Source of the DNA: a virus
DNA length: 64,000 bases
Strand: one strand, 5' to 3'
Virus record (IMG/VR): IMGVR_UViG_3300026549_000005
Span: 3,003-67,002 of that record
Shown here: in pieces, positions 1 to 64,000 of the stretch
Position numbering within the stretch: the stretch's first letter is position 1
Layout of the letters: every line of letters begins with the position of its first letter
Translations under genes and position numbers: made by a program
Notes under the pieces: model-generated
The model's input: the letters and a program-made list of their open reading frames with translations, nothing else
The model's database searches: none
Told to the model about the DNA's origin: nothing

Positions 1-44
1 TCACCAAGATTATAACTGAGTTCCATGTCTGCCTCCTAAATAAC

Positions 45-353
45 TCACACTTTCAGGAAGTGAGCAGGGTCATTGAAAAATCTAACTTTCAGCAATGTTC
101 TACTTCTTAAAGCACAACAAGGTCGCCAATAATCAGCATTTCTATTAAAGATAGTATAAGTTGTTGTACCATCAGTAACGTTTATCTGAGTTCCATTTGT
201 GCCTGCGGGAATTGTCTGAAACAATCCTAAGCAATAACAATTACCATCTGTAAAAATTGTTCCTGCGGGAACGGTGATTGTTGTTATACCACCGCTAGTT
301 GTAATGCTAGATATTGGAATTAAATTAGGGCAAGTTCTGCATTTACAAGCCAT
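45..353 (-). CDS. small Cys-rich protein (102 aa), function unknown
   Basis: ORF 45..422 trimmed to ATG 353 with GGAGG upstream; MACKCRTC N-terminus, internal CYC and PCC, Thr/Gly-rich body. Confidence 0.5.
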   Translation of the reverse strand: MACKCRTCPNLIPISSITTSGGITTITVPAGTIFTDGNCYCLGLFQTIPAGTNGTQINVTDGTTTYTIFNRNADYWRPCCALRSRTLLKVRFFNDPAHFLKV

Positions 354-376
354 ATTAAGCCTCCGTATAAAAAATA

Positions 377-398
377 AAGGGCAAGTTGCCTTGCCCTT
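377..398 (-). terminator. rho-independent terminator after the 482..1126 gene
   Basis: 9-bp stem aagggcaag/cttgccctt, 4-nt loop, followed on the minus strand by tattttttat. Confidence 0.6.
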
Positions 399-481
399 AT
401 ATATCAACGTTGAATAGTTCAACGGAAATCTTCAACCTTAAATAAGGGAAATTCAGTTGTTAAGTAATTCTTTACAACTGA

Positions 482-1126
482 TTAAGCCATGCAACCGCAT
501 CCACCACAATTACAGAATGGACTTGTGCCAGCATTGTAGGTCATGCCGTTTGGATAGCGAACAACACCATTCAAAGCCTGAGCCAACTGCAACTGATTGA
601 TTTGATTCTGCATATCTGCCATGCGGTTTCCTGCAATAGCATCAAGAATCTTCTGTGTCTGAGCAGTTGTGTTTGCATTGATGCTTGCCGTGTTCATTGC
701 ATTGTTGTAATTTACACCGTCAATTGCTCTGAGTGTGTTACAACAACACTGATTCTGATTTGCAAGAGCCTCAGCCTGAGCAACACTTACACCAGCAATA
801 TCCCTTGCAAGTTCTGAATACTTATCATTCAGGGCATTAAGGGTATCATGGAAAGTCTGATTTGTTGCACTTACTGATTGTGCAGTTCCACTTGTTACGG
901 CTGAAAGAATATCTCTTGTCTGAGCCTGAAGATTCTGATTATCAAAACCACGGTTTACATCAGCCTGAATAGCATTTGCATTACCATTGTTTCCACCGAA
1001 TCCGCCAAAACCACTTCCACCGAAAAGGAACATGGCAAGAATCAAGAATCCCCAAAAACCAGCACCACCACCAAAACCACTATCACCACCCATAATAACG
1101 GGTGTTCCGTTAGTTTCAATAGCCAT
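482..1126 (-). CDS. Gly-rich membrane-anchored protein with Cys-rich C-terminus, function unknown
   Basis: 214-aa ORF; GGGAGFWGFLILAMFLFGGSGFGGFGG hydrophobic/Gly segment, Q/N/A-rich helical middle with CCC, C-terminal CNCGGCGC; AAGGAGG RBS. Confidence 0.6.
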   Translation of the reverse strand: MAIETNGTPVIMGGDSGFGGGAGFWGFLILAMFLFGGSGFGGFGGNNGNANAIQADVNRGFDNQNLQAQTRDILSAVTSGTAQSVSATNQTFHDTLNALNDKYSELARDIAGVSVAQAEALANQNQCCCNTLRAIDGVNYNNAMNTASINANTTAQTQKILDAIAGNRMADMQNQINQLQLAQALNGVVRYPNGMTYNAGTSPFCNCGGCGCMA

Positions 1127-1172
1127 AGTTTTACCTCCTTTATATTAAGTTTATTTATTAAGACCAACGGTC

Positions 1173-1400
1173 TTATAGTTTTATGCCGAATTGATTGGCA
1201 AAACTATTCAAGTCAATTCCACGTTCTTTAGCAATGTTTTGAGCCATTTCTTTTAATTGTATTTCATTTTTCCCCTGAATCATTTGCTGAACCTGATTGA
1301 ACATTTGAGGATTTTGGCTTTTCATTTTTTCTAACATTTGTTGCTGAACCATCCCCATCGGATTTTTCATTGCTTGCATTGCTTGAAATGGATTTATCAT
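1173..1400 (-). CDS. Q/M-rich small protein (75 aa)
   Basis: ATG 1400 five nt after GGAGG (the track start at 1412 is TTG); overlaps the 3' end of the upstream ORF out of frame. Confidence 0.5.
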   Translation of the reverse strand: MINPFQAMQAMKNPMGMVQQQMLEKMKSQNPQMFNQVQQMIQGKNEIQLKEMAQNIAKERGIDLNSFANQFGIKL

Positions 1401-1794
1401 ATAAGCCTCCAATTATGTTTTCTATGTTGGATAATCTTTGATTTATTTCAGCCATTGGGTCTGATTGTTTTTCAGGAGTTACCTGCTCCTGAACGGTGTA
1501 GGTATAAAAGTCTGACTTCCCGTTGCTCGTGTTGAGTTGTTTCATGTAAATCTTGCCATTACCCGTATCTAAGAAGAAATACATTGTATTTGGGTCAACG
1601 GGAAAACCTTTTGCCTCATCAACACTTCCAACCTGCCTTACAAAGAATTGAGGTTGATTATTTTGTGGATATGGGTTGAATTGTGCTTGTGGCGGTTGCA
1701 TTTGATTCATCTGATTAAGTTGATTTTGAATCATTGCCTGCTGAGCCATAAGTTGATTACGCTGATAATCAAGCATTGGATTAAAGTTATTCAT
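1264..1794 (-). CDS. Q/N-rich protein (176 aa), function unknown
   Basis: ORF 1264..1809 trimmed to ATG 1794 just after the upstream stop; N-terminal Q/N/M/P-rich region; last ~45 aa are out-of-frame overlap with 1173..1400. Confidence 0.5.
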   Translation of the reverse strand: MNNFNPMLDYQRNQLMAQQAMIQNQLNQMNQMQPPQAQFNPYPQNNQPQFFVRQVGSVDEAKGFPVDPNTMYFFLDTGNGKIYMKQLNTSNGKSDFYTYTVQEQVTPEKQSDPMAEINQRLSNIENIIGGLYDKSISSNASNEKSDGDGSATNVRKNEKPKSSNVQSGSANDSGEK

Positions 1795-1795
1795 T

Positions 1796-1987
1796 TTATT
1801 TACCTTCAAAAATAAGTTTTAATTCTTCAGTAAGTTGCAAGGGTTCTATTTCATTCTGCCTTGCATAATCAGCACCACAAGTAATTCCATGTGTGAGCAT
1901 TACCTTTAATTTTTCCTTATCGTTTGGTGATAAAGTTTTAATAAAATTAATTGCTATTTGCCTAACTTCCATAATGCAATAATACAT
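1796..1987 (-). CDS. hypothetical protein
   Basis: 63-aa ORF, first gene of the leftward cluster; no clear RBS. Confidence 0.4.
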   Translation of the reverse strand: MYYCIMEVRQIAINFIKTLSPNDKEKLKVMLTHGITCGADYARQNEIEPLQLTEELKLIFEGK

Positions 1988-2053
1988 GTAATTTAATTTT
2001 TATAAGTTTATAAAAATAACACAAAAAGTTTATAAATAATTTATATAAACTAC

Positions 2054-2082
2054 TTGACTTTTTATATAAATTAGTTTAATAT
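2054..2082 (+). promoter_or_regulatory. sigma-70-like early promoter P1 (TTGACT-17-TAATAT)
   Basis: Member of a 5-copy conserved motif; followed by leader hairpin GCAGG(2094-2098)/CCTGC(2106-2110), then AAGGAG and ATG 2126. Confidence 0.6.
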
Positions 2083-2125
2083 AATAAACGTAAGCAGGAA
2101 AACAACCTGCAAAGGAGAATGAACC

Positions 2126-2458
2126 ATGGAAAAGAAAATTGCATATGAAAGAATGGGAAAATTTGGAAAGCCTGAATATTTGATTCCACTGAAGTGTTTG
2201 CCTCTTGTTCAGAAAAAGGAAAGTGAAAAGGCATATTGCTGTGGTGAATATACAGGATTCACTTACAAAGACGGCAATCCACAGATTGATATTTTTGGTT
2301 GGATTCCAAAATCTCAGCTGGTTGAGATTGAGGGTGAAAAATATATCCCTGCTTGGATTCCTGATAATTGGAGAATTACTCACTTGCAGTTCACCAAGTG
2401 GATAAATGAAGAATATTGGCGACATGACTGTGGTTGGGAAGTTAGAAAATTGGCATAG
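2126..2458 (+). CDS. hypothetical protein
   Basis: 110-aa ORF with AAGGAG RBS, first gene after P1. Confidence 0.6.
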   Translation: MEKKIAYERMGKFGKPEYLIPLKCLPLVQKKESEKAYCCGEYTGFTYKDGNPQIDIFGWIPKSQLVEIEGEKYIPAWIPDNWRITHLQFTKWINEEYWRHDCGWEVRKLA

Positions 2459-2515
2459 TGGGATATTGCAGGCGATTTTCAAGCCTGCAATCCTATAATA
2501 AAAGCGAGGTGTGAA

Positions 2516-2752
2516 ATGAAAACGATTGACCCACATTCACTTTTGAAAGATACACCGAGAATTATTGAAAATTGTGGTGTAGTGGGAGACTTGTTTCAAA
2601 TTTGGAAAAAACTTATGAGTGAAAAAACAGATTCAAGATTTAATGAATTTGATGCTTTTGTTGCAGGATATTTCATGGGAACAAATTCAAATTTGCGTGA
2701 AAAATATATGAAATTAAAACCAAGAGAAGAATTTGATTTGAAATTTCTATAA
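2516..2752 (+). CDS. hypothetical protein
   Basis: 78-aa ORF with GAGGTG RBS. Confidence 0.6.
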   Translation: MKTIDPHSLLKDTPRIIENCGVVGDLFQIWKKLMSEKTDSRFNEFDAFVAGYFMGTNSNLREKYMKLKPREEFDLKFL

Positions 2753-2772
2753 TTTAAGTGTTGGAGGAAAAT

Positions 2773-2952
2773 ATGATTAAATTTGAAAATAATTTTGTTG
2801 TAACAACGAAAACTAAATTATTTGTTTATCGTGATGAAAAATGTAACTATCTTATCGGTTGTGCGGGTGTGAAAAACCCAAAAGATTTTGATTTTAATGT
2901 TCTTTACAAGATTGCTTTACACAAATCAGGTTCAACTATTCAGGTGGCTTAA
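2773..2952 (+). CDS. hypothetical protein
   Basis: ORF 2758..2952 trimmed to ATG 2773, five nt after GGAGG. Confidence 0.5.
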   Translation: MIKFENNFVVTTKTKLFVYRDEKCNYLIGCAGVKNPKDFDFNVLYKIALHKSGSTIQVA

Positions 2953-3375
2953 ATGAAAGTACAGATTAAACTTATTAACGGTGGAAAACTACCTGAGTTT
3001 AAAACAGATGGTGCAGTTTGTGCTGATTGTTATGCAAGATGTAAAGAACCCATTGAAATTAAACCAAATGAACGTAAATTAATTCCTTTAGGTTTTGCCG
3101 TTGAACTTCCAAAAGGGTATGAAATGGTCATAAGACCGAGAAGTAGTATGACTAAGAATAAAATTGATTCAGGAATCGGCACTATTGATTGGGATTATAG
3201 AGGTGAGGTTATGGCTTGTCTTATCAATAATCTTGATAAAGCAATTTCAGTTGAAGATGGCACAAGAATTTGTCAATGTGCAATAAGAGAAGTTCCTAAA
3301 ATTGAATTTGAAGTTGTTGATGAACTTTCAGAAACAATTCGAGGTGCAGGCGGTTTTGGTAGTACGGGAAAATAA
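2953..3375 (+). CDS. dut: dUTP pyrophosphatase (trimeric dUTPase)
   Basis: Motifs IRPRSS, GTIDWDYRGEV and RGAGGFGSTGK. Confidence 0.9.
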   Translation: MKVQIKLINGGKLPEFKTDGAVCADCYARCKEPIEIKPNERKLIPLGFAVELPKGYEMVIRPRSSMTKNKIDSGIGTIDWDYRGEVMACLINNLDKAISVEDGTRICQCAIREVPKIEFEVVDELSETIRGAGGFGSTGK

Positions 3376-3376
3376 T

Positions 3377-3586
3377 ATGAGCATTGAAGAACAATATACA
3401 ATGCAAGCAATTCAGCAAATTGCTAAAAAAATTAATAATTTTACATTGCGTGATTATTTTGCAGGACAAGCACTTGCAGGCATGGGTGAATACCTGATGC
3501 AAAACCGTGAAAACTTAAATGAAGTTGCTGAATCTTGTTACAAAATTGCAGACGTTATGGTGGAATATAACAAGTTAAAAAAGTAA
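3377..3586 (+). CDS. hypothetical protein
   Basis: ATG 3377 two nt after the dut stop; 69 aa. Confidence 0.6.
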   Translation: MSIEEQYTMQAIQQIAKKINNFTLRDYFAGQALAGMGEYLMQNRENLNEVAESCYKIADVMVEYNKLKK

Positions 3587-3602
3587 TTCATACATTCTCC
3601 TT

Positions 3603-3633
3603 AGACCTGAGTTATCGTTGATAATTCAGGTCT
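3603..3633. terminator. bidirectional hairpin terminator between convergent genes
   Basis: Stem agacctga/tcaggtct; T-run on the plus strand and A-run upstream. Confidence 0.6.
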
Positions 3634-3636
3634 TTT

Positions 3637-3879
3637 TTATTCATCTAATTCAAGAATTTTTACTATTTTAATTCTTATTATTTTAAGTTCATTATTTACA
3701 ACCATTTTACAAACACATAATGAATCAGCGATAAAATCAATGTTTTGTTTCTTTATATAAAACATCTCAAATATTTTTTGTTGCCTTTCAGATAGCACAA
3801 TTTCATTATTAATTTTATCAATATCTTTTTTAACTGCTTTCTTAAAAAAATTATTTATGTTTTTTATTATTTTTGACAT
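3637..3879 (-). CDS. sigma-70 region-4-like / ArpU-RinA-type late transcription regulator candidate
   Basis: LSERQQKIFEMFYIKKQNIDFIADSLCVCKMVVNNELKIIRIKI resembles a sigma region-4 HTH; start trimmed to ATG 3879 after AGGAGCAGG. Confidence 0.5.
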   Translation of the reverse strand: MSKIIKNINNFFKKAVKKDIDKINNEIVLSERQQKIFEMFYIKKQNIDFIADSLCVCKMVVNNELKIIRIKIVKILELDE

Positions 3880-4019
3880 TCCTGCTCCTACTAACAGATA
3901 GAATTTTATTTCCATCAGTCCTTATAGAAACAGTGTTAGATATAGTTCTTTTAATTTTACTTTTATCTTTGGGTGAAATACTTTTACTCACCTTCATTTT
4001 AACACCCATATTTTACACC

Positions 4020-4391
4020 TTATTTTGTAATTGATAAATTACCATTGTTTTCAGAATTATTATCTGTAATCATTTCAACATTCGAGTTGAAATCTGTATT
4101 TGATATAAAATCAAGCATCTTTTCAGTATTCTGAACTGTGCAATCTTTTAAGAATTTCTGATTTACAAGACTTAATCCAAAAGAACCTATAATTACAACT
4201 AAAAGTAATATAAAAAGTGATATTGAAATAAACTTCAGGAATTTTCTTTGTTCCTTAACATCAGATAAAATATCTTCAAGAAGTGAAATATGGGCAGTTT
4301 TATTGGATTCAATTTCCCTTTTCAATTGTTGCATTTGTTTTCCTGCCTCTTCAGCAACTTTTTCACTGATTTCAATATCAATGTTGTTCAT
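4020..4391 (-). CDS. XhlA-like lysis-associated membrane protein candidate
   Basis: N-terminal coiled coil followed by the TM segment FISISLFILLLVVIIGSFGLSLV; sits in the lysis cassette. Confidence 0.4.
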   Translation of the reverse strand: MNNIDIEISEKVAEEAGKQMQQLKREIESNKTAHISLLEDILSDVKEQRKFLKFISISLFILLLVVIIGSFGLSLVNQKFLKDCTVQNTEKMLDFISNTDFNSNVEMITDNNSENNGNLSITK

Positions 4392-4741
4392 TATACAATT
4401 TCCTTTTTATTATCAAGTTTATTTTTAATATCCCGCAATCTTTGTTTTGATTCCTGATTATCCTGCAATGAATCATCAATTAAGGCACTTACTGCCGAAC
4501 ATATCAGATTTACCGCATTATTTGTTTCTTCAACTTTATCAATTAATTCAGATTTTTGTTGTTTTTGCAGAGTTTCAAAATCAGTCATTTTCTTTTCAAG
4601 TTCTTCAACTTTTTCACCAAGTTGTTTAATCTTGTATATCTGAGCAAATAACTTTCCAAAAAATCCTGATAAAACACCAACGGCAACAACGATTGCGACT
4701 ATCCCACCTAATGTAATGTTATTTACTGCCTCTGCGTTCAT
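4391..4741 (-). CDS. holin / lysis membrane protein candidate
   Basis: N-terminal TM ITLGGIVAIVVAVGVLSGFFGKLF plus coiled coil; ATG 4741 overlaps the endolysin stop (ATGA); GGAGTGG RBS. Confidence 0.45.
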   Translation of the reverse strand: MNAEAVNNITLGGIVAIVVAVGVLSGFFGKLFAQIYKIKQLGEKVEELEKKMTDFETLQKQQKSELIDKVEETNNAVNLICSAVSALIDDSLQDNQESKQRLRDIKNKLDNKKEIV

Positions 4742-5181
4742 TTTCCACTCCAATCAAATCTTAATACACCAAGCATATTATCAATACTTCTGATTGATAA
4801 TTTGGCACCATCTTGTTTAATTCCATTCTGCTCAAACACAAGAATGTTTTTATCATCAACTTTTGAAATGAAAAGAGCAACGTGACCATATTTGTTTTTA
4901 TCGGTCTTGTTGTAAATAACAACATCACCAAAATTAAATTCAATATCGTTGTATGCTTTATTAATAGGAATCTTCTTAAAATACTTTTTTTCTAATGGCA
5001 TTTTTTCCCAATCTAGGAATAAATCAATTGCACCACCAGTTGTTGAGCAAGAGCCAGTATGCGGAATCTGTAGAACATCCTTGCAATATTGTCTGAAAAG
5101 GTCTACACATTGAGCACCAAAAGCCCCATCAAAGTCTACTTTTGTTTTTATGTATTTATTGATAAATTCATCTAATTTCAT
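4738..5181 (-). CDS. CHAP-domain peptidoglycan hydrolase (endolysin)
   Basis: Catalytic Cys context GAQCVDLFRQY and His context KYGHVALF; start trimmed to ATG 5181. Confidence 0.8.
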   Translation of the reverse strand: MKLDEFINKYIKTKVDFDGAFGAQCVDLFRQYCKDVLQIPHTGSCSTTGGAIDLFLDWEKMPLEKKYFKKIPINKAYNDIEFNFGDVVIYNKTDKNKYGHVALFISKVDDKNILVFEQNGIKQDGAKLSIRSIDNMLGVLRFDWSGK

Positions 5182-5229
5182 CCCAGCCTCTTTTTTAATT
5201 ATAATATTAAAATTCAATTAAATAAAGTA

Positions 5230-6525
5230 TCAATAATTATAAAGTTCCATATATTTCAAACTCGTATAATAATGAAAGGGAAAATGAAAGCATAAATGTT
5301 CCAATTCATTATAAGTATATTTTTCTAAAGTATCTCTTAAAGGATATATGCGATATCCGGTATCACCTTTAGAATTAGAATCTGCAAAAAATATCTTTCC
5401 TTCAGGCTCACGAGCATATAGATTTGATTTTATTTCTGAAGGAGCGTAGTATATTAAGTTGTCTTTTTTTAATTTTAAAAATGGTGTATCTTTTCCAAGT
5501 TCACTATAAACATTTCCTTCAGAATCCCAGTATTTTGCATAATATAAATCAATCGTCTGGCTGTCATTGCCGTTTCCCCAGTAGTTGTCTATAATAAAAT
5601 ACAAACCAGTTCCCTGCGGTTGCACATCTGAATCAACAGTGAATGAGTAAGTCCATTCTACAATTTTTCCAATTTCATTATAGGCGGTTGCAGAATTATG
5701 AATATATGACCAACTTGCACTCCAGTTATTCCAATAGGTTATAAAGCCTATTGATGAGCATTTACTAGAAGTAGAAGTTCCATCTCCCCTTGTTCTGAAT
5801 TTAACTCTTACATAATAAGTTCTACCTGCGTAAAGTTTTGTGTTTCTAAGAGCTATCTCTTTACTGTAACTACCTGTATTATGAGTTACATAAGGAATCC
5901 CTATAGGTTGAGTAGAATCATTATATGGATATATTCTTGTATACATTTTAAGATTTCGAGTTATAACGATTGGTTTAGATGATTTTGATTTTTTGATTAT
6001 ATATGAAGTCAATGTTGAATTTTTACCTATATTGTAATCAAAATCACAATCATACTCGCATTTTCTAGCGGTAGTTTTAGAATCACAAACTGTACCTAAG
6101 AAAGCGAAGGAATTTCTTGAACTAAGACAAGATATATCCTTTCCCAAATGAAACGAATTGTTCAGGTTGCTTTTCGACCACATTAAATCATTAAATGTTG
6201 AATCGTGAGTTATAGCATCGTAAGTAACGATTGCGAATATATATCCGTAATAATTGGACTTACCATTAAGATATTTGTTTATTTCATCAGTTATTCCGTT
6301 GGTATTTCCTTCAGTGTATGAATCATAACTTGTTTTTGAAATTAATTTCAATGATGTATTAAAAATATATAAAGTATGACCTCTGGAAGTAACGATATCT
6401 GAATATAATAAGTTTCCTGAGTTATCATATACATTTATACTTCCATTTCCATTTCCAAATATTTTGCTGTTTATTTCAAATTTATATAAATATTGAAATG
6501 AAGTTTGCAAGAATTTATATGCCAT
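5230..6525 (-). CDS. distal tail fibre / receptor-binding candidate
   Basis: 431-aa ORF directly downstream of the tail-fibre gene; Y/N/S/T-rich beta-type composition. Confidence 0.45.
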   Translation of the reverse strand: MAYKFLQTSFQYLYKFEINSKIFGNGNGSINVYDNSGNLLYSDIVTSRGHTLYIFNTSLKLISKTSYDSYTEGNTNGITDEINKYLNGKSNYYGYIFAIVTYDAITHDSTFNDLMWSKSNLNNSFHLGKDISCLSSRNSFAFLGTVCDSKTTARKCEYDCDFDYNIGKNSTLTSYIIKKSKSSKPIVITRNLKMYTRIYPYNDSTQPIGIPYVTHNTGSYSKEIALRNTKLYAGRTYYVRVKFRTRGDGTSTSSKCSSIGFITYWNNWSASWSYIHNSATAYNEIGKIVEWTYSFTVDSDVQPQGTGLYFIIDNYWGNGNDSQTIDLYYAKYWDSEGNVYSELGKDTPFLKLKKDNLIYYAPSEIKSNLYAREPEGKIFFADSNSKGDTGYRIYPLRDTLEKYTYNELEHLCFHFPFHYYTSLKYMELYNY

Positions 6526-6534
6526 ATAATATCC

Positions 6535-7977
6535 TTATACGATTTCAAAAGTAATATCGTTTACACCGTAAGTGTCAATTTTGCTTCTGATGTAATTCCA
6601 CAATAAACTTAAAGGTCTTTTTGTTAGATTTGTAGGATTCGTTCCAGTATTACTTGTAGTTGAAAAAGTATCTGCATCCGTTAGAACGGTTGAACTATCA
6701 TCGGTTATAGTTATTTTATCATTTTTAACGGATACTAGAGCATTTACTTCAGATTTTGAATATATATCAGACAAATCAACTTCTATTGTGCTTTTTCCGA
6801 GTTTTTCCCATTTGCCGTCCACCCAAATATATTCATCATATTGCTGGGTTGCTTCTGTTCCAGTTCCACGAATTAGATAAATTGTGCCTTTTATTCCACT
6901 ATTAGGAAGTTCTGTAACAATCTTAAAATCAATCTGCGTTACACCTGCGATAGCGTCAGCAATCTTTTTGTCAACTGAACCTACAGTTGAGGAATCTCCA
7001 TTGAGAGTTGCTATTGCAGATTCATTTGCAGACACTCTTGATTGAATTGAAGTGTCATCATAATTCTTTAATCCTGCAAGCTTAGTTTTTTCAGCATAAG
7101 TGAAGTTCTGTTCACTTAACCCCCTGCCGTCAATCTTATCAACTTTATTTTTTAGGGCAGTATACACCGCTCCGCTAGTTATGTTTTCTTCAGAATCAAG
7201 GGTTATAGTGCCAGTTGTGGCAACATTTGTTACATTGCCAAGTCCAATCTGATTTTTTGTTACATTGTGAGGATTACTTGTATTTGCAACGTGTGAATCA
7301 TAAGTATCACAACGGTCGGCAAGTGTGCTTTCTGCACCCATTGCCCTAGTTCTTTCTGCCTGAATAGCAGTTGTATTTGCACTTATATCAGTTTCATGCT
7401 GAAGATTTTTTACTTCTCTGGCTGAAATTTCTGCATTAAGATTCTGATTAGTTGTATTAAGATTAATCTGAACATTATCAATATTGGTTTGAAGTAAACT
7501 ATCAGCATCTTGCCTTGCCTGACTTTCAACACCAATTTGTGTTTGAATTTGTGTATTGGTTTCACTTTTAGTATAGTAATCAGATAAATCAACATAGGTG
7601 TTTCCGATTAACTCCCAGGTTCCAGTATATATGTATTCATCATACACATCATTTTCATATTGAGTTGTTCCTTGCTCTTTTTTTCGTTTCAGAAAATAGA
7701 TTGTGCTTGTTGAAATATCTTCTGTCGGAAGTTCATCAACAAATTTTGAATCCCATTTTGCAGATAGTTTTTGGTCAATTTCATTTTTTGTGTATGTTTC
7801 TGATTTTTTGTAATAATTTACCAAATCATTTACTGCATTGGTAATATAACCAGCATCATTAATGAAAAAAGCAACGTTTCTAGGTAAATCTTCAATATTA
7901 AGTTTTGTTCTTCTTGCCTCAATATCTTTAATATCGTGTTGTTCACCCTTAGAAGTTATCCATGCAACTGTATTCAT
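6535..7977 (-). CDS. tail fibre protein
   Basis: Repeated Y(Y/T)KSE(T/V)N fibre motifs and internal duplication (DEYIYTGTWELIG / DEYIWVDGKWEKLG). Confidence 0.7.
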   Translation of the reverse strand: MNTVAWITSKGEQHDIKDIEARRTKLNIEDLPRNVAFFINDAGYITNAVNDLVNYYKKSETYTKNEIDQKLSAKWDSKFVDELPTEDISTSTIYFLKRKKEQGTTQYENDVYDEYIYTGTWELIGNTYVDLSDYYTKSETNTQIQTQIGVESQARQDADSLLQTNIDNVQINLNTTNQNLNAEISAREVKNLQHETDISANTTAIQAERTRAMGAESTLADRCDTYDSHVANTSNPHNVTKNQIGLGNVTNVATTGTITLDSEENITSGAVYTALKNKVDKIDGRGLSEQNFTYAEKTKLAGLKNYDDTSIQSRVSANESAIATLNGDSSTVGSVDKKIADAIAGVTQIDFKIVTELPNSGIKGTIYLIRGTGTEATQQYDEYIWVDGKWEKLGKSTIEVDLSDIYSKSEVNALVSVKNDKITITDDSSTVLTDADTFSTTSNTGTNPTNLTKRPLSLLWNYIRSKIDTYGVNDITFEIV

Positions 7978-7979
7978 AA

Positions 7980-8216
7980 TTACTCCTCAGATTTTTTACC
8001 GTTTTTAAGTTCAATAATCTTATCAAACCAAGTTGAAATGAATATAGGGCAAAATGGAATTGATGGTGCAACACCAATCAAGATTAATGCCTTTACATCT
8101 TCAACTGATGGGCAAGTATTGTGCAGGATGAACTTCAGCATTACAACTACAAAAGTCACAATCAGACCAACTGCTCCAACTATCATCCCAATATGAGATG
8201 TATCTTTAGCCTTCAT
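7980..8216 (-). CDS. small two-TM membrane protein
   Basis: Start trimmed to ATG 8216 after AAGGGG; TM segments IGMIVGAVGLIVTFVVVML and ALILIGVAPSIPFCPIFI. Confidence 0.5.
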   Translation of the reverse strand: MKAKDTSHIGMIVGAVGLIVTFVVVMLKFILHNTCPSVEDVKALILIGVAPSIPFCPIFISTWFDKIIELKNGKKSEE

Positions 8217-8475
8217 TTGTTTCCCCTTTTGCTTGTTCCGCAAGTCGTCTTTGTTCTTCAATATTTTTGAGAATGGTTTGCACTTTTTCTGACTTGAAAA
8301 TAAAATGCTTGTAAATAAACTTAAACGGTCTTGAAACGGATTTTATTTTCTTGCCATTATCATAAATTGATACCTTGCATAGCAATGGGTGAAAGTCTTT
8401 AGGCTTGCTTATTACATAATTTGAACTCTCAAATACTTCAGTTCTGCCGTCTGCTAATTCTGTTATAATTGTCAT
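8206..8475 (-). CDS. hypothetical protein (tail-fibre module)
   Basis: 89-aa ORF between tail-fibre genes. Confidence 0.5.
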   Translation of the reverse strand: MTIITELADGRTEVFESSNYVISKPKDFHPLLCKVSIYDNGKKIKSVSRPFKFIYKHFIFKSEKVQTILKNIEEQRRLAEQAKGETNEG

Positions 8476-8529
8476 TTTTATACTCCTTATTTAAAAATAA
8501 TTTATGATGTTCTTTAATCTCTTTGATTC

Positions 8530-9453
8530 TCAACTAACTCGCTCCCAGCAATATTTTACTACATAAGGCGGTAAAATTGAAAATGAAGTTCCGCTTCCGT
8601 TACTTCCAGTTGTTCCTGCATCTCCTGCAAAGGTAGGTGTAGCGTTTCCCGTGTTTCCACTTGCTCCACCTGTTGTTCCTGAATATGAAAATGAGTGGGT
8701 GTGGCTAACATTAATGTGCAAACATCCACGATTAGCAGGAGGCATTGTGCCACAGTGTTCTGGTCGCCAGGGTGGGTCATTATTTATTCCATATTGGCTA
8801 AATTTATCCGCTCCAATTGAAAAACAACCACTTACATAAGAAGCATTACCATCATTGCCATTATTTTTCCAAATGGCTGGATTTGTGTTATTAGAAGCGA
8901 CTGTTATAACACTTCTAATAACTGACTCAAAATCACCTGTTGCATTACCACTCATTCCTCCAGTTGTTCCACTTCCACTAAAACTATGGGTATGGTTATT
9001 CAATCCGTGGCTATGAGAACTTACCTTTCCACTCGGTGTAAAACTATGGGTATGGCTAGGCATATTATTAACTGATAAAGTAACACTACTTGCTCCACCA
9101 GTCGCTCCTACAGTCTTATAAGTATCACCGCAGGCAAGCACAAATCTGTCTTTAATCTGAACCCAAGTTCCGCCAAATAATGTACTAGGATTTGTACTAT
9201 TGGCACTCCAATACAAACTTCCAACTGGATAAATCAATTTCATCAGCTTATAGAAAACTGAATTTGTATCACTTGTATTTTTTGTATTCAATCCAGTAAA
9301 CAAGGTCGCAATATTAGTTGCGTTTTGTGCAATGTTTACGGCATTTGTGTGCATTTGTGTATCAATAGCATCGGTATTATTATTCCAATGGTCGATATTG
9401 AATTGCTCACTTCTTTCAGGCTTATTCAAATTGTAATTGGTTGAATAATTCAT
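8530..9453 (-). CDS. tail fibre with phage tail-collar domain
   Basis: N-terminus MNYSTNYNLNKPERSEQFNIDHWNNNTDAID; tail-collar-like GGTWVQIKDRF..MPSHTHSF with reiterated HTHSFS.SGTTGG. Confidence 0.75.
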   Translation of the reverse strand: MNYSTNYNLNKPERSEQFNIDHWNNNTDAIDTQMHTNAVNIAQNATNIATLFTGLNTKNTSDTNSVFYKLMKLIYPVGSLYWSANSTNPSTLFGGTWVQIKDRFVLACGDTYKTVGATGGASSVTLSVNNMPSHTHSFTPSGKVSSHSHGLNNHTHSFSGSGTTGGMSGNATGDFESVIRSVITVASNNTNPAIWKNNGNDGNASYVSGCFSIGADKFSQYGINNDPPWRPEHCGTMPPANRGCLHINVSHTHSFSYSGTTGGASGNTGNATPTFAGDAGTTGSNGSGTSFSILPPYVVKYCWERVS

Positions 9454-9456
9454 TTT

Positions 9457-10116
9457 TTACCCCTCAAAATTATAATCTGCATATTGCGATAACTCACCGT
9501 AAGTGAGCCTTTCTAAGTTATTATAACTGCAATTTCTAAATAAATAAAGATATGTATATTGTACACTAAATATAACATACATATTGGCTGGAATCAAACT
9601 TCTGATATACTTTTGAAATTTCAGATAAACTTCAGGTGAATTTGTATGAATATCAATAGTAAGTTCAAAATCATTTGGAAATATTTCAAAAGTATAATTT
9701 CCTTTACCCCAAACACTTTCGAGAATCCTTTGCAAATTCTGCCTTGTAAATGGCGGTCTGAATCTTCTTTTAGTAAGTAACAAGTCCCGTCTTGTGTTCA
9801 AATCCAAATCAGCATTTGATTCAAGATTAAGAACCTTTTCCCATTTCACAATACCATTATAATTCAGTGATTCTAAGAATGTGTTATCAATATTCGCTTG
9901 AATTTCATCATGCAAGGTTTCTATTTCATCTTTCTGAGTTCCATACAATGCTTCCATGGTCTTATTATCTTTCAGAACATCAGGGGAATAGCGGACTACA
10001 TAATTGGCTCGTTCTTCAAGAATCAAGTTTTCATCCTCAACCCTAGACCTGCTTAAAATAATGAGATTCTGCCGTATAACATTACTGTTTTTTATTTTTA
10101 AGTTAATATCACTCAA
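9457..10116 (-). CDS. XkdU/DUF2313-like baseplate-associated tail protein
   Basis: Position immediately after the baseplate-J gene; size and synteny match PBSX XkdU. Confidence 0.6.
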   Translation of the reverse strand: MSDINLKIKNSNVIRQNLIILSRSRVEDENLILEERANYVVRYSPDVLKDNKTMEALYGTQKDEIETLHDEIQANIDNTFLESLNYNGIVKWEKVLNLESNADLDLNTRRDLLLTKRRFRPPFTRQNLQRILESVWGKGNYTFEIFPNDFELTIDIHTNSPEVYLKFQKYIRSLIPANMYVIFSVQYTYLYLFRNCSYNNLERLTYGELSQYADYNFEG

Positions 10117-11266
10117 TTGTTACGCTCCTAAGATAAGGTAAATACTGTTTACCCAACAAACCTTCATCAACATAAACAATATCATTCATTTCACCATTTA
10201 ATTTTACATCAGTTACGTTTAATACGAATTCCAATTCAAGAACTTTTTCAATAATTCTTGCACGATAGATTGTGAGGTTTACATCTTGCTTATAAGATTG
10301 TCTGATTGAAAGGAAATATTCTTCAATTTTTCTTTCAACCTCTTCTTGAATTGTTTCAATAGTTTCTGTTTTTAAGAATTCAATCGTTAAAGCAACATCA
10401 ACATCCTGCCTTGTTGGTGTTGTGATTGTAACATAATGCCCGATTGGAGCTATTCCAATTCCTTGCCCCGTAGAATCTTCAGGGTCAATCTGTTCTTTAA
10501 GGTTTCTTGCAAATTCTGTTGTAATCGGATTATATAATGGGTCAACAACTGAAAGTAAAACAGAACCGTTATACTGCCATGCTGGAAAAACTTTTGTTTG
10601 CCCAACTCCATCAATGGCATTCACCCTTTCAATATAATCCTGAATATTTCCACCAAAAGCACCATAATTAAGACTTGCAACGGCTCTTGCCCTTAATTCA
10701 GTATCAGTTTCATCATCTTCAGCTGGTTTATAAGTTGATATGATATTTGCCTGAGCAAGATTCAAAATAGGTGTTAATGGTAAAATTGTACCCAAGTGTT
10801 CATTTCCTTGTGTACCAGTTTGTTCACATTCAAGAATCTTATAACCATCTGTTTTACCGATATATTCATAAGTGATTTCAGCATTTTCAGGAATTGCAAA
10901 TCTTATACCAGTTTCAATTTCCATATCAATAAGAATCCTTTGGTTGTTTTCATCAAGAACATAATTTCCTTGACTATCAACTTTATATTGCTTGAATTCA
11001 GCAATTCTTAATGCCCTTGTTGCTTTTCTTCTGCTTATACCGTAATCATAAACACGTCTATTAAGATTGTTACCAGTTGCGGTCATTAAATATGTTTGTT
11101 CTTCAAGAATATCCATTTTTACATAAGCATCAGCCAATTCAAGACAAACTGGAGCAAGTGCATCGTAAATGATTGAGCCTACTCGCTTATCTACATCTAC
11201 CAGTCGGTCATTCGCAAGGCATCTGTTTAAGATTTTTTCAAAAGTATTATCATCACTGTATGACAT
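10109..11266 (-). CDS. baseplate J-like protein (XkdT-like)
   Basis: 385 aa; synteny and typical N-terminus (FEKILNRCL..VDKRVGSIIYDALAPV). Confidence 0.8.
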   Translation of the reverse strand: MSYSDDNTFEKILNRCLANDRLVDVDKRVGSIIYDALAPVCLELADAYVKMDILEEQTYLMTATGNNLNRRVYDYGISRRKATRALRIAEFKQYKVDSQGNYVLDENNQRILIDMEIETGIRFAIPENAEITYEYIGKTDGYKILECEQTGTQGNEHLGTILPLTPILNLAQANIISTYKPAEDDETDTELRARAVASLNYGAFGGNIQDYIERVNAIDGVGQTKVFPAWQYNGSVLLSVVDPLYNPITTEFARNLKEQIDPEDSTGQGIGIAPIGHYVTITTPTRQDVDVALTIEFLKTETIETIQEEVERKIEEYFLSIRQSYKQDVNLTIYRARIIEKVLELEFVLNVTDVKLNGEMNDIVYVDEGLLGKQYLPYLRSVTIE

Positions 11267-11278
11267 TTGATTCCTCCG

Positions 11279-11683
11279 TTATATTGCAAGACTCAAAGAA
11301 TCTTTATAAGTTCCATATATTGTAAACACCGTAAAATCAATTAAACAAGCATTGTTTTGTTTATCACTTTTTTCAACATTATCAACTTGAACATCAGAAA
11401 TTCTATCATCCTGCAAAAGTGCATCACGCAAGGTTTCCTGAATTCCAGCCGTAATAAATCCAATATCTTTCCCTATGTATTGTTCAAGTTCAACACCATA
11501 ATCACCATCATAAATTGGACTGGAGTATCTTTCAGTAGATAAAATATGATAAATTGCCTGCTTTACTGAATCCAATTTATCAACTTTTCCTGCAACTGTA
11601 CTATCACCAACACGATAAGTTAAATTAGGTTGTCTGTATTGAATTGAATCACCGATAAGCTGATTATTTATTTGTGGAATCAT
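11279..11683 (-). CDS. XkdS/DUF2634-like baseplate protein (gp25/W-like)
   Basis: 134 aa; VKQAIYHILSTERYSSPIYDGDYGVELEQYIGK pattern; synteny. Confidence 0.6.
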   Translation of the reverse strand: MIPQINNQLIGDSIQYRQPNLTYRVGDSTVAGKVDKLDSVKQAIYHILSTERYSSPIYDGDYGVELEQYIGKDIGFITAGIQETLRDALLQDDRISDVQVDNVEKSDKQNNACLIDFTVFTIYGTYKDSLSLAI

Positions 11684-12337
11684 TTATTCCTCCTCAATCC
11701 TTTCAGCAACATAATACTTCTGATAATCATTAAATGCAAACATTAAAACAGTATCACCAACTTTTAATTTTGGCTCAATTTCTAGTATAACGCATTCCTC
11801 ATAATCAGACTTAGGAAAATGAACATCTTTTGTAATTTGTTTTGAAATTATATGCTTATGTTCACTATCTGTAATCATAACAGAATCATCAACTATTGTT
11901 GCCTGCCCTCCAACTGCAATACTTGTTGATATTGAACTTCTTCCAAGATTCTTTTTTGATATGGTGTTTGTAACTTCATTTCCGTTTTCATCTAAAGTTT
12001 TATAAGTTACCATTGTACTTTCTGCAAGTGCTTTTTGGGTTTGTTCAAAAGCCTTTCCCGCAATAGTTCCCGCACCAATACTTCCAACAGACGGTGAGGT
12101 TTCAGTAAAATGAGTATCAAGAATATGAGTATGCGGAATCTTGACTTTGTGAGGTCTACAGTTTTGACCTAAGAACAAAAACTCTTTAGGCAAGACAATT
12201 CCATTTCCAATATCAATGCTTAATGGGTCAACTGTTTTTACAGTTCCATAAATCATTGTGTTAGGCTTATTCTGATTCATCATTCTTTTGATAGCATTTA
12301 CAAAATTTTGTGCCTCAATATCAAAATTACTACCCAT
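11684..12337 (-). CDS. XkdR/DUF2577-like baseplate protein
   Basis: GTVKTVDPLSIDI ... KVGDTVLMFAFNDYQKYYVAERI pattern; synteny. Confidence 0.5.
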   Translation of the reverse strand: MGSNFDIEAQNFVNAIKRMMNQNKPNTMIYGTVKTVDPLSIDIGNGIVLPKEFLFLGQNCRPHKVKIPHTHILDTHFTETSPSVGSIGAGTIAGKAFEQTQKALAESTMVTYKTLDENGNEVTNTISKKNLGRSSISTSIAVGGQATIVDDSVMITDSEHKHIISKQITKDVHFPKSDYEECVILEIEPKLKVGDTVLMFAFNDYQKYYVAERIEEE

Positions 12338-12339
12338 AA

Positions 12340-13557
12340 TTATAATCCTTCAGGGAAATTACCTTCCGTTGTAACTTCCAAATCCATAGTATGATTATCA
12401 CCATCATAGTGATGAACTGCCGATAAAATATATACGGGAATATCATTTATACCAACACTTTTTAATCTTAAAGCAAAAGCATTTCCAGCATATAATCCAT
12501 TATAACCCAAGCAGGTTAATTTTAGGGTTTTTGTTGGGTTATTTTCAACATCAAGAATAAGTTTAGCGTAGTTTTTTAATTGTTCTTCAGTTGCACCTTC
12601 TTTTACTGTAACAATCTTTCTTAATCTACCCCATTTTTTAACACTATCCTCCTGCTTCGCATAAACCAATTCCTTTACTTTTTCTTCTTTACCTTCTTCG
12701 TTTTTAATGGATTCATTTGTTTCCGATAACAGTAAAATCTCATTGTGTGTATCTTTATCAATATCAATAGAATACTCATAATTCATCAGCAATGATTCTT
12801 CACCAATTACAAGTGTTTCATTATCCATAAATGAATGTGATTCAAATATATTAAATGGTTTATTTTTATCTATTTTAAAATGTGATTTTATTTCTTTAGT
12901 TAAAGATTTAAATTCAAGAGTACCAAAATTATCTCGAATATAATAATGAAAACCTTTCCACAATTTGTCCATTATTTCATTTGATAAAGTTTTTTCAATT
13001 TCATATTCAACAACATCTTCACCCTTAGCATTTTTATATATCTTATAATTTCCTTTTTGTGTTTCTTCAATTGCCCATTCAATTATTTCAAACAATGTTT
13101 TGTCTTGAAAAGTATAAGGTCTAACTTTTATGATTGATTTATCTATAACTTTTGCGGTCGTCACCATCTTTTTTTCTGAAAAATTATATTCACGGAATCC
13201 AGCATTATTACAAAGTTTAAGAAATATATCACTTGCCGTTTCTTTTCCATTAGTAAAATAATAATCGTGATTCTGCAAATATCGCATTTGGTCATAAGCA
13301 ACAACGGAGTAATCTTCTTCATCAGTAGTTGAAAGTGAAAAAATATATCCCTTGAAAACTTCAGCGTTTTCAAATTTGAATTCCACTTCATCACCAAGAT
13401 TCATTTTCAAATCACCATAAGGGTCTTTTCTTAACTTAAAAGTTAATTTACCTGGGTATCCTTTTAATGATGTTGAATAATCAATCTCATGTGCAAGTTC
13501 GGAAACATCAAAACCATAATCTGTATTTCCATTAATTCGCAAATCTATTTTCATCAA
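12340..13557 (-). CDS. XkdQ-like baseplate hub / late-control-D-like protein
   Basis: 405 aa, located between the LysM protein and baseplate genes. Confidence 0.55.
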   Translation of the reverse strand: MMKIDLRINGNTDYGFDVSELAHEIDYSTSLKGYPGKLTFKLRKDPYGDLKMNLGDEVEFKFENAEVFKGYIFSLSTTDEEDYSVVAYDQMRYLQNHDYYFTNGKETASDIFLKLCNNAGFREYNFSEKKMVTTAKVIDKSIIKVRPYTFQDKTLFEIIEWAIEETQKGNYKIYKNAKGEDVVEYEIEKTLSNEIMDKLWKGFHYYIRDNFGTLEFKSLTKEIKSHFKIDKNKPFNIFESHSFMDNETLVIGEESLLMNYEYSIDIDKDTHNEILLLSETNESIKNEEGKEEKVKELVYAKQEDSVKKWGRLRKIVTVKEGATEEQLKNYAKLILDVENNPTKTLKLTCLGYNGLYAGNAFALRLKSVGINDIPVYILSAVHHYDGDNHTMDLEVTTEGNFPEGL

Positions 13558-14330
13558 CTATTACCCTCTAAAGTAACAATGTTATAAGAACTATTTCTTA
13601 CCCAATTTTCAGGCAAAGTCAATTTAGTTCCAACAACAAGACCATCCATCAATGAATCACCAATGATTTCTTTATTTTCAATATACAATTCTTTCCAGTT
13701 TTCGTCTGAACCAGTTATCTTTTTAGTAATGCTTGTTACAGTATCATTTTTCTGTACTGTATAAGGATTATTGATAACTTCCTTATTTGATACACGGCTA
13801 GGTCTAGGAATATCAACACAAACTGTATATCCTGCATATTTTCCAACGGCATCCATAACATTATTTATTGCAGTTATCAGTTTGCTATTGGTTGAGCCTT
13901 TAATTTTTTTAGCACCATAATGCCGATATTCTTTAAGGCTTAAAGTGTAATAAACATCTTCCTCTTCACCCGCATTTATCCAATGTTCAAAGTTTTCACA
14001 AGTAACCCACATTGAAAAGTTAAATCTTGTTACAACCATAAAAGCAGGCTTTTTGCTTTTCTGCCATTCTTCCAGCCAATTGACATAAAGAGCAGGAGGT
14101 ACTAATGTAGACAACTCCTGCCAAAAGAATGAGTCAATTGTCATTTCAGCTAGTTTAGGAGTTTGTGGAACACTTACTTCACCCAATCCAACAATATCAA
14201 CTGTTTCTGCTGAACTAGGAATCACCTTTTTCAACACTTCAGGATTAATTGGAAATTTCAAAGTTTTCCATTTATCGTAAGTAAGAGTAATATAAATTGG
14301 TATAAAACTATCTTGTTTGTAAAGTTCCAT
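13554..14330 (-). CDS. LysM-domain tail protein (XkdP-like)
   Basis: C-terminal LysM-like YTVQKNDTVTSITKKITGSDENWKELYIENKEII..GTKLTLP; directly follows the tape measure. Confidence 0.7.
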   Translation of the reverse strand: MELYKQDSFIPIYITLTYDKWKTLKFPINPEVLKKVIPSSAETVDIVGLGEVSVPQTPKLAEMTIDSFFWQELSTLVPPALYVNWLEEWQKSKKPAFMVVTRFNFSMWVTCENFEHWINAGEEEDVYYTLSLKEYRHYGAKKIKGSTNSKLITAINNVMDAVGKYAGYTVCVDIPRPSRVSNKEVINNPYTVQKNDTVTSITKKITGSDENWKELYIENKEIIGDSLMDGLVVGTKLTLPENWVRNSSYNIVTLEGNS

Positions 14331-16066
14331 TATGCAACCCCATTACTATAAAGAGCTTCAGTCATTGTACCAGTAAATTTATTAAGAACCGATGCAACTT
14401 CATCACGAACATCTTCTGCCGTTACATTAGTTCCATTCATTTCAATATTTATCTGAGGTCTAATGTTAGATTGTTTGAAGAAGAATCTTTCAGTTGCTTT
14501 TGTTGAAAGCAAATCTTTATAATCCTGAGCAATATCAACAGATGAAGTATCAGAAGTAAGTAATGAGCCATCACTAGCAAATTTGAATTGATTGCCTTGT
14601 TGAGATAATCCATCACCAACTGCCTTTTTAAGTCCACCCGTTAATTTATCAATTGCACCCTGAAATTGTTCTGAAAGATTAGAACCTATTTCACCACCTT
14701 TGACTATATAGTCTTTATATGATACTCTGTCCATTCTACCATAATCAACAGTAATCGGGCCATCACCTTTTAATTCTTCAATTTTATTTTGGAATTCAAT
14801 TAATTTTTCATCCCAATCTTGATGAAAAATTTTACCAATCGCTCCTGCAAGCGGTGTAATAATTTTAATTATATCTTGAGCCATTGATAGAAAGAAATCA
14901 CTTACCTTATCAACAACTTTCCAGAAAGTATTAACAATCCATTCCGCTATAATAGCAATAAAGTTTCTTACATCAACAAAGCCATTTATTGCACCTGCAA
15001 CAAGAACACCTATTGCAATTCCAACCGCCTTAAATGTCTTTTCAGAAAAGGCAAGGAACAAAGCAAGAGCCGATATAATCAAGAGAATCAATGATATAAT
15101 ACCGATTAATGGAGCATGAGCAATTGCCCATGCAACTGCCGTTGCTATTGCACTTGCTATAGCCTCCCTTTTAAGAATAGCAAAGTAAACACCAACTGCA
15201 AGTATAGCAACACCCAAAGCACCTAACGCAATGACAACACCGTTTATATGTTTCTGAATAAATTGTAAGGCTTTTAATATATCTTCATAAAACGCTAATT
15301 TCCATCTCATTGTTACAAGTTGGAACATATCTTGAAAAGGTTTTAATGTTTTACCAAGTTCTTTTCGCATATTTCCCAATTGAACTGAGATAGATTGTAC
15401 TGATTGAGGATTTAACGCATTTAAGGCTTGTGCTTGTTGACCTATGCTTTCATTTACGGTTTTAGTGATAAAGGCAAGTTTCTGCTCTTCATTCATCAGT
15501 TTGAATGCTTCTTTTTCAGCGTCACTGAACACGTAACCACGTTTAGACATTCCACCCATATCACCACCCATGACTTTACCAAGCATTGTGGCATAACTCA
15601 TCATTCCTTGTTCTGAGTTTACACCACCCTGCTTTGCCATGTTAGCGAGCACGGGCATCAAACCTTTCAGAGTTTTAGCATCAGTTATGTAGGTTGCCAA
15701 CTCCTGAGCACCGTTGGTCAACATTTCGTAAGAATAACCCGTTGCGAGTTCTTGTTGTTTCAAAACATCTTTCATTGCACTAATAGTTGAACTATTAGCA
15801 CCAAATCTAGCCTGCATTACAGTTGCAAGTCTTGTTTCCATTTCCAATTGATGCTGATATTCACCCACCAACCCTGATACAGAATTGGTAAGCATATCAA
15901 CTTTATTTTTTGCAAAAGAAAATATTTGTAATGCTGAACTAACACCAAGCAATTTATTTGTTAGATTGCCTGCACTTTTTTCAGCATTTTGCATTTGTTG
16001 ATTTATTTGTGAAACAATTTGAGATACATTATCAACACCATTAAAAACCAAATTTATCTGTGCCAT
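14330..16066 (-). CDS. tail tape measure protein
   Basis: 578 aa; helical N-terminus, central multi-TM hydrophobic block; position after the chaperone pair. Confidence 0.85.
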   Translation of the reverse strand: MAQINLVFNGVDNVSQIVSQINQQMQNAEKSAGNLTNKLLGVSSALQIFSFAKNKVDMLTNSVSGLVGEYQHQLEMETRLATVMQARFGANSSTISAMKDVLKQQELATGYSYEMLTNGAQELATYITDAKTLKGLMPVLANMAKQGGVNSEQGMMSYATMLGKVMGGDMGGMSKRGYVFSDAEKEAFKLMNEEQKLAFITKTVNESIGQQAQALNALNPQSVQSISVQLGNMRKELGKTLKPFQDMFQLVTMRWKLAFYEDILKALQFIQKHINGVVIALGALGVAILAVGVYFAILKREAIASAIATAVAWAIAHAPLIGIISLILLIISALALFLAFSEKTFKAVGIAIGVLVAGAINGFVDVRNFIAIIAEWIVNTFWKVVDKVSDFFLSMAQDIIKIITPLAGAIGKIFHQDWDEKLIEFQNKIEELKGDGPITVDYGRMDRVSYKDYIVKGGEIGSNLSEQFQGAIDKLTGGLKKAVGDGLSQQGNQFKFASDGSLLTSDTSSVDIAQDYKDLLSTKATERFFFKQSNIRPQINIEMNGTNVTAEDVRDEVASVLNKFTGTMTEALYSNGVA

Positions 16067-16070
16067 TGTT

Positions 16071-16627
16071 TCACCTCTTCATTTTTTGTTCTGCCTGCTT
16101 ATCTGCCTCGATTTGATTGTCAATGCAGGCAATCACAAATGCTTTTTCTTTTTGTGGTAACCTAGAAAATTCTGTAGGTTTCCATCTTAATTTGAGAACG
16201 GCGAATTGACAATATAAGGCTTCACCGTCCTCCTTAATTAGTTTTTTGCTTCTTCAATATCAGCCTCAAGAGCCTCAAACCCTGAAAGTTTTTGAATCTT
16301 TTCAGCAATATCTGCAAGAATTCCTGCGGGGAATTTCTTGTTCAAGAATTCACTAGCTGAATTGCATTTTACTTTCTGCAAGAATTTTTCATCTGCAAAA
16401 TCAGGCTCAACAATACAAGCATCAAGAACAAGTCGATTGTATTTACCTAAATCAAATGTAATATTCTTTCCTTTTACGCTGTTTGCCCTTTTCTGAAATT
16501 CAGAATGTTCTTCCTGCAACAAAGGTCTAACAACAAATTCAAATTCTTTGCCGTTTACAACTTCTTTTACAGTTTCCCTGATTTCTGAAACATCAGGCAT
16601 TTCCAAAAAATCATCAAGTTTACTCAT
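16071..16627 (-). CDS. tail assembly chaperone, -1 frameshift-extended product
   Basis: The -1 frame is open from the heptamer at 16241-16247 to TGA 16071-16073 (about 57 extra aa), ending 4 nt before the tape-measure ATG. Confidence 0.6.
16238..16627 (-). CDS. tail assembly chaperone (XkdN-like), zero-frame product
   Basis: ATG 16627 after GGAGG; lies between the tube and tape-measure genes; ends EEAKN* on a slippery heptamer. Confidence 0.75.
   Translation of the reverse strand: MSKLDDFLEMPDVSEIRETVKEVVNGKEFEFVVRPLLQEEHSEFQKRANSVKGKNITFDLGKYNRLVLDACIVEPDFADEKFLQKVKCNSASEFLNKKFPAGILADIAEKIQKLSGFEALEADIEEAKN
16241..16247 (-). other. programmed -1 ribosomal frameshift slippery site A_AAA_AAC
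   Basis: GC[A AAA AAC] TAA read directly; X_XXY_YYZ in the zero-frame register. Confidence 0.6.
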
Positions 16628-16673
16628 TTTAATCCTCCAAAAATAAATAAGTATTGCTTTGATTATAAAATAA

Positions 16674-16706
16674 ACCACCATAAAAATAAAGTTATTTTAT
16701 GGTGGT
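16674..16706 (-). terminator. hairpin terminator/attenuator after the tail tube gene
   Basis: 12-bp stem accaccataaaa/ttttatggtggt followed on the minus strand by TTATTTTAT. Confidence 0.6.
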
Positions 16707-16718
16707 ATTATGCTTTAT

Positions 16719-17174
16719 TTAAGAAAGTGCCTTAAATGATTCATTAAGTTCAACATCACTGAAAGTAAAGTTTGCTGATTCATCAAGAAATTCTGCCTCT
16801 GTATCAAGTTTGGCAATTTCTGACTCATCCATATTACAATCAATCAATGTTACCTGCTGTTTGCCAATAGATGAAGTCGGGTCTTCATTGGTAAGAACCA
16901 ACTTAAAGTAAGTATCTTTACCTGATTTAGCATAATCAATCATCATCTTTGCCCAACGTGAACTTGCATAATGGATAACCATTGAACCCGTACCAGTCCA
17001 ACCCGTTGCCTTATGCTGAGTGCCACGATAACCCAAAGCCTTAAATTCAGTTTTGTTTTTAGTTATTTTAGCTGTAATATTTTTGCATTCAGCAACTTCA
17101 ATTACTTTACCGTCAATTGTAGCAAACAGTGAACCTTCTTTGCCTGATATGGCATCACTTGCTTTCATGTACAT
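16719..17174 (-). CDS. tail tube protein (XkdM-like)
   Basis: 151 aa directly after the sheath gene; GGAGG RBS. Confidence 0.8.
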   Translation of the reverse strand: MYMKASDAISGKEGSLFATIDGKVIEVAECKNITAKITKNKTEFKALGYRGTQHKATGWTGTGSMVIHYASSRWAKMMIDYAKSGKDTYFKLVLTNEDPTSSIGKQQVTLIDCNMDESEIAKLDTEAEFLDESANFTFSDVELNESFKALS

Positions 17175-17189
17175 ATTGTGCCTCCTTTA

Positions 17190-18524
17190 CTAACTTCTAA
17201 CCTTTACGGTTATATAAAGTTTTTCCATCGAATCAACGGGTTTTACACCCCATTCAACAACAACAGCATCAAGGTCAACACCCTGAGCAATTGTAATATC
17301 ATCAGCACCAGCAAATTCCTGAATAGCATTAATTCTCTGCATTTCATTACCATAGACAATAAGGTCTGATTTGAAAATTCCTCTTCCAATATCATTATTA
17401 TCAACCTTACCCATGTAAGAATCTTCCCATGTCTGAACAACGGTTGTACCGATTTCATCAAGTGTTCTCATTACACGGTTTTTTGTAAAGTTGTAATTCT
17501 TATCACTACCATAAGTATGAAGTGAATTTATATCCTGCTCCACTTTAATCTTTCCACTTGTTGAAGTAGAAAGAATGAATTTACCAACGCTTAATCCTTC
17601 TTTAATTTCTGCATCAGTAAGTTCACCAACGATTGAAGTTGCACCATTGATTACTCTTCCAGTGTTTGATTCGTTTACATTTGCACCAGCAGTCATACCA
17701 GCAACAATTGCAACAAAATCTTCCTTACTAAAAGTTACATCATCAATAACTGCACCGTTTACAGAATTGATGATTCCTTCATAATCTGCACCAGCGTAAT
17801 CAGCAACAACACCCTGAACATAACGACCTTCATCTTCACGCAACTGCTGAATAAAGGTTACTACATTTGATTTAATTGTTGTATCTGAGCTGAAACAAGC
17901 GTAAGTCTGCCATTTAGCCATCTGCAAGGCTCTAAACATAGCTGGATAAGCGGTTGAATCAACAACTGTACCGTTAGTACCACCAGTCAAGGCAACACCA
18001 GCGGTTACTTCCAATTCACCGTTTCCAGTAAAATCAACATAATCGTTGTTTTCAAGTTCTGTTACGTTTGCAACTTTTTGTGAGTCGAGGCTCGCACCGT
18101 CTACATAGGTGATTACAGTCCAAAGTTCATTTGCTGCATCCTGAGTAATTGCAATAAGAATCTTGTTTCCGAATGTACCGTTATATTTAGCGGTTGCGGT
18201 CAAGTTTCCAAAAGTTACACTTGCTTTTGAACCACCAGCATCCATACGATAAACAAGAGCCTTGTAAGCGTAATTCAATGCACCAGCAAGCAGTTTTGAT
18301 TCACTATCAAATGCAGTAAATCCAACTTTCTTCTTGCTTGTACCATCAAGCAAATCACTTGAAAGCACCTCGATTAATTCACCCTCTTTACCCCATGACA
18401 AAGGTAAACCCATTGCAACAATTCCTCTATCACCAACGGTCATTTTTGATTTTGGAACTGCCTTAAAATTGATGTAAGCACCAGGTCTTACCTTGTTCTG
18501 AGCGAGCCAAATTCCACCTGCCAT
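17190..18524 (-). CDS. contractile tail sheath protein (XkdK-like)
   Basis: 444 aa; N-terminus MAGGIWLAQNKVRPGAYINF is typical of sheath proteins; synteny. Confidence 0.9.
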   Translation of the reverse strand: MAGGIWLAQNKVRPGAYINFKAVPKSKMTVGDRGIVAMGLPLSWGKEGELIEVLSSDLLDGTSKKKVGFTAFDSESKLLAGALNYAYKALVYRMDAGGSKASVTFGNLTATAKYNGTFGNKILIAITQDAANELWTVITYVDGASLDSQKVANVTELENNDYVDFTGNGELEVTAGVALTGGTNGTVVDSTAYPAMFRALQMAKWQTYACFSSDTTIKSNVVTFIQQLREDEGRYVQGVVADYAGADYEGIINSVNGAVIDDVTFSKEDFVAIVAGMTAGANVNESNTGRVINGATSIVGELTDAEIKEGLSVGKFILSTSTSGKIKVEQDINSLHTYGSDKNYNFTKNRVMRTLDEIGTTVVQTWEDSYMGKVDNNDIGRGIFKSDLIVYGNEMQRINAIQEFAGADDITIAQGVDLDAVVVEWGVKPVDSMEKLYITVKVRS

Positions 18525-18527
18525 ATT

Positions 18528-18788
18528 CTACTCCTTTTTGATATATGATGCTTCAAAAACTTCAGCAGTAACAACATTAATATCACCGCTAGAATTTTTT
18601 GTAACATAGTTACCTTCAATCAGCAACAACTTCGCACCATTTACAGTGATTAAACAATTGTACACACCATCCTTTTTTGTCAATTGAAAGTTTGTACATT
18701 CTGTAAAAATGATAATATCAGATAATGTTGCAACACTAAACTGAATAGCTTCAATTTCAACTGGAATACTAATGTATTTAGTTGCCAT
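18528..18788 (-). CDS. hypothetical protein (neck/tail junction)
   Basis: 86-aa ORF. Confidence 0.5.
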   Translation of the reverse strand: MATKYISIPVEIEAIQFSVATLSDIIIFTECTNFQLTKKDGVYNCLITVNGAKLLLIEGNYVTKNSSGDINVVTAEVFEASYIKKE

Positions 18789-19230
18789 TTAATCTTACCT
18801 CCATATTTAATTTATTTTGTTTTACTGATTCTTCATCATGTATTTCCTTTCCCAATATATCAACATTAAAGGTAAAATGTAACACCCCATCAACCTTTTC
18901 TGTATTTTTTTCTTTTATTCTTATTTTTTCATTTCCAAAAGTAATTATGTTAAAATTCTGTAAGAGTTTCATCCCCATATCATCAAGATTCTGCTCCAAC
19001 TTCAAATCTGTAGATTGGTCTGACTTTATTCTGTATCTCACATCCATTGCATAAGACATTAAGTGATAACTTTTTCTTTCTTCAGTATCAACAACGGATA
19101 TTTGATAAACGAAAAAATGAGGATATTGTGGATTAGTTATAGCCTCCTTATAAACCTTTACATTAGAAAAAGTTTTAAGAAGTTGCTGAACAATTGCCTG
19201 CTTTACATTTTCACCCGTTAATTCAATCAT
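18778..19230 (-). CDS. tail completion / neck protein candidate
   Basis: 150-aa ORF between the gp10-like and sheath genes. Confidence 0.45.
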   Translation of the reverse strand: MIELTGENVKQAIVQQLLKTFSNVKVYKEAITNPQYPHFFVYQISVVDTEERKSYHLMSYAMDVRYRIKSDQSTDLKLEQNLDDMGMKLLQNFNIITFGNEKIRIKEKNTEKVDGVLHFTFNVDILGKEIHDEESVKQNKLNMEVRLNGN

Positions 19231-19698
19231 TTACAAACCCCATCTTTTACAGAAATTACTCCATTCAACTGCAAATCTAGCAGGCATCTGATTTCTAATT
19301 TCATTTACACTAATTGTTAGCATAAATCTGCCATCTTTCCAACCAACTTCAACACTATGCCCTGCACCACCCATAATTCTATGCCCATATTCAACTTCAG
19401 TTGCATATTCCGTTGGATTCAAGATTTCAACACTTATCTTTTTACCTTCAACAAGAATTTTTCCCAACTGCCAATTCCTACGAAGTGTACCACCCACATA
19501 ATTTGGAATTCCCGTGCTCTCAGGAGTTCCAACGGGAGTTCTAGGTTTTGTTTTAGCAATCACCCTTTCAGCCATTTCAACAATAAAATTTCTTAAAAAA
19601 TAAGCCAAAGAATCATCATTTGAATCCTGACTTAATCTTTCAAGTTTTTCTTGCATTTTTTTCCATTCACGTGTATCAACTCCCCATTTTCCTGCCAT
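19231..19698 (-). CDS. HK97 gp10-like head-tail joining protein
   Basis: FIVEMAERVIAKTKPRTPVGT...GGTLRRNWQ pattern. Confidence 0.6.
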   Translation of the reverse strand: MAGKWGVDTREWKKMQEKLERLSQDSNDDSLAYFLRNFIVEMAERVIAKTKPRTPVGTPESTGIPNYVGGTLRRNWQLGKILVEGKKISVEILNPTEYATEVEYGHRIMGGAGHSVEVGWKDGRFMLTISVNEIRNQMPARFAVEWSNFCKRWGL

Positions 19699-20660
19699 TA
19701 ATCATACCACCCGCACACATAAGAATTTAATTCATCTTCAGTCGGTGTATATGGAATTGCAGTAAACGTAACTTTATCACCAACTCTAGAAATAATTCTT
19801 GTAACCATTACAAAAATATTTCTAGGTATAAGCACAAGTTTTGCTCCTGAAGTAATAGCAAGAACTTTTCCGTTATCTTCATGAACCCAATCAACATTAT
19901 CACAAGTTATGGTATACACACCTTCTGATTCTGTTATTGAATCCAAATTTATTTTCTTGTACTGATGCCATCCATTAGCCAAATCCCCATCATCAGTTGT
20001 ATATAAACCATAAACTAAGAATCTAGCCATATTAGGCATATCAGAAACACTGTATTCAAACGTTATTGTATAGCCCTCTTCATCAACACTAGCAATAAAA
20101 ACAGTCGGGGATTCCTGCAAAACACCGTTTACATAACAATCAGCAAACTGATAACCTTCAATTGCAGGAGCATTTATTGTAAATGAACTTCCCACTTCAA
20201 CAGTTTTTTCAATTTCATCTTGAATAGGTAAACCATTAGAAAAATACTGTATTTTAATTATAGCAGGATTAATTGGAGGTGTTGGTGTCGGTGTTTCAGG
20301 TTCGGTCGCAGACATAGTCATTAAAACTTTCTGCCTGCCTTGTGAAACAATAGGGTTTCCACATCTACCACTATATACTTTCAACAAGTTGCCCTGATTA
20401 TCCATTCTTTTACCAACGATAAAATCATTGTTTTGAATATCAACCCAATTTGCACAATGAACCGTTATACTTTGAATAATCGGTTTTGTATCAACACTAT
20501 TTGGGTCGGGATTATCAGTTGAATTGAAAGATAAATGGCAAGGAATGTTAGAATAAACTTCTTGTAATTTTCCACCTGAATCCCGCTTTATATCAATAAA
20601 ATCGGAATCCATAAAATCTGATAAAACATCAGCAATTTGCCCAAAGTTAAATCCACTCAT
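19698..20660 (-). CDS. head-closure-like protein with C-terminal adhesin/Ig-like extension
   Basis: About 120-aa N-domain, PETPTPTPP linker, then IKIQYFSNGLPIQDEIEKTVEVGSSFTINAPAIEGYQF (MucBP-like pattern). Confidence 0.5.
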   Translation of the reverse strand: MSGFNFGQIADVLSDFMDSDFIDIKRDSGGKLQEVYSNIPCHLSFNSTDNPDPNSVDTKPIIQSITVHCANWVDIQNNDFIVGKRMDNQGNLLKVYSGRCGNPIVSQGRQKVLMTMSATEPETPTPTPPINPAIIKIQYFSNGLPIQDEIEKTVEVGSSFTINAPAIEGYQFADCYVNGVLQESPTVFIASVDEEGYTITFEYSVSDMPNMARFLVYGLYTTDDGDLANGWHQYKKINLDSITESEGVYTITCDNVDWVHEDNGKVLAITSGAKLVLIPRNIFVMVTRIISRVGDKVTFTAIPYTPTEDELNSYVCGWYD

Positions 20661-21031
20661 ACTCTGTATAATTTCCTATAACGGTTCAACTCGGTCAATC
20701 TTGTGATTTTATCATTCATCTGCACTTTAAGGCTTTCAACACCGCTGAATGATACAGTTCTACCGTCTTCAGATATGCTTGAAACGTTGCCAACAACTGC
20801 ACCACTTTTATTTAATGCGGTATTTTCTCTGTATAAATCAACAACAATTTGACATAACGTATAGTGTAAAGCAGACGGCAACTGTTTAATGTTACAATAA
20901 TTCAGAATCCCTTGCTCAGCCTGAGCAATGTAGATTTGGAGGATTTCATCAGCGGAATCATCACTGATTCCAAGTAACACCTTTACGGTTTTGAGGTAAT
21001 CAAATTCGTTTTCATCATTGCCGTCTGCCAT
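20657..21031 (-). CDS. gp6-like head-tail connector protein
   Basis: LKTVKVLLGISDDSADEILQIYIAQAEQGILNYCN is typical of the family. Confidence 0.6.
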   Translation of the reverse strand: MADGNDENEFDYLKTVKVLLGISDDSADEILQIYIAQAEQGILNYCNIKQLPSALHYTLCQIVVDLYRENTALNKSGAVVGNVSSISEDGRTVSFSGVESLKVQMNDKITRLTELNRYRKLYRV

Positions 21032-21034
21032 TTT

Positions 21035-21250
21035 TTACACTTCCTTCTTTTTCTTCAGTTTTTCAGCATCGGTTTTCTTAGTTTCAGGTTCTTTATCAGA
21101 ATCTTTAACTTCTTCCTTTGCAGATTCAGCCAAAGTTTCAGTTTCAGCAGGCTTAATTTCTTTTACTTCAACATCAGCACTTGTTTTACCAAGTGCCTTT
21201 GCCTCTGCTTTCATTCTTGCCCGCATTGCATTAAAAGCACTTAAACCCAT
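21035..21250 (-). CDS. small K/E-rich protein
   Basis: 71-aa ORF after the capsid gene. Confidence 0.4.
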   Translation of the reverse strand: MGLSAFNAMRARMKAEAKALGKTSADVEVKEIKPAETETLAESAKEEVKDSDKEPETKKTDAEKLKKKKEV

Positions 21251-21264
21251 ATTTCACCACCTTA

Positions 21265-22233
21265 TTACAGTGTATGTACAAGTTTAACCATACCAATCTT
21301 CTTAATATCAGATACACGATTCCAATTTGTACCAACTGCAAGTTCTGCATCTGAAGGTGTTGGTCCAGTGATAGTTGCACCACCAACCCAAGAAATTCCC
21401 TTTGGATGAAGAACCTTAGCCTGACGGTTAATCAGGTAATCAGTTGAACCAAGTGAATCACGGTCTGTTTCAACCTGAGTAAGGTCAATTGGTGTACCAA
21501 TACCACGCTGAATAGCACCACGAGCAAGAAGATATGTTGTATATTTTGGTTTTTCTCCTTTTGTATCAACGGGTGCTGAATCATCACATACAACACGATA
21601 ACCAAGATAAGTTGGAATTGTAATCTTGCTTTCAGCAACGGGAATAAACTGAATTACATTCTGTTTCTGCAATTCAGTAAATGTTGCAGAGTGCATATAA
21701 ATCATTGAAAGAAGGTCGCTGGCATCACCCATCAACTGCTTAGCATCAAGAACTGCATTTGCTGAAATTGCACTTGCACTTTCAGCGGAAATATCCTTTA
21801 CAAGACCTGACATACTTGCTGAGGCAAATACACCATTAAGGATAGACATGATGTTAGATTTTTCATCACGAACCCACCAATCAGCAACACGGCTTGCAAT
21901 TGCTTTCATCGGGTCGTCACCTGCAAGAGCACCTGCAAGTTCATGAGCACCCCAAGCATTAGCACGAATAAGCAAAGTCGCCAATTCAGATTTGCTTGTG
22001 ATGTTGTTTACTGTGATAGGGTTAGTATCATCAAGAACCTGCGATTTACCACCGAGGTCATTCCACTTTGGCATTGTCAAAATTGTACCACCACCCGTAA
22101 TAAGACGGTTAAGTTCAGGGTTATTTTCAACAACACCCGCATTCATAATTTCACTTTTCTCAGTTGTTTTATCAATAACATACTGAGCAAAGAGTTCAGG
22201 CTGAATTACATCAGAAATTTTAGTTGCACCCAT
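21265..22233 (-). CDS. major capsid protein
   Basis: 322 aa, directly downstream of the scaffold gene with a strong RBS; position-based plus typical N-terminus. Confidence 0.75.
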   Translation of the reverse strand: MGATKISDVIQPELFAQYVIDKTTEKSEIMNAGVVENNPELNRLITGGGTILTMPKWNDLGGKSQVLDDTNPITVNNITSKSELATLLIRANAWGAHELAGALAGDDPMKAIASRVADWWVRDEKSNIMSILNGVFASASMSGLVKDISAESASAISANAVLDAKQLMGDASDLLSMIYMHSATFTELQKQNVIQFIPVAESKITIPTYLGYRVVCDDSAPVDTKGEKPKYTTYLLARGAIQRGIGTPIDLTQVETDRDSLGSTDYLINRQAKVLHPKGISWVGGATITGPTPSDAELAVGTNWNRVSDIKKIGMVKLVHTL

Positions 22234-22261
22234 TTTTTATACTCCTTTAATAAAATGCAAA

Positions 22262-22957
22262 TTACCAAGATGGTGCTTTGCCATTTACTGCCATATACAT
22301 TGCCCTTGCTTTTTCCCTATCCGATTTAATCAATTCACCCTGCTTTGTAAGGTTTCCACTTTCAAACGGGTTTTCATCTTTCTTATCAGATGAAGGCTCT
22401 GTTAAAGGCTTGCTTTGTGGTGTTGCAGGCTTTTCATCATCTTTTTTCATAAAACCAAGCACTTGTTCTAGTGCTGATTCAATCGTTGTATTCTCATCAA
22501 CAAGACCCTTTGCCATGCGGACATATTTGTCTACATCGGTCGAGTTCTTGCCCGTCAATTTGCTCAACGCAAGAATTACTGCATCTTTTTCTGCAAGTTG
22601 ACTTTTCAAAGCACTAACTTCATTAGTAAGGTTTTCAAGAGTTTGTGCCTGCTTTTCTGATTCTGAAAGTGTGTTGTCATAAGCCTCTTTGAACTTTGCC
22701 AACTTATCTTTTTCATCAGGTTTCAGACCAAGCATTGCCAACAATTCCTTTTCCGCCTTGTTTTTGGCTGAATTAAGAATTCCCGCACTATGCTTATCAA
22801 ATTCTTCTTTTGAAGCAAATGTTTTATACGGTGCATGATTTGGATTTTCCGCACTGCCATTTCCACCATTGTTTACAGTTTCAGGTGTTTCAACTTTTGT
22901 TTCCACCGTGTTTTTAGTTTCAGGTGTTTCAACTTCCTGATTAGGTTCAGTTCCCAT
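22262..22957 (-). CDS. capsid scaffolding protein
   Basis: 231 aa, helical and K/E-rich, immediately upstream of the capsid gene. Confidence 0.65.
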   Translation of the reverse strand: MGTEPNQEVETPETKNTVETKVETPETVNNGGNGSAENPNHAPYKTFASKEEFDKHSAGILNSAKNKAEKELLAMLGLKPDEKDKLAKFKEAYDNTLSESEKQAQTLENLTNEVSALKSQLAEKDAVILALSKLTGKNSTDVDKYVRMAKGLVDENTTIESALEQVLGFMKKDDEKPATPQSKPLTEPSSDKKDENPFESGNLTKQGELIKSDREKARAMYMAVNGKAPSW

Positions 22958-22990
22958 AGTTTTACCCCTTTAGAGTTTGATATAAATAAA

Positions 22991-23022
22991 AAAGGTCAAC
23001 GGCTATAAACCATTGACCTTTT
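22991..23022 (-). terminator. rho-independent terminator
   Basis: Stem aaaggtcaa/ttgaccttt followed on the minus strand by TTTATTTAT. Confidence 0.6.
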
Positions 23023-23033
23023 AGATTCCAAGT

Positions 23034-23219
23034 TTATTTTATTTCATCATTTTTTATTACAGTGCCTTGCCGTATCTCAACTTGAAAAGATGTTTTACAA
23101 TGCCTGCAATATATCTCATTTATCACCACTGATTTATCAGTAAGTTTTAATAATGGCTTATTGCACTTCTTACATCTAAACCAATTAATATTATCATTCA
23201 TAAATACATAATATAACAT
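23034..23219 (-). CDS. Com-like zinc-finger protein
   Basis: FRCKKCNKPLLKL...EIYCRHCK resembles the phage Mu Com CxxC..CxxC finger; start uncertain (ATG 23219 or 23201). Confidence 0.5.
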   Translation of the reverse strand: MLYYVFMNDNINWFRCKKCNKPLLKLTDKSVVINEIYCRHCKTSFQVEIRQGTVIKNDEIK

Positions 23220-23241
23220 AAATAAATAAATTGTAAAGTAT

Positions 23242-25134
23242 TTATTTTACAACTGTATTTATCCATTGTGCATAACTCATACTGGCAGGCACTTCATACC
23301 ATTCACCAGCCCCATCTTCCCTTGCTATTCTTTCAGATTCTTCAAACATTTCATCAATTTCATCAGGTTCAAAATATGGAATTGTGGTACATCTGCAATT
23401 ACTTGACAAATACCCATTGACGATGTATAAAGTAGATGAGGAGGAAACATCGTAAATATGCCCGCTAAAATCACTACACTCAATGTTGACAACATCATCG
23501 AATTGTATAATTCGGGAAAAAGCGTCAATGAACTTTCCAAAATCTTTAATGTCGCAAGAACCGTCATTTACAACAGACTTAAAAAGTCGGGAGTTGTAAT
23601 TAGAACGCAAAAGGAAGCGAATCAACTCATGATGAGTAAAAGAACCAGAGAAGAAAACATTAAGAACACTATCAACGCTCATAATGCCGTCAAAGGCAAG
23701 TGCTACACACGTAAGGAACTCTGCTATCGTGCTATTTCTAGGGAAAAATCTTTTAAGCGTTTTGTCAGTTTTTACGAATCTGAAATTGCTAAAGAACTTT
23801 CTAAAAGAGGGATTGATTATATTCCGCAAAAAGCCGTTGATATTTACAATGTCGATTTTTGCGTTTTCGGCAACATCGCCTTTGAGGTCTTTGGCGGAGG
23901 CTGGCATACTTCGGGAAAACATAAAGCCAAATTTTTTGAAAGAAGCAAAAAGATTTTCGATAGTGGGTACACCATTGTTATATGCTGGATTACTAACAAC
24001 ACCTATTTCGTTCCAACCGCAATAGCGGATTACCTTGTCACCCTTAACGATATTCTTTGCTCTGACCCAACCTCTAGATGTAAGCATTATGTGATTCGGG
24101 GTGACGGTAAAACTTCCACCATTGGAAGTAAAAACCTTGAATATTTTTCCTGAATATTCAGATTTCATTATTTTTTCTGCGTCTGGTGATAAAACAATGT
24201 TATCACCAGTAACGCAATTAGGGTGCATTGGCGGGTAATTTACACCCGTCACTGCCGTTTTTCTTGAATAATACTTTCCATCCCAATATCCACATTTTGA
24301 ACAAGTATGAGCATCAAGTGTTGCAACAAACTGTATTTCATCAATACCATGTTCTTTGTAACTTTCCATTGTTGCAGACTCTGTTATATGAGCGGATTCC
24401 GTTATGCATAATCTTTCAGCGTTATAAAATGAAGTTCCGTAATTCTTTGCAATTTCACGAGCAATGACTACAGAGTTCTGCCCTCTCGCTATTCCTTGCA
24501 GGAAAGTGTTGCTTATGTTATCAAGCAGTTTATTTTTATCTTTCCAAATACGGTCTGAATAGTTTTCACCCAACCATCTTTCATTTACAAGATATTCAAC
24601 TTTATTTGCAGGAATAGCACTATAACCCGCACTGAATCCAAGTGTTTTATCAATATCAAAACTTGTGTAAGAATGTATATTTTCACATAATTTGGATAAT
24701 TCATCATTAAACTTTATTTCCTGCCTGAATCCCAAATCAATTAGATTGTATCTGAGTGAATTCTTTAATCCTTCCAACCTTGACATATAGGCTCTTGCTG
24801 ACTGTAACCTTAATTCTTCTTTGTATTTACGCAACAGTTCAACATTGATTTTTCCCTGATTATCTTTAGCAAGTTTATTCACAAGATTGTAATAATTGGC
24901 AATTTCAATTTTGGCTGATTTCAATTCATCAGGATTTAATCTTTTCTGTACATCAGCGATTGAAAGACCATTCATTCCCGCATATCTGCCATAAAAAGCA
25001 TCAATTTCTTTCTGAATGTTTTTAAGTGAGATTTCATATAATCTTTTACATTCGCTTTTAAGAATTGCAATGGATTTATCACCCATTCTTTCCTTTATCT
25101 TGCCACGGTCTTTCCAATAAATTTCGCTATCCAT
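23242..25134 (-). CDS. minor head protein (SPP1 gp7 / Mu F-like) interrupted by an intein
   Basis: Family motif PPxHPNCRCT is split as PPMHPN|C...SSN|CRCTTIPY; position between the portal region and the scaffold gene. Confidence 0.85.
   Translation of the reverse strand: MDSEIYWKDRGKIKERMGDKSIAILKSECKRLYEISLKNIQKEIDAFYGRYAGMNGLSIADVQKRLNPDELKSAKIEIANYYNLVNKLAKDNQGKINVELLRKYKEELRLQSARAYMSRLEGLKNSLRYNLIDLGFRQEIKFNDELSKLCENIHSYTSFDIDKTLGFSAGYSAIPANKVEYLVNERWLGENYSDRIWKDKNKLLDNISNTFLQGIARGQNSVVIAREIAKNYGTSFYNAERLCITESAHITESATMESYKEHGIDEIQFVATLDAHTCSKCGYWDGKYYSRKTAVTGVNYPPMHPNCVTGDNIVLSPDAEKIMKSEYSGKIFKVFTSNGGSFTVTPNHIMLTSRGWVRAKNIVKGDKVIRYCGWNEIGVVSNPAYNNGVPTIENLFASFKKFGFMFSRSMPASAKDLKGDVAENAKIDIVNINGFLRNIINPSFRKFFSNFRFVKTDKTLKRFFPRNSTIAEFLTCVALAFDGIMSVDSVLNVFFSGSFTHHELIRFLLRSNYNSRLFKSVVNDGSCDIKDFGKFIDAFSRIIQFDDVVNIECSDFSGHIYDVSSSSTLYIVNGYLSSNCRCTTIPYFEPDEIDEMFEESERIAREDGAGEWYEVPASMSYAQWINTVVK
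23398..24216 (-). mobile_element. intein (273 aa) in the minor head protein
   Basis: Starts CVTGDNIV (block A), has TVTPNH (block B), ends GHIYDV...YIVNGYLSSN followed by Cys +1; boundaries checked codon by codon. Confidence 0.8.
23458..24153 (+). CDS. Vsr/DUF559-like (PD-(D/E)xK) homing endonuclease with N-terminal HTH, antisense inside the intein
   Basis: HTH SVNELSKIFNVARTVIYNRLKKSG; nuclease core ESEIAKEL..IYNVDF..NIAFEVFGGGWH; GAGGAGGA 12 nt upstream of the ATG; no TTA/CTA/TCA codons. Confidence 0.7.
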   Translation: MPAKITTLNVDNIIELYNSGKSVNELSKIFNVARTVIYNRLKKSGVVIRTQKEANQLMMSKRTREENIKNTINAHNAVKGKCYTRKELCYRAISREKSFKRFVSFYESEIAKELSKRGIDYIPQKAVDIYNVDFCVFGNIAFEVFGGGWHTSGKHKAKFFERSKKIFDSGYTIVICWITNNTYFVPTAIADYLVTLNDILCSDPTSRCKHYVIRGDGKTSTIGSKNLEYFS

Positions 25135-25166
25135 AATTCAATAATAACACCGTTTTAAAATAAAAA

Positions 25167-25195
25167 AAAGACTCAGTTTTTAATGCCGAGTCTTT
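25167..25195 (-). terminator. rho-independent terminator
   Basis: Stem aaagactc/gagtcttt followed on the minus strand by TTTTTTATTTT. Confidence 0.65.
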
Positions 25196-25216
25196 ATTAA
25201 TTTCAATTACATCAGG

Positions 25217-25558
25217 TTATTTATTCTTGTTTGCAACCGCTGATATAATCAAACCTGCGATAATTGCAACAAAACCAAATACACTTGAAATGATTGTTGC
25301 AACCATTGATTCAGCAATAACACCACCAAATCCAGCGATAAAAGCACCAACACCCACAAGCACAAGTGATAGAACCGCCATCCAAGTTTTAGCAGTTTTA
25401 TCCCGCTTATCCCAAAGATTAGAACAAACAAGTCCTGCACCAAACATTGTTGAGGCAAATCCCAACAAATCAGAAAGTTCCCATTTAGTGAAGTAAGAAA
25501 TTACAACACCAACCACGATAAAAAGAATTCCAATTACTGTAAGCCAATTCTTTTTCAT
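25217..25558 (-). CDS. small four-TM membrane protein (moron-like, in the head module)
   Basis: 113 aa, four hydrophobic segments, AAGGAGG RBS, own downstream terminator. Confidence 0.6.
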   Translation of the reverse strand: MKKNWLTVIGILFIVVGVVISYFTKWELSDLLGFASTMFGAGLVCSNLWDKRDKTAKTWMAVLSLVLVGVGAFIAGFGGVIAESMVATIISSVFGFVAIIAGLIISAVANKNK

Positions 25559-25616
25559 TGTTTTAATCCTCCTTATTTCTTACCTGCTTTTTTCTTGTTA
25601 GCAGGTTTTTTACTTG

Positions 25617-25650
25617 TGTAACAACCTACAACAGTCACTCGGTTTTATCA
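25617..25650. repeat. 34-nt direct repeat, copy 1 (copy of the portal 3' end)
   Basis: tgtaacaacctacaacagtcactcggttttatca; 31/34 identical to 26355..26388. Confidence 0.8.
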
Positions 25651-25652
25651 TC

Positions 25653-26339
25653 CTATTTGCTAATCCAACTTGAACTTCTTGTTGTTTTTCGTGTATATGT
25701 TTTTCCATTGTATGTAAAAGATAGCGATTTATTATCTATTGCTTCTTTTATTGCAGATGTCAAATCTCTTGATTCTTTTGATTTATTATTAGCATCACTT
25801 TTTTGTTTTGCTTTAATAATTAAATCAGATTTCATTCCACGAATTTTTGAAACTTTTTCTTGTGCTTTTTCAGAGCCAGAGACACGTTTTGCAACACCTG
25901 CAACAGTCTGTGAGATATTAGATGCCTGTGCTTTAAGTGCCTGTGTATTTAAGTCTTTCAAATCTTTTATATATTGAGATTTTTCTGATGAAGATATATT
26001 TAGGGAATTTATCTGACTGATTTCTCTTTCAAATTCTCTTTTTATCGCATCTCCTGCTTCATACATATAACTTGTATTATTTGCTTTTCTTATTAACTCT
26101 GTATCAAGTCCATATTCCTTCATTCTCGCTTGAATCTGTTTCACTGCTTCATTGATGACAGGAATATCTTTGTTAGTAATTTCAATACTCGCATTATTGG
26201 ATATTGTCTTTAAGAGATTTTTTGCTTCTGTAACATTTGTAGCATTATGAAAAAGAGAACTGTTTCCTCCACCAATACTTCCGCCAACACCAATTGATGA
26301 ACCCGTTTTCTGCAATGGACTTGTTCTACTTTTACCCAC
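25653..26339 (-). CDS. hypothetical protein flanked by direct repeats
   Basis: 228 aa, GTG start 6 nt after GGAGG; K/S-rich helical composition. Confidence 0.6.
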   Translation of the reverse strand: MGKSRTSPLQKTGSSIGVGGSIGGGNSSLFHNATNVTEAKNLLKTISNNASIEITNKDIPVINEAVKQIQARMKEYGLDTELIRKANNTSYMYEAGDAIKREFEREISQINSLNISSSEKSQYIKDLKDLNTQALKAQASNISQTVAGVAKRVSGSEKAQEKVSKIRGMKSDLIIKAKQKSDANNKSKESRDLTSAIKEAIDNKSLSFTYNGKTYTRKTTRSSSWISK

Positions 26340-26354
26340 GATTTACCTCCATTA

Positions 26355-26388
26355 TGTAACAGCCTACAACGGTCACTCGGTTTTGTCA
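26355..26388. repeat. 34-nt direct repeat, copy 2 (overlaps the portal stop codon)
   Basis: tgtaacagcctacaacggtcactcggttttgtca. Confidence 0.8.
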
Positions 26389-27920
26389 ACCTTTTCCTGC
26401 TCACCCTTTTCTTCAGGTTCTTCAGGCTCGAATTCACCGCCATTTTCAATGTTTGTTCTTTCAGCAAAATTGAACAATTCATTCTGCTGATTTTCTTTCT
26501 GCTCTTCCTTGATTCTTTCTTCTTCCATATCCACATCTTGAACAACGGGATTAAACTCAAGCAGGGTTCTTTTTGAAACACCCGTTTGTCCGAGTTTTAC
26601 TGTATCTTCAATTTGTGCTGATTGATTAATCATCATAGAGCGGTCAAGTTCAACACGCACATTATATAATTGTGCCTCTGCAAAACTACCCTTGTGTGAA
26701 AATTCATACCACTTATCAAAGAAGTATTTCAAATCATCAATAAAATCCTGAAAGTGCCTTTCCAATCCATCCATGTAAGTATCAAGATTCTGATAAAGTG
26801 ATTTAATAACCAACTGATTAGGATTACCACCAAATCTTGAATCTTCATAATCGATTCCATAACCAAATTTAATTATATCCCGCCTTAAACTTTCCATTTT
26901 CTGCAAGTGTGCCTGAATTGCAGTTTGTGCCTGAATATAGTGTGCATCACCATCAGTATCAAGCGACACTGTACGGGTCATTTTTGCAAGTTCCCTTGCC
27001 TCAAGCAAATCCCTAACATCAGGTGAAACACCCTTAATAATCAGCAGAGGGTCGAGGTCGTCAACCAAGCCATCAACTGATTTACTGCTTAATTCATCAT
27101 AAGCATCAATTTCAGGCTTAATGAATGAAAGCAGGGTCTTTTCATCATCCGTACCCTTAAAACAGATAAAAGGTATTTTATCCCAACTTAATTTTTCATC
27201 ACCCTGAGTTAAATGGGAATGCACAAAATTACCTTCTTCATCTTTTGTTACCGCCTCTTCAGTGTAACTATTGGAAACATTAAAAAGAATTCTTTCTTTA
27301 TCATCCCAATATTCTGCATATTCTTTAGTTGTTGGATTTATTGATTCGTAAACATTTACAAAATAGTGATAAACCAATTTATTCAAATCAGTGTGCCGTC
27401 TATCTTTCCATTCAGGATAAATATATTGTGCAGGAACTTCAGTTAGTTTTAATTTGCCATCTTCATCAATCCAAACATAGCACCAAGTTAAACCGTGATT
27501 TACTGCCTGCCCTGCAATGTTTCTTGACATTTTAAATAAAATATCATCACAAAATGCTTTCCATTCCTTGCCATATCCATCTTCTTTAAGGTCAACTTCC
27601 TGCTCTTTATCGGTTGAAAGTTTGATAATAAATGATTTTGCAAATCCATAATCCTGCTTTTGTTCAACAAGCATTCTTAAAAAGTTAGATGCAATCTTAG
27701 CATTATAAGCATTCGGATTATCAATAGCCTTTCTGTCTTTATCATAATAAACACGGCTTTTCTTGTTTATCTCTTCATTTTCCGTTTCAAAATATTTATC
27801 AGCCTCATTCATTTGGGCAATCTTAGGGTTTCCCTTGTTTTTTGAAACAATGATTTGTGTTATTTCTTTAGGGGATAAAGTTTTTGAAAACACCACATTT
27901 TCAATCTTCTGCTCTTCCAT
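26373..27920 (-). CDS. portal protein
   Basis: 515 aa, downstream of the terminase genes, acidic C-terminal tail; SPP1 gp6-like size and position. Confidence 0.8.
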   Translation of the reverse strand: MEEQKIENVVFSKTLSPKEITQIIVSKNKGNPKIAQMNEADKYFETENEEINKKSRVYYDKDRKAIDNPNAYNAKIASNFLRMLVEQKQDYGFAKSFIIKLSTDKEQEVDLKEDGYGKEWKAFCDDILFKMSRNIAGQAVNHGLTWCYVWIDEDGKLKLTEVPAQYIYPEWKDRRHTDLNKLVYHYFVNVYESINPTTKEYAEYWDDKERILFNVSNSYTEEAVTKDEEGNFVHSHLTQGDEKLSWDKIPFICFKGTDDEKTLLSFIKPEIDAYDELSSKSVDGLVDDLDPLLIIKGVSPDVRDLLEARELAKMTRTVSLDTDGDAHYIQAQTAIQAHLQKMESLRRDIIKFGYGIDYEDSRFGGNPNQLVIKSLYQNLDTYMDGLERHFQDFIDDLKYFFDKWYEFSHKGSFAEAQLYNVRVELDRSMMINQSAQIEDTVKLGQTGVSKRTLLEFNPVVQDVDMEEERIKEEQKENQQNELFNFAERTNIENGGEFEPEEPEEKGEQEKVDKTE

Positions 27921-28065
27921 CTTCAGCTCCTTTATTTATTTTATTTGCAATTTCCTGCAATTGTTCATCAGTTAATTTTTCGTTTTTATCTGCATCAAGA
28001 ATGAAAGTATCATTATCTTTATAAATAACAATATTTCCATTTTTTGTTCTTGTTATCCTTTCCAT
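27901..28065 (-). CDS. small hypothetical protein (54 aa, not in the ORF track)
   Basis: ATG 28065 after GGGG; translated by hand as MERITRTKNGNIVIYKD...; overlaps the portal start by 20 nt. Confidence 0.35.
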   Translation of the reverse strand: MERITRTKNGNIVIYKDNDTFILDADKNEKLTDEQLQEIANKINKGAEDGRAED

Positions 28066-28100
28066 ATCTAACCCCATTATATATAAATGATTTAATTTTA

Positions 28101-29393
28101 CTACACTTGTATTCCAAATCGTGGTAATGTTTCCGTCGCATAACGTAAGGCATCCATTCCGTGGGAAAAGTCATGTTCAGGCTCGTTCATTATTTTATCA
28201 GTCATTCTATCTTTTTTCCAAGCGTAATTGCTCAATTCCTCGATTATGTGGACGCATCTAGGGTGAACTATAATTTCATAATCCTGCAACCGCTGAATAC
28301 CTCCAAGAACGCTACCAGCACCTTTTTTACACCCCCTTATTCCCTGCAAACCCAATAATTTTAATTCATTTATTGTACGAGGGTCTTCGCTATCAGCATA
28401 AATTGAACTTTTTCCAAATCCTGCGGTTATTACTGTATTTGCTATCTTCTGATTGCTCATTGTCGTTTCGCAAAATTCATAATAAATATAAATTTTATAA
28501 TTCTTTTTATCGGCATAAGAAGCAACAAAAAAAGTAGGGTCTGCCGAATAGCCAAAATCCATACCATTGCAGGAAACAAAACTGGGTAATCCCCTTTTAT
28601 CCTTTTCATTTGCGTGTTTCTGCAAAATTTCATCAATATCAAATTCCTCAACTTTCCAATTGGTATAAATAAGACCTTCAGCAATACCCCATTCACCCAA
28701 GCCTTCAATCTTGTATCTTCTAGGGTTTCTTTCTTTCATTATTTCATAGATTCTTTTATCCTGCTCTGAAAGAAATTCATTCATCATGTAATTGGTTGTC
28801 ATTGCAAGGGTGTTTTCATCAGGCTTATCAAAGAAACGCTTTTTAATCCAACTTTTGTCACTCCACGGGTTAAATGTAAGAATGAATTGATGGTATAAAA
28901 CATCAGGCAACTTTCCACGAATACTTAAATCAAGTTTATTAAAATCATCTTCCCTTGTGATTTGGAATGCCTCTTCAATCCACACCCAACACAAATATCC
29001 ATCTGCAACCGTGATAGATGTTAAACTTTGTGCATCATCAAGACCACCAAAAATAAATTGTTGCCCGCTAGGCAGGAAAGTCAATGTATGTTCTGATTTT
29101 GGAATCTTCCACCAACCAGCAACGCCTAATTTATTTATTGCCCATATCAATTGTGCTCTTGTGGAATTCCAATTGGTGTTCATATATCTTCTGATAACAA
29201 GTGTATAAGGTTTCAACCCGTATCTGAAGAAATAGTACATTGTATTATAAACAAGTTTTAATGCAGTTGTTGCTGATTTTTTAGAGCCACGACCTCCCTT
29301 ACATGCAAGATAGCGTTTCTTGCTGAAAAGGAAATCATCATAATTTTCACCAACCGCCTCCTGCAAGTCAATCTTTTGTTGTATTACGTTCAT
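28101..29393 (-). CDS. terL: terminase large subunit (PBSX XtmB-like)
   Basis: Walker A CKGGRGSKKS; 430 aa; C-terminal nuclease-type acidic motifs; synteny. Confidence 0.9.
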   Translation of the reverse strand: MNVIQQKIDLQEAVGENYDDFLFSKKRYLACKGGRGSKKSATTALKLVYNTMYYFFRYGLKPYTLVIRRYMNTNWNSTRAQLIWAINKLGVAGWWKIPKSEHTLTFLPSGQQFIFGGLDDAQSLTSITVADGYLCWVWIEEAFQITREDDFNKLDLSIRGKLPDVLYHQFILTFNPWSDKSWIKKRFFDKPDENTLAMTTNYMMNEFLSEQDKRIYEIMKERNPRRYKIEGLGEWGIAEGLIYTNWKVEEFDIDEILQKHANEKDKRGLPSFVSCNGMDFGYSADPTFFVASYADKKNYKIYIYYEFCETTMSNQKIANTVITAGFGKSSIYADSEDPRTINELKLLGLQGIRGCKKGAGSVLGGIQRLQDYEIIVHPRCVHIIEELSNYAWKKDRMTDKIMNEPEHDFSHGMDALRYATETLPRFGIQV

Positions 29394-29988
29394 CTGCTTT
29401 TTCCATATCTGTATTAAAGATTATTTCCACTTTGCTCTGATTTTCGCTTTCCTTTAAGTTTCTAAGTGCTTCATTTTTGAAATCCATTATTTCATTCAAC
29501 TGCTGAATACTACTAAGAATAGCCTCATTTACATTTTTATTACTAATATGTCTCTTGCACACCTGAATCCTCTGCCACTTCCAAGAGTCTACATCTTTCT
29601 CAATCTGCTTGAGCAACTTCTTGGCGATTCTAGGTTTTTTCATCTGCCTTTCCAGTTCTTCAATCTTTTTATCTATCAGGTCTAATTCATCATAGAATGC
29701 CTCCTCATAACGCAAATTTTCCTTCTTATTTACGTCAAGCAGGTCGATTAGTTCACCCATTGCTTTTTCTTTATTCCACACTGCCTTATTTTTGCATTCT
29801 TCCAGTATCTCCGCTTTTCTTTTATTGAAATATACCTGCACTTCATTCTTAGCGAATAATTGGCTTGCCTGCGAATCTATCAGTGACGGTTTTTTACTTT
29901 TACTTGACGGGAATGCCCTTATGAATGCAGTTCTATGATTATACCCCTGCAATATATATTCCACATACATTTCCTGATTGTATGTCAT
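29368..29988 (-). CDS. terS: terminase small subunit
   Basis: 206 aa, overlaps the terL start; N-terminal HTH-like YILQGYNHRTAFIRAF..SQASQLFAKNEV. Confidence 0.7.
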   Translation of the reverse strand: MTYNQEMYVEYILQGYNHRTAFIRAFPSSKSKKPSLIDSQASQLFAKNEVQVYFNKRKAEILEECKNKAVWNKEKAMGELIDLLDVNKKENLRYEEAFYDELDLIDKKIEELERQMKKPRIAKKLLKQIEKDVDSWKWQRIQVCKRHISNKNVNEAILSSIQQLNEIMDFKNEALRNLKESENQSKVEIIFNTDMEKADERNTTKD

Positions 29989-30006
29989 AAATTATCCTCC
30001 GCATAT

Positions 30007-30036
30007 ATATTACAGTTAAAACACCATTTTTTACAA
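30007..30036 (-). promoter_or_regulatory. candidate late-operon promoter TTGTAA-18-TAATAT
   Basis: Read on the minus strand upstream of terS; an SD GGAGG follows. Confidence 0.35.
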
Positions 30037-30074
30037 GTTTTTAACCATTTTTGCACCTTTTTAACACTATTTTT
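30027..30074. promoter_or_regulatory. five helically phased T5-6 (A-tract) runs, predicted intrinsically bent DNA
   Basis: T-tracts start at 30027, 30038, 30048, 30058 and 30070 (spacing 11, 10, 10, 12). Confidence 0.6.
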
Positions 30075-30080
30075 CAATAA

Positions 30081-30115
30081 AAAAGACCGTGAATCATAGA
30101 AATTTACGGTCTTTT
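30081..30115. terminator. bidirectional terminator separating the early/middle and late regions
   Basis: 10-bp stem aaaagaccgt/acggtctttt; A-run and T-run on either side. Confidence 0.7.
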
Positions 30116-30159
30116 AACTAGTAATTTTACTCATTTCAAGGGTTTTTCAGGTGAATTTT

Positions 30160-30177
30160 GCCTTATTTTCCTGCTTT
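30160..30177. repeat. 18-nt direct repeat, copy 1
   Basis: gccttattttcctgcttt, identical to 30484..30501. Confidence 0.8.
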
Positions 30178-30196
30178 CATTGTATGAAAATGTGAA

Positions 30197-30400
30197 TCAG
30201 CAAAACTCTATTTTTGACGTACTCCAAGACTTAACTCTCTTTGGTTCTTTCAATGGCTTGTATACTTTTCTTGAACCAATTTGACAATCTTTTTCAGGGC
30301 TGTCATAAATTAAAGTTACATACCACCACCCAACTAAATGTGGATGCGGATTTCCTGCAATCTGTGGATATTTTACAAGTTCTGTGTACTCCCTTCTCAT
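30197..30400 (-). CDS. hypothetical protein
   Basis: ORF 30197..30433 (TTG start) trimmed to ATG 30400 after GAGAAGG. Confidence 0.4.
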   Translation of the reverse strand: MRREYTELVKYPQIAGNPHPHLVGWWYVTLIYDSPEKDCQIGSRKVYKPLKEPKRVKSWSTSKIEFC

Positions 30401-30483
30401 ACCTTCTCTACCTCTATTTTTACTTTTATACAAACTCGTTCATTCATATTCGCTTTCTTTCTTAAAAAATTCAATATCTTCCT

Positions 30484-30501
30484 GCCTTATTTTCCTGCTT
30501 T
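30484..30501. repeat. 18-nt direct repeat, copy 2 (covers the stop of 30487..30642)
   Basis: gccttattttcctgcttt. Confidence 0.8.
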
Positions 30502-30642
30502 TTCAACACCAAAATAATAGGCTATTTTATCTGAATCATCCGGGATATTATGGTCAGTTAAAGCATTTGCCATATCGCTCCAACTGTACGAACAGTCAAA
30601 ACCCCTGCTTTCAATTTCATCATCAATATCAAATAATTTCAT
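30487..30642 (-). CDS. small hypothetical protein (51 aa, not in the ORF track)
   Basis: ATG 30642 abuts the upstream stop; hand translation MKLFDIDDEIESRGFDCSYSWSDMANALTDHN...EKAGK*. Confidence 0.4.
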   Translation of the reverse strand: MKLFDIDDEIESRGFDCSYSWSDMANALTDHNIPDDSDKIAYYFGVEKAGK

Positions 30643-30957
30643 TTATCTACCCTCATAATGCTTTTTAATTCTTTCAAAAACATTTTCTGCTGAAAGATAG
30701 CCAACAACATCATCATTCTGCAATTCCTTATCAGTTAATAAACCCATTATTTCAAGCAAATCTTGTTCCCGACCATAAGAACCATCATGCTCAATTACTG
30801 AACAAACTCTATCAAATGTTTCTTTTTCAACACAATCAGGGTCATTTTTCTTTGGATAGCAAAGATGATAACCACCCATATATTCACCAAATTCAAAAGG
30901 AATTTCAGCCTTTTCAAGCATTTCCTTTAATCTAAAAATTTCATTGTATTTATTCAT
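30643..30957 (-). CDS. hypothetical protein
   Basis: 104-aa ORF. Confidence 0.55.
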   Translation of the reverse strand: MNKYNEIFRLKEMLEKAEIPFEFGEYMGGYHLCYPKKNDPDCVEKETFDRVCSVIEHDGSYGREQDLLEIMGLLTDKELQNDDVVGYLSAENVFERIKKHYEGR

Positions 30958-31136
30958 TCTTCAATCCCCATATCTTTCCTTATTTCTTTAATATTCATAC
31001 CAATAAAAAACATTGCCCTGCCAAATTTATGCTTTTCATCAGTATCACCAACAACTGCATTTGCAAAAACCTCAATCTTATCCTGCCATTTTTTAGGAAA
31101 TTTCTTATTCAGGTACAAATCAATAACATCTTTCAT
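30954..31136 (-). CDS. hypothetical protein
   Basis: 60-aa ORF, 4-nt overlaps on both sides. Confidence 0.5.
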   Translation of the reverse strand: MKDVIDLYLNKKFPKKWQDKIEVFANAVVGDTDEKHKFGRAMFFIGMNIKEIRKDMGIEE

Positions 31137-31312
31137 TTTACCCTCCTGATTCCATTGAAATTAGCAATAATATTTCTTTCAGTCTGAAGTGCATCAAACT
31201 GCACCACTAAAACAACCTTATTTAAGATGTTATTATATTTATTTCTAACAACACCCCCGCCAAATACTTCATGCTCAACCTTATCACCGATTCTGTATCT
31301 TTCACCTTTCAT
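31133..31312 (-). CDS. small protein with a Tudor/UvrD-C-terminal-like motif
   Basis: ATG 31312 after AAAGGAG; RIGDKVEHEVFGGGVV pattern. Confidence 0.45.
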   Translation of the reverse strand: MKGERYRIGDKVEHEVFGGGVVRNKYNNILNKVVLVVQFDALQTERNIIANFNGIRRVK

Positions 31313-31313
31313 T

Positions 31314-32159
31314 TCAGTTCTCCTTTGCAATTTCAGCTTCAGCATCAATACCACTAATTTCCATAAAGATTTCGTTATTCCAGTTAGGAAGTTTTAAGAG
31401 CTTTTTATGCTCTTCCTTGCTTGCTTTATTCCAAGCAATACGGAAAGCCTCTTTATAAGAAAGAGTTTTCAAAAACCCGCCATATGTTTCTATTTCCGTC
31501 TTGTGAGCTTTCTTCTCCTCCGCTGTTGCTGTGTCGTGTGAAACCCAAACAGTAAGGTTGAAATACAAGAAACTTGGAAAATAAATATCGTTGCGTGGAA
31601 TATTTGTTTCTTTATTGAAAATGCGGACAAGCGGAGAATCTGTATTGAAAAATCCGCTGTTCCAATCTCCGCTGTTCCAACTTCCGCTGTTCCTATCTCC
31701 GCTGTTCCTATCTCCGCTGTTCCAATCTCCGCTGTTCCAACTTCCGCTGTTACAACTTCCGCTGTTCCTATTTCCGCTGTTCCTATCTCCGCTGTTACAA
31801 CTTCCGCTGTTCCAATCTCCGCTGTTCCAACTTCCGCTGTTACAACTTCCGCTGTTACAACTGTTATATTCGTTCAATTCCTCACGAGGAATTTCACGCA
31901 ATATAGTCAGCTTGTTTGTGCCGTATTTATCCCCATCTGTAACAATATCACCCTCAGCAATTACTTCGCAAATACGGCTCTTTGAAATACAATAATCACT
32001 GACATTTTCAATTCTACGCAACTCACGGCAGAAGTGAAAAACTGTATCACTACAAAGCCTTAAATCTTTTTTTGCTCTACCAGTTTCATAAGTCTTTCCA
32101 ACTTCAAACTTAAATCCTCTGCACTGCAAATTCTCATCAAACGCTTTATATCCAATCAT
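31314..32159 (-). CDS. pentapeptide-repeat (NSGxx) protein, first gene after early promoter P2
   Basis: 14 tandem x-x-N-S-G pentapeptides (SCNSG/SWNSG/DWNSG/DRNSG/NRNSG) between globular N- and C-terminal domains. Confidence 0.7.
   Translation of the reverse strand: MIGYKAFDENLQCRGFKFEVGKTYETGRAKKDLRLCSDTVFHFCRELRRIENVSDYCISKSRICEVIAEGDIVTDGDKYGTNKLTILREIPREELNEYNSCNSGSCNSGSWNSGDWNSGSCNSGDRNSGNRNSGSCNSGSWNSGDWNSGDRNSGDRNSGSWNSGDWNSGFFNTDSPLVRIFNKETNIPRNDIYFPSFLYFNLTVWVSHDTATAEEKKAHKTEIETYGGFLKTLSYKEAFRIAWNKASKEEHKKLLKLPNWNNEIFMEISGIDAEAEIAKEN
31653..31862 (-). repeat. 14 tandem 15-nt repeats (coding, in frame)
   Basis: Unit tccgctgtt + variable hexamer, counted unit by unit across 31653..31862. 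Confidence 0.9.
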
Positions 32160-32195
32160 ATTAAACTCCTTGCAAGGCTCTGCCTTACATTTATT

Positions 32196-32224
32196 ATATT
32201 AAATCAATTTATATAAAAAGTCAA
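32196..32224 (-). promoter_or_regulatory. early promoter P2 (TTGACT-17-TAATAT)
   Basis: Conserved motif; leader hairpin AAGGC/GCCTT (32174-32186) abuts the SD AAGGAG. Confidence 0.6.
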
Positions 32225-32291
32225 GCACTTTATATAAATTATTTTAATTTTTTATTAAACAGTGCTATTATATTTCTAGAGGTAATTATGA

Positions 32292-32669
32292 ATGAAAAAA
32301 TCAAAATCTTTTTTGGCGGTTTTATTAGTGCTTGTGCTTTTATCGGGTCAATTATCTGCACAATCTTTTTCAGAAAAAACAGACGAACAACTGATTCAGA
32401 CGCTAGAGCAGGAATTGAACAAGCAAGAGCAACTTGTGAATCAGCAGGCGGAACATCTACAGAACTTGCAGGAACAACTCAAGAGGCAATCAGAATTGAA
32501 CAAGACCTTGCAGGAACAAATGAACAACTTACAGAATCAATTAGAACAAGCAGACAAATCATTGATGAACTCAAAAAAAGGCACACTTAAAGATAAAATA
32601 ATTATCGGTTCAATGTGCCTTTTAAGCGGTTTTGCAATAGGTTCAACTATTGTTTATATAAACAAATAA
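32292..32669 (+). CDS. secreted/membrane-anchored coiled-coil protein (plus-strand moron)
   Basis: Signal-like KSFLAVLLVLVLLSGQLSA, Q/E/L heptad region, C-terminal TM IIIGSMCLLSGFAIGSTIVYI. Confidence 0.55.
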   Translation: MKKSKSFLAVLLVLVLLSGQLSAQSFSEKTDEQLIQTLEQELNKQEQLVNQQAEHLQNLQEQLKRQSELNKTLQEQMNNLQNQLEQADKSLMNSKKGTLKDKIIIGSMCLLSGFAIGSTIVYINK

Positions 32670-32674
32670 AAAAA

Positions 32675-32696
32675 GCAGGCTATATTTCAAGCCTGC
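32675..32696 (-). terminator. terminator for leftward transcripts
   Basis: Stem gcaggc/gcctgc followed on the minus strand by TTTTTTTATTT. Confidence 0.5.
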
Positions 32697-32703
32697 CTTA
32701 AAA

Positions 32704-32865
32704 TCAATAACCAACATTTAATTTCAATGCTTTTTCCTTGAATCCAATACTTGCGTTTTTATAAAACGTTGCCATATTCCAATCACCTTTTTTAGCATAA
32801 TCAATTGCTTTCAAACAACATTTATCACTCTTGTTCATCAATTCTTCATAAGTTACTTCTTTCAT
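32704..32865 (-). CDS. small hypothetical protein (53 aa, not in the ORF track)
   Basis: ATG 32865 after GAGGTAG; hand translation MKEVTYEELMNKSDKCCLKAIDYAKKGDWNM... Confidence 0.45.
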   Translation of the reverse strand: MKEVTYEELMNKSDKCCLKAIDYAKKGDWNMATFYKNASIGFKEKALKLNVGY

Positions 32866-32875
32866 TTTACTACCT

Positions 32876-33061
32876 CTACTGCATTATCTGAAATTTACAT
32901 TTATTACAAACCATATGTATATGCCCATTCAATTTGGATTTACTAATAAAAAGTTTACCGCCACATACACAAGTAACTTCTCTCTCTTCACCTAACTTTA
33001 AATCTTCAGGGATTTTTTCAAGATATGACATAAAAATATCTTCTAGTTTTTTATTTGTCAT
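32876..33061 (-). CDS. zinc-ribbon protein
   Basis: CVCGG...CNKC cysteine pairs. Confidence 0.5.
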   Translation of the reverse strand: MTNKKLEDIFMSYLEKIPEDLKLGEEREVTCVCGGKLFISKSKLNGHIHMVCNKCKFQIMQ

Positions 33062-33141
33062 TCATCTAACCTCCAATTACTTAAAGATTTACAATACTCC
33101 CCTTGCGGGATTCCTTAAAAATCCTGCAAAACCTTTTTATT

Positions 33142-33471
33142 TTAGCAATTAAAACCTACCACTCTAGGCATTCTTGTTTCCATTCCCGTATATCTTGTAA
33201 ATGTTTCAGCCAATGTATCACAATAAATACCATCAACCTTATTTACAACCTTGTAACTACCAGCACGCAATCTGCCAAATTCAACAGTGTAATCATCCAT
33301 TGCAGTCAATGTAATTCTTACAATGTTGATTGAATTGCAGTTCTTACCAATCTTAAACTGAATTGTATCAGTTTTATGGTCTACTGCAAACTGCTTTGCT
33401 CCCGTCATCATTCTAAACTGATTAAAACCACCCAACTGATTAAAAATGTCATTGATTTGATATTGTTTCAT
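33142..33471 (-). CDS. hypothetical early protein
   Basis: ORF trimmed to ATG 33471 after AAGGAG; sole gene directly after P3. Confidence 0.6.
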   Translation of the reverse strand: MKQYQINDIFNQLGGFNQFRMMTGAKQFAVDHKTDTIQFKIGKNCNSINIVRITLTAMDDYTVEFGRLRAGSYKVVNKVDGIYCDTLAETFTRYTGMETRMPRVVGFNC

Positions 33472-33507
33472 ACATAACTCCTTATAAGGTTTTCCCTTAC
33501 ATTTATA

Positions 33508-33536
33508 AATATAAAGCATATTATATAAAATGTCAA
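33508..33536 (-). promoter_or_regulatory. early promoter P3 (TTGACA-17-TATATT)
   Basis: Conserved motif; leader hairpin TAAGG/CCTTA (33485-33499). Confidence 0.6.
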
Positions 33537-33566
33537 GTAGTTTATATAAAATTATTTCTTTTTATT

Positions 33567-33701
33567 TTAACTTGCTTTTATTGCCCTACCCTGCTTTTCA
33601 GCATCTTCCTTTTTCTTATAAACTGTAACAACACAATCAATTGAATTATCAGGAATTTGTTTCATCAATTCCAACGCATCACCAAATCTTAAATCAATCA
33701 T
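33567..33701 (-). pseudogene. N-terminal remnant of a DNA methyltransferase (44 codons)
   Basis: MIDLRFGDALELMKQIPDNSIDCVVT matches the N-terminus of the intact MTase (LLHGDCLELMKSIPDKSIDMVLCDLPY), then diverges before the DPPY motif. Confidence 0.55.
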
Positions 33702-33934
33702 AATTTTTCTTTTAATTCCTTTATCGTTTCTTTTGGTAAATTATCAAGTAATCTTCTTGACAATTTCACTGCACAATCCTTACAAACATACATGTTTTTA
33801 TTTGGAGCACACATTCTTTTATTTGTGTATTCATTATAATTATAAACTTCAATTGCAACATATTTCCAAGCATTACCACCACAAATTGTACAATGCTCTA
33901 AATTATCAGCAATTACCCCAACATATCTAATCAT
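33698..33934 (-). CDS. zinc-finger protein
   Basis: CTICGG...CKDC pairs. Confidence 0.5.
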   Translation of the reverse strand: MIRYVGVIADNLEHCTICGGNAWKYVAIEVYNYNEYTNKRMCAPNKNMYVCKDCAVKLSRRLLDNLPKETIKELKEKL

Positions 33935-34128
33935 ATTGTTGCACCACCTTTCTTACCACACCAACCATCACCACCACCCATTGCAATTCCCCGCCATTCA
34001 AGCACCCGTTTCATTTTACCTTTACAGATAGGGCAAACCTGCTTTTCTTTTTCCTTATCGTAATTTGAAATGGGAATTTCAACTTCCTGCACCTTATTGC
34101 AGGATTCACACTTAAAATTATAATACAT
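33931..34128 (-). CDS. FmdB-like zinc-ribbon protein
   Basis: YNFKCESCNK...CPICKG pattern. Confidence 0.5.
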   Translation of the reverse strand: MYYNFKCESCNKVQEVEIPISNYDKEKEKQVCPICKGKMKRVLEWRGIAMGGGDGWCGKKGGATI

Positions 34129-34143
34129 ATCTATTCACTCTCC

Positions 34144-34347
34144 TTATAAAAACATTTCTTTTAATATTTCTTCTGTTACACCATTTTTATATTTTTCTTT
34201 TATTGCCTTTATTTTTTCAAGACTATTTTTATATTCCAATCCCGAAAATCTTTCATTGTTTTTTCGCTTTTTTCTAGGCAATAAACCTTTTCTAATACGA
34301 TATATGTATTGGTCTTTTGTTAAGCCTAATTCTTCATAGATTTTCAT
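34144..34347 (-). CDS. small basic protein, paralogue of 37553..37786 at the C-terminus
   Basis: Shared motif IKEKYKNGVT.EI. Confidence 0.5.
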   Translation of the reverse strand: MKIYEELGLTKDQYIYRIRKGLLPRKKRKNNERFSGLEYKNSLEKIKAIKEKYKNGVTEEILKEMFL

Positions 34348-34724
34348 TTGTTTACCTGTACATGTATCAATTCCCTTGCTTCTTTTGCTCTTGTTTTATA
34401 TCCAATTTTTACTAAAGTTGTTCCACTTACTTTACAGATATTTTTTATAAACATTTCATTTGTTTCAATCCGCTTCACAAGTTCTGTACAAGCGATATAT
34501 GGTGAAGTCCATTTATTTACAAGCATTAAGATTTTAGTTTCTGTTTTTGCATTTTCTTCTCTTGCAGAATAATCACTTATAATTTTTTTAAGAGAACAAA
34601 AAGCATTCTCAGTTTCTTTTATCAATTCCTCAATCTCCATAAATAATTTTACTCCTTCATATTCTTTTCTTGTAATACCTATTCCCGATAATTCAGTAAA
34701 TCTTATATATTCTTTATCTTTCAT
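34344..34724 (-). CDS. hypothetical protein
   Basis: 126-aa ORF; start sits in the conserved junction cassette. Confidence 0.5.
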   Translation of the reverse strand: MKDKEYIRFTELSGIGITRKEYEGVKLFMEIEELIKETENAFCSLKKIISDYSAREENAKTETKILMLVNKWTSPYIACTELVKRIETNEMFIKNICKVSGTTLVKIGYKTRAKEARELIHVQVNK

Positions 34725-35035
34725 TTTTCTTTTATCTCCTTAGGCAATACAATTTCTTTCCAAGCGATAACATCTTCGTTGTCAAGATAATATTCATCAA
34801 AGTGCCAAGGTTGTTCTTTATATGCCATAAAATAGCCAACCTCAAAATGACTGTTTACTTTGCATAGATAAGGCTTGTCAAATTCTTTTGGTAAATCTCC
34901 GTCTTTTACATAGTGCCATTCGTTAGCCTTGTTATAGCCGAACTCTGCACCGTCTTGCCAAACCTCACTTACATTGTCATACAATGACGGACGGTATTTA
35001 TTATTCCACCATTCTTCTGCTTCTTTCTCAAACAT
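34721..35035 (-). CDS. DUF551-like protein
   Basis: WHYVKDGDLPKE...VIAWKEIVLP pattern. Confidence 0.4.
   Translation of the reverse strand: MFEKEAEEWWNNKYRPSLYDNVSEVWQDGAEFGYNKANEWHYVKDGDLPKEFDKPYLCKVNSHFEVGYFMAYKEQPWHFDEYYLDNEDVIAWKEIVLPKEIKEK
34722..34742 (-). repeat. junction cassette AAGGAGATAAAAGAAAAATG, copy a
   Basis: Plus-strand catttttcttttatctcctta. Confidence 0.8.
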
Positions 35036-35044
35036 ATTTACTCC

Positions 35045-35710
35045 TTAAAATATCGGTAAATCATCAAATAAAGGCATTCCACTTGCTGAAGGCTTAAATT
35101 CTTCATCATCACTTGTAATACTGAAATCATAAGGGATATGCTCCCAATTGCCTTTATAATCATCTAATTTTTGTGCAAATAGCAGGATTTTTCTAGGCTG
35201 AAGTCTAACCAACATCTCATTCCACCCATCCATGAACAACTGCCGATGCTCTTTCTTGTTCATGCAACCTACATTGCTCACGGCAACAATGCTATCTTCA
35301 GGAACTCCGTCAAAACACCAGCTATAAGAATCTTTTGTTCCCCATTCAATAGTCGGAATAACTTTAATTCCCCTTTCTTGCCAATATCTTGCAACCCACT
35401 GATTCCTATAATGATTAAAAACCTGCACTGCTTTTGGAAAATCAATGTAAGTTGAAAAATCAGGCTGAAGAACCGCATCGAATTTCTTTAATACTTCCAC
35501 ATATCTGTTAGGATAATTCCACACCCTTTCAAACTGATAATCCCATATAAAAAATGTTATGCCCGTTTTTGGTGGTAATTTTGTGTTCATTGCATAATTA
35601 AAAGTTTTCCACTTTTTAATATCAATATCTGTTACCCTTGCCAATTCAGGCACACCATATTCCCCAACACCCTCATAAAAAGCATCTTTCAAATTAAGAA
35701 AATCACCCAT
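35045..35710 (-). CDS. DUF4417-family protein
   Basis: FFIWDYQFERVWNYPNRYVEVLKKFDAVLQPDFSTY..NHYRNQWVARYWQERGIKVIPTIEWG; C-terminal MPLFDDLPIF. Confidence 0.65.
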   Translation of the reverse strand: MGDFLNLKDAFYEGVGEYGVPELARVTDIDIKKWKTFNYAMNTKLPPKTGITFFIWDYQFERVWNYPNRYVEVLKKFDAVLQPDFSTYIDFPKAVQVFNHYRNQWVARYWQERGIKVIPTIEWGTKDSYSWCFDGVPEDSIVAVSNVGCMNKKEHRQLFMDGWNEMLVRLQPRKILLFAQKLDDYKGNWEHIPYDFSITSDDEEFKPSASGMPLFDDLPIF

Positions 35711-36001
35711 TTATTTCTGCTCCTTATTATTTTTATTTAATTCTGTAATAACTTTTTTATGATTACTTGATTTAATATTCATTTGTTTAACCTTTCTCAT
35801 TAATTGAACATTTTTCCCTTTCTTATATTCTAATTTTTCTTTCAATTTATTTATCTTATCTTCTGCAAACTTATTGGAACATTCCCTACATAAAGGTATT
35901 TTGTATAAAGGCTCATTCAATAAATCTTTAACAATAAAAACCACGGGGGTTTCTTTCCCGCAAGAAATACAAACTGATTCCTGAAATACTTTTTCAATCA
36001 T
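35711..36001 (-). CDS. zinc-ribbon protein with basic tail
   Basis: CISCGK...CRECSNKF. Confidence 0.5.
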   Translation of the reverse strand: MIEKVFQESVCISCGKETPVVFIVKDLLNEPLYKIPLCRECSNKFAEDKINKLKEKLEYKKGKNVQLMRKVKQMNIKSSNHKKVITELNKNNKEQK

Positions 36002-36010
36002 ACTTCAACC

Positions 36011-36769
36011 TCACATATCAAATAATGGCATATTTAATTTTATTTCAGTTTCCACCTTTTCAGGTTCAACTTCTACACTAACTAATTTTTCCTGCTCCTG
36101 AATAGCAAGCCTTTCTTTTATCAAATTTATCCCAACCATAGGTGTTTCAAAAACATCAAAAACTTCCAAACTTATACTATTACCGTGAATTATCGTTGCA
36201 GGAATTCCCAATAAACTCATCTGTATCATTGACATACACACCGCATTCCAAGATAGGTCGGTCATTTCCACATACAAATTCTGCTGAAAGTTTATATCTT
36301 TTTTATAAAATGCCTCAGCAAGGGCAATTATCATTGCACCACCACCGCAAGCAGGCTCGGCAACCTTATATATTTTATTTTTATCAAGATTACCAGGAAT
36401 ACTCATTTCAGCACAAACTTGACATACCGAATAAGGTGTAAAAAACTGCCCCATGCTATCACTTCCAAAATCGCAAGCCATGTAGACCTCACCAAGAAAA
36501 TCCCTGAATCCATGCTCGAACCCTTCAGTCACCAACGCTAATAATTTTGGGAATTGCTCCTGCACATCTTTCTTGTACTTACCAATTATTGAAAGATATT
36601 TATTTTCCCTTTCCTGATTAAAATGTGAAACGTTAGCAAACGCATAGCAGGATAATGTTAAAAAATCACAAAACACATCATACATATTATGCTCATAAGC
36701 CATTTTCTGAAGTGTTTTTATGAATTCATTTTGTTCATTGGATTGTACTGTTATTCTTTTACTACTCAT
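36011..36769 (-). CDS. HsdM/N6-MTase-like SAM-binding protein lacking the NPPY/F catalytic motif
   Basis: GQFFTPYSV...VAEPACGGGAM (motifs X and I), but the protein ends about 60 aa later with no NPP[YF]; C-terminal MPLFDM. Confidence 0.6.
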   Translation of the reverse strand: MSSKRITVQSNEQNEFIKTLQKMAYEHNMYDVFCDFLTLSCYAFANVSHFNQERENKYLSIIGKYKKDVQEQFPKLLALVTEGFEHGFRDFLGEVYMACDFGSDSMGQFFTPYSVCQVCAEMSIPGNLDKNKIYKVAEPACGGGAMIIALAEAFYKKDINFQQNLYVEMTDLSWNAVCMSMIQMSLLGIPATIIHGNSISLEVFDVFETPMVGINLIKERLAIQEQEKLVSVEVEPEKVETEIKLNMPLFDM

Positions 36770-36771
36770 AC

Positions 36772-36783
36772 ACTTTAATTATA
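36772..36783 (-). promoter_or_regulatory. -10-only promoter motif TATAATTAAAGT (M1)
   Basis: The -10 hexamer ends 8 nt before ATG 36769, with no SD. Confidence 0.45.
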
Positions 36784-36997
36784 GGAAAATACCCCAAAAT
36801 AACGCTATTTCAGGCTCGGTTGATAAAAATATCAGCCTAACCCAAAACAACGCAACACAAGCAATACTCAAGCCAATCAGGGCATATTTTAGATGAATAA
36901 AGGTGAACTATTTACTGCATTTTCAGTACTTTTTGTTGCAATACCTTTTTTCAAATATTTCAAACCTACCACTAAAGGTCGTTTTTTGCATATTCAT

Positions 36998-37019
36998 CAT
37001 TTTTTCTTTTATCTCCTTA
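36998..37019 (-). repeat. junction cassette, copy b (one extra A)
   Basis: Plus-strand cattttttcttttatctcctta; followed only by a 25-codon ORF (36923..37000). Confidence 0.8.
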
Positions 37020-37314
37020 ATTTTGAATAATCAGTAGCATTAAGTGAATAAAATTGCATATCTATCTTTTTCAAAGACGCAATATGCTTTTTGCTTGCTA
37101 ACCTAGACCTTTTTATTAATTCTTCATACTCAATATTACTAAATATCCTTTCTTCAATACACCTTCCGATTTCTTCAATTTTGTTGCTTGAATTAACTTT
37201 TACAAAAATTGTTTCACCATACAAACGATAATCTCTGTCAATTATTTTAGAAAATACAAAAGTATCTGCCAAAAAACAAGGATTGTCTATTTCATAGATT
37301 GCATCCCATTTCAT
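37009..37314 (-). CDS. hypothetical protein
   Basis: ORF trimmed to ATG 37314 within the junction cassette. Confidence 0.5.
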   Translation of the reverse strand: MKWDAIYEIDNPCFLADTFVFSKIIDRDYRLYGETIFVKVNSSNKIEEIGRCIEERIFSNIEYEELIKRSRLASKKHIASLKKIDMQFYSLNATDYSKLRR

Positions 37315-37331
37315 TTTTCTTTTATCTCCTT
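37312..37331 (-). repeat. junction cassette, copy c
   Basis: Plus-strand catttttcttttatctcctt. Confidence 0.8.
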
Positions 37332-37537
37332 GCAGGATAGAAAAATCTGTTTTCACTTCCAATGTCATCTTTGAAAGGGAAAGCATCGTGTTCACTCTGT
37401 CGTATTGTTGTAATGTCAGAACAACATTTACCTTCAACAATCTCAATCAGTTCATTAATGTTGTTTGCAACATAACCCTTTTTACCTTCAAATTTTTTAG
37501 ACCATACAAACTTTACTTTTCTTGTCTTGAATTTCAT
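37322..37537 (-). CDS. hypothetical protein
   Basis: 71-aa ORF starting in a junction cassette. Confidence 0.5.
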   Translation of the reverse strand: MKFKTRKVKFVWSKKFEGKKGYVANNINELIEIVEGKCCSDITTIRQSEHDAFPFKDDIGSENRFFYPARR

Positions 37538-37555
37538 TTTTCTTTTATCTCCTTA
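37535..37555 (-). repeat. junction cassette, copy d
   Basis: Plus-strand catttttcttttatctcctta. Confidence 0.8.
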
Positions 37556-37786
37556 TAGATTATTTATCCATTCATTTATAATTTCTTTTGTTACACCATT
37601 TTTATATTTTTCTTTTATTCCAGCTATTTTCTTTTCATCATTTTCATAAACCTTACCACTTGCCCTTTTATGTGATTTGGTATATTTACAACACATCCAA
37701 GTTTTCTTGAATAAATCAGCATAACCATCTTTACCCAATTCATTCCTTAATTCAGCAAGTTCCACATCTTTAATCCTTTTCCCCAT
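37553..37786 (-). CDS. small basic protein (IKEKYKNGVT motif)
   Basis: ATG 37786 after GGTG, 1 nt after the primase stop. Confidence 0.5.
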   Translation of the reverse strand: MGKRIKDVELAELRNELGKDGYADLFKKTWMCCKYTKSHKRASGKVYENDEKKIAGIKEKYKNGVTKEIINEWINNL

Positions 37787-37787
37787 T

Positions 37788-38633
37788 TTACACACCTAAT
37801 TCATTTTTAATTATTTCCACTTCATCATGTGTTAATTCACCACCATCATTTTTATTAAAATCTTCATAAGCATTTACAACTTCAACCTCAACACCCATTG
37901 AGGCAATCTGCATTCCATACTTTCTTGCCTTTTCTTGTGCTTCAGGTTCATTATCAAATAAGATAAAAACCTTTTCAAACCTGCCTGCAATAACTGCAAT
38001 TTGTTCTTCAGTTAAAGCAGACCCAAAACAACACATGGAGTTATCACCTAACATGAAGCAATCAAAAGCACCTTCAGTAAGAATAACCCTGCTTTTATTA
38101 CAGTTATCAAGATTAAATAAACTTGTTTTAGGGTTTACACAACTTTCTTCAATGCTTAAATTCTTATATCTAGGAATTTTCAGTTCATCAGCCTTTTTCT
38201 TACTTAAAATAGTTCTACCCGTCCAAGAAACAATTTTACCATTGATTATAAGCGGAATAATAATTCTATATTTCCATTCCCCAGCAATACCACCACCAAC
38301 AACCCCATATTTTTCATGTAAATATCTAGGTGAAAAGTTCCTGCTTAATAAATATTTTCTTTCAGCAGGTGTAAATGTATCAGTCGGTAATTGCAGGTGC
38401 TTTGCCAATGGAATTCTTTTATTTAATCTAGCAACCGCAACATTTCTAGTTTCATACTGAGCAAGAACCTGATTCACTTCCCCGCTCGGAATAGCGAGCA
38501 ACCTCGCCAATGTAGGTGTCGCCTGATGCCCTCCGCACTTCCAACAAGCACAATGCCCATCAGCAAGATTAAATCCCAAATGCTTTGAATGGCTAGAAGA
38601 AGTGCAGTACACGCATTCAACGTTTACACCCAC
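37788..38633 (-). CDS. DNA primase (zinc finger + Toprim), main frame
   Basis: CVYC..H..CWKCGGH zinc motif; Toprim ILTEGAFDCF and FILFDNEPEAQ. Confidence 0.8.
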   Translation of the reverse strand: MGVNVECVYCTSSSHSKHLGFNLADGHCACWKCGGHQATPTLARLLAIPSGEVNQVLAQYETRNVAVARLNKRIPLAKHLQLPTDTFTPAERKYLLSRNFSPRYLHEKYGVVGGGIAGEWKYRIIIPLIINGKIVSWTGRTILSKKKADELKIPRYKNLSIEESCVNPKTSLFNLDNCNKSRVILTEGAFDCFMLGDNSMCCFGSALTEEQIAVIAGRFEKVFILFDNEPEAQEKARKYGMQIASMGVEVEVVNAYEDFNKNDGGELTHDEVEIIKNELGV

Positions 38634-38698
38634 CCCCTATTTCTTTTTGTTGTATAATCAATACCATAATCTTTGAAAAGTTTTACAAAATCATACAT
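38624..38698 (-). CDS. 24-codon ORF that looks like the true primase N-terminus in another frame
   Basis: MYDFVKLFKDYGIDYTTKRNRGWV*; good RBS AAGGGG; frames switch at a G5 run (38633-38637). Confidence 0.45.
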   Translation of the reverse strand: MYDFVKLFKDYGIDYTTKRNRGWV

Positions 38699-38712
38699 TT
38701 GTCTTACCCCTT

Positions 38713-39357
38713 TTAGTTTGGCATTACGATTATTCTATAATCATCAGCAACAAATTCTCTAGGTTTTTTAGTTAAATATTCCCTTAAAACTAATTTTTTT
38801 GAAATCGCCAAAATAGCATAAAACTGTTTCATTGGTATCTTAAATTCTGTAATTTCATTTTCATCCGTCAAAAGATTAGTTTCATAAATGTCACCATAAC
38901 TAGCGATTGTTTCAACATCATCATTGTATGTGAAAATAACTTCATCATTAGTGAATGTAACTTCACCACCATTCGATGCAGGAATTCTAATGGTTGGATA
39001 TTTAGAAAAATCAATTACCTTTTCCACATAAGCACCCATAGGAATTGCATTTTCATACTTAAAATCATACTGAGAATAAGGTCTTTCCTCGCCATCAATA
39101 ATGATTTTTTCATCATTGAACTCTATGCTTTTCCTTACGTCTACATCAGCAGGGAAACTGAACCTATCATTATTTGAAACACAATTGGAAACGTCTTTGA
39201 TTATCATAATTTTTCCGTTAGTTGCAGTCATAACATTTTTATCAATATAAATCCTATTGTGGTATCTTCTTTCAGATTCACCCCTACTTTTACAAAATTT
39301 TAACATTACCTTGCAAACTTTCTTAAACTTATCAGCATTTAAGATTATCATATTCAC
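38713..39357 (-). CDS. hypothetical protein (weak beta-clamp-like pattern)
   Basis: 214 aa; KNVMTATNGKIMIIKDV resembles the clamp atDg.r motif. The functional call is weak. Confidence 0.5.
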   Translation of the reverse strand: MNMIILNADKFKKVCKVMLKFCKSRGESERRYHNRIYIDKNVMTATNGKIMIIKDVSNCVSNNDRFSFPADVDVRKSIEFNDEKIIIDGEERPYSQYDFKYENAIPMGAYVEKVIDFSKYPTIRIPASNGGEVTFTNDEVIFTYNDDVETIASYGDIYETNLLTDENEITEFKIPMKQFYAILAISKKLVLREYLTKKPREFVADDYRIIVMPN

Positions 39358-39362
39358 CTCAC

Positions 39363-39374
39363 ACTTTAATTATA
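39363..39374 (-). promoter_or_regulatory. -10-only promoter motif TATAATTAAAGT (M2)
   Basis: 15 nt downstream of a terminator; followed by GAGGTG and ATG 39357. Confidence 0.5.
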
Positions 39375-39389
39375 GAAATTGAAATAAAA

Positions 39390-39413
39390 AAGAGGTGCTT
39401 TTACACACCTCTT
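39390..39413 (-). terminator. rho-independent terminator
   Basis: Stem aagaggtg/cacctctt followed on the minus strand by TTTTATTTC. Confidence 0.65.
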
Positions 39414-39438
39414 TAACCCCCTTTTTTACTGCCTGATT

Positions 39439-40371
39439 TTATGCAACCATCAGCAAATCCTGAGCGGTCTGCAACATTACATTACCATCAAAGAAATCTG
39501 CCAACTTGTTTTCAGCATAGGTTTTAGTCTGCCTTAATGGAACTGTATTTGAGCAGTAATCCGCAATAGCGTTATACATACCCCAAGCAGTTCCCTTAAA
39601 GTTCTGCAAATCATCTTTTTCATTGTAAATCAGGTGCATTCTTGTCACAACTTCTTCACGGTTCTTTTCATTCATTGTTGCAAGTTTTTTAGTTGCAAAC
39701 AACTCCCTGAAGAATTTTTCTTCATCAATCTTTTTTGCAACAAGTTCTTCAGCAACCTTGCCCATATCATCAAGATATTTTACTGCAAAACCAAGTGATT
39801 CTTTAGCCTGCAACTGCTTATCTTTAATATTCAAAGTATGTCTGCATCGCCAAACACGCTTTGCCTCTTTCATTGCAAGTTGCAGGGTGTTGTTGCATAC
39901 AACCCTAACATTTGTAATTCCTGCCATAAGGCTAGAAGTTCCATCATGTGAATTTGTAAAGAACAAGTAATTTTCAACATCATCACCAAGCAGGTTTTGA
40001 TTTGGCAATTTTACAAGCAGGAAAATTCTTTTTCCATTCCACAGACTACCTGCGGTTTCATATCGGCATTCAACTTCATCTGATTTTACAATATCATCAA
40101 CAAAATCAAATGCCTCATTATTCTGCACAATCTTGTAACGCTCTTTTACAATACCAAGCGGGATATTAGCATCTGTACGAATATTGGCATAATAGCCAGG
40201 CAGTACAATGCCATTTGCCTTAACCTGATACTGCTTTACTTTCCAATCAAGTTTTGCCATCTTAATTGCTTCATCTGAAGTTGGAGCATCTTCAACAACA
40301 GTTCCAATTCCATGCCAAGGTCTTTCCTTTACCGATAACATCCAATCACAATCCATAAGTCCATGTGCCAT
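39439..40371 (-). CDS. DUF932 (phage/plasmid-like TIGR03299) family protein
   Basis: ERPWHGIGTVV...LGIVKERYKIVQNNEAFDF...LFFTNSHDGTSSL pattern; start trimmed to ATG 40371. Confidence 0.7.
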   Translation of the reverse strand: MAHGLMDCDWMLSVKERPWHGIGTVVEDAPTSDEAIKMAKLDWKVKQYQVKANGIVLPGYYANIRTDANIPLGIVKERYKIVQNNEAFDFVDDIVKSDEVECRYETAGSLWNGKRIFLLVKLPNQNLLGDDVENYLFFTNSHDGTSSLMAGITNVRVVCNNTLQLAMKEAKRVWRCRHTLNIKDKQLQAKESLGFAVKYLDDMGKVAEELVAKKIDEEKFFRELFATKKLATMNEKNREEVVTRMHLIYNEKDDLQNFKGTAWGMYNAIADYCSNTVPLRQTKTYAENKLADFFDGNVMLQTAQDLLMVA

Positions 40372-40405
40372 ACACAACTCCTTGTAAGTTTTCCTTACAT
40401 TTATA

Positions 40406-40434
40406 AATATAAAGCAATTTATATAAAAAGTCAA
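40406..40434 (-). promoter_or_regulatory. early promoter P4 (TTGACT-17-TATATT)
   Basis: Conserved motif; leader hairpin GTAAG/CTTAC (40384-40398) abuts the SD. Confidence 0.6.
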
Positions 40435-40460
40435 GTAGTTTTTATAAATTATTTTAATTT

Positions 40461-41255
40461 TTACATAAATAATGGTGAATTTTCATTTATATTTACATCT
40501 TCCTGAACAAAGCCATTTTCAATTCTTTGCTTAGCAATTTCAAAATACTTATCATCTTTTTCAATACCAATAAAATTCCTATTTGTATTCTTGCAGGCAA
40601 CTCCCGTTGAACCACTACCCATGCAATTATCTAAAATTGTATCATTTTCGTTGGTATAAGTTTTAATTAAATACATCAGCAGGGCAACGGGTTTTTGAGT
40701 AGGGTGAAATTTTTCAAAATCCCTCTTATATTTAAGAATGTTATTAGGACAGTTTGTTGACGATATAAATTCTTCATTTGTATTCAGTTTATTTCCAAGA
40801 CTTTTATATCCTGATGATTTTCTAAAATTAGAATTAGGATTATTTCTTTTAATCTTCATATTTTTCCTATCCACATTGAATCTTATCGGATTATTGCTCA
40901 GACTTCCTACAGTAGCCTTAGAAAACACACATATATCCTCTGTTTTTTTCAAGGGAGCATAAGATGAATTCAAAAAACCATTAGGAGATTCCTTTTCCCA
41001 AATCCAATTATAACGATATAATTTAAGATTGGAACATATTAAAATTGATGTGAACGGCTGAACTGCAAACAAAACTATAGTTCCGTCATCTTTTATAATT
41101 CTTTCATATTGATTCCACAATTTGTCAAAAGAAATAACACTATCCCATTTATGAGCAGTAGTTCCATAAGGCAGGTCACATAAAACCATATCAATTGATT
41201 TATCAGGAATACTTTTCATCAACTCTAAACAATCACCATGTAATAACTGCATCAT
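40461..41255 (-). CDS. DNA methyltransferase (beta-class N6A/N4C; motif IV before motif I)
   Basis: DLPYG near the N-terminus, ILDNCMGSGSTGVAC near the C-terminus; C-terminal SPLFM. Confidence 0.85.
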   Translation of the reverse strand: MMQLLHGDCLELMKSIPDKSIDMVLCDLPYGTTAHKWDSVISFDKLWNQYERIIKDDGTIVLFAVQPFTSILICSNLKLYRYNWIWEKESPNGFLNSSYAPLKKTEDICVFSKATVGSLSNNPIRFNVDRKNMKIKRNNPNSNFRKSSGYKSLGNKLNTNEEFISSTNCPNNILKYKRDFEKFHPTQKPVALLMYLIKTYTNENDTILDNCMGSGSTGVACKNTNRNFIGIEKDDKYFEIAKQRIENGFVQEDVNINENSPLFM

Positions 41256-41268
41256 TAAAACCTCGCTT

Positions 41269-41280
41269 ATTTTAATTATA
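41269..41280 (-). promoter_or_regulatory. -10-only promoter motif TATAATTAAAAT (M3)
   Basis: Upstream of the MTase RBS GAGG. Confidence 0.4.
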
Positions 41281-41281
41281 G

Positions 41282-41590
41282 TTATTTACCATTTAATTCT
41301 TTCATTTTATCTAATATTTCTTTCAACCTGATTAAAATAGTTTCATCTTTTACATAATAAACATATAAAAAATGCACTGTATCATGCGTTTTTTTATTTA
41401 AGCAGGCAAAATGTGTTTCATCTGATATATCGGTATAATCTTTTTCATCAAGGTTAAGATGATGCAAATTCCATCCTGCTCTGAGAGGTCGTAGAGTCAC
41501 GCAATCTACAGACCTCGACTTCTTCAGATAATTCCTAAACTTCTTCCACTTTGCTGATTGCCTGAACTTAGTTTTTTCTTTCTGACTCAC
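41282..41590 (-). CDS. HNH endonuclease-like protein
   Basis: WKKFRNYL..DCVT...NLHHL...CLNKKTHDTVH pattern; GTG start. Confidence 0.5.
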   Translation of the reverse strand: MSQKEKTKFRQSAKWKKFRNYLKKSRSVDCVTLRPLRAGWNLHHLNLDEKDYTDISDETHFACLNKKTHDTVHFLYVYYVKDETILIRLKEILDKMKELNGK

Positions 41591-41614
41591 AAATTACCCC
41601 ATAAATAAAATAAA

Positions 41615-41634
41615 GCAGGCACAAAAGCACCTGC
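41615..41634 (-). terminator. terminator after the recombinase gene
   Basis: 8-bp RNA stem (2 G-U pairs) GCAGGUGC/GUGCCUGC followed by UUUAUUUUAUUU. Confidence 0.5.
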
Positions 41635-41645
41635 CTTTTAATCAA

Positions 41646-42854
41646 TTATACCTTAGATTCAGGCTGAGATGAATAGAATTTCTTTTTTCTATTGCTTTTA
41701 ATGGAATCTTCAAAATCTTCCCATTTCTTGTCTGCCCTTTCATCAAGTTCCTGCTCAAGATTATTTTCTTCAACATAAGCAATCAATTCATCACGGGTCA
41801 TTGTATCACCGAATTTTTCATTGAATTTCTGCTTATATTCTTTTTTAGATTGGATAAACGCAAACATATTTTCAGCATCAGTTCCATCCATATCAGCATA
41901 TCTTGAATCCTGATATTTTTCATACAATTCATTTTCATCAAGAAATTCTTTCAGGGTTTTTTTATCATAATCATTATCACCGTTCCACTGAATAGCACCT
42001 GCCTTTTTGTTCAACTCACCTTTATCAGTTCTTAAATCAAACAGATAATCAATGCTTGTTCCAATGTTATCAAGTCCATAATCATAAAGGAATGAAAAGA
42101 AACATTCACGATATGGTCTAGGTGTTTTACTTTTTGTTGTTTTAGCCTTTACAACAACACCAACTGCCATATCCTTTTTTTCAATCTTTTTGCAAGTTGC
42201 AAGCCAAAGAACTGAATGAGCATAAAAGTCCATTGCCTTACCACCTGAACGGGAATATTTTTCAAAACTGAACATATCGCAATTTTCACGGATTTGGGAA
42301 ATAATAATCACAAGTACATTGCAGTTTTCAATTGTATCACAAAGTTGTGGAAAAAACTCCTGAGATAAATACTTTTGTTTACCCATTCCATAAGTACCTT
42401 TTTCAAGGTCTTTACCATCATCAAAAGCCTTTAATCTTTCTTTTGCCCTATCATCCTGCTCTTTACTTGTCAAACCATCAAGCGAATCAAGAACATAAAT
42501 ACCAAATTCACCCTTTTTTAATGATTGACTGAACTTAGTGATATTACAGAAAGCATCTTCAACATTTTTAGAATGTTTTCTTTCTGTTTTATCTTCTGGC
42601 ATAATCTCAAATCCATACAAGGATTCTGTATCAAATGAATAACCTGATTCACAATCATCATAAACCCATTTGAACTTATCCCCGTACTGATAATGTGAAA
42701 AAGCAATGAACTCATTACTCAAGAATGTTTTACCTGCTGATTTGTCACCTACAATGTTGATAAATCTACCTGCGGGAACACCCAACACTCCCTTCTTTCC
42801 ACCAAGCACCTTATCTAATAATCGGCAACCACTTTTGAAATAAATCTGCTCCAT
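41646..42854 (-). CDS. RecA/UvsX-like recombinase
   Basis: Walker A GDKSAGKT, Walker B IYVLDSLD, GGKAMDFYAHSVLWL; start trimmed to ATG 42854 after AAGGAG. Confidence 0.7.
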   Translation of the reverse strand: MEQIYFKSGCRLLDKVLGGKKGVLGVPAGRFINIVGDKSAGKTFLSNEFIAFSHYQYGDKFKWVYDDCESGYSFDTESLYGFEIMPEDKTERKHSKNVEDAFCNITKFSQSLKKGEFGIYVLDSLDGLTSKEQDDRAKERLKAFDDGKDLEKGTYGMGKQKYLSQEFFPQLCDTIENCNVLVIIISQIRENCDMFSFEKYSRSGGKAMDFYAHSVLWLATCKKIEKKDMAVGVVVKAKTTKSKTPRPYRECFFSFLYDYGLDNIGTSIDYLFDLRTDKGELNKKAGAIQWNGDNDYDKKTLKEFLDENELYEKYQDSRYADMDGTDAENMFAFIQSKKEYKQKFNEKFGDTMTRDELIAYVEENNLEQELDERADKKWEDFEDSIKSNRKKKFYSSQPESKV

Positions 42855-42864
42855 TTTCTGCTCC

Positions 42865-43227
42865 TTACCAATTTTCTTTATGGCTATCTTCACGCTTTTT
42901 GATAATTGCTTTAATTCTTTTTGGGTCTGCATACATTACCCCCTTTGCGCCAGCTTTAATTACACCTGAATCTTTATCCTTAATCAGCAAATAGATATAA
43001 GGCAAACTAACATTCAATTCATCATGCAACTGATTCAGTGTTAAATAACCATCAGGAACTTTTTCATTGTGTTTTTCCACCCATTCAAAGAATTTATCTT
43101 TATCAAAATCAACCCTACCATCAACCTTTTTAATAAATCCTTTCTTATAACCAATCTGATACAAACCTGATTTACTTATACGCAAACCAAGTTCTTCACA
43201 TTTATTAAGTACATCTTTAATGTGCAT
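42865..43227 (-). CDS. putative DNA-binding protein
   Basis: ORF trimmed to ATG 43227 after AAGGAG; HTH-like LTLNQLHDELNVSLPYIYLLIKD. Confidence 0.45.
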   Translation of the reverse strand: MHIKDVLNKCEELGLRISKSGLYQIGYKKGFIKKVDGRVDFDKDKFFEWVEKHNEKVPDGYLTLNQLHDELNVSLPYIYLLIKDKDSGVIKAGAKGVMYADPKRIKAIIKKREDSHKENW

Positions 43228-43292
43228 TTTCAACTCCTTACAAAAAAGACCGTTACCCCCGCAAGGCAACGGTCTTTGGATTCAATTAATAA

Positions 43293-44366
43293 TTAACGAT
43301 TTTCACGGAATGCCTTTGTACAACTATCCCAACAATCGCAATTATCACAATCATCAAATCCGTCAACATCAACACCGAATTTATGACCGAATTTGCATTT
43401 TCCTGAGCAAGCCTTTTTAGGTGTTTCATCTTCATCAAAATCATCCATATCATCAAATGATTTTTTAGAAGATTTTTTTGGAAGTTCATCATCTTCATCT
43501 TCATCATCTTCATCACGATGCTTAGATTTTTTAGAAGGAGCAGGTTCATCATCTTCATCTTCATCATCTGCAACCTTTTTTGATGATTTTTTAGGTGTTT
43601 CATCTTCATCAGAATCATCATCTTCATCATCTTCCTGCCCATAAAGAATTTTTTCAACTTCTTCATAAGTTGGAACATTCATAATTTCATCAAAAGAAAT
43701 TGCCGATTCAACAAGTTCATCAGGTATAGGTTCATCACGGTCTTCAAAACCAAACGATTTGAATTCCATATATTTAATCTTACCAAAAGATGTTTCACTT
43801 GCACGGAATTTAATTTCCTTACCATTTTCAACATCAGCAAAATCAACGAATCCGCCCTCTTCATCATCACGAGCCTCATCAATCAATTCCTTTTCAAACA
43901 GATTGTGTGATGCCTCAAACACCTTAATTTTATCAGGGTCTTTCAAATCCTGAACATTGTAGAACACACGTCTTTTAGGTTTCAGGTCTTTAGCCTCTTT
44001 GTCCTTACCTTCTTTAGCAAGCAGTGCTGATTGTTCACAAATCGGACAAGGCTTACCATAAGTTTCTTTCAAACAGATAACACTTGCTTCACTTACACCG
44101 ACTGAACGGTGAACCCATAAATCCATCACATAATCAGTATCACCAATTTCAAAATCCCCACGCTTTACAAGCGGATGATTCTTTGTTTTGATTACATAAG
44201 GAATGATGTTAATTCTGTTTTTACCTTCAGCAGGCTTAAAAAAGTTCACTTCACCGTCAACTTTTCGCCAATCCATTACACCTTTTCTTGAACCGCCCTT
44301 ACTTTCCTTAGTTTCAAAACTTGCCTGATAGCGTTTTGACAATCCACCTTTCTTCTTGTTCACCAT
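43293..44366 (-). CDS. gp32-like ssDNA-binding protein with repetitive acidic tail and terminal Cys cluster
   Basis: Zinc motif ..H..C..CPIC; acidic DEDETPKKSSKK-type repeats; C-terminal CSGKCKFGH...CDNCDCWDSC. Confidence 0.6.
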   Translation of the reverse strand: MVNKKKGGLSKRYQASFETKESKGGSRKGVMDWRKVDGEVNFFKPAEGKNRINIIPYVIKTKNHPLVKRGDFEIGDTDYVMDLWVHRSVGVSEASVICLKETYGKPCPICEQSALLAKEGKDKEAKDLKPKRRVFYNVQDLKDPDKIKVFEASHNLFEKELIDEARDDEEGGFVDFADVENGKEIKFRASETSFGKIKYMEFKSFGFEDRDEPIPDELVESAISFDEIMNVPTYEEVEKILYGQEDDEDDDSDEDETPKKSSKKVADDEDEDDEPAPSKKSKHRDEDDEDEDDELPKKSSKKSFDDMDDFDEDETPKKACSGKCKFGHKFGVDVDGFDDCDNCDCWDSCTKAFRENR

Positions 44367-44378
44367 ATCGAACTCCTT

Positions 44379-44879
44379 TTATTTTTTACTGAGATTCCTG
44401 CGAATATCACTCGCCACATTCTCATTAATTGACTTTTTAACACCAGCACCATCTGCAACCGAATAATAGCCTGCAACATACAACTTAACAAGATTATCCA
44501 ATTCAGACCTTCTTGCATCCATTGCGTTTACCGCAACCTGCAATCTACCAAAAGTTGTTTCAGCCTCCCGCAATTCAGATTTTGCTTTATCAACTTCAGA
44601 ATCCAAAGTTAGCATTGAACTAACCATAGCTTCTGTAAATTTCTGCCCGCTTTCAGAAAGATTTTTCCTAATCCTGATGTTTGCTTCAGCCATAACATAT
44701 TCAAGATTATCTTTTGCCTCACTTACATTACTTTTTGCCAATGAACAAGCCTCGGCATAATAAGCATATCTTGAGGCATGGGAAATACATTCTTCATCAA
44801 GTTTATACTTGTTGATTGTTAAATCTTTCTGAAAATCATCTTCAGAATTTTCTTTTGCCAATGTTTCAGCCTTTGTCAT
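44379..44879 (-). CDS. coiled-coil protein, possible UvsY-like recombination mediator
   Basis: 166 aa, next to the SSB gene; the functional call is weak (about 0.3). Confidence 0.55.
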   Translation of the reverse strand: MTKAETLAKENSEDDFQKDLTINKYKLDEECISHASRYAYYAEACSLAKSNVSEAKDNLEYVMAEANIRIRKNLSESGQKFTEAMVSSMLTLDSEVDKAKSELREAETTFGRLQVAVNAMDARRSELDNLVKLYVAGYYSVADGAGVKKSINENVASDIRRNLSKK

Positions 44880-45060
44880 TTTCTACCACCTTTAAAATGT
44901 GTTTGTTTTACACCATGTTGAATAACCATCTTCACCCTTTTTTTGTATCTTTATCAGTTTTCATAATCTGAAAATTCTTCCAAAAGATTGCATTATTCAA
45001 CCATCTGAAAAATCTTGTTTTCTTCATTCATCTTTTAATCCTCCAAGATAATGTTCTTAT

Positions 45061-45072
45061 ACTTTAATTATA
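45061..45072 (-). promoter_or_regulatory. -10-only promoter motif TATAATTAAAGT (M4)
   Basis: About 180 nt upstream of ATG 44879. Confidence 0.4.
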
Positions 45073-45182
45073 GATAATCTTATAAAATTATTTACCTTTT
45101 ATAAAAAATTATTGCCAAGTTCTTTTTCCATCAACAACAACCATTTTCTTACCCATCATACAATCACTTATCTTTTTTCTTG

Positions 45183-46106
45183 TTATCCTAAAAGTGATTC
45201 ATAATCAAGACACGCAACTGTAATAGCAAATTTTCCATTTCTATATGTATCAGCCTGACTAAAAGCCTGCAATGCACAAACTGCATTCTGATTCATTTTA
45301 CCTTTCAACAATACCGAATTCATATAACCCATAACTGCCTGCCTGATTCTTTCAGGCTCACTCAAATCCAAATCTTTAATTACCTGAGCAAGTTTTGCCC
45401 AGTTGCAACCCTGCGAAAGCAAGCATCTACACAACTCAATTGTTTCAGAATTTTCACCATCTACCCCTGCTGAAAGAACTTCCAATTGTTCATCTTCTGA
45501 ATCCAAATAAAGAACCTTAGCAAGCAATTTTAATGCTTTTCTACTTCCACCATCAGCCTGCTCTATTATTGCATTTACAACTTCAGGTGTTAATTTCTTA
45601 CCCTCTGCCCTTGCAGTCCTTTTAAGCAGGTAAGTCATTTCTTCATTGCTTAAAGGTTTCATTGCAACAACTGAACATCTTGTAACAAGCGGTTTTATCA
45701 GTTTTTGTGGGTCGGTAGTACACAAGAAGAAATAAACATGGTCGGGTGTATCTTCGAGCGGTTTTAACATTGCATTCTGCATATCATTAGTCCACTTATG
45801 GCATTCGTCAAAAATCCACACGAGAGCATCACCATCAGACGGCATATACTGCATTTGCTCCAAAATATCCCTTGCGGTATCAATACCACGGTTTTCAGCC
45901 GAGTTTATTTCACGAATGCTTAAATCACCTGCACCAACTTCTTTTGCGATGATTCTTGCCATTGTTGTTTTTCCGCAACCAGCATTTCCCGTAAACAAGA
46001 AAACATGACTACCATTTTCAAGTTCCTTTTTTACTGCCTTAATCGCCGATTCATTACCAACCATTTCATCTTCAGTTTGTGGTCTGTATTTTCTGTAAAG
46101 TTCCAT
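45183..46106 (-). CDS. clamp loader AAA+ ATPase (gamma/tau, RFC-like)
   Basis: YRPQT..., Walker A GNAGCGKTT, Walker B IFDECH, sensor VTRCSV; ATG 46106 after GGAGG. Confidence 0.8.
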   Translation of the reverse strand: MELYRKYRPQTEDEMVGNESAIKAVKKELENGSHVFLFTGNAGCGKTTMARIIAKEVGAGDLSIREINSAENRGIDTARDILEQMQYMPSDGDALVWIFDECHKWTNDMQNAMLKPLEDTPDHVYFFLCTTDPQKLIKPLVTRCSVVAMKPLSNEEMTYLLKRTARAEGKKLTPEVVNAIIEQADGGSRKALKLLAKVLYLDSEDEQLEVLSAGVDGENSETIELCRCLLSQGCNWAKLAQVIKDLDLSEPERIRQAVMGYMNSVLLKGKMNQNAVCALQAFSQADTYRNGKFAITVACLDYESLLG

Positions 46107-46116
46107 TTTATCCTCC

Positions 46117-46128
46117 ACATTAATTATA
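46117..46128 (-). promoter_or_regulatory. -10-only promoter motif TATAATTAATGT (M5)
   Basis: Immediately upstream of the clamp-loader RBS. Confidence 0.4.
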
Positions 46129-46147
46129 GTATTAAAATAAACAAAAT

Positions 46148-46465
46148 TTATTTTATTTTTTCTAAAAACAAAAACATTTGTCTATTTAATTTTTCTTGTT
46201 CAAATTCATTTAATTCAATTTTAATTGATGAATTATTTCCATCAAGCATAACTTCAACTCTTGATTTAGGAATTACTTTGCAAATATATTCAGCCATTTT
46301 GAAAATTGTATATTCCCTCCAACAAGTAAATTCTTGCCCTTGTATTATTACAGATTCATGTCTATCCAATTTTCTTGCTTCAATACTACCTTTAGAATTT
46401 TTCTTATAGGCTTTCATTCCAATTGAAATAAATTCTTCAATCATGTTTTCGGTATTCCATATCAA
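46148..46465 (-). CDS. hypothetical protein
   Basis: 105-aa ORF. Confidence 0.5.
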   Translation of the reverse strand: MIWNTENMIEEFISIGMKAYKKNSKGSIEARKLDRHESVIIQGQEFTCWREYTIFKMAEYICKVIPKSRVEVMLDGNNSSIKIELNEFEQEKLNRQMFLFLEKIK

Positions 46466-47091
46466 TTTACAACCTCATCAATAAATATTAGTTCCTGAGC
46501 ATACGGCAATGTTCTCGCCCAATCAATAAAAGATTTTGACCACTCTGTTAGTTTATGAAATCGCCTTTGCCCTTTACTGCACATTGCAAGCAAGTTTTCA
46601 TAATCCATAGTAACCGTTCTTTTCTGCAACCAAGATTCAGGCAAATTTACAATAAGTTTTTTCCACCAAACTTTGTCTTTAGTTTCATTGTAATTTTTTC
46701 TATACCCCTCAAGAAATTCGATTGTTTTAGGCAAAATATAATTCCCGCATTCAAAACAATCTCTTGTAATTGGAGTATCAGCCAACTTGTGCATTGTAGA
46801 AGTTGAGTTTGCGACTGTTCCAACTTTGTATGTATCAAACTCTTTCCACCAGTAAAGCGGAGCAGTTATATCGACACATACGAAAATCTGTCGCATAAAC
46901 TTTCTATGCTCTGAACCTGCTTTTATCAGGCTTTGTGCAAGTTTAAGGTCATTTTCACCAATTACTGTATTTTCAATTTTTCCGTTATAGCCTTTAAAAA
47001 TCGAATCACTTTTATTCCAACTATTTTTTGGATTCCTAGCACCCAAAATCGCATTATAAATGTTATATACCGATGTATCTTCAAAAAGCAT
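46462..47091 (-). CDS. ThyX-like (Thy1-fold) protein without the canonical RHR...S.R motif
   Basis: GSEHRKFMRQIFVCVDITAPLYWWKEFDTYKVGTVANSTSTMH aligns by eye to the ThyX core, with RHR replaced by TYK. Confidence 0.45.
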   Translation of the reverse strand: MLFEDTSVYNIYNAILGARNPKNSWNKSDSIFKGYNGKIENTVIGENDLKLAQSLIKAGSEHRKFMRQIFVCVDITAPLYWWKEFDTYKVGTVANSTSTMHKLADTPITRDCFECGNYILPKTIEFLEGYRKNYNETKDKVWWKKLIVNLPESWLQKRTVTMDYENLLAMCSKGQRRFHKLTEWSKSFIDWARTLPYAQELIFIDEVVN

Positions 47092-47336
47092 TATTTTCGC
47101 TCCTCCTTTTCAATCAATTTATTCAAATACCACTGTGCTTTTTTAAGTTCCTGCACGGTTTCATCTTTCTTGCCAACCCTACAAAGATACTTCAACGCAT
47201 TTCCACGCAAAAAACCCTTATATTGTTCTTCTGGTAACCACGCTTCAAGAACTTTGATACATTCATAAGTCGTATCACCGCCATATCTTTCAGGGTGATT
47301 CACTTCTTCTTTTTTAAGTTCCATAGTTTCTTTCAT
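47091..47336 (-). CDS. DUF3310-family protein
   Basis: NHPERYGG...GFLRGNALKYLCRVGKKD..ELKKAQWYL. Confidence 0.6.
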   Translation of the reverse strand: MKETMELKKEEVNHPERYGGDTTYECIKVLEAWLPEEQYKGFLRGNALKYLCRVGKKDETVQELKKAQWYLNKLIEKEERK

Positions 47337-47346
47337 TTATAACTCC

Positions 47347-49266
47347 TTAAAATAAACTATTTGTATTTAAGTCAATTCCAAAATCGGCAATTCTTTTTTT
47401 GGCTAAATTTATATACCAAGTCTTGTCAAGTTTTTCAGGAATTTCAACACCATTCACTTCATCATTAAAGATAAAAACATTATCGCAAGTATTAGCGAAC
47501 TTTTCGATAGTTGCACCTTCAGTTTTACATTTTCCAATGTAAGTATCTGATTTATCTTTACTAGCAAAAACCCTGAATGTTCTATCTGTAAGATAATGCC
47601 CATTATGCCAGCCCATGCAATAATTTGAACTTATTTTAACTATCTTTTGAAATTGCTTTAATTCATTACATTCAGCAATTGTATCTTCAGGCAACACACC
47701 TTTAGTTAAATAATCAACAATTGCTTTATTCACAATCGGCAAATCGTTATCAAGTTCACTTAATTCCTTAACATAAGCACCTTTTCTTTCAAGTTTTCCA
47801 TTAGTAAAACGCATGATGTAATTATTTACATCTTTCTGCCAAATTTCAGAAATTTCATCAAAACCCAATCCCATTTTTGTTCTATCCATCCATTCCTGAC
47901 ATATTTCCCGCATTTTCTTTTCAGCATCATCATTATCAGCAACTTGCAGGATAATACCATCAGTATTTGATTGGATAATATCGGCATAACCCTCAAGATG
48001 CTCGAGCAAATCAAGCAACATTAACTGCCCATTTACACAAACATTGTTTGCCTGCCGAGGGTCATAAGCACTTGAATTCTTATCTTTACAAATTCCATAA
48101 GTAGAATTCAAAATAATCTTATATGGTGCTTGTTCTTTTTTCTTGCCTGCTTTTTTAAGTTCAACACGTTTATCGTATATTTCCTTAAACTTTTTCTTAT
48201 TCTCACAATTTCTAGTTAGAAAATCATAAACAATCATAATTGATGGATAATAAGAAGTAACATCAACATGGAATAATCGACCTTTTATGTGCAGAGGTTC
48301 TTCAGGACAACCATGTAGACCACCCCACCCGAACACATGAGGAACTCCACAAACTTCAATTTCCAAACTGTTTTTATAATCATGATTTCTAGGATTTTCA
48401 AACCAATCCCGCACAAGTTTATATTTTTTAAGTTTCAGAATTGGAACAATCTGTAAATCAAATTCATCATCATGTTCTTTCTTTTCACACCCAATAACCT
48501 TTGCACTTAATTGAGCCTTAGTTGCCCTAACCTTTGCTATATCAAGATGAAAGGTGTTTATCATATCTATTTGTGCATCATATTCTGTTTTTCTTATCTT
48601 AAATACTTCAATAAGCTGCTCAACATCATGCCCACAATATTTAATTGTTTCCACAACTTCATGTCTTGTTAATTCCCTATCCAAATCAAAAGGAACACTT
48701 GTTTCTTTTATGTTATTACCCATGAATCCTTCAAGTTGTTTTAATCCTTGCATAGCAGGAGCAATGTCAAAATCAAGCAACTGAATATCTTTAAATTCAT
48801 CACTAATCTGCCAACCCTTCATTCCCAGCATAATAATTTTATCGTTTACTTTTTTAGGGTTCATATCAAGTAAAATTGATTTAAGAATGTATGTATCATA
48901 ATTTCTTGAATTATAGCCAACCCACAATTCTTCTTTATGGTGTCTGTAATAACGTTTTAATGCTTTTCTATCATTTACAATAACTTCTTTTATGTTTTCA
49001 ATCGGATTAACGATAACGACCATCCAATCGCACATAAACACTTCAAAATCATAAAAATTAAGTGAATATGGATAATTTTCAATTGTAAAATCCTGATATT
49101 TTTCATGGTCAAGTTGCACCTTTCTATCCATAACAATCAATTTATCTAAATCAGGTTCTTTATAAACAATCTTTTTAGGTTTTACATCTGCAACTTCTTT
49201 CTTTACAACCATTTGTGCAGGTTCACCCCTTAAAATTCTAATATCATCAGAATCAAATAAACTCAT
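47347..49266 (-). CDS. family B DNA polymerase
   Basis: Exo motifs FYDFEVF, YNSRNYD, YCGHDVEQL; pol motifs DVTSYYPSIM, KIILNSTYG, SNTDGI; C-terminal NSLF. Confidence 0.85.
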   Translation of the reverse strand: MSLFDSDDIRILRGEPAQMVVKKEVADVKPKKIVYKEPDLDKLIVMDRKVQLDHEKYQDFTIENYPYSLNFYDFEVFMCDWMVVIVNPIENIKEVIVNDRKALKRYYRHHKEELWVGYNSRNYDTYILKSILLDMNPKKVNDKIIMLGMKGWQISDEFKDIQLLDFDIAPAMQGLKQLEGFMGNNIKETSVPFDLDRELTRHEVVETIKYCGHDVEQLIEVFKIRKTEYDAQIDMINTFHLDIAKVRATKAQLSAKVIGCEKKEHDDEFDLQIVPILKLKKYKLVRDWFENPRNHDYKNSLEIEVCGVPHVFGWGGLHGCPEEPLHIKGRLFHVDVTSYYPSIMIVYDFLTRNCENKKKFKEIYDKRVELKKAGKKKEQAPYKIILNSTYGICKDKNSSAYDPRQANNVCVNGQLMLLDLLEHLEGYADIIQSNTDGIILQVADNDDAEKKMREICQEWMDRTKMGLGFDEISEIWQKDVNNYIMRFTNGKLERKGAYVKELSELDNDLPIVNKAIVDYLTKGVLPEDTIAECNELKQFQKIVKISSNYCMGWHNGHYLTDRTFRVFASKDKSDTYIGKCKTEGATIEKFANTCDNVFIFNDEVNGVEIPEKLDKTWYINLAKKRIADFGIDLNTNSLF

Positions 49267-49321
49267 ATTTACCTCAAGAAAATAATGCTAACTGACTTTT
49301 ACATCAGTTAGCAGGAATCAA

Positions 49322-50404
49322 TTATTTCTTTACATCAATTGTTGAAATCAAGTGTGTAGATGTTGGAGTCACAAACAACAAACGCATCGCCTCTTTTCCA
49401 CTTTTCAAAGTCTGCTTTACAAGATAGAATTCGGTTGAACGCTTCGCAATAAATGACATCATGTTAGGGTCAACATATACGGTAATAGGTTCAAATTCTT
49501 CACCCAAATTTTCAACCCAATCAACTTTTTCAGCATAATTTCCCGTCGCTCTTTCGGATTCAACTAAAATACCATCAGTTGAAAGTGTTAATCTAATTGC
49601 AGATTTTTCAACTGTTTCAATACTGAATGGCACTGCACGGTCAATTGCATTAAACATTTCAAGCGGGAATTTTCCATGCAATCCACTTTCCTTATCATCA
49701 GATATGGCAAGAACCTTTTCAATTGCCTCAAGCGGGAATTTGTTAAATTGCAGGGTTTTTACACTAAAAACTGTTTCATTTACAGACTTAAAATGAACCC
49801 AATTTCCATTCAACTGAACTGAAGTCAATTTTCCAACTTTAAGCAATTCAGCAACGGATTTATCAGACAACCAAAATTCAGATAAATCAACATCTTTGAA
49901 GTCATATTTATTTACCTGCCATCCATCAGTTGAATACATTGTTGCACCCTTTACTGCAATTCCTGCCATTGGTGTTTTGTTATTCTGCATTAAACAAGTT
50001 CCAAGTCCATCTGCAAAATCTTCAGGTAAATCAACCCAATCTTCAGCAGGCTCAACACCTTCAAGTCTTGTCTGATATTCAAATTCCATCAGGGTTAATT
50101 CAGCCTTTGCCTTACCATTTTTCAAAACCCATTTTTTCTCGGCAACTTCAAATTCAATTTCATCTGAAGGGAATTTGCTGATAACCTTAAAGAATTCATC
50201 TGCATGAACTGCACCCTCAATTGATTCTTCAACCAATCCCGCCTGCTCAATTGGCACTGCAACTGAAATCAAATCATTGTAACTGTAAATCCTGCCTGAA
50301 TGGAAAATAAAGGCATCTGCACCCGATAAAGTTGAATTCCCCGTTTCAATACCAGGCATTGCCATTTTAAGACTTTCCATCAGTGCTTTTTTCTGAACAA
50401 CCAT
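49322..50404 (-). CDS. sliding clamp (DnaN-like)
   Basis: 360 aa, between the polymerase and SNF2 genes; beta-clamp-like patterns (GATMYSTDGWQV; YVDPNMMSFI). Confidence 0.6.
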   Translation of the reverse strand: MVVQKKALMESLKMAMPGIETGNSTLSGADAFIFHSGRIYSYNDLISVAVPIEQAGLVEESIEGAVHADEFFKVISKFPSDEIEFEVAEKKWVLKNGKAKAELTLMEFEYQTRLEGVEPAEDWVDLPEDFADGLGTCLMQNNKTPMAGIAVKGATMYSTDGWQVNKYDFKDVDLSEFWLSDKSVAELLKVGKLTSVQLNGNWVHFKSVNETVFSVKTLQFNKFPLEAIEKVLAISDDKESGLHGKFPLEMFNAIDRAVPFSIETVEKSAIRLTLSTDGILVESERATGNYAEKVDWVENLGEEFEPITVYVDPNMMSFIAKRSTEFYLVKQTLKSGKEAMRLLFVTPTSTHLISTIDVKK

Positions 50405-50432
50405 CTGTCATTCCTCCATTATCATTGTTTAT

Positions 50433-50444
50433 ACTTTAATTATA
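50433..50444 (-). promoter_or_regulatory. -10-only promoter motif TATAATTAAAGT (M6)
   Basis: 16 nt downstream of a terminator. Confidence 0.5.
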
Positions 50445-50460
50445 GAAATTGAGATAAAAA

Positions 50461-50486
50461 AAAGCACCGATTTTACTCGGTGCTTT
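50461..50486 (-). terminator. rho-independent terminator
   Basis: 10-bp stem aaagcaccga/tcggtgcttt followed by TTTTTTATC on the minus strand. Confidence 0.7.
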
Positions 50487-50513
50487 TCATTTAATTCCTT
50501 ATTAAAAACTTCC

Positions 50514-52211
50514 TCATTTCAATCCCTTTCTTTCCTTGTATCTTTTCAAAATATCTTTATCCATATCACCAATATCAAACATAACCGCATCATCTTCATT
50601 ATTTAATACTTTTTTCATATCCTTATTATGAGTATTCAATATTTCAATTATATCTTCATCAATACTATCTTCAAGAATAAGATAATAAGCCATAACAGAA
50701 TCAGCCTTTTGCCCTATACGGTGTACACGGTCTTCCGCTTGTTCAACTTCAACACAAGTCTGCCCAAATTCAATAAAGCAGGTCGCCTTACTTGCAGTTA
50801 ATGTAATTCCTGCACCACAAGCCTTTATCTGCCCAACGAATAATTTAATTTTTTCATCATTCTGAAATCTATCAATATTTTTCTGCCTATCTTCAACTTT
50901 TGTTCCGCCATTTATTCCAACTGAAACACCCTTAAAAGTATCAAGCATAAAATCAAAAGTTGCCTTATGATAAACAAAAACAACCAACTTATCATTTATC
51001 TGTAAATAATCCTTTATCCATTGCAAAACCGCATTTCTTTTTGCTTCAAAACTAGCCCGCTTTAATTGTGCCAATCTTTGCAGGGCATTTGTTTCACCTC
51101 TTGAGATTGCATCTAGGAAGTCCGCATCTACATCATTGTACTGTTTGCGTTCTTTCTCACTCACTGCCATTGGAACAATTATTCTGTTTTTAGGTGGTAA
51201 TTGTGTTAGAACATCTTTCTTTAATCTTCTTATCATAAATCTGCTTATCTTTTGGTGTAATTCATCAGCGTTAGATAATCCATTAAACTGCCAACCAAAA
51301 TAAGTCTTAATAGGGTCACAATACCGCATTAAATATGCCCATCTGCTAGGAAATAATTTCTTATTAAGGATATTTAGGCAGGTGAAAAATTGACTTGTTC
51401 TTGTTTCATAAGGTGTACCACTCAAAAATATTTTCTTTGCCTTATTATCACAAATCTGCTGAACTGCCCTAGACCTGATTGTTTCAGGCTCAGCAATATA
51501 CTGAACTTCATCTGCAATAATTGTATTAAAAGTGTGATTATTTATTTCATCACACCAACCATAAACTTTGAGGATTTTCTTTTTATAAGGTTCTTTCTTT
51601 TCCTTGCACTTTTTCTGCCTTGCTAATTCAGCCTCTTTTTCTGCCTTATCTTCACTACCCAAAATATCATAGTTTACAATCCAAACGGGATATTTCTTCA
51701 AAAATTCATCAGAGAGTCTTTCAGGCATCCTGCCACTAATTATGTAGGTCTTCACTCCGCTCCACTTCTCAACTTCCCTTGCCCAATTCAGTTTCAAACT
51801 TGCAGGGCAAATAACAAGTGCAGGCAAACTATTTTCTTTTAGTGCCAAATAAACACAAGCCTGAACTGTTTTACCCAAACCCATTTCATCAGCCAATAAG
51901 TAATTCTTATCATCTGATAATAATTGTTTTACACCTTCTTTCTGAAAAGGATATAAAGATTCAGGTATTTTATAACCACAATCTATTTCTTTTTTTACTT
52001 TATCTTTCAAAAATATCTTTGCTGATTCATCAAATGGATAACCTGCCTCAAACAGTTTCAACGCATTCCTCCTAGTTGGTGGTAAACAGAAAATATTAAC
52101 ATTAGATAAATATTCTGAATATTCTGATTCTTTTGCTATATCAAGAACAACCCTAAAATCCTTACCTTTAGTTAATTGCACACACAACCTTTCACCATCA
52201 TAGATAACCAT
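50514..52211 (-). CDS. SNF2-family helicase
   Basis: LLADEMGLGKTVQA, IIADEVQYI, AEDRVHRIGQ. Confidence 0.85.
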   Translation of the reverse strand: MVIYDGERLCVQLTKGKDFRVVLDIAKESEYSEYLSNVNIFCLPPTRRNALKLFEAGYPFDESAKIFLKDKVKKEIDCGYKIPESLYPFQKEGVKQLLSDDKNYLLADEMGLGKTVQACVYLALKENSLPALVICPASLKLNWAREVEKWSGVKTYIISGRMPERLSDEFLKKYPVWIVNYDILGSEDKAEKEAELARQKKCKEKKEPYKKKILKVYGWCDEINNHTFNTIIADEVQYIAEPETIRSRAVQQICDNKAKKIFLSGTPYETRTSQFFTCLNILNKKLFPSRWAYLMRYCDPIKTYFGWQFNGLSNADELHQKISRFMIRRLKKDVLTQLPPKNRIIVPMAVSEKERKQYNDVDADFLDAISRGETNALQRLAQLKRASFEAKRNAVLQWIKDYLQINDKLVVFVYHKATFDFMLDTFKGVSVGINGGTKVEDRQKNIDRFQNDEKIKLFVGQIKACGAGITLTASKATCFIEFGQTCVEVEQAEDRVHRIGQKADSVMAYYLILEDSIDEDIIEILNTHNKDMKKVLNNEDDAVMFDIGDMDKDILKRYKERKGLK

Positions 52212-52233
52212 TTATAACCCCATAATAAAAAAA

Positions 52234-52270
52234 AGGTGGTCAAAAGTTAAAAATAAACAATCGACCACCT
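52234..52270 (-). terminator. terminator after the sigma-factor gene
   Basis: Stem aggtggtc/gaccacct with a 21-nt loop, followed by TTTTTTTTATT on the minus strand. Confidence 0.55.
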
Positions 52271-52288
52271 GCTTAAAGTCAATAAAAA

Positions 52289-52801
52289 TTACGCATACAA
52301 AGCATAGCCATCAGAATTCCAAAATGTTTTAATTTCTTCCCACAACCTTATACTTTTCTGCCTGCTATAATGAAATTTCTTCATAACCCTTGCAATAGTG
52401 GGTTTGCAGGAATAAACATTGTTTTCATCATTCCATTCAAAACTCACAAGCCAATTCAAAACATCATAAGCCTCAATCGTAAGCATTTCTTTTGCAACTG
52501 CCAAAAAATCCTTCACTTTAAGACTTTCAGTTTTTTCATCAACTTCCAAATCATATTCAGCACCATAAATCACAAACTTTTTTCTTTTAATTTCTGCCTT
52601 GCAATAATCACCCAATGACTTCAGACGAACATACAAAAAAGTGATAAATTGCACACCACTTGAAATATCATACTTTTCAAGGGTTTCACAATAAATCAAG
52701 AATGCCTGAGCCTCAACATCTTCATAAGGTAATTTATACAATCTTGCATAATTACCTGCCGTTTTTCTAATAAGTCTGACATACTTATCAAACATATCCA
52801 T
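52289..52801 (-). CDS. phage-encoded sigma-70-family (ECF-like) sigma factor
   Basis: Region-2-like YEDVEAQAFLIYCETLEKYD...FITFLYVRLK; C-terminal HTH-like segment; monocistronic between P5 and a terminator. Confidence 0.6.
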   Translation of the reverse strand: MDMFDKYVRLIRKTAGNYARLYKLPYEDVEAQAFLIYCETLEKYDISSGVQFITFLYVRLKSLGDYCKAEIKRKKFVIYGAEYDLEVDEKTESLKVKDFLAVAKEMLTIEAYDVLNWLVSFEWNDENNVYSCKPTIARVMKKFHYSRQKSIRLWEEIKTFWNSDGYALYA

Positions 52802-52831
52802 ACATATCCTCCAAATCTACAATATGATTAT

Positions 52832-52860
52832 TTTATAAATCAATTTATATTAAAAGTCAA
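52832..52860 (-). promoter_or_regulatory. early promoter P5 (TTGACT-17-TATAAA)
   Basis: Conserved motif upstream of the sigma gene. Confidence 0.55.
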
Positions 52861-52866
52861 GTAGTT

Positions 52867-53586
52867 TTATTCAAATAAAGGTAAATTATTCTTTTTTATA
52901 CCTTTATTCCACGGAATACAACCTTTCTTTCTACCAACATTTTTCCTTTGTTCTGCATTCAACTTCACCCCTTTATTCCAAGCAACTTGCCCTTTATGTG
53001 ATTTTTTCAAATTTTCAATATGCTCTTTTGAAAAAACCCTGCCTTTTGCCGATTCAGATATTTTCTTTTTAGTTTCTTCACTATGTTTTCTACCCTTTTG
53101 AGATTGACTCATGTGCAATCTTGCTAAATCTGAAGGTATTTTTCCTAAATGGGCATTCCTATTTTTTAATTTTGTTCTTTCACTATGCTTTTTCCCATAA
53201 AATCCATTTTTAGAACCATAATTAGCACATTTTTCAGATAATAACTTTTTAGTCTTTTCACTATGATGCTTACCATAAAACGGGTTTAATTCGCCACAAC
53301 CAATTCCACCATCACCACCTGCTGAAATGTTATATTCTGCTTTACCTTCACCACGACATAAAGCAATGAAAACTTTTTCCAAAATATTTACATTTTCTTT
53401 TGTTTCTGTAATTGCTAAAATTTCTTTTGAAAAAATTTCTAACCCATACTTTTCTTTAGCAAGTTTTAATTTACAACCTGAACCCATATATTTATCTGTT
53501 TCAGGTGTTTTATTAGCAGGACACTTTCTTTGCCCTATATATGTTTTCCCATTAATATTGTTTGTTATACAATAAATATAAAACAT
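52867..53586 (-). CDS. free-standing GIY-YIG homing endonuclease with NUMOD3 repeats
   Basis: FYIYCITNNINGKTYIGQ...YMGSG; three G(K/R)(K/H)HSE.TK repeats; ATG 53586 overlaps the upstream stop; C-terminal LPLFE. Confidence 0.85.
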   Translation of the reverse strand: MFYIYCITNNINGKTYIGQRKCPANKTPETDKYMGSGCKLKLAKEKYGLEIFSKEILAITETKENVNILEKVFIALCRGEGKAEYNISAGGDGGIGCGELNPFYGKHHSEKTKKLLSEKCANYGSKNGFYGKKHSERTKLKNRNAHLGKIPSDLARLHMSQSQKGRKHSEETKKKISESAKGRVFSKEHIENLKKSHKGQVAWNKGVKLNAEQRKNVGRKKGCIPWNKGIKKNNLPLFE

Positions 53587-54209
53587 CAGTTTCCTCTTAC
53601 ACAAACGCTTGAAACACCTTTTATATTTTTCTTTACTTCAAAAACCCTATCCGCTATATCAATAAATTGATTCTCATGTGTGACCATAATTATTTCGAGT
53701 CCGAGTTTTGTAGATAACTGCCTAACAACTTCACAAACCCTACTCATCAAATCTTTACTTACAAATTTCATAGGTTCATCAAGTATCATCACATTATCAC
53801 AATTTGATGATAAAACATAACTAGCCAACCTTAATGCCCAACAAGTAACATCTACTACCCCGCCCCCGCTGGCATTCATAGGGTCAATTGGTCTGCCCGT
53901 TTTTTGTGATAGGAAAACTAATTCAGCATCAGTTTTACCCCTTGCAATATTAAACTGTAACTGAAATTCATATTCATTTGGAAAACAAGTTTCAAGTGCA
54001 AGATTTACAATATCTTCAATCTGAAATTTCAATTGTGATTGTGTATCTTGTGCCACTTTCTGCAAGAATGCCTGAGCCTGCTCCAACAACTTAATTCTAT
54101 TATTAAGATTATCGAGTGTTGTTTTATTCTGAATAAGGTTATTTTTAATCTGCTTTTTCATTCCCTTAGATTGCAGGAACAATTGTTTTACTCTGTTTAT
54201 ATCCATCAT
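53586..54209 (-). CDS. SbcC/Rad50-like ATPase, C-terminal half
   Basis: Coiled coil, then signature ASGGGVVDV, Walker B VMILDEP, H-loop MVTHE. Confidence 0.7.
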   Translation of the reverse strand: MMDINRVKQLFLQSKGMKKQIKNNLIQNKTTLDNLNNRIKLLEQAQAFLQKVAQDTQSQLKFQIEDIVNLALETCFPNEYEFQLQFNIARGKTDAELVFLSQKTGRPIDPMNASGGGVVDVTCWALRLASYVLSSNCDNVMILDEPMKFVSKDLMSRVCEVVRQLSTKLGLEIIMVTHENQFIDIADRVFEVKKNIKGVSSVCVRGN

Positions 54210-54526
54210 AATTTATCACCAACACCTTCAGCTCTTTTACGATTCTTTTCAATACAACCCAAAATTGCTTTTTCAATATCAATGTTTTCTTTTCCCGCAA
54301 TAATAAGGCAACAACAAATTATATCAGCAAGTTCTGATTCAAAATGAGGTTTTTGAAAATTATCCATTTCATAGGTATAAGCAGTATATGCCTCCATTGC
54401 CTCAATAACTTCAGTTGCAGTGTGTTTCAGCATACTTCTTGTATCGGTCTTAATATGCCCACCATTTTTATTTCTCAAATTAGCATTATTTAACGTTACT
54501 TTACACAATTTATTCAAGTCCAACAT
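54206..54526 (-). CDS. MazG-like nucleotide pyrophosphohydrolase
   Basis: TATEVIEAMEAY...ELADIICCCLIIAGKENIDIEKAI; ATG 54526 after GGGAG. Confidence 0.6.
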   Translation of the reverse strand: MLDLNKLCKVTLNNANLRNKNGGHIKTDTRSMLKHTATEVIEAMEAYTAYTYEMDNFQKPHFESELADIICCCLIIAGKENIDIEKAILGCIEKNRKRAEGVGDKL

Positions 54527-54527
54527 T

Positions 54528-54788
54528 TTATGCTCCCAATTCTTCTTCAAGTTTGTCCCAATCATATGAATCAAAAAGTTTGTTACTTAAAGTTTCCAAA
54601 CGCTTATTTGAATTATCAAGTTCACCCTGCATTTCCTGCAACTTACCTTTTATTTCTTCAACATCATCAGTGCCAAATTTTTCTTTCCACTGCTTTTTAA
54701 TACTTTCTTTTACACCCTGAGCCTTAGCCTTTTCAATCTCATTCTTATTAATCAAATCCTTAATTCTTTCTACTTCTTTTAGTTCCAT
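54528..54788 (-). CDS. coiled-coil protein
   Basis: 86-aa ORF. Confidence 0.45.
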   Translation of the reverse strand: MELKEVERIKDLINKNEIEKAKAQGVKESIKKQWKEKFGTDDVEEIKGKLQEMQGELDNSNKRLETLSNKLFDSYDWDKLEEELGA

Positions 54789-55077
54789 ATTCTTCCAACT
54801 CCTTTATTGTAAATTTCTGTAAACATACAGATTCAAGATATAATTCAAGAACCTTGTTCAAAGTTCTATATTTTGCGTATACTTCGCAAAGTTTACATTT
54901 TTTAATTGATTCAAAATCAACTTCGTTTATATTTTTTTCAGTACAATTTTCAATCAATTTCCTGCAATGCTTTCTTTCTTCAAGACCATCAGCAATTGTC
55001 CGATAACCGAAAATCTTTTTAAGTAATTTTTTAGTTCGTTTCTGAATATCCGAACAATATACATCAACTATTTTCAC
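54760..55077 (-). CDS. hypothetical protein
   Basis: 105-aa ORF, GTG start after GAGGTG. Confidence 0.45.
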   Translation of the reverse strand: MKIVDVYCSDIQKRTKKLLKKIFGYRTIADGLEERKHCRKLIENCTEKNINEVDFESIKKCKLCEVYAKYRTLNKVLELYLESVCLQKFTIKELEEYGTKRSRKN

Positions 55078-55096
55078 ATTTACACCTCACTGTTTA

Positions 55097-55996
55097 TTAT
55101 AGATTTTCAGATTCAAATTCTTCTATCAAAGTTTTAACATTCTTTGAATTAACCATTGTTCCATGAATAAATACAAATTTACCCTTTGCTTTTTTATAGT
55201 AACTACTTCCACAATATCTAAAATGTGCTTTTCTAAAATGAGGTGTAACTGTATAACCACTACTTGATAATTTTACATTTTCCTTAACAACATCATTAGC
55301 TGATAAAATAAACTTTTTAGATTTATAACTATTTGAAATAAATCCTTTAGGTAATCCGTTTCTAACACAATCTGGAAAACATTCCATATACATTATTGTA
55401 TTCAACATTAACTGCCAAACTTTCAAATCCATTTCATCAACATCAGACTTTGGATTTTTAAGAAAATCATTTGAACTATTTATCTGTGCATAATTTATCC
55501 CCTCAATATAATCAAGTGTTAAAGTATCATCATCTTCAACAAAAACCGAAAATGTATATCCTTTATCCGTATTAGGTAAATGTAAACAAATTACAAATTG
55601 CTTTTTTTCTTTAGCAATCTTTTTTTCAGTATCAGCAATAAAGACAGTTTCTGAATTATCGCTAATATATTTTTTAATTCCTTCTAAATCTTTCACATTT
55701 AAATTTTCCAAAAATGTCAAAAGATTTTCAGTTTCCACAAAAATATGAAGCGACTTTCCCAATAAATCAGCACTAAATATTCCGTTAATTGCACCAATAA
55801 CAGTTTTAACATCAACATCATCACAAAGAGAACACCGCTCAATCTCAGCCAATTTTTGACTAAAAATCATTTGTCTGCAAATTTCAAAATCAAGCCCACT
55901 TTCTTTTTGCAAAAATTTAATGTCATTTTTATCCAAATTATTATATAACGAATATAATTCAGTAAGACATTTACTATATTTTATTTTTGTTTTCAT
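55097..55996 (-). CDS. hypothetical protein
   Basis: 299-aa ORF downstream of sbcD. Confidence 0.5.
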   Translation of the reverse strand: MKTKIKYSKCLTELYSLYNNLDKNDIKFLQKESGLDFEICRQMIFSQKLAEIERCSLCDDVDVKTVIGAINGIFSADLLGKSLHIFVETENLLTFLENLNVKDLEGIKKYISDNSETVFIADTEKKIAKEKKQFVICLHLPNTDKGYTFSVFVEDDDTLTLDYIEGINYAQINSSNDFLKNPKSDVDEMDLKVWQLMLNTIMYMECFPDCVRNGLPKGFISNSYKSKKFILSANDVVKENVKLSSSGYTVTPHFRKAHFRYCGSSYYKKAKGKFVFIHGTMVNSKNVKTLIEEFESENL

Positions 55997-56000
55997 ACGT

Positions 56001-56861
56001 CTATACCTCCAACAATTCCTCTACAACTTCCTTTAATTCAGGCTCAAAATCATTACGCTTCATCATCGCCTCAACATTCGCAAGGAAATCAAGTGAAACA
56101 CCTTTTGTCTTTTTTAATTTATCCACAAAAGATTCAATCCTTTCATTACGCTGATTTTCCTGCAAAATGTATGAATCATCTATTAAATCTTCATTATCAA
56201 TTATAGGAATAAACTCAACAATATTTTTATCTGTATCAACAAAATAAACCCCGCATTGATAATCTTTCATATCGCTTGCCTGCCTAAGCAAACAACCGCT
56301 ATTTACAACGTGTCTACCCTTTTTTTCATAATGAAAGTTATGATGATAGTCACCCGTAAAAATCCATTTTGCGGTCGGGTATTTTTCAAGCAGGGATTCA
56401 GGAGTCTCGCAATCTACAAAGTCGGGTTTGTCTTCCTGCGGGATGGTCAAAGTGTGAATGAACATATAAGGCATTTCCAATCTTTCTTCATCAAAATTAC
56501 CCGCTGAAAATTCATCAGAATAATCTTCAATCTTAAATATGTTTTCACTATTAAAAAGAACCCCAATTGCTGATTTATCAAGATTTTCTGAATTGTGATA
56601 TGGCAAGTCGTGATTACCAGCAAGAATATACAAACCGCCTGCACAATCAGCCAATTTCTGCACCATACTTATACATTCAAAACTTGTATCTGAATTAGAA
56701 TGGAATATATCACCAACTACCATTATTGGAGCATCCTTATCTTCAGATATTTTAAGTATCTGCCTTAATGCTTGTCTTTGTGTTTCCAACCAGTCATTGT
56801 CAACCCTGCAACGAGGTCTTGTTGCCCTTATGTGCCAATCTGCCGTTATTATCGCTCTCAT
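56001..56861 (-). CDS. sbcD: SbcD/Mre11-like nuclease (calcineurin-like phosphoesterase)
   Basis: ITADWH, VVGDIFH, LAGNHD and GDYHH motifs. Confidence 0.85.
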   Translation of the reverse strand: MRAIITADWHIRATRPRCRVDNDWLETQRQALRQILKISEDKDAPIMVVGDIFHSNSDTSFECISMVQKLADCAGGLYILAGNHDLPYHNSENLDKSAIGVLFNSENIFKIEDYSDEFSAGNFDEERLEMPYMFIHTLTIPQEDKPDFVDCETPESLLEKYPTAKWIFTGDYHHNFHYEKKGRHVVNSGCLLRQASDMKDYQCGVYFVDTDKNIVEFIPIIDNEDLIDDSYILQENQRNERIESFVDKLKKTKGVSLDFLANVEAMMKRNDFEPELKEVVEELLEV

Positions 56862-56863
56862 AA

Positions 56864-57079
56864 TTACTCCTTATTCAACCAATCCATTGCCCTCTGCTTT
56901 GCGTATTCGTCAGAATTGTTAAGCAAGTCTTGAATAATTGTCTTTGCATATTCAAGACTTTCTTCCCTAGGCAATGCTCCCGTAATATAACCGTTTACAA
57001 AAATCGGTCTATCTATCATAGATGTACATTTCCACTGTATAGTGTTTGTAGCTTCTTTTCTTAAACTTTCCTCTGTCAT
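56864..57079 (-). CDS. hypothetical protein
   Basis: 71-aa ORF. Confidence 0.5.
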   Translation of the reverse strand: MTEESLRKEATNTIQWKCTSMIDRPIFVNGYITGALPREESLEYAKTIIQDLLNNSDEYAKQRAMDWLNKE

Positions 57080-57128
57080 TTCACCTTCCCCTCAAAAAAT
57101 TTTCCATTCGTCCATTTCAATTGGTCTA

Positions 57129-57377
57129 TTACAACAAGGACAAATTGCAGGCAATTTCCCCTATGTATTTATATTCAACAAATCTTACCTTATCCCCAAA
57201 TCGGTTTTCTGAATTTCTTTCAACATTCTGAATAACATAACCTTCATTACGCAACGTATAAATTATTGCTGATAACCTTGTTGCACCAAATTTTTCAAAA
57301 GCCTCCATTGAAGTTATGCTCTTATTTTCCTTGAGATATTCAAGAATTCTTCCCGTATTTCCACTATGCTTTTTCAT
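57129..57377 (-). CDS. winged-helix DNA-binding protein
   Basis: ILEYLKENKSITSMEAFEKFGATRLSAIIYTLRNEGYVI; GGGAGG RBS; flanked by the hook-coding repeats. Confidence 0.55.
   Translation of the reverse strand: MKKHSGNTGRILEYLKENKSITSMEAFEKFGATRLSAIIYTLRNEGYVIQNVERNSENRFGDKVRFVEYKYIGEIACNLSLL
57136..57156. repeat. hook-coding direct repeat, copy A
   Basis: aaggacaaattgcaggcaatt; 20/21 identical to 57417..57437. Confidence 0.8.
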
Positions 57378-58425
57378 GTTTGCCTCCCTTGCATATATTC
57401 ATAGGATTACCGCACAAAGGACAAATTGCAGGTAATTGCTCCTGCAAACACTTAATATCTGCCACACTGTTTTCAATGTGCATTTCCTGAATTCCATAAT
57501 TATAAATTGATTGTTCCAAATCCTTAACTTTTACTTCCAATTCATCTGTATTAAAACTTTCAATTTTTGCAATAAGTTTCTTTTCTTCAGTAAAATCAGG
57601 ATATTCCTTTATACTTTCAAATTCATCAATGCTTTCAGCCAACTGAGCGACCTGCTCGCCTAACTCCGTAGACCTCTGCATCCATTCCTCAACCTCAGCA
57701 ACCAACTTCTTCTGCTTTTCCAAATCAAAAATTCTTTCTGAGCAGGATTCATAATCTGATAGTGATTTTTCAAGAAACATTACATCACTTTCAATCTGAT
57801 TTTTACGGTTTGAAACACGCTCATATTTTTCAATCAATATTTCAGCATCATCAAGCCATTCAAAAGCCTGCAACTTATCTTCACAATCTTTAATTTGTGC
57901 CTGAACATTTTTAATATCATTTTGTGTTTTTCTTCTTGTTGCTTCAGCATTAGTTAAAACCCTATCAATAACATCAAGCCTTACAACCTTATTAAAATAT
58001 TTTGCAACTTCACCACTAGATTTTGAAAGAAGAAAAGGCTCATCAAGTTGTTTCTGAATGTTGGTATCAGATAAACACAAAGCCTGCTCCACTTCAGCAG
58101 GAACATCAGATTTTACAACATCAAGCACCTTACCATTCACAATGTACTGATTATCATTTTTAGTTCTTTTTCTTGTTACAGTGCCAAAATCATTTTCAAC
58201 TGTAACTGTCATTTCACTTTTCAAATCACCTTTATCATTCAATGCCCAATGACTTGCAAGTGTATCAATTCCCAAAGGTCTGTTATATCTTGCCCAATAC
58301 AAGCCTCTAAGAATTGCTGATTTACCATTATTAGATGAACCAACAATTACATTTATTCCCTTATCAAAATCAAGCCTTGTATTTTCATGTGATTGAATAT
58401 TTTTAAGTTCAATGCTTTTAATCAT
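57364..58425 (-). CDS. SbcC/Rad50-like ATPase, N-terminal half ending at the zinc hook
   Basis: Walker A GSSNNGKS, long coiled coil, CPLC hook 12 aa before the stop; ATG 58425 after AGGAG. Confidence 0.75.
   Translation of the reverse strand: MIKSIELKNIQSHENTRLDFDKGINVIVGSSNNGKSAILRGLYWARYNRPLGIDTLASHWALNDKGDLKSEMTVTVENDFGTVTRKRTKNDNQYIVNGKVLDVVKSDVPAEVEQALCLSDTNIQKQLDEPFLLSKSSGEVAKYFNKVVRLDVIDRVLTNAEATRRKTQNDIKNVQAQIKDCEDKLQAFEWLDDAEILIEKYERVSNRKNQIESDVMFLEKSLSDYESCSERIFDLEKQKKLVAEVEEWMQRSTELGEQVAQLAESIDEFESIKEYPDFTEEKKLIAKIESFNTDELEVKVKDLEQSIYNYGIQEMHIENSVADIKCLQEQLPAICPLCGNPMNICKGGKHEKA
57417..57437. repeat. hook-coding direct repeat, copy B (encodes LPAICP of the zinc hook)
   Basis: aaggacaaattgcaggtaatt. 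Confidence 0.8.
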
Positions 58426-58438
58426 CAATAACTCCTAT

Positions 58439-58450
58439 ACCTTAATTATA
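58439..58450 (-). promoter_or_regulatory. -10-only promoter motif TATAATTAAGGT (M7)
   Basis: 18 nt downstream of a terminator. Confidence 0.5.
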
Positions 58451-58468
58451 GGAATTTAAAATAAAAAA

Positions 58469-58494
58469 AAGGCACTGATTTTATTCAGTGCCTT
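58469..58494 (-). terminator. rho-independent terminator
   Basis: 10-bp stem aaggcactga/tcagtgcctt followed by TTTTTTTTATTTT on the minus strand. Confidence 0.7.
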
Positions 58495-58499
58495 TTCAA

Positions 58500-59232
58500 T
58501 CACAAATCAAATAATGGTGAATCAAAATAATCTTGTTGCTTTCCTAGCACAAAATCACAAATCCAATTTCTTGCATAATCTGAACTTATCATAGACCTTT
58601 CTTCTGAACACAAGCCCGCTCTACTTGCCATTTTACATTTCATTATTATTTTTTGCTCTTTATCTTTCTGATAACTAAATCCGTTTGTAGGTTCACAATT
58701 CCAAAACCAATAAGCCGTAGGTTTCTTGAAATAATCACCACGCTCCATTCTATTCATATCAACAACATCAGGTGCTTTCAAAAAATTACCTTTAAGAAAA
58801 GTTTGTTCACTCCACGGATTCTCAAAAACCATTCTGATATTTTTATCTAAGCATACTGCAACAAATTTCACCAACCTATCAAAATATTCTTTACGGTTAT
58901 CAGACCTTTCCAAAATCTTTTCAATTTTTTCCCTAACAGTTAAACATCTATAATTTACATTTGTAAGATAAAATGCCGTTTGTGACATAGCACAAAAATA
59001 AATGCAAGGATAAAAAGCAACAATCAAATCATCACTTTTTATCTCATCAAATACGGATTGCCCCCCCCCTATATGCTTTATCAATTTCTGAAAATAAATC
59101 CATAACAAAATCAGTTTCACCAAAATTGTTTTGAATATCATAATCCATTGCATCAATTCCCAATTTCTTGAATTCATTTTTGAATGTTCCTGATTGTTCA
59201 AAGAAACAATGCACTTTACCTTTAATTTCCAT
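58500..59232 (-). pseudogene. C5-cytosine-methyltransferase-like gene frameshifted at a G9 tract (possibly phase-variable)
   Basis: Frame 1 VHCFFEQSGTF (motif I-like); frame 2 AFYPCIYFC (PC) and VFENPW (ENV-like); frames switch at 59061-59069; C-terminal SPLFDL. Confidence 0.55.
59061..59069 (-). repeat. G9 homopolymer (C9 on the plus strand)
   Basis: Read directly as ccccccccc. Confidence 0.95.
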
Positions 59233-59540
59233 TATTTTTTCACCACCATTGCTTTTACCCTAAACCCTGCACGATATAACTCATTTTGCAGTAAACAAAC
59301 CATCTGCTCATTATTTGATAATTCACCCAATCCACCACAATCCAAAACTGCATGAATCCACTCATGTATCAAAATTGATTCTTTCATTTCTTTTGGCATA
59401 TCCTGATTTATCGTTATAACTGCCATTTTTGAATCACTCCTGCCCATTGAAACATCAGTTCTTGAATTGCTTTCTACTTCCTTATAAAGAAAAGGAACAC
59501 CACACACATCAACATAAACATCTTTTTCAATCAAACTCAT
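59232..59540 (-). CDS. small HExxH zinc metallopeptidase-like protein (ImmA/IrrE-like)
   Basis: ILIHEWIHAV motif. Confidence 0.5.
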   Translation of the reverse strand: MSLIEKDVYVDVCGVPFLYKEVESNSRTDVSMGRSDSKMAVITINQDMPKEMKESILIHEWIHAVLDCGGLGELSNNEQMVCLLQNELYRAGFRVKAMVVKK

Positions 59541-59541
59541 T

Positions 59542-59790
59542 TTATTTTATTTCCTCCCAATGCCCTTTATGTTCATCTTCATAACAATCTTCACCTGCAT
59601 TGTAATCAACCCATTTCATTTTCCCTTGCTTTACTTTTTCAAGCAAATCTTCCAATTCAGTAATTCTTTCAACTGCACTCTTACATACACTTGAAACAAC
59701 AACGCAACAAGTTGGTGTAATCTTGTTTTTGTTTTCCTCAGCACATTTCAACAACGCACCTTTAATTTGCATTCTTTCTGAATCTGTCAT
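59542..59790 (-). CDS. hypothetical protein
   Basis: 82-aa ORF. Confidence 0.5.
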   Translation of the reverse strand: MTDSERMQIKGALLKCAEENKNKITPTCCVVVSSVCKSAVERITELEDLLEKVKQGKMKWVDYNAGEDCYEDEHKGHWEEIK

Positions 59791-62345
59791 TTTTTCTTAC
59801 TCCTATCACCAGTGTATTTATCTTCATCATCTTCTTCAAGTTCAATTTCACATTCATTATCAAACCTGCTATCAGTGATGATACGACCAATTCCAAAACA
59901 TTGTGTACATACTGCCTGCCTGAATTCCTGCTCACCCTCACGAACCGCCAATTGTTTCAGCCTTAAAATACCATTTTTCTTTTCAATTTCAGTCTGATTA
60001 AGTGAGACCATGCTTGTAACATGGGCAAGTTTGCGAATATCCTCGGCTATGTCCGTTGCATCTACATTCTTACCGATGCTCGCTCTTCCTGATTGCGATG
60101 CAGTGAATACAACACACTTTCTTTTTTGTGCCATACCCCTAAGCCTTTTCCAAATACCGTCAATCTGATTTCTATAATCACCTTTTTCACTAGGCATCAT
60201 AATATCAGCATAATCAACAATAATTACATCAGGAACATAACCATCATTCTGCACAAGATTTTCAATATCCATATCAAGCATTTCAACACTTTCAGAATAA
60301 GCAGGAACGGCAAGAACCCTTATGTCACCACCCCTGAACATTCTTTTTAATTGTTTCTGCTTTTTCTGAATTTCTGAAATATCAACTGCCTTTCTACTAA
60401 TCGTCTTATGCTCAACAGTCCATTTATCACCATCAGATTCAAAATATGGATAATCCAATTCTTTGTCTTCATTCACCTGCCCACTCATACAAGTCCAATA
60501 TCTTTTCAACATTTGCGATTCAGACATTTCAAGTGAACAATGTAAAACTTTCAGACCATTCATCATTGCGGTAACACCCGCATCAATCAATGCCCAAGTA
60601 TTATGAGATACCGTTGTATCAGCAAGCAAAAATTTATGGTCACCATCAAGAACAAAACCGTAATAATCATCTTCACCAACTGATTCAATTTTGAATGAAA
60701 AAGTGTTATTCAATGAAGAATACTTCTTTGAATCCTTTAATTTTTTTCTTTCAAGCAAACAAGGAATTTTTGACAATTCACCCGTTATCTTGATAATCCA
60801 AGATTTTTTCCACCCATTTGTTTCAACATACATTCCCTTATAATTTTTACACTTTTCATTAAAAGTTGTTCTAAATCCTAATTGCTGACATAGAGTTTTG
60901 ACATCATTTGCCAATCTTTCATTCATCAAGTGAATTTCTATACATTTACCGTCTTTTGACGCATATCCATCTGTATCAACAATTCCAGCAAGCAAATCCA
61001 GCCTGTTTTCCTCAGAATCAATCAAATAATCATCGGGAATATGCTTGTTATTAAGCAAACCCAAATTCTTTAATTCTGTAAGCATAACGGAATGGTCATT
61101 TTCACCACGCTTAAAAGTGATTGTTTTAACCCCATTCCTTTTATCCTCAGAAACACTTACTTCATCATGGGTATTCAGACATTCAGACTTGCAACGCTCA
61201 ATAATTTCCAAATCAGTAGTCGTTATATCAGCCCTGCATGAAGTTCCATCACCAAGCCACGCACCAAGCATATATGGTGATACTTTATGCAATTTCTCGT
61301 CATAATCACACTTCACCCTGAACAACTTTAATCTTTTTTTCTGATAATCTGAAAGTTTCAAATAATCATAAACTGAAATTTCAATTTCTTCTTGTTTCAA
61401 CAAATTATTTTCATTGTATTTTGTAAATTCACCGTTTTTATGACCATCTTTTCTAATCTCTTTAATTTCAGATTTTTCACGCTCCCAAGCATTCTTCAAA
61501 ACAAGAATATGGTCGCCATTACAAGTAAAATCAATATCAGGTTTCTTATTCTTGCACAATGGATTCACGTTAGAAGTTACACGGAACATTTCAGCATGAC
61601 CCCTAGTTGTTGATAATACATTTCTAGCAGTAGAATCAACACCCATTAATTTGTCACCCTTTACAATATCCTGAACTTCTTTAATTGAACCATCAGCCAT
61701 AAGAATTTTAGTCCCATAACTTAGGCACTTGCCCCTCTTCATCGGTGCAAGAAAAGCGATAAAATCTTCCCTATGTACCTTGCCAATAACCGCACCATAA
61801 GCACCTTTGAATTCAAGCAATAAATCATCTTCTTTTGTGAATGAACTTACAAGTGCATCAGAATTACCAAGCACACTTACAGACTTACCGCTTTCTTTTT
61901 CCACACCCCTGAATTTCGTTATGAGATTTTCAGCCTTACTAACATCACCGCTTGTTAAATAAGCATCAATATCTGCATTCAAATTCTGCAACTGTAATTT
62001 TTTAAGATAATTCACTGCCTCCTGCAAGGCAAAATCAACATTGAATTGACTTACTGAATCATAATCTTTATCAAGCCTTTGAATAAAGGTTAAAACATTA
62101 TCCTGCAAAGCCTCATCAGAAATTTCTTCACACCTTGCACGGTATAATTTAAGAATATCTTTTTCAGGTGCTTTCTTAAAATTGTTATAAAATTCTTTTA
62201 CCCAACCCGCAATAATTCTTGCATATTCAACCTGCAATAATCTAGGATTAAGAACGGGAACAATTTCCCTGCAAAACTTATCGGAAACGATAATTCCAAT
62301 AAGTAAATCACGCTCATTCAGCGTATTCAATCTTTCCCTACGCAT
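59787..62345 (-). CDS. DnaB-like replicative helicase interrupted by an intein
   Basis: P-loop APMKRGK|C...HN|TWAL; extein motifs HCSLEMS, IIVDYADIM, VVFTASQ. Confidence 0.85.
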   Translation of the reverse strand: MRRERLNTLNERDLLIGIIVSDKFCREIVPVLNPRLLQVEYARIIAGWVKEFYNNFKKAPEKDILKLYRARCEEISDEALQDNVLTFIQRLDKDYDSVSQFNVDFALQEAVNYLKKLQLQNLNADIDAYLTSGDVSKAENLITKFRGVEKESGKSVSVLGNSDALVSSFTKEDDLLLEFKGAYGAVIGKVHREDFIAFLAPMKRGKCLSYGTKILMADGSIKEVQDIVKGDKLMGVDSTARNVLSTTRGHAEMFRVTSNVNPLCKNKKPDIDFTCNGDHILVLKNAWEREKSEIKEIRKDGHKNGEFTKYNENNLLKQEEIEISVYDYLKLSDYQKKRLKLFRVKCDYDEKLHKVSPYMLGAWLGDGTSCRADITTTDLEIIERCKSECLNTHDEVSVSEDKRNGVKTITFKRGENDHSVMLTELKNLGLLNNKHIPDDYLIDSEENRLDLLAGIVDTDGYASKDGKCIEIHLMNERLANDVKTLCQQLGFRTTFNEKCKNYKGMYVETNGWKKSWIIKITGELSKIPCLLERKKLKDSKKYSSLNNTFSFKIESVGEDDYYGFVLDGDHKFLLADTTVSHNTWALIDAGVTAMMNGLKVLHCSLEMSESQMLKRYWTCMSGQVNEDKELDYPYFESDGDKWTVEHKTISRKAVDISEIQKKQKQLKRMFRGGDIRVLAVPAYSESVEMLDMDIENLVQNDGYVPDVIIVDYADIMMPSEKGDYRNQIDGIWKRLRGMAQKRKCVVFTASQSGRASIGKNVDATDIAEDIRKLAHVTSMVSLNQTEIEKKNGILRLKQLAVREGEQEFRQAVCTQCFGIGRIITDSRFDNECEIELEEDDEDKYTGDRSKKK
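60600..61727 (-). mobile_element. intein (376 aa) with LAGLIDADG homing-endonuclease domain in the helicase Walker A
   Basis: CLSYGTKILMADG start, TTVSHN end with Thr +1; LGAWLGDGTS and LLAGIVDTDGYA motifs; boundaries verified at nucleotide level. Confidence 0.85.
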
Positions 62346-62369
62346 TTTATCCTCAATTTATTCTAGGAT

Positions 62370-63275
62370 TCAAATATTAAATAATTTGAATTCATCCTCT
62401 TTTTCTAATCTATAACCAATTCTGCGATATTCATCATAAACAGGTTTCCAAATCATTTCACACTGTTTCCTTTCAGCAGGTAATAAATTGGTCATAATCA
62501 TCAATTGTTCCTGCAACTTTGGATTATACGGACAACCCTTGCAACCAGTTCTTTCAAAATTAAAAGGTGGATAATACAGTTCGCATAACTCGATATTATT
62601 CCGCTTTATAAACTCATTTACAAAGTTTTCATCACAGGGAAACAATGGGTGAAACTTTTTAAGTTCTTTGCATTTATCATCTGCAAAAACCGCACAACCT
62701 TTCAGCGTTCCTCTTAGTCCACCTTCGCCTTGTCGCATCCCTGTAATAGTAATTGTCTTTCCGTTTTCTTTGCTCCACTTCTCCGCTATTTTCTTTTTAA
62801 GTTCAAAACAACACTTGTTTGATACTTTAATCTTGAAATCATTTGTGAACTGATATTTTAATTTTTCTGGACATTCAAATCTGCCACCTCTATTTAGATA
62901 CCTGTTCACCGTTTTTGTAGTTCCGCTATTTTGGAACGTAGATAAATACAAACTGTGTTCTTTGCTCTTAAAAGGATAACCCACTTTATTAAGCATATCC
63001 TTTATATTTACCCCAGAATTGACAATAATGATTCTCTTGTCTTTTTCCGCAAGTTTCTTTACATAATCAAATACTGCTTTGTATTCAATCCCTGTATTAA
63101 AATACACTCTTGGAATCTGATTGTTTGGTAGTGCCATATCTATAAGATGATGAACCACAGTTGAATCTTTTCCACCTGAAAATGCTACATATGCATTATT
63201 TTCTAAATCATACATCTGATTTATTGACTTTATTTTCGCAATTCTATCCTGCAACATAAACTCATTTTCTGTCAT
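62370..63275 (-). CDS. PAPS-reductase-family PP-loop protein with Cys cluster
   Basis: PP-loop AFSGGKDST; KCCFELKK and TGCKGCPYN cysteines. Confidence 0.8.
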   Translation of the reverse strand: MTENEFMLQDRIAKIKSINQMYDLENNAYVAFSGGKDSTVVHHLIDMALPNNQIPRVYFNTGIEYKAVFDYVKKLAEKDKRIIIVNSGVNIKDMLNKVGYPFKSKEHSLYLSTFQNSGTTKTVNRYLNRGGRFECPEKLKYQFTNDFKIKVSNKCCFELKKKIAEKWSKENGKTITITGMRQGEGGLRGTLKGCAVFADDKCKELKKFHPLFPCDENFVNEFIKRNNIELCELYYPPFNFERTGCKGCPYNPKLQEQLMIMTNLLPAERKQCEMIWKPVYDEYRRIGYRLEKEDEFKLFNI

Positions 63276-63299
63276 TAAAACACCACCTTATTTATGTCA

Positions 63300-63464
63300 T
63301 CAAATGTTAATTTTTTTATAACAATCAATCATATCAGATTTATCTGCACATTCAGCAAGGCTTGAATTAAGGATTGGAGCAACCTCACGACAGAACTTGT
63401 CTGAGGTTATCAGGCTAATCAATAAATCCCTTTCATTAAATGTGTTGAGTTTTTCCCTACGCAT
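63300..63464 (-). pseudogene. diverged duplicate of the helicase 5' end (54 codons)
   Basis: MRREKLNTFNERDLLISLITSDKFCREVAPILN versus helicase MRRERLNTLNERDLLIGIIVSDKFCREIVPVLN. Confidence 0.6.
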
Positions 63465-63492
63465 TATTTCAATCTACCTGCAATAAATCTTT

Positions 63493-63505
63493 CTTTTAAA
63501 TTATA
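63493..63505 (-). promoter_or_regulatory. -10-only promoter motif variant TATAATTTAAAAG (M9)
   Basis: Upstream of the helicase-remnant ORF. Confidence 0.35.
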
Positions 63506-63514
63506 GAATCAGCA

Positions 63515-64000
63515 TTAAAAAATTAAATCATCTAACTTAATTTTCTTTTTCTGATTTTTCAAACCCCTCAATTCATCAACTGTACCACAATTAACAATTC
63601 TTGAATCAATATTATGTTCTGCACAAGCCTCTTTCACAAACCAAGCAAAAGGAGCAAAACACTGCAAAGAACGCTGAACATCTACAGTGGTCGGGGAAAT
63701 CTGAACATTCCTGCTCTCACAATATTCTGCAAATTTCTTTACCAAATCAGCACCGCTAGAAATCCAATATCCTGCATTATCAATCTTACAAACTTCATCT
63801 CCCCATTCAACCATATTTTTAATGTTTTCCCAAAATGTACCTGCTGACATATTTTTATTCATATCATACAAAACATTACCATATTTTTTTACTTTACCTG
63901 ATAATTCATTATAAATCCTATCAGCCTTATTTTCACTCAACTGCTCACTAACTTTATTAGGTTCTTTCAAGCACAATATAAACTGACTTTGAGGCTCACC
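63515..64000 (-). CDS. hypothetical protein (5' end probably outside the window)
   Basis: The frame stays open to the window edge; the track start at 63976 is TTG. Confidence 0.5.
   Translation of the reverse strand, partial: GEPQSQFILCLKEPNKVSEQLSENKADRIYNELSGKVKKYGNVLYDMNKNMSAGTFWENIKNMVEWGDEVCKIDNAGYWISSGADLVKKFAEYCESRNVQISPTTVDVQRSLQCFAPFAWFVKEACAEHNIDSRIVNCGTVDELRGLKNQKKKIKLDDLIF

Follow-up and report, generated by a model that had tools for sequence, protein, structure and literature searches.

In intronless homing, as in phage T4, free-standing phage endonuclease genes adjoin the gene that they target. The prototype of the EDxHD homing endonucleases is I-Bth0305I, with catalytic residues Asp196 and His213 (Taylor et al. 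2011, PMC3239194; PDB 3r3p). In the fractured genes of Dassa et al. (2009, PMC2677866) a free-standing Vsr-like endonuclease gene separates the two halves of a split intein, and in the model of these authors a free-standing endonuclease invades an intein. Passages of a preprint by Gosselin, Arsenault and Gogarten (bioRxiv 10.1101/2025.01.02.630785) describe antisense VSR-like endonucleases in contiguous inteins of the minor capsid and other genes of actinobacteriophages, and cite Gorbalenya (1998) for an antisense LAGLIDADG gene in the Synechocystis DnaX intein; the title of a 2026 preprint calls the cyanobacterial dnaX intein endonuclease out-of-frame. The first-pass annotation of the locus presented here knew of no contiguous intein read through an antisense endonuclease gene; the work of Gosselin et al. 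provides the precedent.

The window which we analysed is a stretch of 64,000 nucleotides of a viral genome (positions 3,003 to 67,002 of IMG/VR record IMGVR_UViG_3300026549_000005). In our judgement the intein in its minor head gene is likely to be a mobile element in which two partners, one for splicing and one for homing, share a DNA segment, each being encoded on its own strand. The features of the locus are collected in Table 1.

Table 1. Features of the MuF-intein-endonuclease locus (window coordinates)
Feature	Position	Strand	Basis
MuF/SPP1-gp7-type minor head (head morphogenesis) precursor ORF, intein included, 630 aa	23242..25134	-	ORF list, Pfam, PHROG
N-extein, aa 1-306, ending ...PPMHPN	24217..25134	-	Alignment with intein-less alleles L007, L009
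Class-1 intein, aa 307-579 (273 aa)	23398..24216	-	Precisely absent from 357-aa alleles of close relatives; Pfam Intein_splicing
Hint splicing domain, N-terminal lobe; intein aa 1-69, protein aa 307-375	24010..24216	-	pLDDT 84-94; block HMM matches in 78/80 related loci
Central intein 'filler', protein aa 376-545, the minus translation of the endonuclease gene	23500..24009	-	Without recognisable domain
Hint domain, C-terminal lobe, protein aa 546-579; blocks F and G	23398..23499	-	pLDDT 83-96; invariant residues; HMM matches in related loci
C-extein, aa 580-630 (CRCTTIPY...), and stop codon	23242..23397	-	Alignment with intein-less alleles
Putative homing-endonuclease gene, 231 aa: HTH domain, helical linker, Vsr-like/EDxHD nuclease domain	23458..24153	+	ORF, Pfam, homologues, AF2, fold matches
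Endonuclease HTH DNA-binding module, aa 10-43	23485..23586	+	Pfam HTH_7, HTH_Tnp_IS630, HTH_38; three helices in model; profile matches
Nuclease core, aa 105-215; Asp133 at 23854-23856, His150 at 23905-23907	23770..24102	+	Profile alignment to 3r3p, pLDDT, invariance
Doubly coding segment: endonuclease aa 185-231 and stop (plus), Hint block-B region aa 328-375 (minus)	24010..24153	+/-	Both translations kept among Bacillota-type loci
Shine-Dalgarno-like GAGGAGGA, 12 nt before ATG	23438..23445	+	Sequence; putative function
Promoter-like TTGACA (23403-08), 17 nt, TATAAA (23426-31)	23403..23431	+	Read by eye; putative function

The minus-strand ORF possesses a Phage_Mu_F domain at aa 206-307 (Pfam, 8e-14), matches minor head proteins (PHROG, 3e-84), and is located between the genes for the major capsid protein (21265..22233) and the portal protein (26373..27920). 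A tRNA scan of the window revealed no tRNA genes. As the first-pass annotation had described, with coordinates that hold, the HPNCRC motif of this protein is split by the intein, PPMHPN being followed by CVTGDNIV, and NGYLSSN by CRC. That annotation had also proposed a comparison with relatives lacking the insert, and their alleles delimit the intein precisely: CRCTT follows PPMHPN in relative L007 and PPLHPQ in relative L009, exactly 273 aa are missing, and the 357 aa of these proteins are exactly what remains of 630 aa once the intein is subtracted. The intein carries Cys1, block B (TPNH), block F (GHIYD) and a terminal Ser-Asn, and is followed by Cys+1. Among 36 intein homologues C1, N41, H42, D256, S272 and N273 are invariant and T39 nearly so. 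The penultimate residue of block G is Ser272 rather than the usual His, and this Ser belongs to the invariant set in the same homologues. Since functional inteins without a penultimate His exist, the substitution does not exclude this sequence from the inteins. The Hint blocks recognized earlier at both ends are borne out by a split match to Intein_splicing (PF14890) over aa 317-573, which at 31-33 bits falls below the curated cut-off of 35.8, and by Foldseek, in which the AF2 model of the intein matched only inteins and hedgehog Hint domains (probability 1.0; E 1e-5 to 1e-2). The Hint fold is confined to the two intein ends, and the centre, previously described as lacking LAGLIDADG, HNH and GIY motifs, gave no Pfam match in the minus frame and no fold match other than inteins. 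A group I intron was considered and rejected, the insert being in frame, bounded by Cys1 and by Asn then Cys, and provided with Hint blocks at both ends. Judging from the intact catalytic residues and from the intein-less alleles, the intein is probably splicing-competent, and its excision would restore the HPN-CRC motif in a MuF protein of 357 aa.

The plus-strand ORF is nested within the intein, and the codon low coordinates of both ORFs are 1 mod 3, which confirms their exact antisense register. In this register a stop codon of one strand reads TTA, CTA or TCA on the other, so that synonymous choice of Leu and Ser codons alone can keep both frames open. These three codons account for 4.48% of the 16,293 codons in the 62 other ORFs of the window and for none of the 231 codons of the plus ORF; the overlapping minus codons likewise include none, save one which mirrors the plus stop. 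From the codon usage of the window the probability of finding none in 231 is 2.5e-5, and conditioning on the numbers of Leu and Ser codons lowers it to 1.2e-5 (plus ORF) and 1.1e-6 (minus ORF). In the other genes not one of 4,528 sliding windows of 231 codons holds fewer than three, and the longest run outside the overlap that is free of them is 147 codons; the remainder of the MuF ORF has 24 in 398 codons. About 730 runs begin in the window, and by our arithmetic some 0.02 runs of this length would be expected by chance. The avoidance noted in the first-pass annotation is therefore significant against the genome background. So too the 11 Leu codons of the endonuclease proved to be CTT (7), CTC (3) and TTG (1), as reported, and the G/C enrichment of third positions amounts to a GC3 of 0.40 in this segment against a background of 0.26. 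The same annotation placed the gene in the endonuclease slot of the intein. Its antisense occupancy of the intein stands, but the ORF also overlaps the splicing domain at both ends, over minus aa 328-375 (about 48 codons) and 546-559 (14 codons).

Long spurious ORFs most often come from in-register antisense frames, and in GC-rich relatives long antisense frames arise by chance, as in L013 where the antisense frame is open for 733 codons. The plus ORF might on these grounds be a chance 'shadow' of a genuine in-frame intein domain, with the minus centre a real protein domain; the latter is modelled with helices and at moderate confidence (AF2 pLDDT 45-85), although this value is not usable either way, since the covariation of the plus-strand protein is mirrored in the alignment. 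Against such a chance origin stands the probability of about 2.5e-5 in an AT-rich genome, and the pattern of substitution is opposed to it as well. In the exteins and in the parts of the Hint domain that are not overlapped, conservation is higher for the minus translation, with differences concentrated at minus third positions. In the intein centre, by contrast, the better conserved translation is that of the plus strand in 15 of 15 locus pairs (e.g. 0.60 vs 0.46; 0.35 vs 0.14), and differences peak at plus third positions, which are position 1 of the minus codons. Over the segment 24010..24153 both translations are 60-79% identical among Bacillota-type loci, second-position differences being 0.06-0.15 and those at positions 1 and 3 about equal. 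As read from these alignments, selection passes from the minus to the plus strand within the centre of the intein, and some 48 codons are conserved on both strands.

This discrimination between the strands came only from comparisons more distant than that with the closest relative, L006 (about 95% nucleotide identity), for which the counts of 15 plus-synonymous/minus-nonsynonymous changes vs 10 of the reverse kind vs 5 do not separate the strands. As a control, the portal genes of the pair L003-L005 have 0.51 sense vs 0.28 shadow identity, the intein centre 0.60 vs 0.46; the plus third-position divergence of the element is 0.33-0.46, compared with 0.64 in a control portal pair of similar protein identity. 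Because this divergence is low, the minus filler may be under constraint as well, or else the hosts may simply be older than the element; the excess of shadow-frame identity in the intein centre could equally reflect a younger, mobile element.

The nuclease and HTH homology expected of the plus-strand protein was found. Pfam gave the MTES_1575 nuclease (2.7e-6; 27.8 bits, below the curated cut-off of 38.2) and several HTH families, while a profile search of the PDB returned 3r3p (E 1.2e-3) together with resolvase and transposase HTH structures. Of the core described at first as DUF559/Vsr-like, the Vsr-like fold was upheld; the DUF559 model of Pfam, in contrast, did not match the plus ORF, and the closest families are MTES_1575 and EDxHD (I-Bth0305I). 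The AF2 model has a pLDDT of 87 (83-98 in the nuclease core, aa 105-215), and its best fold match in the PDB is the catalytic domain of I-Bth0305I, 3r3p (probability 1.0; E 3.8e-3; TM 0.60 on the target; 18% identity). Viral fold matches (BFVD) are annotated as DNA mismatch, Vsr, DUF559 or homing endonucleases, and include A7KV39 (266 aa; E 1.1e-6), which we take to be I-Bth0305I itself. In the profile alignment D133 and H150 pair with the two positions changed to Ala in the D196A/H213A crystal construct. E107, D133 and E143 do not vary among 26 endonuclease homologues, and H150 hardly does; the final acidic residue of the motif is placed without confidence. The window protein has one HTH module where most relatives have two. 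Homologues at 50-94% identity are annotated as genes in public data, and an antisense ORF of phage Snoke is 35% identical (E 5e-41). Matches to nuclease and HTH families by Pfam, PDB profile and fold for the plus protein, and none for the minus centre, a conserved start codon, and homologues which are free-standing outside any intein all contradict a chance shadow, which we consider hardly credible; the preferred reading remains that the plus ORF is a genuine endonuclease gene.

Its putative expression signals lie within the antisense of the intein. The Shine-Dalgarno-like site reported 12 nt upstream of the ATG is present and is the antisense of Ser codons in block F (DVSSSS); a purine-rich GGAG-type site occurs at the aligned place in L003-L006 and L008, and the spacing to the ATG of 12-13 nt is long. 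The -10 hexamer of the promoter-like site is the antisense of Thr-Leu-Tyr codons in block G, and 6 of 6 Bacillota-type loci keep TATAA(A/T) at this place in the alignment. A scan for promoter and terminator consensus sequences gave no plus-strand site just upstream of the endonuclease ORF and no terminator, and we attribute its missing of TTGACA-17-TATAAA to the scan rule, which demands T at hexamer position 6. These two sites may well drive expression of the endonuclease.

The antisense arrangement of endonuclease in intein is found in 78 of 80 surveyed IMG/VR loci, and the minus frame, which had been reported as free of stops, is open here and in the same proportion of related loci. Arrangement and register are the same in prophages of Firmicutes and in Jersey-like Salmonella, Gordonia, Mycobacterium, Pseudomonas, Vibrio, Haemophilus and Helicobacter phages. 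In IMG/VR the element family has 477 confirmed relatives, and at E <= 1e-30 it comprises about 1,300 protein clusters; its members occur in phages of Bacillota, Proteobacteria, Actinobacteria and Campylobacterota. In a tblastn search with the plus ORF, the MuF genes of Gordonia phages Vivi2, Fosterous and Angelicage were matched on their antisense strand (33-34% identity; E 1e-28 to 3e-24), as were those of Mycobacterium phage Sejanus and Rhodococcus phage REQ3. Megablast of the MuF gene against 50,697 phage records yielded no match, nor did a single-protein scan of IMG/VR, the relatives there being recovered by a profile scan. The window endonuclease is 55-58% identical to those of L003-L005, the portal protein 21-25% and the N-extein 23-29%. 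L008 presents the converse, with exteins 93% identical to those of the window and an intein of only 60-77%. A patch of 30 codons just 5' of the insertion site drops to 56-73% nucleotide identity against relatives that are otherwise mostly 82-100% identical. With precise intein-less alleles in near-identical phages, and with an intein and endonuclease far more conserved than the phage backbone, the intein looks mobile; such alleles, sporadic spread and conservation above the backbone form the classical signature of homing.

Decay is also seen in the family. In L030 the endonuclease is interrupted by an in-frame stop, the intein frame remaining open, ATA replaces the endonuclease ATG in L008, and Jersey-like copies have Ala at the position of the catalytic His; the activity of the window copy can therefore not be assumed. 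The endonuclease of this phage might then be a relic, open and recognizable though no longer expressed or active, and the intein a harmless passenger inherited vertically. Such decay favours this, as do the absence of a clear excess of plus-synonymous changes between the window and L006 and the mostly vertical patterns for VSR-like cases in passages of bioRxiv 10.1101/2025.01.02.630785. The window copy, however, retains its ATG, Shine-Dalgarno-like site, E107, D133, E143, H150 and full length, an antisense ORF of 231 codons without selection should quickly gain stops in DNA of 33% GC, and presence or absence among near-identical exteins together with the divergent flank at the insertion site suggest recent movement. 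We thus regard a relic as unlikely. A different proposal is that the gene is expressed in the service of the phage, as a DNA-binding regulator, as a nuclease against competing phages, or through antisense transcription that times MuF synthesis. The gene does have an HTH domain, its transcription would collide with late transcription since nearly all other genes of the window run in the opposite direction, the Jersey-like copies stay open despite the lost catalytic His, and according to the title of a bioRxiv paper (PMC10055350) nuclease genes occupy the boundaries at which phages exchange genetic material. The homing signature described above argues otherwise, as does I-Bth0305I, the closest characterised relative, which shares the HTH-plus-Vsr layout and is proven to be a homing endonuclease, and a role of this kind seems to us very unlikely. 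We retain a mobile intein with its endonuclease on the opposite strand as the favoured explanation.

Such an element would operate as follows. Late transcription of the head module would lead to the 630-aa MuF precursor from the minus strand, in which the Hint domain would fold from the intein ends (aa 307-375 and 546-579), while the approximately 170 residues between its lobes would need only to lack stops and to be tolerated as a loop. The 231-aa endonuclease would be made from its own signals inside the antisense of Hint blocks F and G, its start ATG corresponding to the complement of the block-F His codon. Its presumed targets are MuF alleles without the intein, in co-infecting phages or prophages; these would be cut near the HPN-CRC site, and recombinational repair would then copy intein and endonuclease into the cut allele. 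Its likely origin is a free-standing endonuclease gene, convergent and just downstream of MuF, that entered the loop of a mini-intein. A convergent free-standing gene is still present in two phages: the homologues in L019 (Acinetobacter phage IME285) and L080 (an IMG/VR contig) are convergent with intein-less MuF genes, whose ends they overlap by 7-10 nt. In L056 the gene at this position is broken into two ORFs by an indel, which may be an error of assembly or else a way in which fractured genes arise naturally.

It is conceivable, though doubtful, that the partners are locked together more tightly. The -10 hexamer, ribosome-binding site and start of the endonuclease would then be held as the antisense of conserved codons of blocks F and G (Thr-Leu-Tyr, Ser-Ser and His), and the roughly 48 shared codons would specify folded parts of both proteins, the C-terminal helix and strand of the nuclease lying opposite the block-B strands of the Hint domain. 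Neither gene would be free to drift without harm to the other, and convergent transcription of the endonuclease could tune synthesis of the MuF precursor. The free-standing, embedded, broken and decayed forms that surround this one MuF site would on the same assumption constitute a full natural series for the gain of endonucleases by inteins and for gene fracture. Antisense protein-coding overlap over some 700 nt is rare in bacteria and phages, and the low GC content eases measurement of its signature, namely the lack of mirrored stops and the change of selection from strand to strand. Because this large element family takes such varied forms at a single target gene, direct tests become possible of the 'splicing first, endonuclease later' model of intein evolution and of how fractured genes arose. 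Annotation usually reports one of the two genes, MuF being called 'hypothetical', 'structural' or even 'ADP-ribosyltransferase', with intein and endonuclease unnoted.

The window locus is a clean further example of an architecture of a rare kind, known since 2025 in related phage inteins. As with the inteins in the passages of Gosselin et al. (2025), a contiguous intein in a minor capsid (MuF) protein has a Vsr-like ORF antisense to its centre, the in-frame centre is without recognisable fold, and the antisense product matches Vsr and 3R3P; the window endonuclease is homologous to what is encoded antisense to MuF in Gordonia and Mycobacterium phages and in Rhodococcus phage REQ3, and so belongs to the same element family. 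Unlike their actinophage copies, that of the window resides in an uncultured Bacillota-type phage of 33% GC. Relative to what those passages describe, it further shows the overlap of about 48 and 14 codons with the splicing domain and start signals inside blocks F and G; codon register, avoidance of mirrored stops and the strand switch of selection, analysed here, are undiscussed in them. The Synechocystis DnaX intein, as cited in the same preprint, is also contiguous, with an endonuclease read from a frame other than that of the intein, whereas endonuclease family, host gene and organisms differ. The fractured genes (Dassa et al. 2009) share the tie between a Vsr-like (EDxHD) endonuclease family and an intein in a phage gene, but here MuF and intein form a single 630-aa ORF with no internal stop or restart, and the endonuclease gene runs antisense within the coding sequence of the intein instead of lying between two genes. 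With I-Bth0305I the window protein has in common an N-terminal HTH/NUMOD-type DNA-binding region and a C-terminal Vsr-like nuclease, in which D133 and H150 align with Asp196 and His213, and 3r3p is its best PDB match by profile as well as by fold; the two sequences are only marginally similar (profile E 1.2e-3; 18% identity when aligned by fold), and I-Bth0305I is encoded on the sense strand in a group I intron of recA. Lastly, the L019 and L080 genes stand beside an intein-less MuF in the manner of T4-type intronless homing, while the window gene is found inside the intein of its target.

The MuF minor head precursor gene lies in a head module of normal make-up (terminase, portal, MuF, a scaffold-like gene and the major capsid gene), in a phage of 33% G+C with nearly all of its genes on the minus strand and a terminase whose identity to Bacillus and Streptococcus phage terminases does not exceed 46%. 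The PHROGs class of its product is minor head protein. Pfam analysis placed Phage_Mu_F at residues 206–307 and a split Intein_splicing match over residues 317–573, between the two halves of which there was no Pfam match; the family-model scores of the intein and of the endonuclease are below Pfam's own cut-offs. Three small genes flanking MuF are included in the table; they sit between the portal and capsid genes, an unusual place for such genes.

Coordinates of the MuF, intein and endonuclease features and of the small flanking genes
Feature	Position	Strand	Basis
MuF minor head precursor ORF, 630 aa	23242..25134	-	ORF list
Antisense endonuclease ORF, 231 aa	23458..24153	+	ORF list
Intein, aa 307-579, 273 aa	23398..24216	-	bounded by PPMHPN/CVTGDNIV and NGYLSSN/CRC
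61-aa protein	23034..23219	-	CxxC...CxxC zinc-ribbon, weak Elf1-like match
113-aa protein, suggested membrane protein	25217..25558	-	hydrophobic sequence
228-aa Ser/Lys-rich protein	25653..26339	-	no family match

The AlphaFold2 model of the intein has pLDDT values of 84–96 at the two ends and uneven ones (45–85) in the centre, and its fold matches are to inteins and Hint domains only. Together with the split Pfam match this bears out the first-pass annotation, which had placed Hint blocks at both ends of the intein around an unmatched centre. Cys1, the block B Asn-His, the block F Asp and the terminal Ser-Asn are invariant in 36 homologues; the penultimate residue is Ser, not His. Splicing would join the exteins into a 357-aa MuF protein with the junction peptide PPMHPNCRCTTIPY. 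For the filler, the minus-strand translation of the intein centre, AlphaFold gives helices at intein residues ~81–210 (model m14dbbfe6ca1c; pLDDT 65–85, overall pTM 0.81). These may be an artefact, one to bear in mind whenever antisense translations are folded, since the alignment mirrors the residue covariation of the true protein encoded on the other strand. The C-extein of the window MuF is short and lacks a C-terminal toxin-type domain; many MuF relatives with or without an intein (P0053, P0055-P0059, P0086-P0131 and 3380..5611 of the related locus L003) carry such domains, including ADPrib_exo_Tox (PF03496), PF18810 and PF06414.

The codon low coordinates of both ORFs are 1 modulo 3, in agreement with the exact register claimed earlier, so the codons of the two ORFs pair off as reverse complements, and TTA, CTA and TCA are the triplets that read as stops on the opposite strand. 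None of these triplets occurs on the plus strand within the 231 shared codons, and the minus strand has a single one, the codon mirroring the plus stop. They account for 4.48% of the 16,293 codons in the 62 other ORFs of the window, and for 24 of 398 in the remainder of the MuF ORF. The avoidance proposed for both ORFs thus stands: the probability of finding none in 231 codons is 2.5e-5 from the window's codon usage, and 1.2e-5 (plus ORF) and 1.1e-6 (minus ORF) given the Leu and Ser counts. As ~730 runs start in the window, ~0.02 chance runs of such length are expected. Each 231-codon window of all other genes contains at least three of the triplets, and the longest run free of them elsewhere in the window is 147 codons. 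The Leu codon details were correct by a codon count of the plus ORF, and third positions are G/C-enriched as described (GC3 of 0.40 in the double ORF vs a background of 0.26).

The model of the plus-strand protein has a mean pLDDT of 87 (core 83–98), and its best PDB fold match is the catalytic domain of the EDxHD homing endonuclease I-Bth0305I (3r3p; probability 1.0; TM 0.60 on the target). A profile of 26 endonuclease homologues matches the 3r3p chain [E 1.2e-3] as well as the HTH domains of resolvases and transposases; the nuclease and HTH assigned to this ORF are borne out by these matches. The best viral fold matches are annotated as DNA mismatch, Vsr, DUF559 or homing endonucleases, and include A7KV39 (266 aa), which we take to be I-Bth0305I itself. 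The crystallised I-Bth0305I construct carries D196A and H213A (PMC3239194). In the profile alignment these two Ala residues lie opposite D133 and H150 in the window protein, and both catalytic residues therefore appear to be present.

Tblastn with the plus ORF matched 129 phage records. In every record opened, bar that of Acinetobacter phage IME285, the match is antisense to a MuF/head-morphogenesis gene in the same register. The plus proteins of the window and phage Snoke are 35% identical over their full length [5e-41] and share the MPAKI start, whereas their minus-strand centres are barely alignable. To compare the strands by region, codons were threaded onto protein alignments of six loci. 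In the exteins and the non-overlapped parts of Hint, conservation is higher in the minus than in the plus translation, with a peak of differences at minus third positions. In the centre (residues 376–545) the plus translation is more conserved than the minus in 15 of 15 pairs, which are not independent of one another (0.73 vs 0.60, 0.60 vs 0.46 and 0.35 vs 0.14 identity in example pairs), with differences peaking at minus first, i.e. plus third, positions. At residues 328–375 of the Bacillota-type loci, both translations are 60–79% identical with a second-position change of 0.06–0.15, and this stretch appears to code on both strands.

The putative start signals of the endonuclease gene fall within the splicing blocks. 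Its ATG is the complement of the block F His codon (SGHIYD), and a purine-rich putative ribosome-binding site that of the Ser codons following this His; the GAGGAGGA site upstream of the ATG was correctly read from the sequence in the first-pass annotation. All six Bacillota-type loci have a TATAA(A/T) element complementary to the block G Thr-Leu-Tyr codons, the Leu under it always being TTA. In the window TTGACA lies 17 nt upstream of this element; a consensus promoter scan did not list the TTGACA/TATAAA site.

Related contigs encode 357-aa proteins 70–87% identical to the window exteins. The intein-less close relatives L007 and L009 read PPMHPN/CRCTT and PPLHPQ/CRCTT, exactly 273 residues being absent. 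Compared with L003-L005 the window is 55–58% identical in the endonuclease, 21–25% in the portal and 23–29% in the N-extein; with L008 the pattern is reversed (exteins 93–94%, intein 60–77%). The intein of the closest relative, L006, is 95% identical, and its flank diverges beyond ~20 codons of the C-extein. These patterns of presence, absence and identity are those of a homing element, and from them we infer homing itself. The MuF DNA is mostly 82–100% identical to that of L007 and L009, against 56–73% in 24235..24324 (-; MuF codons ~271–300), directly 5' of the insertion site, where the window encodes TCSKCGYWDGKYYSRKTAVTG and L008 TCPICGGMDNQRYARKEAMTG, of which L007 and L009 have close variants. 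This 30-codon patch may be a co-conversion tract or reflect divergence of the target site.

A profile search returned 1,282 cluster representatives with E ≤ 1e-30 and, at the looser limit of 1e-10, 7,202; confirmed relatives in IMG/VR number 477. Massilioclostridium coli and Bavariicoccus seileri harbour homologous prophages. The in-register opposite frame was open across the whole endonuclease match in 78 of the 80 loci fetched, and in these Hint-N and/or Hint-C blocks (both in 74), mostly with the MuF core, lie in the same open frame. In Acinetobacter phage vB_AbaM_IME285 (MH853786) a free-standing homologue of 297 aa (33% identity; 3e-18) is convergent with an intein-less Phage_Mu_F gene, the genes (455..1348, + and 1342..2118, -) overlapping by 7 nt. 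Hence the endonuclease family has members that are not in inteins but lie next to the same target gene and are already opposite to it in strand. IMG/VR contig 2925083658_000003 likewise has a free-standing homologue of 321 aa, with an extra N-terminal Cys-rich segment, convergent with an intein-less 284-aa gene (2234..3199, + and 3190..4044, -; 10-nt overlap) whose C-terminal motif, HPGCHPRGRC, is MuF-like in look; custom MuF and Hint models gave no match in the in-register open stretch tested.

Some copies are damaged. In L056 (IMG/VR contig 3300045988_159774, 1880..4155), a metagenomic contig that may contain errors, an indel in the catalytic motif EVFGGGWH disrupts the minus and the plus frame alike, leaving MuF as two ORFs of 422 aa (N-extein and Hint-N) and 302 aa (Hint-C and C-extein) and cutting the endonuclease at 185 aa; the locus may be pseudogenised, misassembled or on a natural path towards gene fracture and a split intein. 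L030, also metagenomic and open to such errors, has one in-frame stop in its endonuclease (2501..3193, +). L008 (an ENA contig, reverse complement) has ATA for ATG, coupled with block F His to Tyr. In Jersey-like and Kagunavirus copies (phages Snoke and PK1) Ala replaces the catalytic His (GGGWA). In all of these except L056 the intein frame has remained open as the endonuclease decayed. For dozens of Salmonella, Escherichia and Shigella phages the public records give the product of the intein-bearing MuF gene as a hypothetical, structural, head morphogenesis or NAD+--asparagine ADP-ribosyltransferase protein; Snoke is the only one with the intein annotated. The antisense ORF is a hypothetical protein in the PK1, PK2 and vB_StyS-sam records, and the gene table of L005 lists the endonuclease only, with no MuF gene.

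The Vsr-like family was described in fractured genes by Dassa et al. 2009 (PMC2677866). The earlier statement that no contiguous intein with an antisense endonuclease was known is contradicted by the available portions of Gosselin et al. 2025 (bioRxiv 10.1101/2025.01.02.630785), in which hosts of inteins with non-canonical endonucleases include minor capsid proteins, the in-frame intein centre has no recognisable fold, the antisense product matches Vsr (1CW0) and 3R3P, a free-standing endonuclease is proposed to have invaded the intein, and antisense LAGLIDADG genes are credited to Gorbalenya 1998. Those portions contain no codon-register argument, strand switch of selection, overlap with the splicing domain, start signals within blocks F and G, or wide spread outside actinophages; all of these may be reported elsewhere. 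As the window endonuclease matches the antisense strand of MuF genes from Gordonia, Mycobacterium and Rhodococcus (REQ3) phages, it is placed in one element family with the actinophage inteins of Gosselin et al., and the window adds another example of an already known, rare architecture, an antisense endonuclease in a contiguous intein.
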